A stretch of DNA of 63,620 bases, counting the filler, from Octopus bimaculoides (lineage: Eukaryota): NCBI RefSeq assembly GCF_001194135.2. It is 8 parts of 7 records of this genome, joined end to end, with 100 filler letters (N's around TTAATTAATTAA, not from the genome) between each part and the next. Parts side by side here need not be neighbours in the genome. Positions count along the whole stretch, not along the records: positions 29,921 to 33,892 come from NC_068985.1; 7 more parts are not named here. The stretch is one strand, 5' to 3'. Below the pieces are notes generated by a model that saw nothing but the letters and a program-made list of their open reading frames with translations, was not told the origin of the DNA and did not search any database. Of this stretch, positions 1 to 63,620 are shown piece after piece (position 1 is the stretch's first letter; every line of letters starts with the position of its first letter). Made by a program: the position numbers and the translations under genes.

Positions 1-1039
1 ATATATATATATATATATATATATACACATGCATACGTATATTTCAGACTATAGTCAGACTATAGGTGAATTAATAAACATCCTACTTGAGATGTCATTG
101 ATATAAGACTCTTAGAAACTCTTAAATATGAACGGTTTAATATTCATGAGTATCATGAGGGCAATGCTGTGAATAACTACATTAAACGTATTACTATACA
201 TATGAAGCAGAATGCCGGTTTGTTTATCTTGATGTAAACATCATGTTGCTTCAGGGATGTTTTGTCATTTTAAAAATAAACATTTCATAAATAGTATGTA
301 TATTTATATGTGTGTATGTATATGTAGACATGCATGTTTTGTATATGTATGTATCCGTCTAATTTCCTATCTTCCTCTCTTTGCATATAGAGAAAATGTT
401 TGCTATTTGAAAGCATATTTTAAATTAAGAAATCAAGGTATTAGAATAACCAATATCATTTCAAAGAATTTGGCACATATACTCTTGCATATAAATAGCA
501 AATATCTGTAAAATGAAACTACCATCTTCCTCAGTTACTTTCGGGATTCGGTTTCTGAAAAGATGAAATATATTGATGAGGCGACTTTTAATCGTGTTGG
601 CCATACTGACTCGAAAAACAAGAAATTTGAGAAACCTTGTTATCATTCTCATATTTGTTGTTCTCCCTCTCAAAGATTCACCAGAACATAGTATTCTAGG
701 TAGCTTAAATAAGGAATGCTAAGTGGCCAAACGTTAGAATAACACGCGGACGAAACTTTTCGGCCGTTCATATCTGGATAGCTGACGATGTGTGATAAAC
801 TCAGTGTCTTGTTGGAGCACTTACGGCCTGCCCCGAGCGAATTTTATGTCTATGAGCTTCATGATCTCGTATTTAGCTCAATAAATGCAGCTGCATTGAC
901 TCGCTAACACACAAGGTGACTAGGTATGACATGACCCTCATTTCTCGCCATATCCAAGGCTTTCACAGCCGATAGGAACGTGGTGTGCACAACTTCTGTG
1001 AACCGCCTGCGCAGCCCGGTGCAACGTGTGGGTCTTAAC

Positions 1040-1907
1040 GTTTATGTATTCAAATAGCTGATGTGCTTTATTTATTTCAACTCAATACAGCCTTCCATAC
1101 AGTTCACAATGGAAAAGGAAAAAAAAAACAATCAGCTAGCATTCCTGGACGTATTAATAACATGCGCCAAGTGTGGATTCAGGATATCCGTATGCCGCAA
1201 GCTGATCTTCACTGGACGATTCCTTAACTTCAATTCTCACCATCCTTACAGTGTAAAGAGAGGAATTGCTCAGTGCCTAAAACATCGAGCAATGAATATA
1301 AGTAGCGATCGTGTACCCACCACGAAGAAATGATCAAGCTCAGTAACAATGTATTAAACAACAACGACCTCATAAACATACCATCTACTCCAATTATGAA
1401 GAAAAGAGAGGACGAAACCAATAAACTACAATCTGTCTACCGTTTTTGAAAGGCCTCTCTGAAATGATACAAAAGATATGCGGCCTATATGACATCAGGA
1501 CAGTATTCAAGAGTAATATAACACTTCACAAATATCTCCTTCGGGTAAAACAACCAATAGAAGAGAATATGATCAAAAACTGCGTGTACTCCATGCCATG
1601 CAGCTGTGGTAGGTTATACAAAGGTGAAACATGTCGTCCCCTCAAAATAAGAGTAGAGAAACATCGCAAAGCTATGACACGAGATGATATTGATAAATCG
1701 AGTATAGCTGATCATGTATGGAAAAATGAAGACCACCTGTGGGATGAAGTTAAAATGATAAACAGAGAACACCTCTGTAAAATACGAAAACTAAAAGAAG
1801 CAGCACCTATGCTAGGAGACAGCAACCTCCTAAAAAGACCAGGTGCAGATAGGAACAGTATATGGGAACCGGTATTAAGAAAGTATAGGAAAACATTAGA
1901 TTTATAA
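1040..1907 (+). mobile_element. Penelope-like element fragment (RT C-terminus plus GIY-YIG endonuclease), frameshifted
   Basis: Translations FNSIQPSIQFTMEKEK..LAFLDV, FLNFNSHHP..VKRGI and VYSMPCSCGRLYKGETCRPLKIRVEKH..SSIADHVW match the PLE RT thumb and GIY-YIG pattern; split over frames. Confidence 0.85.
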
Positions 1908-1929
1908 GCCCTAAATTCATGTAATAATT

Positions 1930-2000
1930 GCTCACGGGCATATGCCGTAGTGGTTAAGAGCGCGGGGTGCTAACCCCGAGATTCCAGGTAGTGACCTGAA
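1930..2000 (+). mobile_element. Short tRNA-derived SINE remnant
   Basis: A-box-like gccgtagtggttaagagcgcgg, degenerate B-box region, then a (TAA)n tail. Confidence 0.5.
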
Positions 2001-2055
2001 TAATAATAATAATATTAATAATAATAATTACAATAATAATGATGATGATGATGAT

Positions 2056-2165
2056 GCAATAAGGGTGGAGCATTTGCAGAAAACATCACTGCTTGAAACC
2101 GCTCGAATACTCTAAAAATCAGAGTTGTTACCTTAGTACACTGGTGGCGAAAACAGCCGAAATAT
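2056..2165 (+). mobile_element. R4/Dong-like LINE 3' end fragment
   Basis: Encodes AIRVEHLQKTSLLETARIL; near-identical to the 34209-34370 and 34878-35030 copies; preceded by (TAA)/(TGA)n. Confidence 0.6.
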
Positions 2166-2199
2166 TTGATGTAAGAGAAATCAGATAACATCTACCTTC

Positions 2200-2870
2200 A
2201 AAACAAACGTTGCAAATGTTTTAGAATAGAGTAAAAACATACAGAATTGGTCCCAAAGCAGTAGAAGAATGTTATTTTCTCGTACAAGTCATCCATTACC
2301 ATATTTCTGACCACCGGCCGAATGTACGTGAAGCATTTAACCCAAACTGCCTTCTTCCAACTGTTAAACACGGAGTAGGATTTGTGATGATCTGGGGCGC
2401 TATATCTTGGAAATCTGAAGGCCTAAATGTTTCCGTTCATGACTGAATTAACAGTCAAGATTATTTAAACATTTATCTGAACAAATTCATCCTATGTGTG
2501 GGGAACTGTTTCCGGAGTGAAACGCAATCTTACAGGATGATAATGCACCAATTTACGCAACAAAAGTTGTTACTGAATGGTACGAGAAACGAGTGAAGAT
2601 TAAAATCTCATCTGGCCACCAGGATCTCCAGATCTCAATATTATTGAACATTTATGGTGTATATTAGAAAACAAAGTAAGGAGTAGACATCCTTTACCAT
2701 CATTACTACAAGACCTGGACACTGTTTCAACTGAAGAATGGATAAATATCCCTTTGGAAACAATTCAAACTTTGTACGAGTCCACACCTCGTAGAATTCA
2801 AGCTGTAACTACTGCCAAAGATAAATTTGTTTGAAATTTAAAGTGTTACCATTATTTTGTCCAACACGTG
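2200..2870 (+). mobile_element. Tc1/mariner (DDE) transposase remnant with right terminus
   Basis: Degenerate PTVKHG, WGAIS, QDDNAP, WPP.SPDLNIIEHLW, EEW..I and PRRIQAV motifs; ends ...ttttgtccaacacgtg|TA. Confidence 0.8.
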
Positions 2871-2879
2871 TATATGTGT

Positions 2880-2938
<59 letters not shown>

Positions 2939-3020
2939 NNNNNNNNNNCAAAGATAAATTTGTTTGAAATTTAAAGTGTTACCATTATTTTGTCCAACAC
3001 GTGTATATGTGTCTGTGTGC
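2816..3020. repeat. 72-bp direct duplication around a (TG)n tract and a 10-N gap
   Basis: 2816-2887 is repeated at 2949-3020; probably a contig-overlap artefact. Confidence 0.75.
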
Positions 3021-4007
3021 TCGCGCGCGCGCGTGTGTGTGTGTGTGTGTGCTTGTGTCTGTAGGGACGCATTTATAGGTGTGTGCATTTGTTCAAGAGG
3101 TTAAATGGTTTTTTGACTGATTTCTATCAAATATTTGTTAATTTGTTTTCGTTTCATTGCTGTCACACTGTACGTTATATACGAAACTAATATACTGACG
3201 TAGATCTTTTCGATATAACTCACTCGGATCACAGATTTTATCTCTTTTTTGACTTAGTGTCTTGGAAGGAGGAAATCAATTAATGTTCAGCATATTTTGT
3301 AGGGCGAAAATTTATTATGTCATACAAGTTGTCCCGTCTGTCAAATATTTTCTAATGTTTGTATCCGTAACAATATTTGAACAGACCCTGTTACTGACAG
3401 CAGTGCACAAAATATTCTGCAAAATCTTTATAAATAAATATAGTTTTTCTTTTTACATGAGGGAAACAGCAACAGTTTACCTACCGTCGTGAGACATTTT
3501 ATATTAGGAGCAGAGGCTTGAGGAATATTGTGTTTATTTTTAATAATCATTAGCTATGTTCTTAAAAGAAACTATGTAAATTCAAGTCTTTCCAATTATT
3601 GAGCTCCTTCGCTCTTTCATTACATACTGATAATGAAAATGATAATAATGTATTATGTGAGAGTGTGTTATAGATTTCTAAGTTTGCATTACGTAGTTCT
3701 TTGTTATTGCAAATACCTATTTGCAGATATTGTTCAAACGCTAACGAAGAAACAAATGTCACCTAACGGTATACCTTGGAAAGTATTTGCTTTCTAAGAT
3801 AAACTATCATCACACTGAATGCCTATTTCACTATCTTAAATAATACAGGTAATCCTTTATGCCAGAGTATGGGTAATCACATTTACTATGTATCTGAAGT
3901 GGTCATTTATCAATAGAAAACATGGTATACGTGGCCGATTTCATGCATATATGCTCATATCATATATGTGTGTGTTTGTGTTTGTGCGCGCGTGTGTGTG
4001 TTTATAT

Positions 4008-4107
4008 NNNNNNNNNNNNNNNNNNNNNNNNNNNNNNNNNNNNNNNNNNNNTTAATTAATTAANNNNNNNNNNNNNNNNNNNNNNNNNNNNNNNNNNNNN
4101 NNNNNNN
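4008..4107. other. Artificial scaffold spacer 1
   Basis: 44 N + TTAATTAATTAA (4052-4063) + 44 N. Confidence 0.97.
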
Positions 4108-4246
4108 GCTCCACTACTGCTTAAATCTCTCTGAGAAATTTAGAAATATTATATTTCTAATTTTGCTGATCATTGAATAAACTTCACTATGATTTATATA
4201 AGTTTGCGAAGGCGAAACATGCTTCTCTATCCAGCTGGCAAGCTAC

Positions 4247-4289
4247 TTCAGGCTGATGACGAGCAAAGACTCAGAAACATGTCCCTGAA
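4247..4289 (+). ncRNA. Minimal type I hammerhead ribozyme fold (PLE-type)
   Basis: ttcagg-CTGATGA-c.gag(caaaga)ctc.a-GAAA-C at G-TC|cctgaa: 6-bp stem I, intact core, palindromic stem III; the base pair closing stem II is a C.A mismatch. Confidence 0.55.
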
Positions 4290-4984
4290 TGCTGGCTAGG
4301 CTGGGTGGAGGAGCTTGTCTCCCCCTCGCAAAACTTAAGGACACAGTAATTGTGTCAAGGCCGACAGGAAGCGGTCCAGCTTCCTAGGGCTAAACAGCAG
4401 TAGTGTGTTCCCTTATTGGGATTCTCACATTAGGTTGACAATATACTACAACTATATATATATATATATTTTGATAGAAAAGGTAAGACAATAAAAGGAA
4501 AGAAACCCGCAATATTATGCAAATAAAGGAATTTATCTGTAAATAATGTGGCAATTATTCGGTAGCCATGATAAAACTCCAAGTTTCGGGTGTTAGGGTG
4601 GAAACACACGCCGCCATCTCTCTCTCTCTATATATATATTTGGCGGCGTTAAATAACGTTGTTGAAAAGCTTGTCTCTTTGTACCCAGAACAGTGGCCTT
4701 TGACCTCCTAAGGCAATAAAGGCTGGAGATAAAATCTTTTGTGTACTAAAAACAAGGCGTGCGCGCCTGCACATACTCAAACACGTACACACACACACAC
4801 TTACACCAGAAGTTTGTGTATGTGTGTGTATCTATGTACAGAGGGGTAGCAAAATGATATACCGTTAGCTTTTTGATGTGTTGTATTTAGAAGCATCTCA
4901 GCAGGGTGCTATGATGATTCTAAAATGCAACAAGCTGTAAGGGACTACGTTTGATTTTTGCAGATAACAAAGGTGCGTAGATTA

Positions 4985-5103
4985 CTCTTTACTCTTTTAT
5001 TCTTTTACTTTATCAGTCATTTGACTGCGGCCACGCTGGAGCAGCGCCTTTTAGTCCAGCAAATCGACCCCTGGACTTATTCTTTGGAAGCCTAGTACTT
5101 ATT
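4985..5103 (-). mobile_element. tRNA-derived SINE (family 2), partial
   Basis: tcagtcatttgactgcggcc..ctggagca.cgcc.ttagtc..gcaaatcgacccc.ggacttattc; related segments at 14440-14830 and 47985-48165. Confidence 0.7.
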
Positions 5104-5202
5104 NNNNNNNNNNNNNNNNNNNNNNNNNNNNNNNNNNNNNNNNNNNNNNNNNNNNNNNNNNNNNNNNNNNNNNNNNNNNNNNNNNNNNNNNNNNNNNNNN
5201 NN

Positions 5203-5510
5203 NACCGAGGTCGATTTTAATTTTCATTCTTTCGGGGTCGTTAAAATAAGCACTAATTAAACACTGGTGTTTTGATGTAATCGACATCCCCTCCCCTCAA
5301 AATTGTTGTCCTTGTTTCAAAATCTGGAATCATTAAAGATAGTGAGTAGGTCAGACAATATGCTTAGTGGCTTTTCGTCTCTGTTGACATTTTGAATTCA
5401 AATTCCTCCAAGGTTGACTTCGTCTTTCATCTTTCCAGGGGTCGATGTTTTCGATTTGCTCCCTCTCCTAACATTGCTGGGTTTGAGCTAAAATTTGAAA
5501 CTATTATCAC
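5203..5510 (+). mobile_element. Two SINE family 1 fragments
   Basis: gaggtcgattt..tttcattctttcggggtcg..aaataag.ac; same family as 18273, 26610, 28752, 53043 and 59588. Confidence 0.7.
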
Positions 5511-6164
5511 TACTATTACTGACTTATACAACCAGAATATTATTGGTGATACGATTTTTGACTTTAGCCATAATTGTTGCAATCGTTATCCGTTATTCTA
5601 ATGGAATTACTATTGTTCATAGTCGCATTCCGTAATTTCTAAATATTTTGTGTACAAATTAATTCTCAATTTCCGGTTGAAAAGCAGTATTACTGAACTT
5701 GTAGAATATGGCATTCTTCGGTGCTAAGGTTAGAAAACATTTATTCTTCTGTGTCCAGACGTATCGACATCCAAGTGGTGAGTCAGCCTGATAGAAATTG
5801 TAAAGTCGTATGATTTCCTGCTTGCAAGGACGAAAAATTGTCTGTAGTAAAAGAGATACACATAAACTGCAAACACCACACACGGTCGCACGATTTCTTG
5901 TGTTGGTAGAAACAAAGGCAAGAACAAGTAAATGAAAATAGAAATGAAAATAGAAACCGACATAATGAACTTTAAAGAATGACCTCATACCGTTAATACT
6001 CTACTTTAAGATGACGGATGGCCATTGCAAAAATCACAAATAGCTTCTGTTCGTTATCACTGTTCCGTTTGTGTTACCAGTTTTGACCCACCGCAAAATC
6101 CTAAATGTTATTTAATTTACTTTGCGGGTGCAACTGTTTTATCGAAAGCGTATATTGTTGTTAA

Positions 6165-6345
6165 ATGCTCGAAATACGAGACTAGAGATACAGCCAACAG
6201 CTGATGAAGGGTCGTTCTTTATGTTGTTTGCTTTGTTTTCCATTTGTGTCTTTCGGTGTTCGGAAGAAAATTCATGTTCCTTGTACTCGTGCTTCGTACT
6301 TTTTCTTGCTCTCGTTTCGTGACGTCCTGTGGCCACATATGCATA
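6165..6345. repeat. Interspersed repeat, probably a PLE terminal-repeat fragment
   Basis: Similar to 18695-18890 (cgaaa...ca.ctgatgaaggg...ttgtt.ttc...ga.gtcctgt); both end at TA microsatellites. Confidence 0.55.
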
Positions 6346-7227
6346 TATATNNNNNNNNNNNNNNNNNNNNNNNNNNNNNNNNNNNNNNNNNNNNNNNNNN
6401 NNNNNNNNNNNNNNNNNNNNNNNNNNNNNNNNNNNNNNNNNNNNNNNNNNNNNNNNNNNNNNNNNNNNNNNNNNNNNNNNNNNNNNNNNNNNNNNNNNNN
6501 NNNNNNNNNNNNNNNNNNNNNNNNNNNNNNNNNNNNNNNNNNNNNNNNNNNNNNNNNNNNNNNNNNNNNNNNNNNNNNNNNNNNNNNNNNNNNNNNNNNN
6601 NNNNNNNNNNNNNNNNNNNNNNNNNNNNNNNNNNNNNNNNNNNNNNNNNNNNNNNNNNNNNNNNNNNNNNNNNNNNNNNNNNNNNNNNNNNNNNNNNNNN
6701 NNNNNNNNNNNNNNNNNNNNNNNNNNNNNNNNNNNNNNNNNNNNNNNNNNNNNNNNNNNNNNNNNNNNNNNNNNNNNNNNNNNNNNNNNNNNNNNNNNNN
6801 NNNNNNNNNTATATATATATATATATGAATATATATGTATATATTTATATATACATATAAATATGTATACATGTGTGTACATATATATTCTTATATATTC
6901 ACAAATATAGGCACGCAATGACATAGACACACACACGCACGCGTATATATATATATATGTATGTATATACATGTGTATACGTACATATATACATACCTAT
7001 ACATATATATATATACTATAGTCTGACAGTGAATTTCCCCTTTATACATAGGGGGGGAAAATTAAGTGACTTTTCACAGTATAGTCAACGCCTCGGGTGC
7101 TGTAGGCGTCTTACGTTTCCTGAAATTCCCGTATATATATGCAATTTTGTTGGATAGCTGTTTCCTTGAGTTTTATGTATTATCATGTTTGAAACTTATT
7201 CTTGCAACTCTAGTCACCCCCTCTTCT

Positions 7228-7865
7228 CCTTATCATCATCATCATTGTTGTCGCCGTCGTCGTCGTTATCATCGTCATCATTATCATCATCATCATCAAC
7301 ATAATCATCATCAGCATCATCATCGTCGTTGGCGTCATCGTCATCATCATCATCATCATCATCTTCACCATCATCATCAGCAGCATCATTTTCCACCTCC
7401 TCATCATCATCATAATCATCATCATCATTTTCCTCCTTCTCCTCCTCTTCCTCTTTTTCCTCAGTCATCGCCATCACCACCACAACTGCTACCATCATCA
7501 TCATCATCATCATCATCATTATCATTGTCTTCATCAGTGTCAACATCGCAACCACCATCACCACCACAACCACAACCACCTTCATCATCGTAACCATTAT
7601 CATCATCACAATCATCATCAACATCACCACCACCAACCACGTCATCATCATCATCACAGCCATCACCATCACCATCACCACCACCATCATCATCACCGCA
7701 ACCATCATCACCGTCATCATCACCACCATAATCAACATCATCACATCATCGTCATCATCGTCATCACCATAGTTCCTCCGCGTCCTCCTGCCTCATGATG
7801 ATGACGATGATCACCATCGTCATCATCACCACCCTCACCATCAATTATGTAAACATCATTACCAC
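7228..7865. repeat. Compound (CAT/CGT/CAC/CCT)n microsatellite
   Basis: Direct inspection; produces spurious poly-H/D/M ORFs. Confidence 0.95.
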
Positions 7866-8257
7866 CTTGTCAACATTAACATTATTGCAATTATCGATCA
7901 GAACCGTTATAAAAAAAATTGCTTATTATTGGTATTTATATTTTGATACATTTTTATTGTTTGTTTATGCAATCAAAAAGAATGCTTGATGCAAATATTT
8001 AGAGAGTGCTATCTCTAGGGTCCATCTATGCATAGTATAATTCCAAGGATAATATTTTTCTGTTCAATAATATTCAAATTTTGCTCTTTATAGGCCGTTA
8101 GGGTACTCGAAGATTTTGCGAATCATTATTGACAAAAAAGACAAACGTATGTTCTCTTAGTCATTGACGGAAACGGAAAGAAGTCTCCTGTATGCATATA
8201 ATTGACCGCTAACTCCAAAAGTCTTTTTATTCTCTCTCAGTTTATTTCTTTGTGTTC

Positions 8258-8293
8258 CTTTCTGATGAAGAGCGTAGGCTCGAAACGTAAAAG
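8258..8293 (+). ncRNA. Minimal type I hammerhead ribozyme fold inside a probable PLE terminal repeat (about 8225-8348)
   Basis: cttt-CTGATGA-a-gagc(gtag)gctc-GAAA-CG-TA|aaag: stems I and II pair, loopless palindromic stem III, GUA cleavage triplet. Confidence 0.65.
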
Positions 8294-9244
8294 CACTTTC
8301 TCACCTTCTCGAGCGTCAAACTAATACATTTACTTTTTGTTCCTACACNNNNNNNNNNNNNNNNNNNNNNNNNNNNNNNNNNNNNNNNNNNNNNNNNNNN
8401 NNNNNNNNNNNNNNNNNNNNNNNNNNNNNNNNNNNNNNNNNNNNNNNNNNNNNNNNNNNNNNNNNNNNNNNNNNNNNNNNNNNNNNNNNNNNNNNNNNNN
8501 NNNNNNNNNNNNNNNNNNNNNNNNNNNNNNNNNNNNNNNNNNNNNNNNNNNNNNNNNNNNNNNNNNNNNNNNNNNNNNNNNNNNNNNNNNNNNNNNNNNN
8601 NNNNNNNNNNNNNNNNNNNNNNNNNNNNNNNNNNNNNNNNNNNNNNNNNNNNNNNNNNNNNNNNNNNNNNNNNNNNNNNNNNNNNNNNNNNNNNNNNNNN
8701 NNNNNNNNNNNNNNNNNNNNNNNNNNNNNNNNNNNNNNNNNNNNNNNNNNNNNNNNNNNNNNNNNNNNNNNNNNNNNNNNNNNNNNNNNNNNNNNNNNNN
8801 NNNNNNNNNNNNNNNNNNNNNNNNNNNNNNNNNNNNNNNNNNNNNNNNNNNNNNNNNNNNNNNNNNNNNNNNNNNNNNNNNNNNNNNNNNNNNNNNNNNN
8901 NNNNNNNNNNNNNNNNNNNNNNNNNNNNNNNNNNNNNNNNNNNNNNNNNNNNNNNNNNNNNNNNNNNNNNNNNNNNNNNNNNNNNNNNNNNNNNNNNNNN
9001 NNNNNNNNNNNNNNNNNNNNNNNNNNNNNNNNNNNNNNNNNNNNNNNNNNNNNNNNNNNNNNNNNNNNNNNNNNNNNNNNNNNNNNNNNNNNNNNNNNNN
9101 NNNNNNNNNNNNNNNNNNNNNNNNNNNNNNNNNNNNNNNNNNNNNNNNNNNNNNNNNNNNNNNNNNNNNNNNNNNNNNNNNNNNNNNNNNNNNNNNNNNN
9201 NNNNNNNNNNNNNNNNNNNNNNNNNNNNNNNNNNNNNNNNNNNN

Positions 9245-9302
<58 letters not shown>

Positions 9303-9700
9303 TGTATATAGTTATATATACGATGGGCTTCTTTCAGTTTACGTCTTGCAAATCCACTTGCCCAAAATGCCACGAAATGGAACTCTGTATATGTGTATAT
9401 ATATATAATCAAATGAATGATAATAGAGACGATGCTCTAACGAGCTGACAATTGTCTATGGTCTGTTCTTATTCATTTGATTATAATACACCAAGGGGAT
9501 TTACGATTTGTCAGAAATCATAGAGTATATCAACAACATACAATTCAACGTAACGCGTGCTTTGGACTAGCCCTTAGGCGCCAAATACTCATAGGGTTGG
9601 CTCTTTTTGTGTACACAACCAGAATGCCCTATTTTACACTTACCAACTACAGGCCGGAAGCACAGGTTTATCTATCGGAATTCTTATTTTACTATATGTA

Positions 9701-9739
<39 letters not shown>

Positions 9740-11199
9740 TTGTATAAAATTAATTAAAGGACATACTAAATATATCTACATGCTGGAAATAACAGACAAA
9801 ACCNNNNNNNNNNNNNNNNNNNNNNNNNNNNNNNNNNNNNNNNNNNNNNNNNNNNNNNNNNNNNNNNNNNNNNNNNNNNNNNNNNNNNNNNNNNNNNNNN
9901 NNNNNNNNNNNNNNNNNNNNNNNNNNNNNNNNNNNNNNNNNNNNNNNNNNNNNNNNNNNNNNNNNNNNNNNNNNNNNNNNNNNNNNNNNNNNNNNNNNNN
10001 NNNNNNNNNNNNNNNNNNNNNNNNNNNNNNNNNNNNNNNNNNNNNNNNNNNNNNNNNNNNNNNNNNNNNNNNNNNNNNNNNNNNNNNNNNNNNNNNNNNN
10101 NNNNNNNNNNNNNNNNNNNNNNNNNNNNNNNTATATATATATATATATATTAGTCCATGAAATTCCAACTGTGTCTGACTTTCAAGTTTTTTTATTTGCA
10201 ATTTATACAATTCTATAATATTGAAATAAGCTATAACTTTCATTTGTTACGCAAACATCAGGCTTATGTCGTGACAGTCATGTCCCACAATTAACAACTA
10301 CAGTGAGAAAGAGATACATGCATACATGCATACAGGCATACATACATACATACATACATACATACATACATACATACATACATACTCATATGTACATTTG
10401 TATTTCTGTCTGTGTGTTTGTTCCCCAACGCTACAATTTGATAACCAGCATTAGCTAGTTTACGTTTCCCCAAGTTAGCGGTCCTGCAAAATAGTCCGAT
10501 AATATAAGAACCGGAATATATGAACACTACATACTAGGGTCAATTTGTTCGACCAAATCCCTCCTTCAAGGCAGTACATGCCTCAGCATGGCCGCAGTTC
10601 AGGAATTTTCTGTATGTCTTAAGATTGTTACGAAGATAATTGAATCATGGGTCTGAGACTTGGCTCCCTTGTATCTTACCAATTCCACAATAAACATTTC
10701 CAAAACTAAATCAAATATCTAACAATATTTCACATTTATTCATCTCTTATTTGAAGATTAAATTGAACTTGAACTAAGTTTAACTTTTATCATTTCAATG
10801 TCTAATTTATTCTACGAGGTTTGGAGTAGACTTGGATATATCACCTATGTCCGTCACTTACAAAAGTTAACCTCGTGCTTTTCATACAAATCAATACGTA
10901 ACAGAAAAGGTATTCCACTTAACAGAACATAACACTGCTAACTGATTAAATAACTTCCATAATATTATCTGATTGTTTGCTTAAAACAAATAACCAAATT
11001 TTAAATTACATCTTACAACTACTAATTTGTATCGTGACAAGTTTCAAGACAGCATCTGATCTTTCAAAAGCATACAACACTATTATCAGCTTTCTTGTTC
11101 CAGTTAATTGGTCTTGTTCAACCAACATGCAGATTTACAAGTTTGTACAGTTAAATATATGAATCACTCAACGTTTGTATTCGTCTTGCCTTGATGTTT

Positions 11200-11285
11200 A
11201 TACTGCTAGCGCTTCGATTATGTTATCATTGGGCAGACAGAGAAGAATTGAAGATCTTATTCAAGCTAATGGAAATGGTTATAGT
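11200..11285 (+). mobile_element. Possible Tc1/mariner C-terminal remnant
   Basis: RQRRIEDLIQANGN resembles the R.RIEA.I.A.G terminal motif; short and degenerate. Confidence 0.3.
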
Positions 11286-11475
11286 TTACGAATTAATGAG
11301 CTAGCACATCATTCGAACACGGTTATTATTGAATCAAACGATCTACGCACGTGTATATACATATACAGATACACACACATACACTCAAACACACATATAG
11401 ACATACACACATACACACACACTTGCATACACATATATATCTATATCTATATATTTATTCACACACACATATACA

Positions 11476-11511
<36 letters not shown>

Positions 11512-12099
11512 GAGAGAAAGAGAGAGAGATGTATATGTATGTGTGGATAAGTATATATCGATATAAATCTCTCCCATTCTCTGGATATCTGCATAATACA
11601 CACACGCACACACACACACATACACACACACACACACACACTCACATAGGCACACATATATAATTATATATTCGCATATCAATAAAAGTTTATGCATTTC
11701 AAAAAGCCAATCACTGAAGGGAATGTACGATGTTTGTGTGTATGTATGTGTGTATGTAAAAGGATGTATGTATGTATGTATGGATGTATGTATGTATGTA
11801 TGTATGTGTGTATGTATGCGTGTATGTATGTATATATATATGTATGTGTGCGTGTATGTACGTGTGCATCTATGAACGTGTGTATGTATGAGTAAGTATG
11901 CATGCAAGCATGTATGTATGCATGTATGGGTGTATGTATGTATGTATATGATTGTATATATCAAATCTCCTAAACCTATCCGTAAATGAACAACTAGATT
12001 GTTTTTCTAACGTCACTCTGAGTCGGTCTCTTAATCAATAAGTGTGTGTGTGTTTGCATATGTACACATGTATACATAAATATTTAAGTATATATATAT

Positions 12100-12199
12100 N
12101 NNNNNNNNNNNNNNNNNNNNNNNNNNNNNNNNNNNNNNNNNNNTTAATTAATTAANNNNNNNNNNNNNNNNNNNNNNNNNNNNNNNNNNNNNNNNNNNN
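12100..12199. other. Artificial scaffold spacer 2
   Basis: 44 N + TTAATTAATTAA (12144-12155) + 44 N. Confidence 0.97.
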
Positions 12200-12201
12200 T
12201 T

Positions 12202-12238
<37 letters not shown>

Positions 12239-12619
12239 ATTTATATATATATATATATACACGCACACACTTGTGCATGTGTGTGTACATATATATATAT
12301 ATATGTGTGTGTGTGTATATATATATATATATACACATTATATATATTGATAAATAGATATAATATACATATGTATATATGTTTGTACATGTGTGCGTGA
12401 GTGTGTGTATGTGCGCATATGTGTGTCTGTATATAAGCATGTGTATGTGTATGTAACCATTGGCCATAATGCACTTCCTTGTCTTGTCGCAGGAAGAATT
12501 TTTATAGATGCTTGATAAAAATTTCATACAACTACTGCCATAATATGAAGGACATTTTCACTGCCAAATCACACTAAGAGCCAACTCCCAGGTGGAGCTG
12601 TTGAGACCCCGAAGCTTGC

Positions 12620-13030
12620 CTACTTGATCAGGCATATTTGATAAACTCAGTTTTTTTATGAAGCCAAAGTTATAGCAGTTTTCCACGACAATATGATTGA
12701 GAAGAAAATTTACACCAGGTTATGCAAAGGCAATTTTAAAAGTCATTATGCAATCCATCAGTCTTCTTTCTAATACATAGACAACAATAAAGCCACTAAC
12801 TTGGCTTGGCAAGTATGGAATCTGAAGACCAACAACAGACAGTCAAGTGGAGAATCATGGAGAAATCTATGCTAATACATAGATGGATCAAAAAGGTGCA
12901 AGTTATGTGTAGCTGAAAGATCACTCTTTCTTTTTAGATCCTAGAATTCAACCACACTACTTAATTTCAGATGTGAAATTTAAAGCAAATGCAACACATG
13001 GATAAGTTTCTTTTATCAAACTGGAGGATG
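12620..13030 (+). mobile_element. Penelope-like element GIY-YIG C-terminal fragment, decayed
   Basis: Across frames: FYEAKV..KKIYTRLCKGNFKSHYA.H.SSF..TNLAWQVWNLK..VKWRIMEK..CKLCVAE..LLNFRCEI..KC.H. Confidence 0.7.
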
Positions 13031-26820: not shown

Positions 26821-27861
26821 CCTTAGATACAGATGTTATAATGATGATGATGATAATGACGGTGCTGATGGTGGCGGTGGTGATGATGATGATGATGATG
26901 ATGGTGGTGGTGATGATGATGATGATGATGATGATGATCGTGGTGGTGATGGTGATGATGATGATGATAACTACAACATCCAAACTGCTTCACTCTGATG
27001 TTGAAGGATGCTGGAATAGAGACTTGCATTGTCTCATTTTCATTCTAGCGGCCATTACCCCCCCCAACCCCATTATAGCCCCCAACAAGCGAGTTCGCCA
27101 TCACCAACACATGCATTAACATNNNNNNNNNNNNNNNNNNNNNNNNNNNNNNNNNNNNNNNNNNNNNNNNNNNNNNNNNNNNNNNNNNNNNNNNNNNNNN
27201 NNNNNNNNNNNNNNNNNNNNNNNNNNNNNNNNNNNNNNNNNNNNNNNNNNNNNNNNNNNNNNNNNNNNNNNNNNNNNNNNNNNNNNNNNNNNNNNNNNNN
27301 NNNNNNNNNNGCAACCACCACAAACAATGTCAGCGCCGCTACGACGACAACCACCACCACTACTGCTATCCAGCCATCACATCAACACCACCAACCCTAC
27401 TATTACCACCACCACCACCACCACTACCATATCACATGCACATACACACACACACAAAGGCATACGCACACACAGACAGACTCAGAATAAAACTAGAAAT
27501 CAATGGAAGGAAGGAAGGAAAAAAAAATATAAATTTTAAAAAGAATAAAAATTATTAAAAAAAAATACCTTTCGCTAGAAAAGTAAAAATTATCGGAAAA
27601 AAATTCATCAAACGATAATGAAAGAGATTCGCCGCCAAAAGCGATGATGTATTAGGTAAAAATTAACAATCAAAAACAAACAACAACAATAAAATAGGAG
27701 CAGAATGCGATGACAAAAGAAACTATAACAGCAGAAACAGTTCACCATCGCCAGCAGAACAAACCACCGTCGCCGCCATAGCAACGATAACTAATTATAA
27801 TAAAGGCTTGAAATTTTGACACGAGGGTAGTAATTTTAGGGGGGAGTGGGTAAGTCCATTA

Positions 27862-28302
27862 CTTCTGATCTTAGCTGACTGAAAATGTTATGTACAGTTG
27901 TTTGACCTTCACCAGTTGAGCATGTCCCTTAGTGGCTGACGATATGTGCATCTCTGATCATGAGCAGGAGTAGTGGGGGAGCATCATAGCCATGTGTTGA
28001 GAGCAATTCTTTGGGGTTCACACCTGGAAATACGGGTGTTTCATTCGACATCCCTTATTCAGGGACCCGGGATGGGATACTCCACTTGAAGATAATTCTA
28101 ACTGGGTCCTACTGGCAACGTCATGTGCTGTTTACCTTCATATGAGGTTACCGTGTCTCGCACATACGATTGTGATGCATGTGCATGGTGTACCCTTATC
28201 AGACGAGTGGTCATGATGGGTATATTAGGCTTCGTATATTTGTCCTCCAGCATCACTTTAATGGCGTGTGCAACCCTCACTCACTCACTCACTCACTCAC
28301 TG
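27862..28302 (+). mobile_element. Partial copy of the ~560-bp TAA-flanked non-coding element
   Basis: Aligns by eye to 52411-52973 with deletions; followed by (TAA)n. Confidence 0.75.
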
Positions 28303-28352
28303 AATAATAATAATAATGATAATAATAATAATAATAATAATAATCATTGCTT

Positions 28353-28960
28353 CTAATTTTGGCACAAAGCCAGCATTTCATCGACCCTAGTATTCAACTG
28401 GTACTGATTTTGTCAACACCTTTCCAAATATGAAGGGCGAAATCGGCCTCGGCGGAATTTGAACTCAGAACATTTAGTCCCGCGTTGCGATTTGCAATAG
28501 ATTGTTTATTTAATGGTTCGAACGATATTACGACAGCTCGTCTGTCTTCTTCAGATTCGAAATGTAAAATGAAAACAACCGCAGAAACACAGAAATTCAA
28601 AACACAAACAAGGAAATCCCGTGTTCCTATTTCGTTATTGTTCAAACCGTTAAATAAACAATCTGCAACAAACCGAATCGCGCTCTTCTTATTGTCTATT
28701 TACCATCGTGAAGAATCGCGTCAATTTCTATAAAACAACAATAATAATAATGATGGTTTCAATTTTAGCCAGGGCTAGCAATTGAGGGAGCAATCGACAC
28801 TGGTGCTAACAAGCAATACACGTACTCAACTGGTACTTATATTACGGACCTCAAAAAATGAAAGGCAAAGTCAACCTCGGCGGAATTTGAGCTTAGAACG
28901 TGAAGACGGACGAAATGCCGCATTTTGTCTGGCATGCTAACGATTCTGCCAACGTGTCGC
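28353..28960 (-). mobile_element. Two SINE family 1 copies (about 28353-28490 and 28752-28960)
   Basis: ttttggcacaa.gccagca...ggcaaagtc.acctcggcggaatttga.c. Confidence 0.75.
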
Positions 28961-29071
<111 letters not shown>

Positions 29072-29772
29072 GTTAATAATAATAATAATAATAAAACAAA
29101 GCAAACAAGGATAATACCACAAACACTAATAAGTATTATTAACCAAAACAAACAATAATAAAAAACATCTCATAAAAATTTAACAAAAACCAATAAAGAC
29201 CAAGATTAAGCAAACAAAAGGTTTTCTCGAGAAAACGTAATAAAAATGGTTAGAAACACGAAAAATAAAGAAAAACAACATAAAAATCAATAGTAAAGAA
29301 AGGAAAACACAAATAAGAAGGTAAGATAAAACAGAAACAATCTCTCTCTGCTCTACGAAATAAATACATATGTAGGAAAAGAACCTCATCTAACATACAC
29401 ACACACGCGCGCATATACACACACGCATGTACACACACAGCAGACATATACAAACAAACACACGCATACACACGCAAACATATATGTATAAGAAAGAATT
29501 TCTAACACACATAAACGCAGGCACAAATACAGACGCACACACATACACACGCACACACATATATATAAAAGAAAGAATCCTCTCTACACATACACGCACA
29601 CACACGCACACACACATAGAGACATGCATATATGAGTGTGTACATATACAAAATATATATACATATATGTATGTATAAACATGCATATATACACACACAT
29701 ACATAGATATATACACATACATACATATATATATACATATATATGTATATATACACACATATATTTACAAAC

Positions 29773-29820
<48 letters not shown>

Positions 29821-29920
29821 NNNNNNNNNNNNNNNNNNNNNNNNNNNNNNNNNNNNNNNNNNNNTTAATTAATTAANNNNNNNNNNNNNNNNNNNNNNNN
29901 NNNNNNNNNNNNNNNNNNNN
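29821..29920. other. Artificial scaffold spacer 4
   Basis: TTAATTAATTAA at 29865-29876. Confidence 0.97.
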
Positions 29921-32900
29921 ATATCTAAAGTTCGTGGCCTGGATGATGACGATGTTCGCCCAATGCTCGAAATGCGACTACGATCAAACGATGTTTCTGG
30001 CTCAAATAAACTGCTGCTATCTAAAGTTCGTGGCCTGGATGATGACGATGTTCTTCGCCCAATGCTCGAAATGCGACCACGATCAAACGATGTTTCTGGA
30101 TCAAATAAACTGCTGCTATCTAAAGTTCGTGGCCTGGATGATGACGATGTTCTTCGCCCGGGGCTCGAAATGCGACTACGATCAAACGATGTTTCTGGCT
30201 CCAATAAACTGCTGCTATCTAAAGTTCGTGACCTGGATGATGACGATGTTCTTCGCCCGGGGCTCGAAATGCGACTATGATCAAACGATGTTTCTGGCTC
30301 AAATAAACTGCTGCTATCTAAAGTTCGTGACCTGGATGATGACGATGTTCTTCGCCCAGGGCTCGAAATGCGACTACGATCAAACGATGTTTCTGGCTCC
30401 ATTAAAGTGCTGCTATCTAAAGTTCGTGACCTGGATGATGACGATGTTCTTCGCCCAGGGCTCGAAATGCGACGTAATATGGATGCTGGTCTCGTATAAG
30501 TGCTGCGTAATGGCCTTGGTAACCGATACTGTGATGCTGTCAATAGGGACGCTGGTTTCGTATAGGTACCACGACGTAATATGGACGTTGGCTCTGTATA
30601 GGTACCACGGCGTGCTCCATCAGTAACTATTGATTCCTCACGTAATATGGACGCAGGCCTTGTATAAGTACCACGATTTATTCCATCGGCACTTTTCAAT
30701 TCCACTGGTAATATGGATGCTGATGCTGTAGAGGTACCACGACCCATAACATTGATACGCCTTTGGTTATCCCATATTTCTGCCAAAGAGTCTTCAAAAT
30801 CACGACTCCATCTCGACGTATCAGGGTCCCATGTTACGAAAGGAGATACTTGTTGTGCAAATTCTTGAGGATCAATTATTATATTTGTTGTTTGAATGTC
30901 ACCTGCCATATAATGCTCGGGTGTGCATGCGTCAGACCACAAAGAGCTGAGTGGCTCTGAACTGCGACGTGGCCTTGATAACCGAAACTGTGATGGTGTC
31001 CTTCGTCCAAAGATCGCACTGTCACGAGGTGTACTTGGTAACTGATATTGTGACAATGTGCTTCGTCTAGGGCTCCAAATGCGACGAAGACGAAATGATG
31101 TTTCTGGTCCCAATGAACTGGAGCTGGAATATTTCACTGATGGGGATTTATGCCTAGAATCTTCTCTGTAAGGATTTGCCCAAAATTCTGCCAAACTATC
31201 ATCAAAATCACGACTCCATCTCGAAGTGTCAGGGTCCCATGTTACAAAAGGATTTACTTGTTGTTGAAATTCTTGAGGATCAATTATTATATTTGTTGTT
31301 TGAAAGTCACGTAACTTTCGTGACTTATATTCCGACGAAGCACTACTGTCATAGCTAGAACTGCTACGGTTTGAATCATCGCTCAATATGGATGCTGGTC
31401 TCGTATAAGTGCTGCGTAATGGCCTTGGTAACCGATACTGTGATGGTGTCCTTCGTCCAGAGATCGAACTGCTGTGACGTGGACTTGGCAATTGATATTG
31501 TGACGGCGTGCTTCGTCTAGAGCTTGAACTACGACGAAGACGAAATGATGTTTCTGGCTCCAAGAAACCGCCTCTATCTAGAGTTCGTGACCTTGATGAT
31601 GACGATGTTCTTCGCCCAGGGATCGAAATATCACTATCATCCAACAGTGTTTCTGGTACAAAGTAACCGATGCTATCTACAGTTCGTGATCTGGATGATG
31701 GCGATGTTATTCGCCCAATGCTCGAAATGCCACTAAGATCAGAGGGTGTTTCTGGCTCCAAGAAACCGCCTCTATCTAAAGTTCGTGACCTTAAGTCTAT
31801 CTCGTCTACTAACATAGAATGTGGTTCAACGATATAATATGAACTGCTGTCACCTATAGAATGTGGTTCAACGATATAACATGAACTGCTGTCACCTATA
31901 GAATCTGGTTCAACAATATAACATGAACTGCCGCCACTACGATCAAACGATGTTTCTGCATCAGAGAAACCGCTGCTTTCTAAAGATATTGTCCTTAAGT
32001 CTATCTCGTTTGGTAACATAGAATCTGGTTCAACGATATAACATGAACTGCCGCCACTACGATCAAACGATGTTTCTGCATCAGAGAAACCGCTGCTTTC
32101 TAAAGATATTGTCCTTAAGTCTATCTCGTCTGCTAACATAGAATGTGGTTCAACGATATAACATGAACTGCTGTCACCTATAGAATCTGGTTCAACGATA
32201 TAACATGAACTGCTGCCATCTAAAGTTCGTGACCTGGATGATGACGATGTTCTTCGCCCAATGCTCGAAATGCCACTAAGATCAGAGGGTGTTTCTGGCT
32301 CCAAGAAACTNNNNNNNNNNNNNNNNNNNNNNNNNNNNNNNNNNNNNNNNNNNNNNNNNNNNNNNNNNNNNNNNNNNNNNNNNNNNNNNNNNNNNNNNNN
32401 NNNNNNNNNNNNNNNNNNNNNNNNNNNNNNNNNNNNNNNNNNNNNNNNNNNNNNNNNNNNNNNNNNNNNNNNNNNNNNNNNNNNNNNNNNNNNNNNNNNN
32501 NNNNNNNNNNNNNNNNNNNNNNNNNNNNNNNNNNNNNNNNNNNNNNNNNNNNNNNNNNNNNNNNNNNNNNNNNNNNNNNNNNNNNNNNNNNNNNNNNNNN
32601 NNNNNNNNNNNNNNNNNNNNNNNNNNNNNNNNNNNNNNNNNNNNNNNNNNNNNNNNNNNNNNNNNNNNNNNNNNNNNNNNNNNNNNNNNNNNNNNNNNNN
32701 NNNNNNNNNNNNNNNNNNNNNNNNNNNNNNNNNNNNNNNNNNNNNNNNNNNNNNNNNNNNNNNNNNNNNNNNNNNNNNNNNNNNNNNNNNNNNNNNNNNN
32801 NNNNNNNNNNNNNNNNNNNNNNNNNNNNNNNNNNNNNNNNNNNNNNNNNNNNNNNNNNNNNNNNNNNNNNNNNNNNTAGAATCTGGTTCAACAATATAAC

Positions 32901-33892
32901 ATGAACTGTTGCCATCTAAAGTTCGTGACCTGGATGATGACGATGTTCTTCGCCCAATGCTCGAAATGCCACTAAGATCAGAGGGTGTTTCTGGCTCCAA
33001 GAAACTGCCTCTATCTAAAGTTCGTGACCTTAAGTCTATCTCGTCTGCAAACGTAGAATGTGGTTCAACGATATAATATGAACTGCCGTCACCTATAGAA
33101 TCTGGTTCAACGATATAACATGAACTGCTGCCACCTATAGAATGTGGTTCAACGATATAACATGAACTGCTGTCACCTATAGAATCCGGTTCAACGATAT
33201 AACATGAACTGCTGTCGCCTATAGAATCTGGTTCAACAATATAACATGAACTGCTGCCATCTAAAGTTCGTGACCTGGATGATGACGATGTTCTTCGCCC
33301 AATGCTCGAAATGCCACTAAGATCAGAGGGTGTTTCTGGCTCCAAGAAACCGCTGGTATCTAAAGTTATTGTCCTTAAGTCTATCTCGTCTGTTAACATA
33401 GAATCTGGTTCAACGATATAACATGAACTGCTATCACCTATAGAATCTGGTTCAACGATATAACATGAACTGCTGCCACCTATAGAATGTGGTTCAACGA
33501 TATAACATGAACTGCTGTTACCTATAGAATCTGGTTCAACGATATAACATGAACTGCCGTCACCTATAGAATCTGGTTCAACGATATAACATGAACTGCT
33601 GTCACCTATAGAATCTGGTTCAACGATATAACATGAACTGCTGCCATCTACAGTTCGTGCTCTGGATGATGGCGATGATATTCGCCGAATGCTCGAAATG
33701 CCACTAAGATCGGAGGGTGTTTCTGGCTCCAAGAAACCGCCTCTATCTACAGTTCGTGCTCTGGATGATGGCGATGATATTCGCCCAATGCTCGAAATGC
33801 CACTAAGATCGGAGGGTGTTTCTGGCTCCAAGAAACCGCGTCTATCTAAAGTTCGTGATCTGGATGATGGCGATGATATTCGCCCAATGCTC
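29921..33892 (-). CDS. Partial giant exon encoding an unassigned Ser/Arg/Pro-rich multi-repeat, probably disordered protein; both ends missing
   Basis: No stop in one frame over about 3.4 kb of resolved sequence on both sides of the 32311-32875 gap. The frame is also open upstream of the listed start at 33831 (..SIGRISSPSSRSRTLDRRGFLEPETP). Repeat units are 42 nt and 96/99 nt, with a 408-nt duplication offset, all multiples of 3. Confidence 0.8.
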
Positions 33893-33992
33893 NNNNNNNN
33901 NNNNNNNNNNNNNNNNNNNNNNNNNNNNNNNNNNNNTTAATTAATTAANNNNNNNNNNNNNNNNNNNNNNNNNNNNNNNNNNNNNNNNNNNN
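33893..33992. other. Artificial scaffold spacer 5
   Basis: TTAATTAATTAA at 33937-33948. Confidence 0.97.
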
Positions 33993-34157
33993 TATATTTA
34001 TTTATTTATCTATTTATTTATATCTTTCTCCGTTTTCTTCCTCTGTTTAGACGAACTTTCCTACCTTTTCGGACAAAACCTTTTGTAACCTTCGTCCTGT
34101 CTTTGTCCATACATGTTTTTAATTGATATTAGCCCTTGTGGCCAATAAAACGAATTA

Positions 34158-34190
<33 letters not shown>

Positions 34191-34208
34191 TTTAATGTTA
34201 TTATTATT

Positions 34209-34370
34209 GCCTTTGCACAGCTTCTAACGCTAGAGATGTATTACAGTGTCAGCTGTTCACTACCAGTGAACTAAGGTAACGTAACACCTTTTATTTTTCG
34301 AGCACCTTCCGGTGTATTCGAGCGATTCCAAGCAGTGCTGTTTTCTGCAAGTACTCCACCCTTATTGCAG
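34209..34370 (-). mobile_element. R4/Dong-like LINE 3' end in a (TAA)n array
   Basis: AIRVEYLQKTALLGIARIHRKVLEK* plus 3' UTR; TTA arrays on both sides. Confidence 0.75.
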
Positions 34371-34817
34371 CTTATTATTATTATTACTATTATCATTATT
34401 ATTATTATCATTATTACTTCATATACACACCACAGATTAAACTGTTGGAAAAGAAAAATTCCTAACATTAGCTACAAGTAACCTTGGATGCCAAGATCCT
34501 TCGTAAGTACCCTAGCAAATCCCTAATAATACTGTTTTCTGGAGTTGCACTAAACTAGGTTTTATGTCTGTTTCCTCTATCTATCTGTTCAAATCGTTAG
34601 GGATGGTTCTTAATGCACCTACAACTATAGGAATATATTTTACTCGCACTTTCTATAATCTCTGTAACTCAATAGCTAGGCCCTGGTACTTTGCTATTTT
34701 CTCTATACCACACAAATTGATTTTTTCATCGTTCGGGACTGTAAAGTCAGTTACCTGACACTCTCTATGGTAATTGGCTTTACAGTCCCAAATGATGAGA
34801 AAGTCAATATGGGTATC

Positions 34818-34877
<60 letters not shown>

Positions 34878-35817
34878 GTCTTTGCACAGCTTCTAACGCT
34901 GAAAATGTACCACAGTTTCAGCTGTTCACTACCAGTGAACTAAGGTAACACCTCTTATTTTTCGAGCACCTTCCGGAGTATTCGAGCGGTTCCAAGCAGT
35001 GCTGTTTTCTGCAAGTGCACCACCCTTATTGCAGCCCCTATTTACTCCACGTACTTCTCGAGATTTTTGCTCACTGTTCCCAGGGCTCCGACAATTATTG
35101 GTACTACTGCCATCTTTTTCATCGACTACAACTGCTTAACATCAGGCTTTCGGTGGTACGCTTCAAATCACCTCGCTCAAGCAATGCCCACGATGCTGTA
35201 TTATCCTTAACGTCTTGTGTATTCCTTTCAAACTATCCATGCATTCTCATTTCAAGAAGGTCTTCTTTTCTCTTCTCTTCAGCTCTTTGGTTAAATTCTT
35301 CCTTACCCATCATTTCGTCTGCATTTACACCCATATCTTTCGCGGCATATTGCAGCGGGTCTTCATCACTATTTATCAAATACTGGGCAAGCGTTCTCCT
35401 TTCACTCCTTATACAATGGTCTATACTAATTAGTCCTCTGCCGCCATTCTTTCTTTTCATATACTGTCTGTTTACGTTTGCTTTAGGGTGTAGCGCCCCA
35501 TGCAGCGTCATCAACTTTCTCGTCCTTCTATTCAGTGTTGATATTTCCTCCTTAATCCACTTGAGGATGGACGCACTATATCTGACCACCGCAACTGCCC
35601 AGATATTCATTGCGGTAATCAAATTTTTGGCATTCAGGCTGGATTTCAACACCATCTTCATCCTTTTTTGATACGCCTCGCTGATCTTGACTTTCATTTC
35701 TCTGCGTAGAATGTCATCCAGCTCCCAAATCCCTAAATATCTATACCCACTACCGTCGGATTCACCCATGGTCTCCCCTGATGGTAACCGCAATCCTCTG
35801 CAGGCTGCTTTCTTGCC
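34878..35817 (-). mobile_element. R4/Dong-like (REL-endonuclease) LINE, 5'-truncated and internally deleted
   Basis: YRYLGIWE..SSLNAKNLITAMNIWAVAVVRYS..RRTRKLMTLHGALHPKANVNRQYMKRKNGGRGL; then GDLKRTTESLM joined directly to VVPIIVGALGTVSKNLEKY..LQKTALLGTARILRKVLEK*. Confidence 0.85.
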
Positions 35818-36159
35818 TTATTATTATTATTATTATTATTGTTATTATTTATTATTATTAATTATTAATTATTATTATTTTATCGTTTTACTTATCAGAA
35901 CGTTCGGTTTTGTTTGTTCTGGTAGATTCTGCGAGAGCGGACAGTAGCCTGCTGTCAGAGGCGTCACAGGGTCTCTTACCGCACATTATAAGCTTTGATA
36001 TTTGGTTGTTAATTATCGTGGGAGACATTCAACATCCAAGTACTAATCTCAAAAGTATCAGGCATAAACATTATTTGGAAATGGTCATCTTATTTGCTGC
36101 AAAAAAAACAAATAAATAAAAATTATAAAAACAGAGAGAGAGAGAGAGAGAGACAGAGA

Positions 36160-36194
<35 letters not shown>

Positions 36195-36308
36195 GAGTTA
36201 GAACTAGAAAAACATAATGAACAATAAAAGTCCAGTTATAACTGGACCTTAAAACATACATGACATTTCATATTTTGTAAAGAATGTTAATTTTTATTAT
36301 TTTATTAC

Positions 36309-36556
36309 CTCGAAATTATTTATGTAACCTCCTCCACCGTACGTGTTCCACATACCAATAATTGGTATGCCATTTATTTTAGAAGCTGGAGTATACTTCC
36401 AAGAATCCAATGTTAAGTTGTTGATGCTCTCATTGTGTGGACATCCAAAGACTGATTCCGGTTGCCACTGAAGACAAAAAGGATCCTTTAATTCGTCCAG
36501 CAAATTGTATCCTTTATTACAACTTTTGATTTTAAGATTCGATTTATCACAATTTT
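36309..36556 (-). CDS. Polycystin-1-like protein, TOP-domain exon (NCDK..SCNKGY..WKY..GMWNTYGGGGYINNFE)
   Basis: Acceptor ttttcctaatttgcag, donor GTAATA, 248 nt, phase 1 to 0; hallmark G..xYGGGGY motif. Confidence 0.88.
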
Positions 36557-36737
36557 CTGCAAATTAGGAAAAGCACATTTTTTAAAAAACGTACATCAAT
36601 ATTTTACTACTGATTAATATTCAAATAGTTTCAAAGCGTTGACTAGTATTCGCTAATTGGATTACATAATCAGAGACTATAAATATATCCAAATATATTT
36701 GCAAGTTAACATAGGTGTGTGTGTGTATTATATCCAT

Positions 36738-36796
<59 letters not shown>

Positions 36797-36825
36797 ATTA
36801 TTATTATTATTAGTAGTATTATTAT

Positions 36826-36864
36826 TGAGTGAGAGAACAGCGCATGCCATCAAAGTGACACTGG

Positions 36865-36868
<4 letters not shown>
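36826..36868 (-). mobile_element. Terminal fragment of the TAA-flanked non-coding element
   Basis: attattgagtgagag.acag.gcatgccatcaaagtgacactgggg is the reverse complement of the 52930-52975 end. Confidence 0.65.
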
Positions 36869-36898
<30 letters not shown>

Positions 36899-37493
36899 AA
36901 TCCCTTAGATATCGACATGTGGAGATAAATTGAGCTAAGAACGCAAAGACTGTAATACAGATAGCAAAGTATATCGTCCAACGCTCCAACAATTCTCACT
37001 CCTTGGACTGCAACTTTATCAACCCAGAGAAAGTGAAGTTGCTCTCGACAGGATTTGAACTCAGAGTGCTAGGAACAAGAACGAACATCGTAAAGCATTC
37101 TAATTTATTTGAGCAATTCTGCGGATTCGCCAATAGTGATAGCAAAAAGATTTGGTTGCTATTTCTAACAGGTCGAACAACAAAAGGGAGATTCCTTTGT
37201 TGGTACGTTTGCGATATTTCTTTAATTTTTTTGTGGTAATTATTTCAATACACATCGCAACGTATGTAGCCCACGCACCAACAATCCTCACTCCTTGAAC
37301 TGCTGTTTTATCAACCGAGAAAAAGCAAAAGGCAAAGTTGCTCTTGACAAGATTTGAACGCAGCGCGCTAGGAACAAGAACGAAAATCGTAAAGCATTCT
37401 ATCTAATTTATTCTAGCAATTCTGTGAATTCACCCACAGTTTTCAGTACCAAACAGATTTATAGCGCCAAAATCGATTAATAGATTAAACAAC

Positions 37494-37671
37494 CTGACTT
37501 TTTGACTCTCAGTTGTCGCAATCTTGCCGGACCGATCTTTATATTTACGCCATCTGATATATACATTTTCTCAATAGAAACCATTTTCTTCTTAAAAATA
37601 CTTGCAGTCGGAAAAAAATTCGGGAAAACAACATTTTCCATCCAGTCGAAGTATAATTTCACAGTTTTCAC
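37494..37671 (-). CDS. Polycystin-1-like protein, polycystin-domain exon (VKTVKLYFDWMENVVFP..IGPARLRQLRVKKS)
   Basis: Acceptor tttctttttcccgttgcag, donor GTTGTT, 178 nt, phase 0 to 1; hallmark G..RLRQLRV motif. Confidence 0.9.
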
Positions 37672-38250
37672 CTGCAACGGGAAAAAGAAAATAATGTTAT
37701 CAAAATAATACAAAAATCAAATGATGCGACATTTGTATAAACACATGACTGACAGAAGCTGCAGTGTGGCTCTAAATAAAATATAAACGTCGAGTAGTTT
37801 CTGTTGTTAGTTGTAACTGAATCACTTATGACATTAATAACTGCTATTCTTGTTACTGCTGCTGCCATTGTAGTAGTTACTGTTTTGTTCAAGACCAGCA
37901 CTGATGGAATAAATAATAATCATAGGCATTCTAGTATGCAAACACGACGTGTTTTTGTACATCTTGGACTACATTACCAAACGAATCCTACATTTTGCTT
38001 TTAAACACAATACGATGTGCCATCAAAAAGATTTGGTTGCTATCTCTAACAGGTCGAACAACAAAATGGAAATTCTTTTATTGGTACGTTTGTGACATTA
38101 CCTCTGTTTTGTGTGTGTGTGTGTGGAAATGATTTCATTTCATTTAACAACCACCTTGGACAAATTTTTCTATCATAGTTGTGGGTCATCAATGCCTCAT
38201 GAGTGAATTTGGCAAACAGAAACTGTATGGAAGCTCGTCGTTTATACACA

Positions 38251-38296
<46 letters not shown>

Positions 38297-39024
38297 NNNN
38301 NNNNNNNNNNNNNNNNNNNNNNNNNNNNNNNNNNNNNNNNNNNNNNNNNNNNNNNNNNNNNNNNNNNNNNNNNNNNNNNNNNNNNNNNNNNNNNNNNNNN
38401 NNNNNNNNNNNNNNNNNNNNNNNNNNNNNNNNNNNNNNNNNNNNNNNNNNNNNNNNNNNNNNNNNNNNNNNNNNNNNNNNNNNNNNNNNNNNNNNNNNNN
38501 NNNNNNNNNNNNNNNNNNNNNNNNNNNNNNNNNNNNNNNNNNNNNNNNNNNNNNNNNNNNNNNNNNNNNNNNNNNNNNNNNNNNNNNNNNNNNNNNNNNN
38601 NNNNNNNNNNNNNNNNNNNNNNNNNNNNNNNNNNNNNNNNNNNNNNNNNNNNNNNNNNNNNNNNNNNNNNNNNNNNNNNNNNNNNNNNNNNNNNNNNNNN
38701 NNNNNNNNNNNNNNNNNNNNNNNNNNNNNNNNNNNNNNNNNNNNNNNNNNNNNNNNNNNNNNNNNNNNNNNNNNNNNNNNNNNNNNNNNNNNNNNNNNNN
38801 NNNNNNNNNNNNNNNNNNNNNNNNNNNNNNNNNNNNNNNNNNNNNNNNNNNNNNNNNNNNNNNNNNNNNNNNNNNNNNNNNNNNNNNNNNNNNNNNNNNN
38901 NNNNNNNNNNNNNNNNNNNNNNNNNNNNNNNNNNNNNNNNNNNNNNNNNNNNNNNNNNNNNNNNNNNNNNNNNNNNNNNNNNNNNNNNNNNNNNNNNNNN
39001 NNNNNNNNNNNNNNNNNNNNNNNN

Positions 39025-39490
39025 TGGGGGGACAAACACAGACACACACATACAAACATATACATATATATATATCTATATATATATATATATATATATA
39101 TACGATGGGCTTCTTTCAGTTTCTATCTACCAAATCCACTCACAAGGCTTTGGTCGGCCCGAGGCTATAGTAGAAGACACTTGCCCAAGGCGCCACACAG
39201 TGGTACTGAACGCAGAACCATGTGGTTGGTAAGCAAGCTACTTACCACACAGTCACTCCTGCGTTTATACCGATCAAATGTATGTGCTGCGCATAAACTC
39301 ACTCCCTCCATCACATCGACGTTACCTGGACAGGTAGGCGGTGAACCACGCGTCACATGTCGAGGCGATCGCAGAGCAACGTGAGATGAAGTGTTTTGCT
39401 CAAGAGCACAGCGTATCTCTCGGTCTAAGAATTTAAACCACGATTTCGTAATCGTGAATGCAACTCATTAACCACTAGGCCACGCGCTCT
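39025..39490 (-). mobile_element. SINE family 2 (39025-39262) and family 3 fragment (39345-39490)
   Basis: Recognisable family bodies with tRNA-like heads on the minus strand. Confidence 0.75.
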
Positions 39491-39517
39491 AACAATACAA
39501 CAAAAGATTCTACTTAC

Positions 39518-39765
39518 ATTTGTAAACTTGTATTTACTCCCAACTGGATGGACAAATATATTCTCGAGTGACTCCTTCATTCTGTAATTTGATGTGTCTT
39601 GGTTTACATAAGCTATGTAGCCAGCAGATATTAGTAAAAGACTGTATATAATACCATTCAAAACAACACTCTTGTACCACATCTCAGAAATAATTTTCCG
39701 ATGTCTAATTTTTCGCGCTTCTTCATCTAGCGGCGTGAATATAACTTTCTTCGCATACTGTATTT
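39518..39765 (-). CDS. Polycystin-1-like protein, exon with the first channel-domain TM helix (TPLDEEARKIRHRK..GIIYSLLLISAGYIAYVNQD..YRMKESLENIF..FTN)
   Basis: Acceptor ttttcacag, donor GTAAGT, 248 nt, phase 1 to 0; fits the PKD1L pattern P....AR..R....M...IY..L......D...Y.....L...F; in phase with the next two exons. Confidence 0.85.
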
Positions 39766-40407
39766 CTGTGAAAATATAAAATCCAACGATGACTTGGGAC
39801 TTAGAATTACGAAGTAATTAAAAAGGAGCTAAAATATGATCATCAGGCAATTAAAGTGAAGCATGTAATATTCACTTTTTTTAGTATATAATCACCTGAA
39901 CTTGGAATCATTGTAGAGAAAACAAAGTTTATACTTCCCACCAAAGTATTATACCATTAAAAAAAAAAAAACTATGTTCATTGTATAACGTCTTTGCACA
40001 ACCTCGCTTACACATCGTTCTTCTTTTTTAAACTTCCATGGTTTAATGTTCTAAGAGTATGTATGAGCCGTAGTGTATAATAGCAATATAAATCATTATT
40101 ATTAATACAATCATCATCATCATCATCATTATTATTATTATTATTATAGCAGTGAGCTGGCAGAAACGTTAGCACGCCGGGCGAAATGCTTAGCGGTATT
40201 TCGTCTGTGTGACACCGGTTGAAATGCTTAGCGGTATAACGACTCCGTGAATTTGAACTATTACTTATTATTTGAGTGCGTCTGTACAGTAAATGCAAGT
40301 TTCCATTGACTGTTTTTGTGTGTTCTTGTTATAACTATTGTGTGATAGTCTTCGTTCGAAAACTATCGTGTGTTTCCCCTATAGGGTAAACAGTAATTTC
40401 TGGTAAG

Positions 40408-40646
40408 ATGCCGAATAGTGTATCTTCGTCTGGCGAAGAGGCGTCAACCGAGAGAAAAAATATAGAAAATTTATTGTTTGGAGAAGTTTCGGATTCTTCT
40501 GAAGAGGAGTTTCCAAATCTATCAAATTGTACCGTTACAAGGAGGAACATAAATGTGAAAAGCATACAAACGGCGGCTGGAGGTGGAACCCGCCAGCTGT
40601 CGACAAACAAAAGCGACATATTAAAATATAAAGACATGTTAAAAAT
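40408..40646 (+). CDS. Possible first coding exon (MPNSVSSSGEE..ERKNIENLLFGEVSDSSEEEF..), truncated by the spacer; identity uncertain
   Basis: ATG in aagATGccg, 79 open codons to the gap, purine-rich acidic codons; an overlapping minus-strand ORF (40335-40646) is an alternative reading. Confidence 0.35.
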
Positions 40647-40746
40647 NNNNNNNNNNNNNNNNNNNNNNNNNNNNNNNNNNNNNNNNNNNNTTAATTAATT
40701 AANNNNNNNNNNNNNNNNNNNNNNNNNNNNNNNNNNNNNNNNNNNN
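40647..40746. other. Artificial scaffold spacer 6
   Basis: TTAATTAATTAA at 40691-40702. Confidence 0.97.
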
Positions 40747-40960
40747 ACGTAAAATACTGTCTATGTGATCTCAAATTTTAAAACAAACACATAATTTTCT
40801 TATGGTTTCTTAAACATTCATTAGAACAAAACTGTACAAATCCAAATATATGGTACCCGAGGCATAACACCTACATGAACGTCTAACTTGTTGTCTCTTG
40901 AGGTCTCTGGATGAGACTTGGGTCCAACTTGTACAAATGCAAAGCAAAAGTCAAACATAA

Positions 40961-41015
<55 letters not shown>

Positions 41016-41275
41016 GAACATCTGAACAGTAAAGGTCGTGCCTATAATAACTGATGAGTTGGGAACAATAAACCAAGATATAGACAAACGGCTGAAAGAG
41101 ATTGAAATAGAAAGCCCGATAGAACTCCCACAGACAGTTTGTCTCTTCAGGACAGAAAGGAATATCAGGAGGTTGCTAAGCACTTGAGAGACTGCTAAAA
41201 ACTTGTGTAAACCTAAGGTCACAGGTAGTAACCTGTTACACACATAATTCCTACCAGGAATAAAACCGAACAAAA
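40747..41275 (+). mobile_element. Two different R4/Dong-like LINE 3' ends in tandem, separated and followed by (TAA)n
   Basis: 40748: RKILSM* plus UTR up to the TAA array at about 40961-41012; 41014-41275: VVPIITDELGTINQDIDKRLKEIEI..LPQTVCLFRT.RNIRRLLST*. Confidence 0.65.
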
Positions 41276-41328
<53 letters not shown>

Positions 41329-42336
41329 TAGAATAATAATAATAATAAATAACCGATTTATCTCACATTTGGTGCGTAAAAATGCAATGTAGCTGTCTTT
41401 AGATATTTTAAAACTTTTTCAGGTATATTTTTATTACTACAAGTATTTCAAAATTTCAAAGCTTCAAATGCCGTGGTTGAGTTTTTCTTTCTTTCTTTCT
41501 TCGTCACCTCGTACTTTGGCACACTTCCAGAACTTCTGTAAAACATGAATAAGCCTCATATTTATGAGCGAATGCAATATGTTAGCGGTTACAATAAATT
41601 TAAAATGTCGAAGTGTTCGTGTGTTGAACATCAAATGAAAACAAAAATGAAAGTAAAAAAAAAAAACGAAAACAATGGAATTACATTTTAGTGAAAGTAT
41701 TTTCCGATAGGGCAATCGCCAAACGGTACGGGAGGCAGTGTGATTATTTAATTTTCTTTTCTTTTCATGTTATAGCTAAATTTGTTCGAAGGGTGATGTT
41801 GGTACTGTAATATTACTGAAAATATTTTATTTTCTTGTGATATAATATACTGTAACACAATCTGCATATTTTTTTCCAATAATATAATCTGTATATATGT
41901 TATCTGAGTAAGGCGAAATTGCCAAGTATATTTGTGATGCAACAATGCATTGATTGGAATTTGAAATTCTCTGCGGGCATTTTCGTTCTGTTTTCAGCTC
42001 GAAGAATTAAATAACCATGCATCAGGTACTTCAGCTGCTGCTAACAGGTACAGATTCCCTTAGTTAAAGATTAATAAAGACGATTACAGATTAAATAGAA
42101 CATGTGATCAAGAGAAGCCGTGCAAAACTGAGCGTGTGTTACAAACGCTAAAGAATTTATAAGAAAATACGATACAGCATTTATAGAAGAAATATAATAA
42201 GAACCCAATCATGTTAGTTTTAGAATACAGTACACAGGAACACATTGTTACTTGATGTTTGTATCTTAATCCATATTTTCTATATTTATACTTGGAAAAA
42301 ACCATATATATATATATATATGTGTGTGTACGTACG

Positions 42337-42375
<39 letters not shown>

Positions 42376-43145
42376 TGTGTGTGTCTGTGTATTTATGTAT
42401 ATATATAGATATATATATGTATGTATGTATGCATGTATGTATGTGTGTACTAAACTTCACAACACAACGTGTAAAATGTGGAAGGGTGTGTCTCTCAGTT
42501 GGAGGACTAAATAGACATGTTAAGAGAGTGCAAATGGTGGCAACTGTTTCTCCTGCCAGCCAGCCCAATATGTAATAAAATGTGTAAAAGCTTGGCTGGG
42601 ATTAAAAGTTATATAAGGAAATCATATGCAACAATAATGAATCATTTCAGTAAGTCTTTTTGGCAATGGCTTTTCTCGTGTAACCAATGTGCCGCTATGA
42701 CGTGTGTATATATGTATATATGAAAGTGTATTATAATTTGCTTGATGAACTGTAGTAAATATAACTGAAATAGACAGTTGCAAAAATATTTGGCCAAAGA
42801 AAATGAGAAAATTAAGCAAGATATATAAAGTGATGTCATTAAAGGAAAACAAAAAAGAAAGGATATTATATTACTTTCCATAGATTTTTTTATGATCTGA
42901 AATTACTTATTACTTAGAGCAAAATGTTCCCCTTTCAACAGAAGAACGAAAACATTCGGAGAAATGCTTTGTTATCGGATATTATTTTTGAGAAGGGGAA
43001 TTTTTCCCGAAATATTGATACGATAATTAAACAATCAATGTTAGGTATTACAATATACTTCTCTTTTCGTTTACATTTATTGACACTGCCTTTCATAAGT
43101 TTTCTGTAATAATTACCTACCTTTCTCCAAGATATTTACAAACAT

Positions 43146-43184
<39 letters not shown>

Positions 43185-44081
43185 NNNNNNNNNNNNNNNN
43201 NNNNNNNNNNNNNNNNNNNNNNNNNNNNNNNNNNNNNNNNNNNNNNNNNNNNNNNNNNNNNNNNNNNNNNNNNNNNNNNNNNNNNNNNNNNNNNNNNNNN
43301 NNNNNNNNNNNNNNNNNNNNNNNNNNNNNNNNNNNNNNNNNNNNNNNNNNNNNNNNNNNNNNNNNNNNNNNNNNNNNNNNNNNNNNNNNNNNNNNNNNNN
43401 NNNNNNNNNNNNNNNNNNNNNNNNNNNNNNNNNNNNNNNNNNNNNNNNNNNNNNNNNNNNNNNNNNNNNNNNNNNNNNNNNNNNNNNNNNNNNNNNNNNN
43501 NNNNNNNNNNNNNNNNNNNNNNNNNNNNNNNNNNNNNNNNNNNNNNNNNNNNNNNNNNNNNNNNNNNNNNNNNNNNNNNNNNNNNNNNNNNNNNNNNNNN
43601 NNNNNNNNNNNNNNNNNNNNNNNNNNNNNNNNNNNNNNNNNNNNNNNNNNNNNNNNNNNNNNNNNNNNNNNNNNNNNNNNNNNNNNNNNNNNNNNNNNNN
43701 NNNNNNNNNNNNNNNNNNNNNNNNNNNNNNNNNNNNNNNNNNNNNNNNNNNNNNNNNNNNNNNNNNNNNNNNNNNNNNNNNNNNNNNNNNNNNNNNNNNN
43801 NNNNNNNNNNNNNNNNNNNNNNNNNNNNNNNNNNNNNNNNNNNNNNNNNNNNNNNNNNNNNNNNNNNNNNNNNNNNNNNNNNNNNNNNNNNNNNNNNNNN
43901 NNNNNNNNNNNNNNNNNNNNNNNNNNNNNNNNNNNNNNNNNNNNNNNNNNNNNNNNNNNNNNNNNNNNNNNNNNNNNNNNNNNNNNNNNNNNNNNNNNNN
44001 NNNNNNNNNNNNNNNNNNNNNNNNNNNNNNNNNNNNNNNNNNNNNNNNNNNNNNNNNNNNNNNNNNNNNNNNNNNNNNNNN

Positions 44082-44113
<32 letters not shown>

Positions 44114-44487
44114 TATATATATATATATATTTATACATGTATATATATGAATATATCAATATATGTATACATATATGTATATGTATGTGGGGGTGTTTGT
44201 ATATGTATGCATATATTAATAGTAATACTTTAAATGTTATTGAAACGAAATAGCTGCTTGTATGTGTTCTCAAAGTCGCTTTAGGCGTCTATGCGCTTCA
44301 GAATTAGATCTGTTTAATCTATATGGCTTCCAGTAAAAGGGTCAACAGCGCTGACCGCTTATTGATTGTTACCTCCAAACGCCAAAGGGCAAATGTGGGC
44401 CACTACTTATTGTTCATGGGCAAGATATAAATAACAATTTATTCTGTATATTCTATATATTTGAAATATATATATGTATACATACAT

Positions 44488-44518
<31 letters not shown>

Positions 44519-46189
44519 NNNNNNNNNNNNNNNNNNNNNNNNNNNNNNNNNNNNNNNNNNATATACATATATGCAGTTAGAATTGCGGCCAATTATATTT
44601 GCATGTAGATAGCACAAATATATAGCAGAAGCTCCTTTTATATTCAATATATAAATTTGAAATTTCGCATTGATTTCTTCATTGTAAATAATAATTTTTG
44701 GTTGGTGTTTTTCTCAGGTTGTGGCTAGTTGCCATGAATCGTCTATTTTGTAAACTTAAAATTTACCAGACAGACCAACGAAACTAGTGATACAGTCTTT
44801 GAGATAAAAAGATCAGCTAATGTCAGCAGCTAAACTCCAGGCAGTTCAATTTTTTGCAACAATTCTCTTTTACATAATTTCCGTGTTGCCACATTCGAGA
44901 TGTACATTAACTATATTTCTAAAAATAATGTTTTGAATGCTGTTGTTGTTCAGCCTCAGGCTAACCCGTATTGAACAAACCTATAATGTAGTGTATAAAT
45001 TTGAATTTCTACCATCCTGTCTTTTATTCAACTATATTTTATCTAGATTTATTATATTATCCAATGTGACCTTCCTTATCTAAGACAGTAGATTGTGGCG
45101 CTTAAGGTGAAGAATTGTCAGAATCATTAGAACACAAAACTAAATAGTGAACGACTCTTTGTTCCTGTTTTTTAGGTCCTGAGTTCAAATACTACTCTGG
45201 TTAAATTTATCTTTCATCCTTCAGACTCGTTGACATATATTACCAGTCCTGGTCAATGGGAGTTTTAGAATGATGAACAAAATACTCTTTGCGGTATAAA
45301 TGCACAACGAGGGAGATGTGACAAATATAACTGAATGTAGTCATCAAACTGTTCCGTGCAGAAAATATATTTGAATGAAGAAAACGAGGGACTGGCTATG
45401 TATCTCTTCAGGAAAATTACATGACAAATATCTAAGACTTTACAAGGAAATCACCAAAGGTAGTGTAATGACTCGATATCGTGGAACGGTAAGCTTGTGG
45501 TTCCAAGGAAACATAATTTTTGTTGCCACTTTTTTAAAGTCGACTAATCGCATACAGGTTTACTAGTTAGCTCGTTAAGTAGAGATTTCTATTGACTTAG
45601 TATATTATTTTTAAAGACAAGATTGTTGATGATTGGATAAACGTCTGCATATTAGCAATATTATTTTTGTCTATGTAGACTGTTGCTACACAGATTCAGT
45701 TGCAACAAATGTTGAACTCAGAAAATAGAGATACGAAACTAAATATCGTTTACTGTCTGTATACAAATTATGTATACTGGATTTTTTGCTCGCCGCTTAA
45801 AGTTTTATATGTTAAAAATAACAATGAGAATGAGAAGTTTTAATGTTCGTAAGTTTTACAAAGCCATTTAAATGGAAACTGTTTTGACCAGTGTTATGGA
45901 AGCTGCTGTTGTTCCTTTATTTACCGAAGTTCAATAATTGCATTATCCACTGACTCATTCTGATTTGTGTCTTCTTCCCGGATGCAGCCAGAGATAATGA
46001 AATAGTAATACACTAGTTTAGCTGGAGGGTCCGTCTTTAATCCGGGAATCGCGATGAGAAATTGTCATGACTCTACAACGTCATATCAAGGGTAGTCACA
46101 TACTTTAGTTGTTATAAGCGAAACTGTCCTACGGTTGTTTTCAGGTATCTGTCACATTTGGAAACGCTCTTAAAATTTATAACGAACAC

Positions 46190-46740
46190 TGTATTTAATC
46201 CAGAGACATTGCTTGTTCTAATTCTATAGTCCGTGCCAGATATATTTCCCTACTACTTATTATCCTATTACTTAATATCCTATTACTTATTATATTATAA
46301 TACATACCAAGGTATAGTAGTTTCTTCACTGCTATATGGAGCTGACAGCTGGACAGTCTATAAAGCTCAAATAGACAAGTTATATGCATATATGATGCGA
46401 CAACTGCGACAAATTATGAATAATATTCTATTCGGCAAGATCAAGAATGAAGAGACCATACGGTGTGCTGCTCTGCCTCTTCTGATAGAAATCCTCATTG
46501 CTAGAAATTTATATTGGTTGGATCGTGTATATAGGATGGACAACAACGGACTCCTCAGACAAATCTTTTACTCCCAATTATGCAAAGAGGAGACGAAAAA
46601 ATGGAAGGCCTAGACTCAGATTCAAAGATACTGCAAGAAGGAATATGAAGTGGAACGGAGTTGACCAGAAGAAATGGTAAACTCAAAATTGAAAACCGAT
46701 CAGTATGGAGAAAGTTTATCAAGTCATGCTAAATCCATGA
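46190..46740 (+). mobile_element. RTE-clade LINE 3' fragment
   Basis: LLYGADSWTVYK..RQLRQIM..IKNEE..RNLYWLDRVYRMD..LLRQIFYSQL..GRPRLRFKDTARRNMK. Confidence 0.85.
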
Positions 46741-47781
46741 ACAGTCATAGACGCGATAACTGCAGATAAAAACTTATTATCCTATTTTCCTCTCATCTTA
46801 ATAAGAGTATGTGTGATTTGACTGACCCGTGAACTGAACTCACGTCCTCTAGCTAATCGACTACATTTACCAATCAATCAGCGCCCATATTCCGTAATTA
46901 TTTTATTATACAGAAGGGTACTCTTACTGAAATATTCTGACTTTACTAACGAGGATGAGAACACGAATTGTAGTGTTTTCGAATAATGCACTTGAAAGTC
47001 ATCTAGCTCTAGATTAGTCCTGATCAATTAGAATAATGATAAAAGTGTGATAAAACCATATATTTCACCAGATATTGTATGGAGGAAAACACCGTCTAAC
47101 TTATCCCAAAATTGTAGTAGGATGTTATTTAAGAAAGGTCTGACTGCAATTTTTAGCGCTTCCTCTCACTTCCACATTCTCTCTCTCTCGTTATATNNNN
47201 NNNNNNNNNNNNNNNNNNNNNNNNNNNNNNNNNNNNNNNNNNNNNNNNNNNNNNNNNNNNNNNNNNNNNNNNNNNNNNNNNNNNNNNNNNNNNNNNNNNN
47301 NNNNNNNNNNNNNNNNNNNNNNNNNNNNNNNNNNNNNNNNNNNNNNNNNNNNNNNNNNNNNNNNNNNNNNNNNNNNNNNNNNNNNNNNNNNNNNNNNNNN
47401 NNNNNNNNNNNNNNNNNNNNNNNNNNNNNNNNNNNNNNNNNNNNNNNNNNNNNNNNNNNNNNNNNNNNNNNNNNNNNNNNNNNNNNNNNNNNNNNNNNNN
47501 NNNNNNNNNNNNNNNNNNNNNNNNNNNNNNNNNNNNNNNNNNNNNNNNNNNNNNNNNNNNNNNNNNNNNNNNNNNNNNNNNNNNNNNNNNNNNNNNNNNN
47601 NNNNNNNNNNNNNNNNNNNNNNNNNNNNNNNNNNNNNNNNNNNNNNNNNNNNNNNNNNNNNNNNNNNNNNNNNNNNNNNNNNNNNNNNNNNNNNNNNNNN
47701 NNNNNNNNNNNNNNNNNNNNNNNNNNNNNNNNNNNNNNNNNNNNNNNNNNNNNNNNNNNNNNNNNNNNNNNNNNNNNNNNN

Positions 47782-47849
<68 letters not shown>

Positions 47850-48639
47850 TGTGTGTGTGTATCTTAATACATACATACATGTACATGTATGTACACACAT
47901 ACATACATACATACACGTGTGTGTGTGCGTACGTGTGTATGCGTGTGTGTATGTGTGCGTACGTGTGTGTGCTTGTGTTTGTCCCAGCCCCAGCACTCGC
48001 TTTGCTTCAAACTTAGCGGTTCGGCAAAAAAAGGTTCGGTAAAATGATTAGCAAACTTTAAAGACAAAAAGAAAACTAAATACCGGGGCCGATGTCTTCA
48101 ACTAAAATCTTTGATCCAATGCTCCATCAAGGTCGCACACAGTCCAATGGCTAAAACAAGTAAAAGACAATCAGATTAACAATAATTATTTTAATTAATT
48201 ATGTTATTCATTATCTCAACACCATCGACTTCCTGGCATAAATGAAAGAGTAAAAATGTACCTCTGAGAAAAATTCCAGTTACGAACAAAGACCAAGTTA
48301 ACTTTCAACTCGACCAGTCCCCTCTTGTCCATGACAGTAATGTCTAAAGCACGTTCATCGCATTCATTTCTCAATATAATAATAATAAGAAGAAGAAAAA
48401 TCATATCTTGGAGACGAAGCAAACTATTGATTTCTTACACAGAACTAAATTCTGTAAGGCATTTAGTCCGTTGCTTTACCATTTCTGCCATTCTAGCGTC
48501 TTAGACAGGACGAAATATCGATTTCTTAACGTTGGCACGAGGCCAGAAGCGAGACAAAATTTTACCAGATATTATTTTATTTATTTATTTTATTTCATTT
48601 CCTTTCTCTGAATATACAGCTTTGACTTTTAGCAAACAT

Positions 48640-48646
48640 TGAGCTT

Positions 48647-48709
<63 letters not shown>

Positions 48710-48997
48710 TGAATTGTATTTGTGGTGTCAATAACGTCAGGTGTCAAAAGAGACATAAGAGTAAACAACGGACATCAGCAGCAGCAGTAGCAGTAGCAGC
48801 AGCAGTAGGAGGAGGAGGAGGAGAAGGAGGAGGAATATTAGCAGTAGTAGTAAGAGTAATAGTATTATTAGTCGTAGCAGTAGTAGTAGTAGTAGTAGTA
48901 AGGAGTAGTAGTAGTAGTAGTAGTAGTAGTAAGGTGTAGTAGTAGTAAGGGGTAGCAGTAGTAGGAGTAGTAGTAGTAATAGTAAGGGGTAGTAGTG

Positions 48998-49036
<39 letters not shown>

Positions 49037-49045
49037 ACAGTGGCG

Positions 49046-49108
<63 letters not shown>

Positions 49109-49140
49109 ATAGTAGTAGTAGTAGTAGAAGTAGTAGTAGT
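48640..49140. repeat. (TAG)n/(CAG)n compound microsatellite
   Basis: Direct inspection. Confidence 0.95.
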
Positions 49141-49620
49141 ATGGTTTTACACGTCATCATGGCCTTCCCAGAAATATTTTAACGTAATAGTAACAAAGTT
49201 CAGCAGTTATATACGAGGAAAACCATATTCAGTTCTTTACATAAACTATCAGCCAAAGTTATTTCAAAATAGAAACAACGTGTTATGTCGTTCATCTTTG
49301 ACATAGGAATATTGGTTTCAAATTTTGGCACAAGCATTTAGTCCGGCATGCTAATGATCCTGCAAGATGACCGCCTTACATCGAACTATTATATTGGTCG
49401 CAATTTTCGGTTGACTAGAACGTTATAAGGTCTCTGCTTGTTTTTACGCACATTAGTCGATGCCTTGTGCTTCCAGGAATTGCTCTCCCTCTGCTCCTGT
49501 TTTATAGGTTCTGTGTTAACATTACAGATAACGAAATTGTGGCCTTGGTAACAAATATTTCGGAGTTGTTAGCCTGTTTGAAGACTCTATCAGAAATGGC
49601 ACCACTGCATTCTTCTTCAG

Positions 49621-49737
49621 AGTAGAATATTTGCTATTGCCCATATTTTACACTAAGACAAAGCATGTACATAACAATACTTCAGTTAAGATGAGAAGCC
49701 ATACGAGCCACTGCTTGGTATTGCATCAGGGCATTTA
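49621..49737 (-). mobile_element. End fragment of the TAA-flanked non-coding element
   Basis: gaatatttgct..gcccat..aagacaaa..atgtacat..gaagccat..gagccactgc.tggta.tgcatcagggcattta is the reverse complement of 52411-52530. Confidence 0.65.
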
Positions 49738-49816
49738 TAATAGATTTCATCATTATTATTATTGTTGTTGTTGTTGTTGTTGTGGTCATCGTCGTCGTTA
49801 TTATTACTATTATTAT

Positions 49817-50190
49817 TCAGTAGTTTTATTTTTATAACGTGCTTTCACTTCACTACCGAGCGCAGGTCTGTGTGCCTTGGGTATGTGCTGTGGTTTGCTG
49901 TGATGCTCTTATGGTTACTGTATTGAAAGTGTTTTGCGTAGGATGTGTGCAGTGCCTAGTAGTGCAATTTTCTGTATGTTATATATATTTGTAAGTCCTG
50001 GTGTTTTTGTTATGTATTTGTCTGAATATTCTTTTATCATACCTAAGGCGCCTACTATGATAGGAATTGTTTTTGTTTTTAGATTCCACATTCGAGCTAC
50101 CTCTATTTCCAGGTCATTGTATTCTGAACGTTTCTCCATTTCGTTTTGGGAAATGTTGCCATCTGCTGTTATTGAAAGCATTAGAAAGTA
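49817..50190 (-). mobile_element. R4/Dong-like LINE 3' part (REL endonuclease C-terminus) between TAA arrays
   Basis: EMEKRSEYNDLEIEVARMWNLKTKTIPIIVGALGMIK..IQKIALLGTAHILRKTLSIQ*. Confidence 0.85.
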
Positions 50191-50200
50191 TTAGAAAGCA

Positions 50201-50263
<63 letters not shown>

Positions 50264-51789
50264 CATTACCATTTAGCGTGCTGCAATGGTAGAATCGGTA
50301 GAACCACGATAAAATACACAGCATTATTTAATTGCATCTCTTTATGTCAGTAATTCAAATTCTACCTGAGTCCCTTCATGTTTCACATTTCCATTGCCAT
50401 ATAATATTAATACCAATCAAGTACTTAGGTTGATTTATTTGCCTGCATAGGCTGCTTCCAATGTGAAGTTCTTGTGGCAATGCTACAAACTATTAGTTTT
50501 GGTACTGTTATTATTATTGGTGTTTTATTGATAGCATTTGTCATGCATCGAAAAGAAGCAGAGATTTTTTTAAAGGTTATTTTCCGGAAAGAGTCTTACA
50601 AATCATATTGCTTACTATTGATTAAGATAGAAATGGTTTTGTAATTCCCTCACTACAAAGACATAAAAAAATACATGAAATGCGTTAAAGACAGGCTTTT
50701 GGACATTTAAGATACTTTAATTCTAAGGAGATTTTCTTATGGATAAAAAAAAATGTGGTTTTGTTTTACGAGAGCGTTGTTCCCATTTTGCCTCGAATGC
50801 AAATTAAATGGGGGAATTCTGTTGTTCTCAAACAAAAGAATACACATGATAAGGAAAGATAAAGCAATTGAAGGTGTATATGAATACAGAGTATAAACAA
50901 CAGAATACGCAGATGGTTGTGACAGATTAAGTTAAGCTCTATACATAAATACTTCAAATGAAACAATCAAACGGACATATTTGTTCAGTTAAACAATGGC
51001 GGATTGTACACGTGTGTGAGTGTAACCGAAACAAAGCGCTGCATCAAGAATGTCAAATTCCAAATGGAAGGGAATTGCGCATAAATATTATCAAATAAAT
51101 AAGAATTGTTATATGAAAAGATTTCCTATTTATATTACAAAAGATGGATTTTCAGGAACGATAATCGGAAACAACTATGCTAATAAAGTATGAATAAGGT
51201 ATTAGTTATATTTCGGATGTTAAGGCTCAATATACGTGTATGAAATGTTTATATTTAGTAGAACCGATTCACTACTTTTCTTTCTTCACATCATTCGCTA
51301 TATATTCTGCTCTCTCACTCTGTCTCACCCTCTCTCTTTCTCTCTATCTATCTACCCATCTCATACTCTCATTCTTTCCCTCGCTCTTACTATTCATATT
51401 CAAATAAAGCAAATAGCGAAAAAAATAAATAAATACATCTTTAAACGAACGTTTTGAGAAAGCTATGGATGGAATAAACAAATATCTGGCACCATCAAAT
51501 CCTAAGAGCAGTCGTCGGTGGAGTAAGAACAGCAGCTCGAAAGGCAGTGTTGTGAGTGGGACCTAACTAACATGTCTACATGTATGTCATACGAGGTGAC
51601 TGCCAGGTTGATTCTCAAATAGGAATGTGACGTATCTGGAGAAAATGAGTTATGAATCGCTCTTGGTTGTTGATTGACATGTTACAGCTTTGCTCGGTCT
51701 AAGTTGACCGACAGCAACATTATGGCAACATCAACAACACTAGCAACGACAACCGCAGCAGTATTTTTTTAAAGATTCAGTAATAGTAA

Positions 51790-51805
51790 CGACAACAACG
51801 ACGAC

Positions 51806-51836
<31 letters not shown>

Positions 51837-51912
51837 GTGATGGTGATAACAACTACACCAAAAAGAACAAGGAACAACGAATATAATAATAATAATTATA
51901 ATAATAATAATA

Positions 51913-51962
<50 letters not shown>

Positions 51963-52065
51963 AGTGATGGTGGTGGCGGTGATTTTGGTGGTGGTAGCTG
52001 GTGGTGGTGCTGGTAGAAGAAGAAGAAGAACAAGAACAAGAAGAAGAACAAGAACAAGAAGAAAT
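51790..52065. repeat. (GAT)n/(TAA)n/(GGT)n/(GAA)n compound microsatellite
   Basis: Direct inspection. Confidence 0.9.
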
Positions 52066-52089
52066 AAACAACTACGACGATTTGAAGTG

Positions 52090-52364
52090 GGAAATATGAA
52101 GGTTGCGTTGAATGAAGAGAATAGACGTGATACTAATAGTAATTGGTGCACTTGGAAGTATCAGCACTCAACTGCCAACATGGCTGAAAAAGATCCGCGC
52201 AAGTGTGAAGGTAGAACACCTACAAAAACCAGCATTGCTTGGAACTGCTAGAATTCCTCGCAGGGTTCTTGAAGCATGAACAGTAAAAAATTGTTACCTT
52301 AGTCTGCTGGCTCTGGATAGCTGACACTTTCCATTATACCCAGCAATATAAGCTGTGAGTTTTA

Positions 52365-52368
<4 letters not shown>
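52090..52368 (+). mobile_element. R4/Dong-like LINE 3' end followed by (TAA)n
   Basis: ILIVIGALGSISTQLPTWLKKIRASVKVEHLQKPALLGTARIPRRVLEA*. Confidence 0.8.
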
Positions 52369-52410
<42 letters not shown>

Positions 52411-52414
<4 letters not shown>

Positions 52415-52972
52415 GCCCGGATGCAGTACCATGCAGTGGCTCTCATGGCTTCTGATCTTAATTGATTGGAAGTGTTATCATGTACATTGTTTTGTCTTGG
52501 TATAAAAAGATGGGCTACAGCAAATATTCTGCTAAGTAACACAGATTTGCTTGTCAGTTGTTTGACCTTAACCAGTTGAGCATGTCCCTTGGTGGCTGAT
52601 GATATGTGCATCTCTGATCATGAGCAGAAGTAGTGGGGGGGAGCATCATAGCCATGTGTTGAGAGGAATTCTTTTGGGTTTGAATAATTCACCTTTGGAA
52701 ACATGGGTGTTTTGCTCAACATCCTTAAACGAACCTTATTCAGGGACCTTTTGAGCGGGACGGTCTCCTCGACCTGAAGAAAATTCTAACTGGGCCCCCA
52801 CCAGCGAGGTCATGCGCTATTTATCTTGATATGAGATCACCATGTCGCGCACATATGGTTGTGATGCATGTGCCTAGTGTACCCTTATCAGACGGGTAGT
52901 CTTGATGGGTATACTGGGCTTAGTATATTTTACCCCAATGTCACTTTGATGGCATGCACTGCTCTCTCACTC

Positions 52973-52973
<1 letters not shown>
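52411..52973 (+). mobile_element. ~560-bp non-coding element with (TAA)n on both sides, apparently complete
   Basis: Bounded by TAA arrays at about 52367-52410 and 52973-53040; three partial copies elsewhere in the window; no long ORF. Confidence 0.75.
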
Positions 52974-53041
<68 letters not shown>

Positions 53042-53042
53042 T

Positions 53043-53216
53043 GTTTCTAATTTTGGCACAGGGCCAGCAATTTTAAGAGAGGTAAGTCGAGTACAGCAAT
53101 GCCAGTATTTTGTTGACACTTATTCTATCGACGTAATTTGAACTCAGCACGTAAAGACGGGCGAAATGCCAGGCATTTTACATGGCATGCAAACGATTCT
53201 GCCAGCCTACCGCCTT
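53043..53216 (-). mobile_element. SINE family 1
   Basis: ttttggcacagggccagc...tttgaactcag.acgtaaagacgg..gaaatgcc. Confidence 0.75.
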
Positions 53217-54774
53217 GATGATGATAACGAAGATGATGATATCATTATTTACAGGGACAGTTTAGACCTCGAGAAAGGTTTTACATAAAGATCCGGGGAA
53301 GAAATGGAAAGAAATGGGAGATGAGATAAAGCGTATACATTGTATACAAAATATGTGAGCATATGGTTGGTACAGAACCCCTGATATCGGAGGTCGTCCA
53401 CAGACTATGGATCACTCAGTTTTCCAAAGGCCCAAGCTCAAAAAATATCGGAAGGTTGGTCTTTATGAGGCGTAGCTGGATCTGTTATGCACTTGATAAC
53501 TGTTATTTTACATAAATGCAGAAAAGCGTTAATGCACCGACACTGGATGACATGCCTCTCAACATTTGTAAGATTCACAGCAATGGCTCCAGCGTAAAAC
53601 CATGCAGAATCGATTGTTCTATACTGATTCCCATTGACCCCAGATTTAGTACTAACCTGCTCGATGGAGTCACATGAAAATAAATTTGTCGTGAATAGAC
53701 ATATTATGGATCGGAAAAGCTTGTGCTTCTCCAATTAATTTATCGACGACTAGCACCAACGTTCTTGCTAGTACGATGACCGAAGTTTTTAACTGTGTAT
53801 TGAGCAACGGTGTGAATCCGAAGGTCGCTTGAAGCCTCACACATTCAGCTCCTACATCAAGAGTATCACGTCTCTTCCATTCTAACTACTTATAATGCTC
53901 TCAGTTTGCTACCAGTTGTAATAGACAACTGTAGATATAATGGCTACTAAGGTTAGCATGTAGCAATAAATTTCGTTGGGCACAATAAAATTCCTAAGGT
54001 ATGTTAAAATTCGTTTGACACATACTTGCGGTGATTTGCCATTCACATTCCGTTCAACGTATTATCCTCAATCTGATATACTTGAAAAGGTTTACCGTGG
54101 CACATATCTTTAGCTACTACATCTAACTGATCACGCAACGGCGTAGAGGTTTTTTCATTGGTCTGTTTAAGCAATGCTTATGGTATTGACGTGTACTTAA
54201 TTATATTCTATCAACGTCACTATCATTCAGTTAATTGTACCATAAGTAAGCGAATATTTTGCAGGTACTTGTACTTAACATTGGAGGTCGGTTAGCAGAG
54301 CATCGGATAGGCAATTTTCTAGAGTTGGTTCCAAATATTGTCGAGGTCATCTTTGCATCGTTCCAAAGCTGATGAATAAATTATCAATCAAGTGCTAAGA
54401 TCGATATCACCTTCTCTTTCACCCACATGCGCACACACAAAGACCTGCATACACACACACACACAGATCTGCATACACAAGCACACACTTACATACAGAG
54501 ACCTGCATACACACACACATATAAACTGTCAGAAATATATTGTGTTCAAGCCCAGAGAGGGATGGATTTTATCTGTCTTTAAAAGTCCAAGGCTCACCGT
54601 ATGTCCCGAAGGCACCTCAATGAACCTCTCAGGCAATTTAGTGCCCCCTAAACTAAAAGCCACACTTAACTTAATCATCAGGGGAAAATGTTGTGACGTA
54701 GTGTGTGGCAACACTGGTGCTATAAATAACAGGCGCAGTCTGTCAGACGAGCTCGTCCACTATTTTACATAGAA

Positions 54775-55012
54775 TGGTGCCTGTTTTAAGCCCTAGGACT
54801 CATAAGACAAGAGTTCAGCCTAGATTTCACAACATATAAGAGACTGAGGTTACAATACACCAACTCTTTAATGTGACGGTGGTCTCTCTAGGATTAACTT
54901 ACCACCTATTGCTGAAGTGCTTCACTCGAGAACGCAAATTACCACCCTGTCCAGGAATCGAAATCACAACCCTACGATCGTGAGAGCAAAATCATAGCCA
55001 CTAAGTCACAAA
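54775..55012 (-). mobile_element. tRNA-derived SINE (family 3 relative), degenerate
   Basis: ggaatcgaaa.cac.accctacgatcgtgagagc....atagccactaag is a tRNA-like head on the minus strand. Confidence 0.55.
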
Positions 55013-56106
55013 CCCTCATAGTTCATTGTTTCATTGTTGAATATCAACCTGATTTCACACACAAGCGTTCGGCTACAAACTAAGTCTGTTCTACAAGATA
55101 TTTGCCTAAGATTTTGTGACGTAAGATCGAAACCGAACTATTTAAGTATTTATATGTATACGTGATGCTAGTAAAAGAAATAAACAGCATAAGATATAAA
55201 CAATATCTTAACCTACCACCTCATATTTTCTCATATGCGACATTTTCTGCAGCCAGTGTTGCTGAGATATTTAATGTAATTATAAATTTATATGTTTAGT
55301 GTTAATTACTATCGAATCATTAACGCAATGTTAATTTATTGTATTAATCTTTCCGTAGAATTATCTTTTGGGTGGAGGAGCTAACCAATTTTGTAACGAA
55401 ATATGGCTAAGCTTGTGAGAACCATATTTTACGTTTATTAAACACATGAGTTATTATGTTTTATGCAAATATCATACACATCAGGTGATTCGATATGTAT
55501 CTAAACGTTTTTCTTCCATTTTGTTTCTTCTTCTTTTCATCACCTTATAACGTATCTATTATCTATTATGCTCGACTACATGTTAAATATTACGGTATTT
55601 AACAATGGCTTGCAACAATCAATAACATTGTTTATAAATCAAGTTATTTCACAGCTGCTTTCACCAAATACTTTATTCAGTTTTAAGAAATTCATTAAGT
55701 ATCTAATTGAACGTACTTGACGAATCTAGAGTAATTGGGCATGTATTTGGCGAGTTATCGCTTCCAAAATTCTTGAATGTATCCACTTCGTAGAGGAAAT
55801 CTCAACTAATTTTTCAAAAACAAAAAAAAAGTCTAACAACTCAATAAGAAATAGTGAAGTCATTAATAACCATGTATTTCTTAAAGAGCCTACTTTCAAC
55901 CGTGCGTAATATTGCGGAATATATTATTACTACGTATATTTCTCAATAGCGTTGCTTAGAAATATCCAAGCAAGAGGTAAACGGAATGGGTAAACATGGA
56001 AGCCAAGCCATAAACATAATTCGTTAAATTTGCATATGTTAGAACGTGATTTCTGTTAAATCAGAATTAATAACACGCACCTTACATTTTATATATATAT
56101 ACATAA

Positions 56107-56157
<51 letters not shown>

Positions 56158-56424
56158 CATACATACATACATACATACATACATACATACATACATACAT
56201 ACGTACGTACATACATATATACATACGTAGATAGGTTTCTTTATTAGCCACACAGGGCCCAACACAGAGGGGACAAAATACAAATGTAGAGTTTTTTCTT
56301 TTCGAGGGGGGCGAAGACAAAGCAGAAAAAAAAAACAAAAGTGGGGACAACGATGAAAAAAAAAACATCGCAAAACGTTTGGGGTATTTACAAAAAATAC
56401 GAAATAATACAGAAAATTCCCAAT

Positions 56425-56524
56425 NNNNNNNNNNNNNNNNNNNNNNNNNNNNNNNNNNNNNNNNNNNNTTAATTAATTAANNNNNNNNNNNNNNNNNNNN
56501 NNNNNNNNNNNNNNNNNNNNNNNN
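56425..56524. other. Artificial scaffold spacer 7
   Basis: TTAATTAATTAA at 56469-56480. Confidence 0.97.
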
Positions 56525-59049
56525 ATATATATATATATATATATATACTTATATTTATATATTTGATCCTTTATATTGAACACTCAATATTTCATCTACA
56601 TTCAGTACTTTATTTCATGGTGCCATCCATTTTTATTTTATTTTATTTTATATTATATATTGTATATTATATATATTCTCATATATATATCCATTTGCCA
56701 AACCATCCATCTATCCATGTAGCAGCACATTGAATCATGCGCTCATAAATAGGGACTCAGGAGGTGATATTGAGAGACAGAATGCAGCATAACATGAATG
56801 GTAAAACAAAAAAACATACTCATATAGTCTGAACTAATGAGAAAATAACAGATCTCAAATTTCGACCTTGAATACTTTTATTTCTCTGATTATTAGTGAA
56901 CGTGCTTATGTGATTAACTTGCCGTAGCCCTAATATTGAAACTTTTGGCCTTTCGATATTAAACCTAATACGGGCATGGATTTATTATACGTGCGCTTAT
57001 TGGAACTGTGAATATGTTTGAGACATTCCAGAAGTTCAAACTGAGATAATAAATATTAAGTATATTAAGTATGAACGTGCAAATATTGTACACACGGGGA
57101 TTCCAAATATACAGTTCTACATGTATAATTAAATCCTGGAATGCATGCAAATTTATATACCTGCGAAATTGTATCTATACATAAACAACTACTTTGTGTT
57201 GCAGAATTTTCAGTGCAAAAGACTTGGATTGTTAACTTTACTTTTTCTATTAGTCACAATTAATGTATATAAACCAGAACAACATGGTTCATAAGCCATT
57301 GACTATGACGTTGCTGCAGTATAAATTACAATGAAAATACTTTGTTTCTGGTGAGTAAACGATAAATCGTTTAATGTCGAAGTATTTTATATATAAAGCC
57401 TTCGAATTTGTCTATCTAAAAGTGGTTTTTTAAACCAATATTTGTTGCTATTATATATAGCTTTATGTGCATCAAGACCTGCCGTTCCAAAATAGATATA
57501 TATAACTACTAATTTAATGTACTATAAATTTTCAATGAGAGAATGACTTGCTACAGATTTTGCATCTTTCTATCTCTGAGAGAAATTGGAAAATTAAAAG
57601 CAGTTTATACTTACATATTCGTCTCAGTAAAACAATTGCATTCATACATTCAGGCTAGCAAACCTGTTTTACATACATAAATACATGCATACACAATGCA
57701 TACACAATGCATAATGTCACACATGCATCCACAATACATAATGAAATACTTGCATACACAAACTGCTAATACAAAATATGGATCAAAACAGGATGAAATC
57801 AACAATACGTCAACACCGTAAGAAAACAAAACATTTTGCCAAAAGTGAAATAGAATCAAAATACGAAATATTGGACCATACTTGTACGGTATTAACTGTG
57901 CATCAAAAAGTGAAAAGAACTAATTCGGAAAACTTGATGGGAAACCATTAAAATGTTGTCATACGTATATTTTCAGCACCCAATGCCTGGAAGAAGCAAT
58001 GTCTCACCTTTATATACATATATATACACGCATGCACGCACACACATATCTATGTATGTAAGCATCTATGGCTGGCTGGCTGGCTGGATGAATTGGTGTA
58101 TATGTTTCTGTGTGATCATATCCACCTTTCCACTTTCATGCGAACAGATTCATACATACGCACGCACGAACCCGTACACATGGATTTATGTGCATTGCTA
58201 TAAGAGCTCGCATAACATACATCCTCTGATTATTGACTTTCCATAAATATTTCTGAAGAAAAAATGCAAATGGTGTTTATATATATATATATATATATAT
58301 AAAGAAAAAACCCATTAACAATGTCACCTCCGATATCTCCACCAACTCCCCCATCGGCACCACCATCAACAACAACAATGACGACGTCGTCAATGATGAT
58401 GATGACGATGATGATGATTACAAGTCTGAGTTCGGCAATAACATTAGCAACAACAAAATTATTGTGTATTGAGAAATGAATTATTAGATAAATTCTTGGT
58501 AAAAGACCAAAACTCTTACTTAGGTGACAAAATTTAAATGGGGGGATTGCGAATTGACAGAAATATCTGAAATATGCCATTCTACAGTCAGATGTCGATA
58601 ATAAGTTGCAAAGTAACTTCTCTGTTCACTCTCAGTACAACTACAAATCATCATTATTATCGTTATAAGCATCGTTATCATGATTATCCGAGGTAGTAAC
58701 AGCAACGCGGCCACTGCTACCACCTCTCAAACGCCACGGTCGTTGTCGTCACCAATTTCATATTTGTCATCACCATCATGTTCATGATGATGATGATGAT
58801 GATGATGATGATAATGATGGTAAGACTTAGACGCAGTATTATAAGTTTACAGAACAACTTATGATGTTTGAATCTATGAGAGAACAGACATAACTCTTCG
58901 TTTCATTTAACTAGAATAAGTATATAGTATTTTGTTACACCGTGATCAACTGAAATCAAAAGGAATCACGAACGCAAGCACGTACAAATAGTTACTGCAT
59001 CAACATACAAATAGTTACAGCTTCAAGGTGCAAATAGTAATAGCTTCAA

Positions 59050-59432
59050 CGTTGTTGTTGGCACTCCGTCGCTTACGACGTCGAGGGTTCCAGTTGATCC
59101 GATCAATGGAACAGTCTGCTCGTGAAATTAACGTGCAAGTGGCTGAGCACTCCACAGACACGTGTACCCTTAACGTAGTTCTCGGGTATATTCAGCGTGA
59201 CACAGTGTGACAAGGCTGACGCTTTGAATTACAAACACAACAGAAACGGGAAGTAAGAGTGAGAGAAAGTTGTGGTGGAAGAGTTCAGCAGGGTTCACCA
59301 CCATCCCCTGCCGGAGCCTCGTGGAGCTTTAGGTATTTTCCTTCAATAAACACTCACAACGCCCGGTCTGAGAATCGAAACCGCGATCCTATGACTGTGA
59401 GTCCGCTACCCTAGTCACTGGGCCATTGCACC
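59050..59432 (-). mobile_element. tRNA-derived SINE, near full length
   Basis: Minus-strand head aatggcccagtgactagggtagcggactc..ggatcgcggtttcgattc with A and B boxes. Confidence 0.8.
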
Positions 59433-59587
59433 TACACATAGCTTCAACGTACAAATAGGTATAGCTTCAATGTACATAAAGTTATAGCTTCACAGCCAAA
59501 GGGATCCAATTGACAGATTGGTTATATATATATTTTTTCTGTTTGGATATTGAAATCAACGACGAAACAGCCCGTGTCATGGTAATA

Positions 59588-59740
59588 TTGATTTCAAATT
59601 TTGGCACAAGGCCAGCATATTCGGAGGATGACAAGCAAAGTCGACCTCAACTGATTTTGAACTCATAGCGTAAAAGACGAACGAAATGGCGCAAAGCATT
59701 TTGCCCGGCATACTAACGGTTCTGGCAGATCGCCTCTTGC
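59588..59740 (-). mobile_element. SINE family 1, internally deleted
   Basis: ttttggcacaaggccagc...gcaaagtcgacctc...tttgaactc. Confidence 0.7.
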
Positions 59741-62351
59741 TAATACTAATGACACCATTACTGAAAAAGTATTAGTCGCTTCAACAATTTCTTCTATTTA
59801 GTCATTTGAGTTTGTTACCATGTGTCTCCGGCAAAAAAAAGCTTCAACAATCATCTCAGTTACTTCTTGGGGTTAAATGAGGACTTAGAGCATTGTGCGA
59901 GACACACACAGACAGGGTTATCGTAGTAAATAAGTTGATAAAACTATTGTCGAGCTATAACATTGGTTAAGGTGTTGTTGTTGTGTAATACTAGTTGTGT
60001 TCTGATCAAATGCATTCAAGGTGACATTCATGTCTTCCAACATTCTTTTTGAAATTGATAAAAATAATTATCACTTGATATATTAAGGATATATATATAT
60101 AAATTCAGAAGAGTGGTACAACAAAGCACCACTATTTACTGGAAATTAGCAATCGATATAATTACGACGCTATTTTATAGCTTCACTGCGTATATACTGG
60201 CAAAAATATATAATTTCTTCCAGTACTTGCCAGATATGTATTTTAGCTACAGCTAATAGATGAAAGGAAGAATATACCAAGATTTGAACTCCCAGAAACT
60301 AAAAGAAATTAGATTAATATACGCTGAGAATACATTCCGTTATTTGCTTGTGTATGCCACTCTCAAAACTAAATCTTTTTACCAGGAAAGCCCTGAGAAA
60401 AGAAAGATGAAGACATGAACAGTAGTTAGTCACTAACAGATTAAGAACCTATATTTTATCTAAACGTTTATCAATTTTTAAAAATATTTTATAACTTTGA
60501 AGGACATTTAATGTCATGAAACTCAAATATTGTTATGATATTAAATATTTCCGGAAAAGTGTTAGTTCCTTCATCAAGCAATGAGGAGTCACATCTTGAG
60601 TTAAAAGACGTATAGTATGCAATAAAACCTTAAGCAAGTTGTTATAATATGATCGTAGGGATTATCTGACAAATGTTGGGTATATAAAAGAAAACTATAT
60701 ATATAATACTGTACGTCATGATTATAATATATATCAAAAATATGAAAATACAGGCAGTACTTAAATGACACAAAAAAGGTTTAAAGTCCGGATGTATTCG
60801 ACGGTTATTTCTATTTTAATGAAGACAGCTTAATAGAGATAGCTCATGGCCACACATTTGTTAGGGAGATTATAGTTGATTGCATCGATCTAGTAACTGA
60901 CAGTAAATTTATCAACCGTGAAAGAATGCATGTTAACATCAATCAAGACAGAAGTTTTACCGATAATTTGCAAATAGCAAATATGTCAGAAATAAATTTT
61001 AAATTATACTTTAGTATGCTAGAAACATTGTCCATGATTCAATAAGCAGAAATGTTTAAATGATCTACGCCTTTCTGGTATTAAACTCGATTGCATGAGA
61101 TCAAATTTCTATAGTGCTGATTTTCATTAAAATCATGGTCCGAATACGTTAAAAAGTTCCAATATTCTGATTGAGTCAGTCAACGAAATTCTTCTCATAT
61201 ATAATAAAAGAAAAACAGGTGTATAAAGTTGTGATAAATCAATATTATAAATATATTGCTTGTATACAAGTGAATGTACAGTGTACATGTTTATTGCTAT
61301 AACATGAAATCTATTGAAAGCCAATTGAGAAAAATTTGATGTTTCATTAGCAAACAAACATAGTGTTTTAACAAACAGTCGAATGCAAAATGTTCAAGAA
61401 ACAAAAATATAAACCTACAAAGAAATGATTAACCAGAAAAAAAAGAAAATATTAAAACAAACACAAAAAACGTAACTTACAACAAGCACCCCTGCTCACA
61501 TCCGAAAACAAAACTATTTAATAAAGAAAACACAATTTGAAGTAAAATAAATCGTAATAAAACAAACAGTACAAATACTTTTTACGCCTTGTATTAAGAT
61601 AAATATTATTCATTGTTATTTTGTAATTCTTACGTGAACCTGACAATTGCAAACATCATACGAGATATTTAACAAAATCAAAAACTTAAATATATATCTC
61701 GAAAAGATCTGTAGTTTTCAGAATAAAAGGAACTGATAAAAGGAAAGATAGGAAAACAATAACAACATCAACAGCATTTAAATGTTTTTGGACGGAAACC
61801 AAACAAAATTATAACGAGTTAAATACAATAGTTTAGACTTGAATTAAAAGAGAAAATATTTTCTATTGATTGAAACGAAATAAACAGGTTGTGAATTGGA
61901 AATTGACAATAGAGCTTTGATATAGACAATATATTGTTGTGTTCAAAATATACACACACACATGTATAGTAAATGTGTATAAATATGTGTAGGATTGCTA
62001 GCGCGCTTGTTAGTATGTATAATTTTGTGATTGTGTTTGTAGTGAGTTATTTGTGATTTATACGAGTAGGATTTTTTAAGGCATCGATATCTGAGAGTTA
62101 ATACAGTTTTTTTTTAGTGCGTGTATACACACAGAAACGCAAACACGCACACAGACAGACACACACACACACACACATATATATGTCATGGTATCCACCA
62201 GACTTTTCGGATGATGCTATGCATCACTGGTTACAATGCGCTTCGCATTGTTTTAGCTTTTGAATGAAAGTACCTTGCTCGCTAGGCGAGCAGCTGATAC
62301 ACACATTCAAACAAAAATGTGTGCATATGTGTGTGTGTAGATAGATAGCTC

Positions 62352-62394
<43 letters not shown>

Positions 62395-62753
62395 GTGTGA
62401 ATGCTTATTTTCTGAAGGCAAAGGCTTATATACATCCACTGCCGGTTGTATATCCTTCACTTCGTTCACACTCCATCTGCCAAAACTACAACAATCACGC
62501 AATTCGGAGCTTCCAGAGTCAGCTGTCGGACTTGATACACCATGTCCTCTCCACTTAGCTTTCTGTATTTTTTGTACTCCATGTAAATATATTTGGTAAT
62601 TACATAAATATCTATATGCTTATTGGTGAATGTTCATCATTCGAATATGTTCACTTACTGTTTCTGGCTGTATACTATTTCTCTCTCTATACACCCCTAT
62701 ACATATTTACAAGTAGATATGTTTATATATTTCATATATGAAAACCAGAAGTG

Positions 62754-62795
<42 letters not shown>

Positions 62796-63440
62796 CAAAT
62801 GAGGCAGCTAATTACCAGAGTTTCACCGAGAAGGAAAACAACTATGACTGAGAGAGTTAGAACACTTACATTGCTATAAATAGGAGTTAAATAGCTCTTA
62901 CATACACACATACATATATGCATACACATACACACACGCATACATACACACAGATACATACATACATACATACATACATACATGCATACATAAGTATCTC
63001 TGTGTTCCCGTGTGCTTCTGTTTATTTACAATATGTTCCTGAGAGTGTTTGCGCACGTGAACTGTGAGGAAGCAACATTTCCCAATCGGTACTTAAATTA
63101 TCACATGTGGTGATGTGCGAGTTTATTGTATGACGTTCTTAAACATATATTTAAATAACTGCTGTCGTTTACATTATGTTTTAATGGATTGAATGGATTG
63201 TAAAGAATACTTTAACATTGGGAACAATTAGCTGCTAACTTAAAATATACAGAAAGCAGATATTTACAAATACAAATTGAATCAGGCTATGAAATAAACT
63301 TAGGAGTAAATGTAGTTATCCGTTTGGATGATTTCTCCTTCCTATAATTTCTGCAAACACAAATACGTACGCTCAAGCATCCTTTTACATAGATCTAAGG
63401 GAGGATTGAAACAATGCAAAATATAATACAAGCAGCAAAG

Positions 63441-63472
<32 letters not shown>

Positions 63473-63620
63473 GCACACGCTCACATACGCGCGTGCACAC
63501 AAACATGTTCACACACTCACACACGCAGGTATATATATCCTTATATTAGCAATAATAAAAAGAAGGATTATTACCAAGTCGCATTGCATTACCTTTAATT
63601 CTTTATATATATATATATAT

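What the first reader, a model, noticed from the sequence alone, without database searches (positions are those of the whole stretch)
29921..33892. Unassigned giant-exon protein built from nested phospho-motif-like tandem repeats
Seen: one minus-strand frame is open across the whole 4-kb piece, including non-repetitive spacers. It has at least five repeat classes: 14-aa SSSCYIVEPDSIGD, ~30-aa FLEPETPSDLSGISSIGRRTSSSSRSRTLD (6 copies), EIDLR modules, 12-aa RGTYTRPASILR, and 33-aa PETSFDRSRISSPGRRTSSSSRSRTLDSSSLFE. These are arranged into higher-order units, and unit-length differences are multiples of 3. It does not carry the Met/Tyr motif of reflectins or the Gly/Tyr modules of suckerins, and I recognise no family. 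Inference: a lineage-specific, highly phosphorylatable disordered protein or protein region whose length evolves by repeat amplification. This is the best candidate for an undescribed system here.
Basis: partly seen in the sequence, partly recalled or inferred. Interest (0 to 1): 0.8.

Follow-up and report, generated by a model that had tools for sequence, protein, structure and literature searches.

The report
Octopus-only repeat-expanding orphan protein exon
This is part of one long coding exon of an Octopus bimaculoides gene from a small, octopus-only family with no known relatives; its serine/arginine-rich segments have multiplied in frame around a conserved 38-residue module, which is a real but fairly ordinary kind of young, fast-evolving gene.

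Summary
One minus-strand frame is open for 796 codons (29921-32310) and 338 codons (32877-33891). The other five frames carry 12-81 stops. All repeat periods (36, 42, 66, 99, 120, 345 nt) are multiples of 3.

The gap cannot be read. Its two flanks are the same 130-nt repeat segment (98.5% identical) in the same codon phase, so every plausible fill keeps the frame.

The piece is the Octopus bimaculoides locus of UniProt A0A0L8H845, an uncharacterized and partly wrong gene model. It has an O. sinensis orthologue (one uninterrupted 1481-codon ORF) and O. vulgaris paralogues. No Pfam, PDB or non-octopus relative was found among 1.84 billion representative proteins.

A 461-aa paralogue holds each segment once, so the window's nested repeats are in-frame amplifications of parts of one ancestral unit.

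Spacers evolve almost neutrally (omega about 0.9), yet neutral drift would have introduced many stops (0 of 2000 simulations stayed stop-free). Only the 38-aa core module, present twice here, shows amino-acid constraint (pN/pS about 0.35).

Best reading: a mostly disordered intracellular protein with several conserved binding modules on variable Ser/Arg spacers. Function, expression and phosphorylation are untested. Interest is modest.

The parts
33643..33891 (-). 2.5 copies of the 99-nt (33-aa) unit GFLEPETPSDLSGISSIGRISSPSSRARTVDRG. The ORF is cut at the piece edge.
33400..33642 (-). Six 42-nt units encoding SSSCYIVEPDSIGD.
33256..33399 (-). Tail-derived junction MLTDEIDLRTITLDTSGF plus one 99-nt PETPSD unit. 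Together with a 42-nt array it forms the 345-nt higher-order unit.
33055..33255 (-). Five 42-nt units (SSSCYIVEPDSIGD).
32911..33054 (-). Junction TFADEIDLRSRTLDRGSF plus one 99-nt PETPSD unit.
32878..32910 (-). A 42-nt unit cut by the assembly gap.
32311..32876 (.). Assembly gap of 566 N. The flanks 32181-32310 and 32877-33006 are the same repeat segment (98.5% identical) in the same codon phase. Its content is unknown.
32215..32310 (-). One 99-nt PETPSD unit, cut by the gap.
31816..32214 (-). 42-nt units mixed with a 120-nt higher-order unit (GSSCYIVEPDS-MLxxEIDLRTISLESSGFSDAETSFDRSG).
31558..31815 (-). EIDLR junction plus about 2.5 degenerate 99-nt units.
31384..31557 (-). Ser/Arg linker PETSFRLRRSSSS..SQYQLP..SQYRLP..RSTYTRPASIL. 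It is homologous to the single-copy ETSFRLHSPSNSGRNTTSRYRFPSP of paralogue P0004.
31294..31383 (-). Non-repeated Ser-rich segment SDDSNRSSSSYDSSASSEYKSRKLRDFQTT, also present in O. sinensis.
31180..31293 (-). Core module 1: NIIIDPQEFQQQVNPFVTWDPDTSRWSRDFDDSLAEFW.
30886..31179 (-). Linker between the two core modules (ANPYREDSRHKSP..PETSFRLRR..SQYQLP..SQFRLS..LWSDACTPEHY). It is colinear with O. sinensis, with omega about 0.9.
30772..30885 (-). Core module 2: NIIIDPQEFAQQVSPFVTWDPDTSRWSRDFEDSLAEIW.
30475..30771 (-). RINVMGRGTST segment and R(G/S)TYTxPASIL repeats (36- and 66-nt periods), colinear with O. sinensis.
29923..30474 (-). 5.6 copies of the 99-nt unit PETSFDRSRISSPGRRTSSSSRSRTLDSSSLFE. 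The ORF is cut at the piece edge.

Best explanation
The piece is the middle and 3' part of one long, uninterrupted coding exon of an Octopus bimaculoides gene. UniProt A0A0L8H845 is a partial model of the same locus.

The gene belongs to a small family seen only in Octopus. Its members sit in local tandem pairs and have a single coding exon. The un-amplified family form (O. vulgaris P0004, 461 aa) has one copy each of five parts:
- a polar, acidic N-terminal region;
- an RLRDSLELA segment;
- a Ser/Arg linker (ETSFRL..SRYRFP);
- a 38-aa aromatic/acidic core module (NIxxDPxEFxxQVxPFxxWDPDTSRWSRDFxDSxAExW);
- a tail (PxPTSD..SS[CS][FY]..DS..EI..LNRKW).

In the window's gene, sub-segments of that unit were amplified separately by in-frame tandem duplication, with periods of 42, 99, 36/66, 120, 345 and about 408-450 nt. 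This gives the nested repeats. One junction shows how it happened: the pre-stop part of the tail (..SCYIVEPDSMLADEIDLR) is fused back onto the RSRTLD end of the 99-nt unit.

Shown here: the sequence is coding, and the reading frame is kept by selection.

Inferred: the product is intracellular (no signal peptide or membrane segment in complete relatives) and mostly disordered. The core modules are the functional units, probably short helix-hairpin-helix binding sites for a conserved partner. The Ser/Arg-rich repeats are flexible spacers, possibly regulated by phosphorylation. Their number and sequence drift almost freely. The protein would therefore act as a scaffold carrying several binding sites.
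For: Identity of the locus:
- P0001 (A0A0L8H845) residues 119-727 match side A residues 169-777 exactly.

Orthologue and paralogues:
- The O. sinensis locus L001 has one open frame of 1513 codons, 1481 from the first Met.
- O. vulgaris P0003 and P0004 are single-exon neighbours.
- A second family ORF lies 6 kb downstream in L001.

Frame kept by selection:
- The colinear block is about 15-17% diverged at the DNA level (118 differences in 267 codons; 149 of 879 aligned bases).
- Simulated neutral change of 8% per site left 0 of 2000 copies stop-free, for both side A and the O. sinensis ORF.
- The 301-codon colinear block stayed stop-free in only 0.3% of simulations at the observed 17% divergence.
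- Indels in the confidently aligned part are 99, 3 and 3 nt.
- All repeat periods are multiples of 3.

Constraint on the core module:
- pN/pS is 0.33-0.42 across 10 module copies from three species. The exception is comparisons between the orthologue-group copies and P0004, at 0.74.
- Variable columns by codon position are 7/6/12, and 8 codon columns vary only synonymously.

Spacers nearly neutral:
- Omega is 0.87 overall and 0.91 in the linkers. Differences by codon position are 42/41/35.
- Within arrays the ratio is 0.8-1.15.

Origin of the repeats:
- P0004 aligns to the window's linker plus core at E = 5e-18, and to the PETSFD units at E about 4e-5.
- The DNA alignment shows the tail homology and the junction.

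Restricted distribution:
- A profile of the module against 1.84e9 representatives found only P0001-P0004 as true hits.
- Pfam and PDB gave nothing.

Disorder and module structure:
- AlphaFold2 gave a mean pLDDT of 38. Secondary structure appeared only at the two modules, as helix, hairpin, helix (one search shows two helices).

No export or membrane signal:
- There is no hydrophobic N-terminus or membrane-like stretch.

Likely promoter in relatives:
- All four complete family loci share a conserved upstream block with a perfect CRE.
Against: - No transcript, protein or phosphorylation evidence could be obtained. No RNA-seq-derived fragments appeared in the protein library, and no paper cites the accessions.
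- Between orthologues, even the core has omega 0.75, though on only 17 changes. Amino-acid constraint therefore rests on paralogue comparisons that are not independent of one another.
- The structure models are low confidence and rest on very shallow alignments.
- The binding-module and scaffold mechanism is inference only. No partner is known.
- Absence outside Octopus depends on which cephalopod proteomes the libraries hold.
- The gene's 5' and 3' ends and the gap content are not in the piece.
Confidence: 0.6

Rival explanations
1. The ORF is not functional as a protein. It would be a young or decaying coding-like minisatellite, pseudogene or non-coding transcript, open only because it was amplified recently from an open unit.
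For: - Omega is 0.87 between orthologues, with differences spread evenly over codon positions (42/41/35).
- Repeat variants show no amino-acid constraint.
- The repeat arrays are 95-97% identical, so they are young.
- No expression evidence was found.
Against: - The non-repeated 300-codon block is 17% diverged yet open in both species (P about 0.003 under neutrality).
- The whole 1481-codon O. sinensis ORF and at least four further family ORFs are open.
- Indels are multiples of 3.
- The core shows pN/pS of about 0.35 and an excess of third-position variation.
- A conserved promoter-like block lies upstream of the relatives.
Confidence: 0.1
2. It is a fast-evolving male reproductive protein, made in spermatids or sperm. 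It would be expressed from a CRE-driven, intronless gene cluster, as many young testis genes are. The Ser/Arg-rich basic repeats would act on chromatin or the cytoskeleton during sperm formation. This concerns where it acts and can coexist with the scaffold reading.
For: - Single coding exon, tandem paralogues and omega near 1.
- A perfect TGACGTCA element about 75 nt upstream of the ATG in all four complete family loci.
- The O. sinensis product is basic (pI about 10), with 19% Ser and 12% Arg.
- From general knowledge: CREM-dependent post-meiotic genes and young testis genes often look like this.
Against: - No tissue data of any kind.
- CRE sites also drive neuronal and many other genes.
- The O. 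bimaculoides part seen here is acidic overall (pI 5.3).
- No similarity to known protamines or sperm proteins was found.
Confidence: 0.2
3. It is an SR-related nuclear speckle or splicing protein, as the RefSeq name 'serine/arginine repetitive matrix protein 2-like' implies.
For: - Composition rich in Ser and Arg.
- The automatic RefSeq name.
Against: - No cwf21 domain or any other Pfam domain in the full O. sinensis ORF.
- SR/RS dipeptides are not enriched over shuffles (60 against 61 +/- 7).
- The longest alternating RS run is 4 residues.
- No homology outside Octopus.
Confidence: 0.05
4. It is a secreted structural or adhesive repeat protein, in the manner of suckerins, reflectins, mucins or phosphoprotein glues.
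For: - Nested tandem repeats, one Cys per 14-aa unit, and high Ser content.
- Cephalopod lineage-specific material proteins are known (general knowledge).
Against: - Complete relatives have polar, acidic N-termini with no signal-peptide-like hydrophobic stretch.
- No membrane segment.
- No reflectin MD motifs. Gly is 5.9%, Tyr 3.1% and Met 0.6%.
Confidence: 0.04
5. It is a dispersed satellite or transposon-borne ORF.
For: - Highly repetitive DNA.
- Reverse-transcriptase-like ORF fragments lie a few kb upstream in the O. sinensis locus (not verified).
Against: - Only four proteins among 1.84e9 representatives carry the module.
- No transposon domains in any family member.
- The copies form local tandem gene pairs with their own conserved upstream block.
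- Limit: octopus genomes could not be searched directly at the DNA level.
Confidence: 0.02

Closest known systems
SRRM2 and SR-related proteins (the automatic RefSeq name of the orthologue)
   Same: Long Ser/Arg-rich, low-complexity protein that is probably disordered and phosphorylatable.
   Different: It has no cwf21 domain, no alternating RS runs and no sequence homology. It carries an octopus-only 38-aa module instead.
Cephalopod lineage-restricted repeat-protein families (reflectins, suckerins)
   Same: Taxon-restricted, built from repeated modules, with locally clustered paralogues. Reflectin genes being intronless and clustered is from my own knowledge, not tested here.
   Different: There are no Met/Asp reflectin motifs and no Gly/Tyr/His suckerin modules. 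Relatives have no signal peptide. The distribution appears narrower, Octopus only in the libraries searched.
Genes that evolve by exonic tandem-repeat (VNTR) amplification, such as mucin-type genes (PMC9417175 abstract, listed) and involucrin-type single-exon repeat genes (own knowledge)
   Same: In-frame repeat units are amplified inside one large exon. Copy number and unit type differ between close species. Repeat sequence is weakly constrained.
   Different: It is not secreted and not Pro/Thr/Ser mucin-like. Here sub-segments of one ancestral unit were amplified separately, and the conserved non-repeat module is itself multiplied.
Orphan or taxonomically restricted genes in general
   Same: No detectable homologues outside a narrow clade, omega near 1, a simple gene structure and tandem paralogues.
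   Different: The ORFs are unusually long (over 1100 codons seen here, 1481 in O. sinensis). They are demonstrably kept open and contain a clearly conserved module.

Membership tests
Octopus 'WDPDTSRW-module' family (defined here from P0001-P0004 and the ORFs in L001 and L002) | The 38-aa core module NIxxDPxEFxxQVxPFxxWDPDTSRWSRDFxDSxAExW. | tested here: met
   Two copies, at 31180-31293 and 30772-30885. There are 22 invariant columns across 8 module copies. Profile hits score 285-439 bits to P0001-P0003.
Octopus 'WDPDTSRW-module' family | A Ser/Arg linker of ETSFRL..S(Q/R)YR(L/F)P type upstream of the module. | tested here: met
   blastp of the P0004 C-terminal half against side A gives E = 5e-18 and 4e-15.
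Octopus 'WDPDTSRW-module' family | A tail of P(E/K)(T/P)(P/T)SD..SS(C/S)(Y/F)..DS(M)..(D/G)EI type. | tested here: met
   The DNA alignment of the O. sinensis tail with four window units shows clear homology up to EID/EIH. In the window the tail is amplified and lacks the LNRKW end and the stop.
Octopus 'WDPDTSRW-module' family | The conserved N-terminus (..SSYEHL(C/Y)SQ..ADHSQY..) and the upstream CRE block. | not testable with these tools
   The piece is cut before the gene's 5' end. The feature is seen only in L001 and L002.
SRRM2 / SR-related matrix proteins | An N-terminal cwf21 domain. | tested here: not met
   No such Pfam hit in the full 1481-aa O. sinensis ORF at E <= 1, nor in the window at E <= 10. 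The window lacks the N-terminus, so the orthologue carries this test.
SRRM2 / SR-related matrix proteins | RS domains, meaning long runs enriched in alternating Arg-Ser dipeptides. | tested here: not met
   There are 60 SR/RS dipeptides against 61 +/- 7 in shuffles. The longest alternating run is 4 residues.
Reflectins | Repeated Met/Asp-rich reflectin motifs and high Met/Tyr content. | tested here: not met
   No [MF]D(x5)MD motifs and no MD dipeptides. Met is 0.6% and Tyr 3.1%. No Pfam hit.
Suckerins | Gly/Tyr/His-rich modules alternating with Ala/His-rich modules, plus a signal peptide. | tested here: not met
   Gly 5.9%, Tyr 3.1%, His 0.9%, Ala 2.0%, and no GGY. Complete relatives lack a hydrophobic N-terminus.
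WD40 repeat proteins (weak profile hits P0005, P0006, P0010) | Seven or so contiguous blades of about 40 aa forming a propeller. | tested here: not met
   The hits are bacterial WD40 proteins matched only through the short WSPDG(S/T)R motif, summed over up to 12 weak stretches (12, 8 and 4 in the three proteins). The octopus modules are isolated, about 136 aa apart, and give no WD40 Pfam hit.

The most novel reading that the evidence does not exclude
The 38-aa WDPDTSRW module would be a previously undescribed, octopus-restricted protein-interaction domain. It would sit in a CRE-driven, intronless tandem gene family. Selection would keep very long ORFs translatable while letting the Ser/Arg spacers drift and expand. 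That would make the family a young set of multi-site scaffold or condensate-forming proteins tied to an octopus-specific process, for example sperm formation or activity-dependent neuronal expression.
Probability: 0.3. Interest if true: 0.5.

Novelty: new member of a known kind. Interest (0 to 1): 0.3.

Why it matters
It adds a clearly delimited, unnamed protein family to the set of cephalopod lineage-restricted genes. The family has a conserved 38-aa module, a shared upstream block and single-exon tandem paralogues.

It also gives a clean, datable example of how nested protein repeats arise. Parts of one roughly 160-aa ancestral unit were amplified separately and differently in sister lineages. 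The reading frame stayed under selection while the spacer sequence drifted.

It shows that the current gene models are wrong. The O. bimaculoides model jumps the gap and ends in a shifted frame. The O. sinensis model splices out open in-frame sequence, and its 'SRRM2-like' name is misleading.

Without expression or functional data this remains a curiosity for cephalopod genomics, not a surprise for the wider field.

Tried and rejected
- Pfam scans of the window product and of all family members gave only sub-threshold noise.
- A PDB sequence search with the module profile gave nothing below E = 1.
- A Foldseek search of the low-confidence module model against PDB gave one meaningless match at E = 8.
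- An Rfam scan of the piece found nothing.
- A word-indexed homologue search with the module alignment returned nothing at all, not even the known relatives, so I treat it as a tool limitation.
- A third homologue search with the non-repeated core found no RNA-seq-derived or other new fragments.
- P0001 could not be located on any contig, so the rest of the O. bimaculoides locus could not be fetched.
- Literature searches by accession, by the RefSeq name and by topic found no paper on this family.
- WD40 resemblance was rejected as a short-motif artefact.
- SRRM2, reflectin and suckerin membership were rejected on their defining features.
- Plus-strand ORFs were rejected. The longest (234 aa, 29922-30623) lies almost wholly (552 of its 702 nt) in the 99-nt array, where the unit also happens to lack stops in that frame.
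- Octopus genomes could not be searched at the DNA level. The DNA collections on offer hold bacteria, archaea, viruses, plasmids and metagenomes.
Full report
**1. What is in the sequence.**
The piece 29921-33892 holds a 566-N gap at 32311-32876. On the minus strand, side A (29921-32310) is open for 796 codons and side B (32877-33891) for 338 codons, with no stop. The other five frames carry 17-81 stops on A and 12-34 on B. From base composition alone, such open frames have probabilities of about 8e-21 and 1e-9.

Tandem Repeats Finder reports periods of 99, 36, 66, 42, 120 and 345 nt, all multiples of 3.

| Repeat class | Copies seen |
|---|---|
| SSSCYIVEPDS(IGD) | 18 |
| PETPSD-type 33-aa unit | 6 |
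| EIDLR junction | 5 |
| R(G/S)TYTxPASIL | 5 |
| PETSFD-type 33-aa unit | 5 (5.6 by TRF) |

One search gives the coordinates of each block.

**2. The gap.**
It cannot be read, but continuity of the frame can be argued in two ways.
- The last 130 nt before the gap (32181-32310) and the first 130 nt after it (32877-33006) are the same repeat segment. They are 98.5% identical, without indels, and in the same codon phase.
- In four intact copies elsewhere in the piece, the stretch equivalent to the gap is 215, 257, 413 or 611 nt. Each is 2 mod 3, like 566.

So the frame is preserved whether the two contig ends really overlap or whole repeat units are missing. This is inference. The near-identity of the flanks also explains why the assembler broke there.

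**3. Whose gene it is.**
The product matches UniProt A0A0L8H845 of Octopus bimaculoides (P0001, 'uncharacterized protein'). Residues 119-727 of P0001 are identical to side A residues 169-777. That model looks defective in three ways:
- it starts at an internal Met in side B;
- it jumps the gap as if the gap were an intron;
- it ends in 18 residues that are the same repeat read in a shifted frame.

The O. sinensis relative P0002 (XP_036359032.1, automatically named 'SRRM2-like') is 61% identical. Its locus L001 holds a single uninterrupted frame of 1513 codons, 1481 from the first Met. The gene model splices pieces out of this frame even though they are open and in frame.

O. vulgaris has two adjacent single-exon paralogues, P0003 (927 aa) and P0004 (461 aa). 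A further unannotated family ORF lies 6 kb downstream in L001.

**4. No known family.**
- Pfam gives nothing for the window or for any relative.
- The PDB sequence search gives nothing.
- A profile of the conserved module, run exhaustively against 1.84 billion representative proteins, finds only P0001-P0004.
- The next hits are bacterial WD40 proteins, matched through the short WSPDG(S/T)R motif summed over up to 12 blades. I regard these as spurious.
- Rfam finds nothing.
- No paper cites the accessions or the RefSeq name in an octopus context.

**5. Anatomy and origin of the repeats.**
The module has 22 invariant columns across eight copies from three species.

P0004 is the un-amplified form of the family. 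It has, once each:
- an N-terminal region;
- an RLRDSLELA segment;
- the linker ETSFRLHSPSNSGRNTTSRYRFPSP;
- one module;
- the tail PKPTSDSSGSSFSDFVAGRDSMSTGEINSHLLNRKW, followed by a short end.

Its C-terminal half aligns to the window's linker plus module at E = 5e-18 and 4e-15, and to the PETSFD units at about 4e-5.

The O. sinensis ORF ends ..SSCYTDEPDSMLADEIHFQSLNRAWHRPNLRRFLN*. At the DNA level this matches the window's SSSCYIVEPDSMLADEIDLR. After that point the window sequence rejoins the RSRTLD end of the 99-nt unit.

So the 345-nt higher-order unit is a tandem duplication. It runs from the last 99-nt unit through the pre-stop part of the tail, with the 42-nt piece amplified again inside it.

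Different sub-units expanded in the two lineages:

| Species | Sub-unit | Copies |
|---|---|---|
| O. sinensis | RLRDSLELA | 8 |
| O. sinensis | PRTSFRLRRSSSP | 5 |
| O. sinensis | tail-type SSCY unit | 1 |
| O. bimaculoides | SSCY unit | at least 18 |
| O. bimaculoides | PET(P/S) unit | at least 13 |

In O. bimaculoides the tail arrays lie upstream of the modules. This suggests that a larger 3' segment was also duplicated, but the piece is cut at both ends and cannot show it.

**6. Is the frame kept by selection?**
A 267-codon colinear block (module, linker, module, RGTYT repeats) is 76% identical in protein between the two species. It has dS 0.18, dN 0.16 and omega 0.87. Differences by codon position are 42/41/35, so the amino-acid sequence is close to neutral. 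Variants among repeat copies are likewise unconstrained, with ratios of 0.8-1.15.

Yet the frame has not decayed:
- Random substitution at 8% per site puts on average 8 stops into side A and 16 into the O. sinensis ORF. None of 2000 simulated copies stayed stop-free.
- The 301-codon block at the observed 17% DNA divergence stays stop-free in 0.3% of simulations.
- A frame-blind DNA alignment has indels of 99, 3 and 3 nt in the reliably aligned part.

The module itself shows moderate protein-level constraint:
- pN/pS is 0.33-0.42 over comparisons among 10 copies, apart from 0.74 between the orthologue-group copies and P0004.
- Variable columns by codon position are 7/6/12.
- Eight codon columns vary only synonymously.

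Two caveats apply. These pairs are not independent. The orthologue-only estimate for the module is 0.75, based on 17 changes.

**7. Properties of the product.**
- The 1134 residues visible are 24% Ser, 11% Arg and 8% Asp.
- There is no membrane-like stretch, and complete relatives have polar N-termini without a signal-peptide-like segment.
- RRxS/T is over-represented (17 against 4 +/- 2), but only because one unit, GRRTSSSS, was amplified.
- SR/RS, S/T-P and CK2-type motifs are at or below shuffled expectation.
- AlphaFold2 on 362 residues spanning both modules gives a mean pLDDT of 38. Secondary structure appears only at the modules, as helix, small hairpin, helix.
- The module alone reaches pLDDT 60 with two helices. 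Both alignments are very shallow.
- Foldseek on that model is uninformative.
- The SSSCYIVEPDSIGD region falls slightly on the ordered side of a charge-hydropathy plot.

**8. Interpretation.**
Shown:
- This is a real coding exon.
- It belongs to an Octopus-restricted family of single-exon genes in local tandem pairs.
- Its reading frame is under selection.
- Its nested repeats come from separate in-frame amplification of parts of one ancestral unit.

Inferred, with low to moderate confidence: the protein is intracellular and largely disordered. The conserved modules are its functional binding sites, and the Ser/Arg repeats are variable, possibly phosphorylated spacers. It would then be a scaffold with several binding sites.

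The tissue is unknown. All four complete family loci share about 110 nt upstream of the ATG, including a perfect TGACGTCA element. Together with intronless structure, tandem paralogues and omega near 1, this is compatible with a testis-type young gene. It is equally compatible with neuronal CREB-driven expression.

**9. Verdict.**
- It is untested on phosphorylation.
- It is wrong on the 'unique core'.
- The family is undescribed and has no functional name, but the locus is already in the databases as an uncharacterized protein.
- The phenomenon, a taxon-restricted gene that expands by repeats, is a known kind. Interest is modest.

Noticed in passing
L001 about 9890-10000 and 20420-20527; L002 about 9900-10000 and 3150-3260: All four complete family loci share about 110 conserved nt upstream of the ATG. 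The block includes a perfect palindromic CRE, TGACGTCA, about 75 nt upstream. It looks like a shared proximal promoter and 5'UTR. The window's piece lacks this end of the gene.
   Followed up: partly
window 32181-32310 and 32877-33006: The two flanks of the assembly gap are the same 130-nt segment, with 2 mismatches. The 566-N gap may be a misjoined overlap of contig ends and not missing sequence.
   Followed up: partly
L001:10001-14446: The O. sinensis RefSeq model XP_036359032.1 (1134 aa) removes in-frame, stop-free sequence as introns and uses a different 3' end. The locus reads as one continuous 1481-codon ORF with a family-type tail. Both the model and its 'SRRM2-like' name look wrong.
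   Followed up: partly
L001:20492-21691 (+): An unannotated 400-codon ORF has the family N-terminus (..NDSFSSYQHLCSQ..ADHNQY..) but no core module. It lies 6 kb downstream of the main O. sinensis gene.
   Followed up: no
L002:12784-12815: Just after the stop of O. vulgaris P0003, the family C-terminal motif LNRKW continues in another frame. This is either a frameshift, real or an assembly error, or a truncated last unit.
   Followed up: no
window 29922-30623 (+ strand): A 234-codon stop-free frame runs antisense to the PETSFD array and reads FVAWMMTMF..QCSKCDYDQTMF. The same antisense reading is open over the O. sinensis array (L001:13965-14366). It lies almost wholly within the repeat, so I take it as a by-product of the unit's sequence.
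   Followed up: partly
window, P0001 C-terminus (beyond or at 29921-29990): The last 18 residues of the UniProt model (IAFGALGEEHRHHPGLEL) are the 99-nt repeat read in a shifted frame. The HRHHPG reading occurs nine times in minus frame 2. This is either an annotation artefact or a real frameshift just outside the piece.
   Followed up: partly
L001:4145-4961 (-): Two ORF fragments of 130-132 aa look like remnants of a retrotransposon reverse transcriptase, a few kb upstream of the O. sinensis gene. I did not verify this with a domain search.
   Followed up: no
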